Shown: positions 1 through 15,539 of the stretch, piece by piece
Layout of the letters: every line of letters starts with the position of its first letter
Position numbering within the stretch: the stretch's first letter is position 1
Origin: Raphidiopsis brookii D9
Lineage (GTDB): Bacteria > Cyanobacteriota > Cyanobacteriia > Cyanobacteriales > Nostocaceae
Direction of reading: 5' to 3'
Assembly: GCA_000175855.1 (NCBI GenBank)
Contig: ACYB01000033.1
Span: 1-15,539, forward strand
DNA: 15,539 nt
Made by a program: the position numbers and the translations under genes
The notes under the pieces: generated by a model
What the model was told of the DNA's origin: nothing
Databases searched by the model: none
The model's input: the letters and a program-made list of their open reading frames with translations, nothing else

Positions 1-439
1 CCATAATAAAGTCAAAAGCAAACCGACACATTCTGTCTTTGTGCGCCACAACAATTGTCGATATTTCACCTTTAAGCATTGATAACATAATTGATAAAAA
101 CTTTTTTCTTTTAAAGTTTAATCCGCCTCCAATCTCTGAAACCCAATCATCAACAGCTAACCCACGACTCAAACAAAATGTTTCCATCGCGGATATTTGG
201 TTTCTGAGTTCGGGTTTTTGGCTACTCGAAGAAACTCTACAATAAACAACTACTTTTCGTTTTGAGTCTACAGGTTTTAATCCCTGGGTAATCAGTAAAT
301 CATCTTCAGTATAAAAACGATGCCCCGACAATGTTCTTTTAGCTGGAAGTCTCCCTTGAACATCCCATCTTTGCAAGGTCTTGACTGAAACTCCGATTTT
401 TTTAGCAAATTCATGAGGTTTAAACATAAAGTCACTCAT
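1..439 (-). CDS. tnpA: IS607-family transposase TnpA (serine recombinase with N-terminal MerR-like HTH); only the N-terminal 146 codons are present and the gene continues past the left window edge
   Basis: Not in the supplied ORF track because it is open at the edge. My reverse-strand translation from the ATG at 439-437 reads MSDFMFKPHEFAKKIGVSVKTLQRWDVQGRLPAKRTLSGHRFYTEDDLLITQGLKPVDSKRKVVVYCRVSSSSQKPELRNQISAMETFCLSRGLAVDDWVSEIGGGLNFKRKKFLSIMLSMLKGEISTIVVAHKDRMCRFAFDFIM. It has an HTH (GVSVKTLQRW) followed by the serine-recombinase nucleophile motif VYCRVSSSSQ. That combination is the IS607 TnpA architecture. Confidence 0.85.
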   Translation of the reverse strand, partial: MSDFMFKPHEFAKKIGVSVKTLQRWDVQGRLPAKRTLSGHRFYTEDDLLITQGLKPVDSKRKVVVYCRVSSSSQKPELRNQISAMETFCLSRGLAVDDWVSEIGGGLNFKRKKFLSIMLSMLKGEISTIVVAHKDRMCRFAFDFIM

Positions 440-440
440 A

Positions 441-471
441 GGTTTGTCTATCAGTGTACGGGTTTATCTAT
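441..471. repeat. Two 11-bp subterminal direct repeats with a 20-bp period between the tnpA start and the IS end; candidate TnpA binding sites
   Basis: GGTTTGTCTAT at 441-451 and GGTTTATCTAT at 461-471 match at 10 of 11 positions, two helical turns apart. IS607-family ends are known to carry multiple subterminal TnpA-binding repeats. Confidence 0.5.
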
Positions 472-623
472 TAAAATGTCAACTTAGGACAAGCTCCGAT
501 TACAGCACTACGGGATTTTTGGGGGTTGAACCTGGATGTGACCAAATATCTCAATCAAGCGATCGCTCTTCTTACTATCTCCTATTACAGCGCCACGGAA
601 TTTTTTTCGAGGGGGGTTGACTA

Positions 624-652
624 TTGACCGTCAGACGTGATACTCTGATAAT
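624..652 (+). promoter_or_regulatory. Sigma70-type promoter consensus inside long unit U2
   Basis: TTGACC (624-629), 17-nt spacer, GATAAT (647-652). Confidence 0.4.
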
Positions 653-922
653 GGAAATCTGTGCAATTTTTTTACAAACGCTCATACTCCATTATACTCA
701 ACCATCATAATACCACATTTCCACCACTTCGACCACAAAAAAACTTATCTCAACCCCTTATAAACATAATTTTTCCTTATTACTCACCTTTACATATATG
801 GATTAAGACAATTGTATTTCTAATACTACTAATATTTTGCCCACCTTCACCAAAAAGCGATCGCTCTTCTTACTATCTCCTAATTACAGCGCCACGGAAT
901 TTTTTTCGAGGGGGGTTGACTA

Positions 923-951
923 TTGACCGTTGGACGTGGTACCCTGATAAT
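923..951 (+). promoter_or_regulatory. Sigma70-type promoter consensus inside long unit U3
   Basis: TTGACC (923-928), 17-nt spacer, GATAAT (946-951). Confidence 0.4.
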
Positions 952-1480
952 GGGAATCTTTGCAATTTTTTTTACAAATGCTCACACTCCATTGTACTCA
1001 ACCATCATAATACCACATTTCCACCACTTCGACCACAAAAAAACTTATCTCAACCCTCTATAACCATAATTTTTCCTTATTACCTACCCTTATATACATG
1101 GATTGAGGCAATTGTATTTCTAACACTACTAATATTTTCCCCCTTCACCAAAGAGCGATCGCTATTTACCTTACCTCCCATTACAGCACCACGGGATTTT
1201 TGGGGGTTGAATACTGGATGTGACCATAGTATCCCAACAAGGCGATCGTTCTTCTTACTATCTTCCATTACAGCACCGCAGGATTTTTGGAGGTCGAATA
1301 CTGAATGTGACTATAGTATCCCAACAAGGCGATCGCTATTCACCTTATCTCCTAATTACAGCACCGTAGGATTTTTGGGGGTTGAATACTGGATGTGACC
1401 ATAGTATCCCAACAAGGCGATTGCTATTTACCTTATCTCCTATTACAGCGGCACCGAATTTTTTCCGAGGGGGTTGACTA

Positions 1481-1509
1481 TTGACTGTTGGACGTGGTAC
1501 CGTGATAAT
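1481..1509 (+). promoter_or_regulatory. Sigma70-type promoter consensus inside long unit U7
   Basis: TTGACT (1481-1486), 17-nt spacer, GATAAT (1504-1509). Confidence 0.4.
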
Positions 1510-1777
1510 GGGAATCTTTGCATTTTTTTTTACAAACGCTCACACTCCATTATACTCAACCCTCATAATACCACATTTCCACCACTTCGACCACAAAAAA
1601 ACTTATCTCAACCCCTTATAAACATAATTTTTCCTTATTACTCACCTTTACATATATGGATTGAGACAATTGTATTTCTAACATTACTAATATTTTCCCC
1701 CTTCACCAAAAAGCGATCGCCATTTACCTTATCTCCTATTACAGCGCCACCGAATTTTCTTCCAGGGGGGTTGACTA

Positions 1778-1806
1778 TTGACCGTTGGACGTGGTACCCT
1801 GATAAT
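1778..1806 (+). promoter_or_regulatory. Sigma70-type promoter consensus inside long unit U8
   Basis: TTGACC (1778-1783), 17-nt spacer, GATAAT (1801-1806). Confidence 0.4.
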
Positions 1807-2073
1807 GAGAATCTGTGCATTTTTTTTACAAATGGTCACACTCCATTATACTCAACCCTCATAATACCACACTTTCGACCACAAAAAAACTTATCTCAAC
1901 TCTCTATAAACATAATTTTTCCTTATTACTCACCCTTATACACATGTATTGAGGGATTAAGGCAATTGTATTTCTAACATTACTAATATTTTCCCCCTTC
2001 ACCAAAGAGCGATCGCTATTTACCTTACCTCCCATTACAGCACCACGGAATTTTCTTCCAGGGGGGTTGACTA

Positions 2074-2102
2074 TTGACCGTTGGACGTGGTACCGTGATA
2101 AT
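2074..2102 (+). promoter_or_regulatory. Sigma70-type promoter consensus inside long unit U9
   Basis: TTGACC (2074-2079), 17-nt spacer, GATAAT (2097-2102). Confidence 0.4.
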
Positions 2103-2583
2103 GGGAATTTGTGCAATTTTTTTACGAATGCTCACACTCCATTATACTCAACCCTCATAATACCACATTTCTACCACTTCGACCACAAAAAAACTTATCT
2201 CAACCCTCTATAACCATAATTTTTCCTTATTACTCACCTTTGTATATATGGATTGAGGCAATTGTATTTCTAACACTACTAATATTTTCCCCCTTCACCA
2301 AAGAGCGATCGCTATTCACCTTATCTCCTAATTACAGCACCGCAGGATTTTTGGAGATTGAATACTGAATGTGACCATAGTATCCCAACAAGGCGATCGC
2401 TATTCACCTTATCTCCTAATTACAGCACCACGGGATTTTTGGGGGTTGAATACTGGATGTGACCATGATATCCCAGCAAAGCGATCGCCATTCACCTTAT
2501 CTCCTATTACAGCGCCACGGAATTTTTTTCGAGGGGGGGTTGACTATTGACTGTTGGATATATATGAATTAAGAGGATCTATA

Positions 2584-3069
2584 TTAACTGTTAATCAGGT
2601 TCTGTAAAAAAGCTATATAGCTTGTTAACTCATTAAAAACCAGAGGTACTGCCCTTTCATAGATCTTGGCTAAATACTCTAAACGAGACCAATCATAGTT
2701 AAAATCGTAGTAATATCTTTTAAAGTGACGGAATCGTCGTAACTCATCCAATAGTTCGTAGGAGTGGTGGGACAAAAGAGCTTGACGAATTCCAGGAATC
2801 TCAATCCGCATTTTGCGCAATAGTTCTTTGTGCCATTGGGAATCATCCAGGTGGTTTTCAAATTCCCTAGAAATGCGTAGAAATATAGTTTCTAAACAAG
2901 TATAAGTATTACAAAAGATGTCCGCCAGCAAAACTGCATCTCGAATATCTCGTTTGCTCTCATCGGTAAAAAAAGGTTTATAGGTATTATATAACTTTTC
3001 CAAATCTTTCGATACTTTTTGACCTTCTTCAATTTCCGCAATTAAAACTGGCAAACTATCATGATGCAT
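2584..3069 (-). CDS. HEPN-superfamily (HepT-like) putative RNase toxin, partner of the upstream nucleotidyltransferase
   Basis: 161-aa ORF with all-alpha-looking composition. Its start overlaps the stop of the NTase gene by 11 nt. The C-terminal motif LDELRRFRHFKRYYYDF resembles the R..H..Y signature of HepT-like/DUF86-type HEPN toxins. The spacing here is R-x3-H rather than the textbook R-x4-6-H, so the family call rests partly on gene context. Confidence 0.5.
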   Translation of the reverse strand: MHHDSLPVLIAEIEEGQKVSKDLEKLYNTYKPFFTDESKRDIRDAVLLADIFCNTYTCLETIFLRISREFENHLDDSQWHKELLRKMRIEIPGIRQALLSHHSYELLDELRRFRHFKRYYYDFNYDWSRLEYLAKIYERAVPLVFNELTSYIAFLQNLINS

Positions 3070-3421
3070 AAATAACCTTACCCTTAAGCAATAGGATTTG
3101 TTGAAAAGCAGGATGAATATCTTCCCAACGAATCAAATCCAAAGAAAAGTTAGTCATAGCTTCTGCATCTGCAAACAAGCGAAGAAAAATTAAAGGTTCA
3201 ATACCCAACACTGCTAAATCAATATCAGAAACAGAGGAAAAATGTTCTGGCGCTAAAACTGACCCCCATTGAATAATTTGTTTAGGCGCGTATTCCTGAA
3301 TAATCATGGCAACAATTCTTTCCGAGTCCAGTTTAGCTTTTTGCCAAAGAAGGTGACGCTCATTTTGACGTGACCTTTGTTTATCTAGATAGAATTGCTT
3401 TGCTTTAGTATAATCAAACAT
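3059..3421 (-). CDS. Minimal nucleotidyltransferase (MntA-like antitoxin of a type VII NTase/HEPN pair)
   Basis: 120 aa. It carries the classic pol-beta-fold NTase signature G-S-x11-D-x-D (WGSVLAPEHFSSVSDIDLAV). It lies immediately upstream of, and overlaps, the HEPN-like ORF. Confidence 0.75.
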   Translation of the reverse strand: MFDYTKAKQFYLDKQRSRQNERHLLWQKAKLDSERIVAMIIQEYAPKQIIQWGSVLAPEHFSSVSDIDLAVLGIEPLIFLRLFADAEAMTNFSLDLIRWEDIHPAFQQILLLKGKVIYAS

Positions 3422-3503
3422 TATATTTCTTTCCTAATTTTTTAAATCTCCCATTTTAGTTCCCATGATATATAATAAGGGATTGTGTCAATTATTAGCC
3501 ACC

Positions 3504-3701
3504 ATGCCTAAACTCAAGACCCGAAAAGCTGCAGCAAAAAGATTCCGCGTTACCGGTAGTGGTAAGATTGTGCGTCGCAAAGCCTTCAAAAACCATTTGT
3601 TAGAACATAAAACATCTGGCAAGAAGCGCAGTCTGTCAAAAATGGCAGTTGTAGACGAAAGGGATGAAGATAATGTGCGCTTAATGTTGCCCTATCTATA
3701 A
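3504..3701 (+). CDS. rpmI: 50S ribosomal protein L35
   Basis: I trimmed the ORF-track ORF 3465..3701 to the ATG at 3504. This gives the canonical N-terminus [36 protein letters not shown] (65 aa). Confidence 0.95.
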
Positions 3702-3761
3702 GTCTTGTCAACTTTGGAGTTAGTTAATTAAAATTGTTGAAATCATTTAGGTAAAGTAAAA

Positions 3762-4118
3762 ATGACTCGTGTAAAACGCGGTAATGTTGCTCGTAACCGT
3801 CGCAACAAAATCCTCAAATTAGCCAAGGGTTTTCGTGGATCCCATTCTACCCTATTTAGAACTGCTAATCAACAGGTAATGAAGGCACTCAGAAGTGCCT
3901 ATAGAGATAGAAAAAAGAAAAAGCGTGATTTTCGTCGTTTGTGGATTACAAGAATTAACGCTGCTTCTAGACAACAAGGTTTAAGCTACAGTCAGTTAAT
4001 TGGCAACTTGAAAAAAGCTAATGTGGAGTTAAACCGAAAAATGCTAGCCCAATTGGCAGTGTTAGATCCTGCTACTTTTGCTAAGGTAGCTGAATTAGCC
4101 AGTTCCGTAAAAGGTTAG
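3762..4118 (+). CDS. rplT: 50S ribosomal protein L20
   Basis: [43 protein letters not shown]... is an unmistakable L20. It follows rpmI in the conserved order. Confidence 0.97.
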
Positions 4119-4194
4119 AGAGCGGTTGGGGAAAATGCTAGTATCCCCTTCCCGTTTCTCAAGCAATTTTTGGCTGTTTCCATTTTAGTTGTTT

Positions 4195-4635
4195 ATGAGT
4201 CTATACAAAACGGATTATTATCTGTGGGTAGTAGAAACAGTTAACCAACTGCAAAGTCGTGATTTTACATCTATTGACTGGGAAAATCTCATTGAAGAGG
4301 TATGGGACTTGGGTCGCTCAGAAAAGATGAAACTTAAAAGTCTTTTAAGGAATCTATTTGAGCATTTGCTTAAACTAACCTACTGGGAATCCGAAATAGA
4401 TAGAAACAAATTTCATTGGCGAGGTGAAATCCGTAATTTTCGCCAACAAATTCAAGATGAGCTAAAAGACAGTCCCAGTCTGAAAAATTATCTGGATGAA
4501 GTTCTGTTAGAATGTTACCAAGATGCTAAGGAAATATTTGCGGATAAATCACAAATCCCTTTAAGTAGTTTACCGGAAATTTCCATGGGCACCTTAGAAG
4601 AGATATTAGATGCAAAATGGTTGCCAAACCAATGA
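4195..4635 (+). CDS. DUF29 domain-containing protein
   Basis: I trimmed ORF 4189..4635 (TTG start) to the ATG at 4195. YKTDYYLWVVETVNQLQSRDFTSIDWENLIEEVWDLGRSEKMKLKSLLRNLFEHLLKLTYW matches the DUF29 pattern (Y..D.Y.W...QA..L......D.ENL.EE...LG.SE...L.S.L..L..HLLKW). Confidence 0.8.
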   Translation: MSLYKTDYYLWVVETVNQLQSRDFTSIDWENLIEEVWDLGRSEKMKLKSLLRNLFEHLLKLTYWESEIDRNKFHWRGEIRNFRQQIQDELKDSPSLKNYLDEVLLECYQDAKEIFADKSQIPLSSLPEISMGTLEEILDAKWLPNQ

Positions 4636-5441
4636 AATTTTTCCTTTTTTCCTTAGGTTTCCTCCCCCTAACCATCTTACTTTTTTCCTGGGTGGTTTTA
4701 CCCCTACCTGGCACAATAAATACCAGCTTGGCAGCAACCATGCAGGAAATTGAAGAAAGGGGGTACATAACCATTGCAGTAAAGGATAACATTCCTCCCC
4801 TAGCATTTAGGGATAAACAGGGCAATTTACAGGGTCTGGAAATTGATCTGGCCAAACGTTTGACTAGGGACTTGTTGGGTGATTCCCCAAGTTCCAGGGT
4901 TAAATTGCAAGTTAAATTCCAACCGGTAACTAATATGGAACGTCTACCAGTAGTATTCAACCATAGGGTGGATTTAGCCATAGCAAGAGTCACTGCTACT
5001 CCTTCTCGTTCCCGCATAGTTAGCTTGAGTATCCCTTATTACTATGATGGCACGGCCATAGTGACAAAAAACCTGACTATTCAAAAACCATCAGACCTCA
5101 ATAAGCGTCGGATTTGCGTACTCAACTATTCCAGTACTATTCCCCATGTTAGATATGCTATTCCCCAAGGGGAGTTGGTGGGTGTGAATTCTTACTTAGA
5201 AGCCAAAAAACTATTAGATAATGGTCAAGTAGACGCTTGTGCAGCAGACTCTACTGTATTCCAAGGTTGGATAGAAGCAGATAATCAATATAGCCAATAT
5301 AAAATACTACTAGACAAACTGTCAGTAGAACCACTGTCAATAGTTATGCCTAAGGGACTACAGTATGATGAACTAAGAACAAGAGTGAATGACTTAATAG
5401 CTGATTACATGGCACAAGGCTGGTTGAAGAGTCCCTATTAA
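4632..5441 (+). CDS. Periplasmic substrate-binding protein, family 3 (amino-acid ABC transporter SBP type); orphan, with no permease or ATPase adjacent
   Basis: I prefer the start at ATG 4632, which forms an ATGA overlap with the DUF29 stop, over ATG 4617. The N-terminal signal-like segment is MKFFLFSLGFLPLTILLFSWVVLPLPG. It is followed by GYITIAVKDNIPPLAFRDKQGNLQGLEIDLAKRL, typical of SBP_bac_3 proteins. Confidence 0.8.
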   Translation: MKFFLFSLGFLPLTILLFSWVVLPLPGTINTSLAATMQEIEERGYITIAVKDNIPPLAFRDKQGNLQGLEIDLAKRLTRDLLGDSPSSRVKLQVKFQPVTNMERLPVVFNHRVDLAIARVTATPSRSRIVSLSIPYYYDGTAIVTKNLTIQKPSDLNKRRICVLNYSSTIPHVRYAIPQGELVGVNSYLEAKKLLDNGQVDACAADSTVFQGWIEADNQYSQYKILLDKLSVEPLSIVMPKGLQYDELRTRVNDLIADYMAQGWLKSPY

Positions 5442-5471
5442 ACCGCTTGACAGGTATCGCTTTAGCCAGAC

Positions 5472-5996
5472 CTAGTTAGAGACCAATCTTTGTAAAGACT
5501 GAATACGTCTTTTGGCAATAGGATTATTCGGATTGAATTTAATTGCTTCTTGGTAAGTCTGTAAAGCTTGCGAGGGGAGTTTCTTCTTCTCGTAGGCGTG
5601 GGCAAGATTATTCAAAGCAGTAACATAATCTGGTTTTAATTTTAGCGCTTCTTTATATTGTCGAATAGCTAAATCATATTGGTCTTGACAGAAGTAAACA
5701 TAACCTAGGGCATTATATACAGGACCAATATCCTGTTCTTGCTCCTCCTCAGCTGCTTTAATAGCCTTTTGGTAGAGGGTAATAGCTTGGCTAAAAACCT
5801 TTTTCTCGGAATAAATACTTGCTAGTTCGTAATATTCTTGGGCGGAACCCTTTTCCTTCGTCAATTTATTTTTCAAGCGCGCAAGGGAGTTTTCAGTTTT
5901 GCGGGTTTTGATCACCTGACGAAAAACACTAATGGCCGCAAACAGAAGTAACCCAACAAATATTGAAAGATAGATGATAATTAGGTTGTTATCCAT
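5472..5996 (-). CDS. Membrane-anchored tetratricopeptide (TPR) repeat protein
   Basis: ORF 5472..6017 starts with TTG, and I prefer the internal ATG at 5996. It has an N-terminal TM helix (LIIIYLSIFVGLLLFAAISVF). TPR-like repeats follow (AQEYYELASIYSEKK.., YNALGYVYFCQDQYDLAIRQYKEALKLKPDY, ALNNLAHAYEKKKLPSQALQTYQEAIKFNPNN). Confidence 0.8.
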   Translation of the reverse strand: MDNNLIIIYLSIFVGLLLFAAISVFRQVIKTRKTENSLARLKNKLTKEKGSAQEYYELASIYSEKKVFSQAITLYQKAIKAAEEEQEQDIGPVYNALGYVYFCQDQYDLAIRQYKEALKLKPDYVTALNNLAHAYEKKKLPSQALQTYQEAIKFNPNNPIAKRRIQSLQRLVSN

Positions 5997-6071
5997 ACTT
6001 GATAATTTACTTGGCAAATTCCTATAGAATTAATTCATAACTAGTTTAACATCAAGTAAGTATTAACCATA

Positions 6072-6093
6072 GTCCCCCTTAGTCAAGGGGGAC
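6072..6093 (-). terminator. Stem-loop downstream of rbcS (possible rbcLXS terminator; poor U-tract)
   Basis: GTCCCCCTT (6072-6080), AGTC loop, AAGGGGGAC (6085-6093) form a perfect 9-bp stem 44 nt downstream of the rbcS stop. Confidence 0.4.
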
Positions 6094-6136
6094 AAGATTA
6101 AGAGAATGAAATTCCCCAACTCTCCTATATATTAGA

Positions 6137-6466
6137 TTAGTATCTAGTAGGCTTATGAACAATAAAGCTCAATACTTGACACTGTTTGATGTTATCAAAA
6201 CCTACAACCCGAATGTAGCAGTTGCTGTATTGAGAACGACAAGACTGTACTTCCCCTAACACCTCGCGGGTGGTTTTGGCGTTGAACAAGGGTAGCTTCC
6301 ACAATGTCCAGAAAAACTCTGTGGGTTCAGAAGTCTCATTGAACTCCACTGCAGGAATATACCCTTGGCTCAAAATGTATTGCACTTGTTTCTCAATTTG
6401 TGCATCCGACAGAGGAGGAAGATAGGATAGGGTTTCGTAACGACGCTCTTTTGGTAAGGTTTGCAT
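6137..6466 (-). CDS. rbcS: RuBisCO small subunit
   Basis: [44 protein letters not shown]...[14 protein letters not shown] is the canonical form IB small subunit (109 aa). Confidence 0.97.
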
Positions 6467-6511
6467 AGCTAAACGCTCTGTGGCTATAGTTTACTACTGG
6501 TTGTGCTGGTT

Positions 6512-6913
6512 TTAGGGAAAATTCCCCTTCTCACCAGCTGAGTTATCTAAACTGTTATCTGGGTTAGGTTCAAATACGCTTAGTTGGGTTATCCGCTCAA
6601 GATGTTGACGACGCTGCTCCATGTTGGCTTTCTGTATGTTAGTCCGTACCATCTCTGGCAAAAATTCTGTGATTTCCGCCGCAATGTACTCCCGCACTGT
6701 CATAATCCGCAAGGCTAAATCCGACTTCTCTCTAAACAGCTCTTCGATGTATCTCTCTCCATCTTGAACTTTCCCCGCAGAAAAGTTATGTAGCCAAACC
6801 GCCAAGGGTGGATTAGTTTCGTTTAACTGCACTAACACTATCCTCAACGCCTGATATGTCAGGTAGCTCTGGAGAGTTTTGGCAGTCTCTTTGGCAATTT
6901 CCCGCAAATTCAT
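6512..6913 (-). CDS. rbcX: RuBisCO assembly chaperone RbcX
   Basis: I trimmed the ORF-track ORF 6512..6949 to the ATG at 6913. MNLREIAKETAKTLQSYLTYQALRIVLVQLNETNPPLAVWLHNFSAGKVQDGERYIEELF matches the conserved RbcX N-terminal half. It lies between rbcL and rbcS, as in Nostocales. Confidence 0.93.
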   Translation of the reverse strand: MNLREIAKETAKTLQSYLTYQALRIVLVQLNETNPPLAVWLHNFSAGKVQDGERYIEELFREKSDLALRIMTVREYIAAEITEFLPEMVRTNIQKANMEQRRQHLERITQLSVFEPNPDNSLDNSAGEKGNFP

Positions 6914-6998
6914 ATTTGAACCGTCCCCTCGATAAAAGGAATAATGCAATTTTTAGGATGAGGTTATGATTGCTTCATCCTTGCACTTTTGCACTGGA

Positions 6999-8429
6999 TC
7001 AGACGGTATCAACGGTCTCAAATTCAAATTTGATTTCTTTCCACAGTTCGCAAGCAGTAGCCAATTCAGGTGACCACTTAGCAGCTTCCCGGATGATGTC
7101 GTTACCTTCACGAGCTAAGTTACGACCTTCGTTACGCGCTTGAACACACGCTTCCAAGGCTACACGGTTAGCTGTGGCTCCAGGCGCATTACCCCAGGGG
7201 TGACCTAAAGTACCACCACCAAATTGTAGTACGGAATCATCTCCGAAGATCTCTACTAGAGCTGGCATGTGCCATACGTGAATACCACCGGAAGCTACCG
7301 CCATTACCCCAGGCATGGAAGCCCAGTCTTGGGTAAAGTAAATACCACGAGATTTGTCTTGCTCTACGTAATTCTCACGTAATAAATCTACGAAACCCAT
7401 GGTGATCGCGCGATCGCCTTCTAATTTACCTACTACGGTACCGGTGTGAATATGGTCTCCACCAGACATACGCAGGGCTTTAGCTAGTACCCGGAAGTGA
7501 ATCCCATGGTTCTTTTGACGGTCAATTACGGCGTGCATAGCGCGGTGAATGTGTAATAACAATCCATTATCACGACACCAGCGAGCTAGGGTTGTGTTAG
7601 CTGTGAATCCTGCAGTCAAGTAATCGTGCATGATGATAGGCATCTCTAGTTCTTTGGCGAACTCGGCACGCTTAAGCATTTCTTCACAGGTGGGAGCTGT
7701 AACGTTCAGGTAGTGACCTTTGATTTCACCTGTTTCCGCTTGAGACTTCTTAATAGCTTCCGCTACAAATAAGAAGCGATCGCGCCATCTTTGGAAAGGA
7801 GCGGAGTTGATATTTTCATCATCTTTGGTGAAATCTAGACCACCGCGCAAGCACTCATATACTGCACGTCCGTAGTTTTTAGCGGAGAGACCCAATTTGG
7901 GTTTAATGGTACAACCCAATAAAGGACGACCATATTTATTCAACTTGTCGCGCTCAACCTGAATACCGTGGGGAGGTCCTTGGAACGTCTTGAGGTAAGC
8001 TACGGGAATACGTAAATCTTCTAAACGCAGGGCGCGTAGGGCTTTAAATCCAAACACGTTACCTACAATAGAGGTAAACATGTTGGTTACGGAACCTTCT
8101 TCAAATAGATCCAGGGGGTAAGCTACATAAGCGATATATTGATTATCTTCACCTGCTACTGGTTCGATGTCATAACAACGTCCTTTGTAACGATCTAAGT
8201 CAGTCAATAGATCTGTCCAAACTGTTGTCCAAGTACCTGTAGAAGATTCAGCTGCTACTGCTGCACCTGCTTCTTCGGGAGGAACTCCAGGTTGGGGTGT
8301 CATCCGGAATGCGGCCAAAAGGTCTGTATCCTTTGGTGTGTAATCGGGCGTGTAATATGTTAGTCTGTAATCTTTAACCCCAGCTTGATACCCAGATTTG
8401 CTCTGAGTCTTCGTTTGCGCGTAAGACAT
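6999..8429 (-). CDS. rbcL: RuBisCO large subunit, form IB
   Basis: I trimmed the ORF-track ORF 6999..8465 to the ATG at 8429. This gives [34 protein letters not shown] (476 aa). Active-site regions [17 protein letters not shown] and [14 protein letters not shown] are present. Confidence 0.98.
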
Positions 8430-8520
8430 ATTTTCCTTCCAAGAAGTCACTCTTTCTAATATCAAATCACGTTATGTGCCACTTCCTATCACTCTCTCCT
8501 TTGATCCTTTTCTCATCAAC

Positions 8521-8541
8521 TATATAAGAAAAACTTATATA
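8521..8541. promoter_or_regulatory. Perfect 8-bp inverted repeat with a T-N11-A core upstream of rbcL. It is either a candidate LysR-type (RbcR/CmpR-like) operator or a hairpin in the rbcL 5' leader
   Basis: TATATAAG-AAAAA-CTTATATA lies 92-112 nt upstream of the rbcL ATG. The inner TAAGAAAAACTTA fits T-N11-A. Confidence 0.3.
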
Positions 8542-8972
8542 ACAGTCAGTTTTTATGGCCACAAGGCACTGTTTGGGGACTTTACTACGGTTAGTCTCCC
8601 ACTACTCCCCTAAACTCGTAGAATGTGGAAATTTTAGCTGCTACTGGTTGGATCAAGAGAACCGGGGGACAAAAATTGCACAGGACGGAATTTTGGACAA
8701 TCTTCAACTAGGGGAATCTGATGAATTTTCCTCAAGTTGCACTAGGATACCACGGAACCTGACCAATAACCTAACCATTGTGGAATATTAGAGTATAATA
8801 CCCTCCTAGTTGGGGTTTGGTTAACCAGCACTTTTGGTAACCTGTTCCACAATATATCAAGAATTGGATCACTTATTCTTTCAATCTTTGGAACTGATAG
8901 ATTTAAATTTCTTATAAGAAGAAATTTTTAACTTTTCTTTCTTTTTTACCATTTACCTACTTTGAAACAATT

Positions 8973-9740
8973 ATGCCAATTAACACCCAGCATTTAAAAC
9001 AGTGGAAACAACAAGGAAGACCTATTGTTGCTTTGACCGCTTGGGACTATGCGATCGCACAACTGTTAGATGGTGCTGGGGTGGATTTAATTCTGGTGGG
9101 GGATTCTCTGTCGGTGATTCTGGGTTATGAAACCACCTTGCCTGTGACCTTAGAAGAGATTATCCATCATGCCAAAGCGGTGAAGCGCGGAATTAAACGA
9201 GCTTTATTAGTAGTAGACCTACCCTTTTTAACCTATCAAGAAAGTATAGGTCAAGCCATGCAGTCAGCGGGGAGGGTATTGAAGGAAACAGGAGCCCAGG
9301 GAGTAAAATTAGAAGGGGGTTATCCCGCCATGATTGATATCATATCCAGATTAGTACAAGCAGGTATACCCGTGCTAGGTCATTTGGGTTTAACCCCCCA
9401 ATCTATCCATCAATTGGGTCTCAAGCAACAAGGCAAAACCCCCCAGACCGCCGACCTGATTTTTCACCAGGCGATCGCCCTGGAACAGGCGGGTGTATTT
9501 GCCCTAGTTTTAGAGCATATCCCCAGTCACTTAGCAGTTAAAATTACAAAAGAATTAAGTATTCCTACTATTGGAATTGGAGCAGGACAAGAGTGTGATG
9601 GTCAGATATTAGTCACTTCGGATGTTTTAGGGCTTTCTGAAAAACAACCACCATTTGCCAAAGTTTATACAGATTTACGGCAAGAAATTACTAAGGCTGT
9701 AGAAAAATATGCCCTAGAGGTTCGTAATCACCATTTTTAG
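8973..9740 (+). CDS. panB: 3-methyl-2-oxobutanoate hydroxymethyltransferase (ketopantoate hydroxymethyltransferase)
   Basis: 255 aa. [51 protein letters not shown] and LEGG...[14 protein letters not shown] are typical PanB motifs. Confidence 0.93.
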
Positions 9741-9854
9741 TTGTTCTATTACATCGGTGAAAACCGTAAACTTTATTTTAATTTAACAAACATCCTCTCA
9801 AATTTAGTGATAGATTGCTGGGGTGTGCAAAATTGAACAAAAAACATTTTAACG

Positions 9855-12305
9855 ATGAAAAATCCAGTGCAAACCCAAAATAATAACTTGCATATTTTAG
9901 TAATTGGTGCAGGGGTAAGTGGCTTAACAACATCCATTTGTCTAAGAGAAGCGGGTTTTAATGTTACTATTATCGCTGATCGCTTTACTCCTGATTTAAC
10001 CTCTGTTGTAGCAGGTGCATTGTGGGAATGGCCACCAGCAGTTTGTGGTCGTCATGGGACTCCCAGATCCCTAGAACGTTCTAAGGATTGGTGCATGACT
10101 GCTTATGATAAATTTAAAGAAATACACGCAAAGTTTGGTTCAGAAAAAACTGGAGTTTATTTAAGAGATGTGTATTTTTATTTCAAAGATATTTTGGAAA
10201 ATCGACCTAATGATTTTCGGAAAATGAATGAGTTAAAGGACAAGGTAGATGGATTTGAAAGAGGTTTACACATAGTTCAAGAAAACATTGACTTGAACTT
10301 CCAAGGAGGCATAAAAGATGCTTTTAAACACATGGCTCCAATGGCAAATACTGATGTATACATGAAGTGGTTGTTTGAATATGTCCAGAATATTGGATGT
10401 GAAATTATCCAAGAAAAAATCACGGTTAATATAGTTGAAAATGAACAGGAAGTGCTTCACCGTTTCAATGCCAATGCAATTGTTAACTGTGCTGGACTAG
10501 GTTCAATAGTAACTACGGGTGATACTTCCATGTATCCCCTGAGAGGCGCACTAGTCAGAGTAAAAAATGTAGGTGGAGTTATCAAAGACGCTCATTGTAT
10601 TTCTCATGAGGAAACATCGTCTTCTGAACAAGACATTATTTTTATTGTTCCTAGAGGTGATGATTTAGTGGTATTGGGAGGATTAGCACAGCAAGATCAA
10701 TGGGATACAAATCTATCTCTAGAAATTCCCATTATTAAACAAATGTATGATGGTTGTTTACAGTTTCTACCAGAATTAAGACCACTTCCCATAGATAAAA
10801 ATGAACCAGTCAGGACTGGTTTAAGACCATTCACTGAGGAAAATGTTTGTGTAGAAAGAGTTCCCAACACACGAATATTTTATAATTATGGACACGGTGG
10901 AGCTGGCGTAACTCTTTCCTGGGGATGCTCACAAGAAATTGTGGATTTAATACAACAAATGATCCATGAACAAAGCGTGGAATTAAGTACTTTAAGTAAA
11001 AAGATAGATGGTAACAAACAAACCATATTTGTCTTGCATGATATGCTGCCCAGTAAAACTGATTTTAAACTGCTTCGCTCAGATAATAGAAATCTAGTTT
11101 TACTTTGTAGTAGAAGAGGACTGAGTAAAATCGTACCCTCTCAATATCAACATTTAGATTTAATACAGATTGTCGAACCTTATAATTTACAAAATCTGAT
11201 CCAAAGCTATCAAAAGATTCAGATAGATAACGGAATTGTTAATAATTGCTGCATTGTCACTAATGACGAATATTCCGTACTATTAGCAGCACAGCTGCGT
11301 GAAACTCTAAATCTACCCGGCGATCGCCCCACAATGATCCGCCAGTTTACTGATAAAAATTACCTAAAATCTGCCCTGAAAAACTCCTTAATTCGAGTAC
11401 CAAAACATCTAATTTTTGACCCCAATCAATACCGTGAACAGGGGATTTCCTACTTACAATTCGTTGTGCAAGAATTGGGAAATAATATTTTTGTGAAGCC
11501 AGTTATTGGTGCAGGTAGTGAAAAAACTAGGAGAATTCACGCTCTTGATCAATTAGCAAACTGGTGTGATAGCAACCTAGATACTGATGAAGAATTTGAA
11601 TTTAATGAATTTATCAGAGGTCAACTATATAATACAAGTGTGGTCATGAAAAATGGTGAACCTTGTTATTTTGCAGCTTGTAAACACTATCGACCTAATG
11701 ATGATTTCATTTATGGTCATCCAATTGGCAATATTGTTGTCAGAGAAGAAGATCCAGAATTTGAAAAACTGCAACAATTTTCCAGTGATACATTGCAAAG
11801 TTTAAAATATGGTTATCCCCAAAATGGTATCCTCAACATTGATTTTTTCCTAGAAGCAGGTAGCAAAGAACCAGTTCTTATGGAAGTCGCTGCAAGGACT
11901 CCTGGTGGACTTGTCTCAAAAATGTTTTATACATATCAAGGAGTACGTCTCAATGAATTACATCTGCAATTACAAATGGGAGACTCTCCTGAAATCATTC
12001 TCAAAGACACAAATGAATGGAAGTACAGCGCTTACTCAATTCATCCCAAGCAAGATGGTACAGTTACAGCAATTAGAAAACCAATTCTAGAAAGTGATGT
12101 GGAAGTTTATTGGCAGATTTATCTAGGAGAAAAACTACAAGCATCACAAAGCATGAGAGATGTAGCTATGGCCATGCTTTTGAGTAGTCATGACTTTTCT
12201 ACTTTGGAAAGGGATTATCAAATAGCTAATTCCATGAGTTTATATCAGACAAACAAAAATAGTGTAGAAGGATTTAAACCTGTCCTTGTTTCTATGGGAT
12301 CATAA
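9855..12305 (+). CDS. Two-domain fusion protein: N-terminal D-amino-acid-oxidase-family FAD oxidase fused to a complete C-terminal ATP-grasp ligase
   Basis: 816 aa. The DAAO part (about aa 1-375, nt 9855-10980) has HILVIGAGVSGLTTSICL (FAD dinucleotide fold), ADRFTPDLTSVVAGALWEW, VNCAGLGS, PLRGALVRV, IVPRG..VVLGG, GLRPF and YNYGHGGAGVTLSWGC, collinear with eukaryote-type DAAO. The ATP-grasp part (about aa 385-816, nt 11010-12302) has a pre-ATP-grasp region (NDEYSVLLAAQLRETLNLPG), FVKPVIGAGSEKT, and LNIDFFLE...PVLMEVAARTPGG. The last is the metal/ATP-binding E-x-x-x-R-x-x-G motif seen in PurK/PurT-like and L-amino-acid-ligase families. Confidence 0.8.
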   Translation: MKNPVQTQNNNLHILVIGAGVSGLTTSICLREAGFNVTIIADRFTPDLTSVVAGALWEWPPAVCGRHGTPRSLERSKDWCMTAYDKFKEIHAKFGSEKTGVYLRDVYFYFKDILENRPNDFRKMNELKDKVDGFERGLHIVQENIDLNFQGGIKDAFKHMAPMANTDVYMKWLFEYVQNIGCEIIQEKITVNIVENEQEVLHRFNANAIVNCAGLGSIVTTGDTSMYPLRGALVRVKNVGGVIKDAHCISHEETSSSEQDIIFIVPRGDDLVVLGGLAQQDQWDTNLSLEIPIIKQMYDGCLQFLPELRPLPIDKNEPVRTGLRPFTEENVCVERVPNTRIFYNYGHGGAGVTLSWGCSQEIVDLIQQMIHEQSVELSTLSKKIDGNKQTIFVLHDMLPSKTDFKLLRSDNRNLVLLCSRRGLSKIVPSQYQHLDLIQIVEPYNLQNLIQSYQKIQIDNGIVNNCCIVTNDEYSVLLAAQLRETLNLPGDRPTMIRQFTDKNYLKSALKNSLIRVPKHLIFDPNQYREQGISYLQFVVQELGNNIFVKPVIGAGSEKTRRIHALDQLANWCDSNLDTDEEFEFNEFIRGQLYNTSVVMKNGEPCYFAACKHYRPNDDFIYGHPIGNIVVREEDPEFEKLQQFSSDTLQSLKYGYPQNGILNIDFFLEAGSKEPVLMEVAARTPGGLVSKMFYTYQGVRLNELHLQLQMGDSPEIILKDTNEWKYSAYSIHPKQDGTVTAIRKPILESDVEVYWQIYLGEKLQASQSMRDVAMAMLLSSHDFSTLERDYQIANSMSLYQTNKNSVEGFKPVLVSMGS

Positions 12306-12380
12306 TTAAATACACTATACTTAATTTATAAATCACGCAACCACACAGGTAAAACTCTGATGATACGGGGGTTATTTCAT

Positions 12381-12408
12381 AAAGTCCACTCAAGTGGACT
12401 TTATTTAT
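12381..12408 (+). terminator. Rho-independent terminator after the DAAO/ATP-grasp gene
   Basis: AAAGTCCAC-TCAA-GTGGACTTT forms a 9-bp stem with arms at 12381-12389 and 12394-12402, followed by ATTTAT. A TATAAT hexamer at 12419-12424 follows and could serve the downstream transporter gene. Confidence 0.6.
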
Positions 12409-12455
12409 GTAGTTGAGGTATAATCCTTACATTAAAAAAGTATTTGGCAAAATTT

Positions 12456-13400
12456 ATGTTCCAACAATCTGATACAGCACTGAAACCCAGCCAAAATGAT
12501 TCATCATTATTGGCTTTTTCATCATTATTATTAGGAGTTTTTATTTTATCTTTTGCAGCAATTTTTACTCGAATAGCGGAGAATGAACTGAGTCCTTCAG
12601 CAACAGTTTTTAATCGCTATTACATAGCTACAGTTGTTTTAGTTCCTTGGCAGATAATTCAATTGAGAATCAATAATTCATCTGAACCAAATCAAGTCAT
12701 TAAGTTACAAGACTGGGCAATTTTTGTTTTATCATCAATCTTAGGAACATCTGCTATTTTTCTTTGGGCTTCGTCATTAACTCAAACCAGCGTTGCCAAT
12801 TCTAATCTCCTCCATAATGTCACTCCTATCTTCGCCGTGTTGGGCGGTTGGTTGTTCTTGGGTCAAAGTTTTGACTATAAGTTTTTATTAGGAATGTTGT
12901 TAGCAATTATTGGCATATTTATCATCAGTTTTGGAGATTTTCATTCAGCGGTTAACTCCCTCTATGGTGATTCTTTAGCTCTCCTATCGGCTGTTTTCTA
13001 TGCTTTAAATTATCTAGTGAGAGAAAAATTACGCTCCAAATTTTCAGCATCTACTATATTATTGTGGACTTCCCTACTAAGTGGATGTTTTACCTTCCTC
13101 ATTACATTAACTACTGAAACACAATTGTTTCCAAATTCTTGGCAAACTTGGCTAGCGGTAATTTGTTTAGCAGTTCTGTGTCAAATTATCGGACAAGGAT
13201 TACTAATTCATAATCTTAAACAATTTTCTTCAGCCTTTGTCACTCTCTTAATGCTTACTGAACCTTTACTAACAGCTTTGTTTGCTTTTATAATTTTTGC
13301 AGAGAAATTGAGTCCTCTCAATTGGGTTGCCTTTATAGTAGTTTTGATAGGTATATATATAGCAAAAATGAGTATTAGCTCAGCCAAGGTAGTAGAATAG
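12456..13400 (+). CDS. DMT-superfamily (EamA-type) transporter, about 10 TM segments
   Basis: ORF 12444..13400 starts with TTG, and I prefer the in-frame ATG at 12456. It is hydrophobic throughout with two EamA-like halves (..LLGVFILSFAAIFTRIA.. and ..ALLSAVFYALNYLVREKL..), ending with VLIGIYIAK. Confidence 0.8.
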   Translation: MFQQSDTALKPSQNDSSLLAFSSLLLGVFILSFAAIFTRIAENELSPSATVFNRYYIATVVLVPWQIIQLRINNSSEPNQVIKLQDWAIFVLSSILGTSAIFLWASSLTQTSVANSNLLHNVTPIFAVLGGWLFLGQSFDYKFLLGMLLAIIGIFIISFGDFHSAVNSLYGDSLALLSAVFYALNYLVREKLRSKFSASTILLWTSLLSGCFTFLITLTTETQLFPNSWQTWLAVICLAVLCQIIGQGLLIHNLKQFSSAFVTLLMLTEPLLTALFAFIIFAEKLSPLNWVAFIVVLIGIYIAKMSISSAKVVE

Positions 13401-13669
13401 ACAAATCGTGATACCTATGAGCTTGATTAAAGTATCTGAAAATCTACAGAAATATAATACAGTAGATTAAGTGAAAAATCCAGAAGTCTTAATCCCTAGA
13501 AATGGCATATCCCTATAATAATTAAAGAAGTGCAAGAAAATAAAACATCAAGTACAACAAAAACCCTACTATCCTGACAAACTGAAATCAGGTAGATGTG
13601 GTGAATTGGATCTGATTAGCATATTGGTGGTTCAATACAAACTGTTGATAATGGGAGAACACAACATCC

Positions 13670-14854
13670 ATGAGTAGAATAGAAACCCGCACCGAACCAA
13701 TGGTGCTAAATATGGGTCCTCATCACCCCTCAATGCACGGGGTGTTGAGATTAATAGTCACCCTAGATGGAGAAGATGTGGTTGACTGTGAACCAGTCAT
13801 TGGTTACCTACACCGAGGAATGGAAAAAATCGCTGAGAACCGCTCAACTATCATGTATGTTCCCTACGTTAGTCGTTGGGACTATGCTGCGGGGATGTTC
13901 AATGAAGCGGTAACAGTCAATGCACCGGAAAAACTAGCAGGTATCACAGTACCTAAACGTGCTAGTTATATTCGTGTCATTATGCTAGAGTTAAATCGTA
14001 TTGCTAACCATCTATTATGGTTTGGTCCTTTTCTTGCGGATGTGGGTGCCCAAACTCCCTTCTTTTATCAATTCCGGGAAAGGGAAATGATTTATGATTT
14101 GTGGGAAGCAGCTACTGGTTATCGGATGGTAAATAATAACTATTTCCGGGTTGGTGGGGTAGCAGTGGATTTACCTTATGGTTGGGTAGATAAATGTGAA
14201 GAATTTTGCGACTACTTTTTGCCCAAAGTGGATGAATATGAACGGTTAGTCACTAATAATCCTATTTTCCGTCGTCGGATTGAGGGTATTGGTACTATTA
14301 CCCGGGAAGAAGCGATTAACTGGAGTCTTTCTGGTCCAATGTTGCGAGGTTCAGGAGTGAAGTGGGACTTACGCAAAGTTGACCATTATGAGTGTTATGA
14401 TGATTTCGATTGGGATGTGCAGTGGGAAACAGCAGGTGACTGTCTTGCTCGATATATGGTAAGAATGCGAGAAATGAGGGAATCTGTGAAAATCATTAAA
14501 CAAGCTCTCAAAGGTTTACCAGGTGGTCCCTATGAAAACCTAGAAGCAAAACGGATGATGGCCGGGCCAAAGTCGGAATGGGATGGTTTTGATTATCAAT
14601 ATGTAGCTAAAAAAGTTGCTCCCACCTTTAAAATTCCCAGCGGTGAAATTTATTCTCGTGTGGAAAGTGGTAAGGGTGAGTTGGGTATTTATTTAGTGGG
14701 TGATAATAATGTCTTCCCCTGGCGTTGGAAAATTCGTCCTGCTGACTTCAATAATCTGCAAATTCTGCCCGGTTTATTACGGGGTGTTAAGGTAGCAGAT
14801 ATTGTGGTGATTCTCGGTAGTATTGACGTGATTATGGGTTCTGTTGATAGATAG
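13670..14854 (+). CDS. ndhH: NAD(P)H-quinone oxidoreductase (NDH-1) subunit H
   Basis: 394 aa. [58 protein letters not shown] is the canonical cyanobacterial NdhH (NuoD homologue). Confidence 0.97.
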
Positions 14855-14924
14855 CTTTGAAAAAAATCAAACAATGTGCTGCTATCAGGTGATAAATCAT
14901 TGTGAGAGTGCTTGATCCCCCCAA

Positions 14925-14957
14925 CCCCCTTAAAAAGGGGGCTAGCTATTTTTATTT
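14925..14957 (+). terminator. Stem-loop plus T-rich tail downstream of ndhH (possible terminator; also resembles small dispersed C5/G5 hairpin repeats)
   Basis: CCCCCTT (14925-14931), AAA loop, AAGGGGG (14935-14941), followed by CTAGCTATTTTTATTT. It lies 70 nt after the ndhH stop. Confidence 0.45.
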
Positions 14958-15110
14958 GGTTTATAAAGAGTTAGAACTGCTTATGTTGTAATGGATAGAG
15001 TAAATGCTAGGGAGAAAGAAAAAACCATGGTACAGAACCTATTAAATTTAACAATTCTTGTCTCTCTTAACCTTTTGTTACATAGTTATAAATTTCTCAG
15101 CCGACTTACT

Positions 15111-15539
15111 GAATAAGAAAAAATTATGGTTATAGAAGGTTGAGATAAGTTTTTTTGTGGTCGAAGTGGTAGAAATGTGGTATTATGAGGGTTGAGTATA
15201 ATGGAGTGTGAGCATTTGTAAAAAAAGTGGACAGATTTCCATTATCAGGGTATCACATCCGACGGTCAATAGTCAACCCCCCTCCAAAAAAATTCCGTGG
15301 CGCTGTAATAGGAGATAGTAAGAAGAGCGATCGCTCTTTCCCGAAGGGGAGAAAATATTAGTAATGTTAGAAATACAATTGCCTTAATCCCTCAATCCAC
15401 ATATATGAAGATGAGTAATAAGAAAAAATTATGGTTATAGAAGGTTGAGATAAGTTTTTTTGTGGTCGAAGTGGTAGAAATGTGGTATTATGAGGGTTGA
15501 TTATAATGGAGTTTGAGCATTTGTAAAAAAAAGTGGAAA
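15111..15539. repeat. Second array of the same repeat family (long-unit type) in inverted orientation, truncated by the right window edge
   Basis: 15111-15334 is the reverse complement of the first ~225 bp of a long unit, with HIP1 at 15327-15334 and the core at about 15272-15309. 15335-15539 is the reverse complement of the tail and middle of a further long unit. It aligns by eye to U2-U9 with scattered substitutions. Confidence 0.9.
15241..15269 (-). promoter_or_regulatory. Sigma70-type promoter consensus in the inverted long unit
   Basis: On the minus strand, TTGACC (15269-15264), 17-nt spacer, GATAAT (15246-15241). Confidence 0.4.

Follow-up and report, generated by a model that had tools for sequence, protein, structure and literature searches.

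Results

Genes and repeat arrays at the locus

The window, i.e., the whole 15,539-nt stretch of DNA analyzed here, is chromosomal, and its gene content was assigned by Pfam matches. Two tandem repeat arrays bracket a 12.5-kb segment that extends from hepT to ndhH. The features are listed below; S and L denote the short and long repeat units of the arrays.

1-496, minus strand: left end of an IS607-family element, with the 5' part of tnpA at 2-439 (Pfam Resolvase and MerR)
497-558, plus strand: array 1, headless first S-type unit, core at 499-529, tail variant ..AAATATCTCAATCAA
559-856 and 857-1154, plus strand: array 1, two L units, both with head variant TCTTCTTACTATCTCC
1155-1241, 1242-1328 and 1329-1416, plus strand: array 1, three S units (TRF, anchor search)
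1417-1712, 1713-2008 and 2009-2304, plus strand: array 1, three L units (anchor search)
2305-2392 and 2393-2480, plus strand: array 1, two S units (TRF, anchor search)
2481-2558, plus strand: array 1, terminal partial L unit of 78 bp, ending in the promoter-like spacer at the junction of ..TTGACTGTTGGA with TATATATGAATT
2584-3069, minus strand: hepT (Pfam HepT-like_2), member of a toxin-antitoxin pair, tail-to-tail with array 1
3059-3421, minus strand: mntA-like nucleotidyltransferase gene (Pfam Polbeta), forming the toxin-antitoxin pair with hepT
Following the toxin-antitoxin pair, in this order: rpmI, rplT, a DUF29 gene, and genes for a solute-binding protein and a TPR protein
Next: rbcS-rbcX-rbcL, minus strand; then panB, genes for a DAO/ATP-grasp protein and an EamA transporter, and ndhH
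14968-15112, plus strand: decayed IS630-family end at the inner border of array 2, 87% identical to an intact IS end
15112-15539 and beyond, minus strand: array 2, L units, inverted relative to array 1 and running off the end of the window

The left end of the IS607-family element, at approximately position 496, was defined as the homology boundary in a comparison with four independent IS607 copies. The first S unit of array 1 lacks its head because IS607 inserted into it, just upstream of the core. Since the element sits inside an S unit, array 1 probably continues past the left end of the window. A search with the IS607 transposase for the sequence to the left returned IS-sized contigs only. 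At its right edge (2558), array 1 is followed after 25 bp by the stop codon of hepT.

Array 2 was located by a core pattern match and an inverted-repeat search, which placed a core at 15273-15309 and a HIP1 octamer at 15327-15334. The same locus was retrieved from other strains through exact matches to the mntA-like protein, NdhH, and L20; the retrieved loci are designated by L-numbers. In the closest strain (L050), the complete array 2 consists of two L units and stands where other strains carry GmrSD/HEPN defence genes, between ndhH and an LPG-synthase gene. The array 1 units closest to array 2 are the two L units at 559-1154, with 90.8% identity to array 2 of L050. An IS630-family element with DDE_3 and HTH ORFs is intact in L054, a metagenome contig, and in L005, where it splits an L unit on the outer side of array 1. 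All strains with both flanks have the 12.5-kb segment between the arrays in the same orientation, and no inversion of it was found. An earlier note on this DNA had overlooked array 2, as well as the species restriction and the strain-to-strain variation of the unit string described below.

Unit order and phasing of array 1

An anchor search of the 15,539-nt window yielded 12 copies of the core anchor ATTACAGC at 499-2506, each belonging to the core pattern ATTACAGC..ATTTT..GGGGKTGA. Array 1 is a pure tandem tract from approximately 497 to 2558, in which TRF recognized periods of 300, 87, 296, and 88 with 84-90% matches. Measured from HIP1 to HIP1, L units are 296-298 bp and S units 87-88 bp long, and the last L unit is cut off at approximately 78 bp. 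The number of cores, the unit lengths, and the coordinates given in the earlier note were thus borne out by TRF, the anchor search, and the HIP1 positions. Its description as a composite tandem array holds as well, except that the two unit types do not alternate; they are arranged in blocks in the order S' L L S S S L L L S S L', with S' and L' being the incomplete terminal units. In place of the divergence of 5-15% estimated by eye, the measured identities are 85-92% among L units and 79-94% among S units. Since TRF reported periods between 87 and 300 only, the tract is not a heptameric STRR, in agreement with the earlier reading.

Perfect copies of the HIP1 octamer GCGATCGC were found at nine positions of array 1 (559, 857, 1155, 1329, 1713, 2009, 2305, 2393, and 2481), and two further copies, at 1242 and 1417, carry one mismatch. 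Six perfect sites lie elsewhere in the window. By chance, 0.01 sites would be expected. These counts match those reported earlier, with the addition that one of the six outside sites, at 15327, belongs to array 2.

Architecture of the units

S and L units share a module of approximately 60 nt, which consists of the HIP1 octamer, a pyrimidine-rich head, either TATTYACCTTATCTCC or TCTTCTTACTATCTCC, and the core. The module continues into one of two alternative tails. A tail of approximately 30 nt gives an S unit of 87-88 bp, and one of approximately 235 nt an L unit of 296-299 bp. We looked for similarity between the S and L tails and detected none. When the 31-nt S tail was aligned with the L body, 478 of 1000 shuffled sequences scored equally well. 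Consequently, the proposal that the short unit is a long unit with an internal deletion is unsupported. Likewise, the right flank of array 1 could not be established as a diverged L-unit tail: TATATATGAATTAAG agrees at 14 of 16 positions, a score that shuffled sequences reach as well.

Head variants cross the unit types. The S unit at 1242 carries the head of the L units at 559 and 857, and the L unit at 2009 is a mosaic with the head and left core of the S unit at 1155. Across 61 distinct units, head and 3' core variants are freely combined. Many internally deleted units, with lengths of 134, 173, 250, and 340 bp, are present. Mutated cores, e.g., ATTAAAGT, occur in many units, and some cores are deleted. 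Judged from these sequences, mosaicism and deleted units are signs of recombination inside the shared module and of deletions between short homologies, not of crossover at HIP1. The L unit is conserved rather evenly along its length (89-99% in 20-nt windows).

Comparison of the locus between strains

Genes for HepT of equal length were called in related strains, and the array adjoins hepT in all strains examined. The accessions NPIK/NPIL correspond to the Brazilian Cylindrospermopsis raciborskii strains CYRF/CYLP, and LUBZ to strain ITEP-A1 (PMC5658482, PMC4859165). The flanks are 98.1-99.6% identical to the window despite differing arrays. No two strains had the same array, with the proviso that most arrays were taken from assemblies in which tandem repeats can be placed in the wrong order (short-read drafts or reference-guided scaffolds), and that those of L003 and L046 contain N gaps. 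Across strains, the copy number ranged from 1 to more than 30 units. The following arrays and outer flanks of array 1 were observed.

L067: solo unit, truncated and devoid of the -10 element
L001: one full L unit; outer flank, 5'-truncated surE
L065: two full L units; outer flank, duplicated terminator-bearing segment
L002: L S L L; outer flank, N6/N4 methyltransferase gene, as in L046
ITEP-A1: at least 14 units (L004) plus an array-only contig with 18 more (L047), together at least 5 kb
Window: outer flank, IS607
L005: outer flank, IS630

In all strains in which the 3' flank of hepT is preserved, the right junction, ..TTGGA followed by TATATATGAATT, occupies an identical position within the unit. 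In L005 and L070, the junction of the array has removed the 3' part of hepT. The tail variant ..AAATATCTCAATCAA of the first S unit in the window also flanks the solo unit of L067. Units within one array differ by 8-21%, and between near-identical strains most units find a best match of just 90-97%. The IS607 and IS630 insertions, the truncations of hepT in L005 and L070, the deleted units, and the mutated cores indicate low constraint on the tract. Altogether, the array was found in more than 10 independent assemblies.

Distribution of the array family

The array family was seen only in material of Cylindrospermopsis (Raphidiopsis) raciborskii. A pattern-based scan across 185,579 species genomes returned 35 single matches, none in Nostocales and none array-like by BLAST, in a collection that failed to return the species' own arrays and may mask this window. 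The same type of scan applied to JGI metagenomes returned two contigs, both of this same type of locus, and scans of IMG/VR viral sequences gave no genuine match. Distant-setting blastn searches of plasmid and phage collections gave no match either. The nine matches of the 245-aa array ORF among 5.8 billion proteins were all spurious ORFs from the same arrays. Further copies of the array elsewhere in the same genome are likely absent. In our literature searches, no earlier description of the tract in C. raciborskii was found.

With no Rfam match at E ≤ 1 and no plasmid or phage match, the tract has no recognizable family, as had been stated before. The earlier note had also reasoned that absence of the unit from the rest of the genome, combined with a lack of transcription, would argue for a neutral local amplification. 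The genomic part of this is nearly what we observed: in the 185,579 genomes, JGI, and IMG/VR, copies were found only in the two arrays and their sister-strain equivalents.

RNA, coding, and mobile-element features

Rfam was searched with a library that may lack an NsiR1 model. No terminators were found in the array, and RNA-fold z-scores were without signal on either strand (-0.65 and -0.30 for L units, -0.75 to +1.18 for S units). A candidate head/GGGGGT hairpin showed apparent covariation in three units, which disappeared across 61 distinct units. The plus strand is strongly skewed in composition, with 14% G and 25% C. All five full L units of the window contain a sigma70-like site, TTGACC-N17-GATAAT, with a score of 10/12:

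624-652, 923-951, 1481-1509, 1778-1806 and 2074-2102, plus strand: sigma70-like sites, one per full L unit

Among 25 distinct L units, this site is intact in 15, weakened to GACAAT in 7, and lost in 3. The 17-nt spacer is kept in most L units, and S units have a spacer of 14 nt. Together with the G-run that precedes it, the -35 region makes up one of the best-conserved blocks of the L unit. Random units of matching composition contain a site as good as TTGACC-N17-GATAAT in 16.5% of cases.

Open reading frames of 245 and 167 aa pass through the repeats. A stop-free frame is not shared by all units and would be expected in 4.7% of random units. Substitutions in the units show no codon periodicity (p = 0.44), L-unit lengths across strains (290-307) are not multiples of 3, and a Pfam search of the array ORFs gave no match. 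We therefore rejected the array as a coding sequence for a repeat protein, given that it has no common frame, no codon phase, no Pfam match, and no true homologues.

The units have no terminal inverted repeats, show no similarity to IS607 or IS630 copies or ends, and have no dispersed copies in the genome and metagenome pattern scans. TCCGGA, the motif (DIF) of the NsiR1 promoter, is absent from both arrays; its sole occurrence in the window is at 8303. The window contains no hetF-like gene, and cas or ToxN-like domains were not found among its ORFs. The exclusions made in the earlier note are consistent with these data. The tract is not a CRISPR, as there are just two classes of inter-core segment, both repeated, and cas domains are missing; it is not a MITE, as terminal inverted repeats are missing from the units; and with no TCCGGA and no terminators in the array and no hetF in the window, it appears unrelated to NsiR1.

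Discussion

A hypervariable tandem tract at a fixed locus

We consider it rather likely that the array is a species-restricted, near-neutral, non-coding, hypervariable tandem tract of Cylindrospermopsis/Raphidiopsis raciborskii, i.e., a VNTR or "macrosatellite". The units are head-to-tail direct repeats at one locus, and their copy number varies at the orthologous locus, which are the criteria for a VNTR. In the tests applied, the tract showed no coding, RNA-structure, or mobile-element signature, and it tolerates IS insertions and junction deletions.

Copies of the shared module follow one another as direct repeats at intervals of 87 or 297 bp. Units would be deleted, duplicated, and reshuffled when modules recombine homologously out of register or when replication slips between them. 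Unequal exchange of this kind would yield the mixed order of S and L units, the mosaic units, and the strain-specific arrays. Recombination driven by the module would also lead to deletions in the flanks, an outer flank that varies, and the accumulation of IS elements. Both this mechanism and the neutrality of the tract are inferred. The main biological consequence would then be local genome plasticity, visible in the polymorphic copy number, the differing outer flanks, and an inverted copy 12.5 kb away.

Several observations speak against near-neutrality. Bacteria usually purge neutral direct repeats, and the tract persists in all clades sampled, with the solo unit and the right junction being invariant. 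L units are fairly uniformly conserved (89-99%). Furthermore, the near-consensus sigma70-like site occupies a constant position in the L unit, and its 17-nt spacer is mostly kept.

Alternative explanations

The best-surviving alternative, which we nevertheless consider unlikely, is a multi-copy RNA gene or promoter array resembling NsiR1, in which each L unit would fire from its own putative TTGACC-N17-GATAAT promoter. The predicted products would be C-rich, G-poor, and unstructured. They might act as trans-acting RNAs or sponges, or by antisense read-through to hepT-mntA and, for array 2, towards ndhH. The recurrence of the promoter-like site in the L units, the strong conservation of its -35 region and upstream G-run, and the base skew of the plus strand are consistent with this proposal, as is the direction of both arrays towards the 3' end of the adjacent gene. 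Moreover, there is a precedent in Nostocales with the tandem copies of NsiR1, each with a promoter (PMC4030482). On the other hand, the frequency of comparable sites in random units, the loss of the site from three of the 25 L units, and the 14-nt spacer of the S units weaken the promoter argument, and no terminators, fold signal, covariation, or Rfam match accompany it. L067 manages with one unit, which is truncated and has no -10 element, the tract tolerates deletions as well as the insertion of IS elements, and the array fails to share any of the NsiR1 features tested. The option of an RNA-gene array offered by the earlier note thus receives no support from folding, covariation, or terminators. 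The more specific version, in which the L units are autonomous transcription units that form a species-specific promoter battery of variable copy number and whose RNAs would act in trans or antisense to hepT-mntA and ndhH, seems even less probable.

A protein-binding array is quite improbable in our view. Here, a regulator, nucleoid protein, or recombinase would bind at reiterated sites, either the invariant ATTACAGC and GGGGKTGA blocks or the TTGACnn heptad triplet. The core blocks are indeed common to both unit types, and TTGACTA-TTGACCG-TTGGACG can be read directly from the sequence as a 7-bp periodic motif. Against such a role, no candidate gene for a binding protein is consistently adjacent, the outer flank differs by strain, the copy number varies from 1 to more than 30, the cores are mutated or deleted in many units, and pattern scans revealed no copies elsewhere. 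A protein-binding function thus has little support.

Still less probable is an origin by HIP1-mediated recombination, with the HIP1 palindrome as the crossover point that made and phases the units. It would account for the presence of exactly one HIP1 per unit at the start of the shared module, and for the leftmost unit starting at AAGCGATCGC in both L001 and L002, beside two different flanks. However, the mosaic switches between S and L units fall within the core, away from HIP1, and a deletion-variant unit of L047 breaks at a short AT-rich microhomology, also away from HIP1. The left boundaries of L005, L065, and L067 lie elsewhere in the unit, and the right boundary falls in the promoter-like spacer. 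HIP1 is frequent across cyanobacterial genomes, and any amplified 300-bp segment may carry one. The phasing would then arise from an amplified unit that merely contains one HIP1 site. The switches between S and L units and the one L047 deletion junction that was read thus speak against the earlier suggestion of a recombination product of HIP1, and a HIP1-driven origin has little support.

The remaining readings can practically be dismissed: a decayed repeat-protein gene, suggested by the 245- and 167-aa ORFs and by 297 and 87 being multiples of 3, conflicts with the missing common frame, periodicity, Pfam matches, and real homologues; a CRISPR-like or ToxI-like type III antitoxin repeat, suggested by the adjoining toxin-antitoxin pair, conflicts with two repeated inter-core classes and the lack of a cas or toxN-like gene; a MITE cluster conflicts with the lack of terminal inverted repeats; and an assembly artefact conflicts with the presence of the array in more than 10 independent assemblies.

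Comparison with known systems

Like bacterial VNTRs and minisatellites, the tract consists of non-coding head-to-tail units at a fixed locus with copy numbers that differ between close strains; as for bacterial VNTRs, change is attributed to slippage or unequal recombination, and the repeats are useful in strain typing. It deviates from them by its long units (87 and 297 bp) in two classes that share a 60-nt module. In Porphyromonas gingivalis, a minisatellite has been described inside a MITE (PMC4596501). Unlike this minisatellite and VNTRs, the present tract reaches at least 5 kb, occurs in two inverted copies, and is not embedded in a mobile element.

NsiR1 is described as an RNA of 60 nt whose promoter carries a conserved, heterocyst-specific motif; it is encoded near hetF and reported from all available heterocystous cyanobacterial genomes (PMC4030482). 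The array resembles the NsiR1 array in being a large ordered tandem array in Nostocales with a promoter-like site per L unit. It differs in having no sequence or Rfam match, TCCGGA, hetF, or terminator, in its restriction to one species, and in its unit lengths of 87 and 297 bp.

Enterobacterial BIMEs, which are scattered over hundreds of loci, are composed of palindromic REP units whose orientation alternates. A common short module combined with few alternative linkers, in intergenic positions downstream of genes, is a feature that they share with the array; its units, in contrast, are direct, non-palindromic, and confined to one neighbourhood. A conserved direct repeat of approximately 35-60 nt with regular spacing is reminiscent of CRISPR, except that the "spacers" form two repeated classes, the window contains no cas genes, and the repeat has no hairpin. 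In type III toxin-antitoxin systems (ToxI), tandem repeats of approximately 34-40 nt lie upstream of a ToxN/AbiQ-like toxin gene and are co-transcribed with it. The neighbour of the array, in contrast, is a HepT with a protein antitoxin in tail-to-tail orientation, and a ToxN-like domain is missing. The tract belongs to no described family, does not represent a new class of element, and is best filed as a bacterial VNTR/macrosatellite.

Significance

If the tract is transcribed, it would be a rare RNA gene array of variable copy number. Should the L units be transcription units, they would form a tandem RNA-gene array that evolved independently of NsiR1, the second of its kind in Nostocales, and the copy number would set the dose. 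If near-neutral, the tract would provide a highly discriminating length and sequence marker for strains of a globally invasive, toxin-producing bloom cyanobacterium that are more than 98% identical at this locus. It is because of the repeat tract that draft assemblies break and synteny ends beside the rbcLXS neighbourhood, and the tract is likely valuable both as a strain marker and as a rearrangement hotspot. It is an example of a small cyanobacterial genome (approximately 3.5 Mb) that keeps kilobases of dynamic, satellite-like DNA accumulating IS elements.

Inverted array copies around the hepT-rbcLXS-ndhH segment

The array beside hepT (window 494-2558, plus strand) shows a marked strand asymmetry, with 14.4% G and 25.1% C, whereas the remainder of the window has about 20% G and about 19% C. 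A second array is built of the same ~297-bp long (L) units in the opposite orientation. The 12.5-kb segment hepT..rbcLXS..ndhH is thus flanked by the two arrays as long inverted repeats. The features are:

Window 15112-15539, minus strand: array 2, L units, running past the window end
L065 (an equivalent locus in a sister strain) 2100-2340: a ~120-bp segment, present twice in tandem, at the array border

Each ~120-bp segment ends with a terminator-like hairpin (CCCCCCCAACCCCCCTTAAAAAGGGGGGCTTTT), and the same terminator segment occurs at the border of array 2 in L050, the closest strain, in which this array is complete. That the L065 and L050 borders share this segment suggests that array 2 is a copy of the left end of array 1, including its flank.

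As a separate observation, window 9855-12305 encodes an 816-aa protein in which an FAD-dependent oxidoreductase (DAO) is fused with an ATP-grasp domain; in the CYRF/CYLP locus L001, this gene is broken up into two or three separate ORFs.

The interval between ndhH and LPG synthase

L049 11318-13442 and L051 6454-9396 (sister strains): variable island, equivalent to window >14855
Window 14968-15112, L054 1139-2300 and L005 13101-13248: IS630-family element with DDE_3 and HTH ORFs

Some strains carry GmrSD_N defence genes, with or without HEPN_MAE_28990, between ndhH and the LPG-synthase gene; in the window's lineage, array 2 and IS debris occupy this interval. The IS630-family element (end sequence AGTAAGTCGGCTG...) is complete in the metagenome contig L054 and decayed in the window. 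It repeatedly adjoins or breaks into L units, and in L050 (12121-12198) a further copy of its end, 78 bp long, is present on the opposite side of array 2.

Array edges and neighbouring genes

L002 13099-13213: solo L-body fragment, ~115 bp, upstream of an N6/N4 methyltransferase gene
L005 10660-10700 and L070 939-1319: 3'-truncated hepT in two strains (110 aa and 126 aa)

Since the solo fragment, which lacks head and core, lies upstream of the L002 methyltransferase gene, this gene has array-derived sequence on both sides, placed as if it had been inserted into the tract. In L001 (11231-11290), surE starts at about codon 8, right at the array edge (..AIAL*EDDGVSALGI), which reflects either a genuine breakpoint of a rearrangement or faulty scaffolding in the reference-guided CYRF/CYLP assemblies. 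In L003 (11030-11300), the array contains a 100-N gap, after which comes high-GC sequence of non-cyanobacterial appearance; mis-scaffolding or contamination in NPIL01000001 is the probable cause.

In L005, an L unit is joined straight into hepT, a junction read in the L005 sequence only. The antitoxin-like gene was left whole beside the truncated hepT in both L005 and L070. The array can thus destroy a neighbouring gene.
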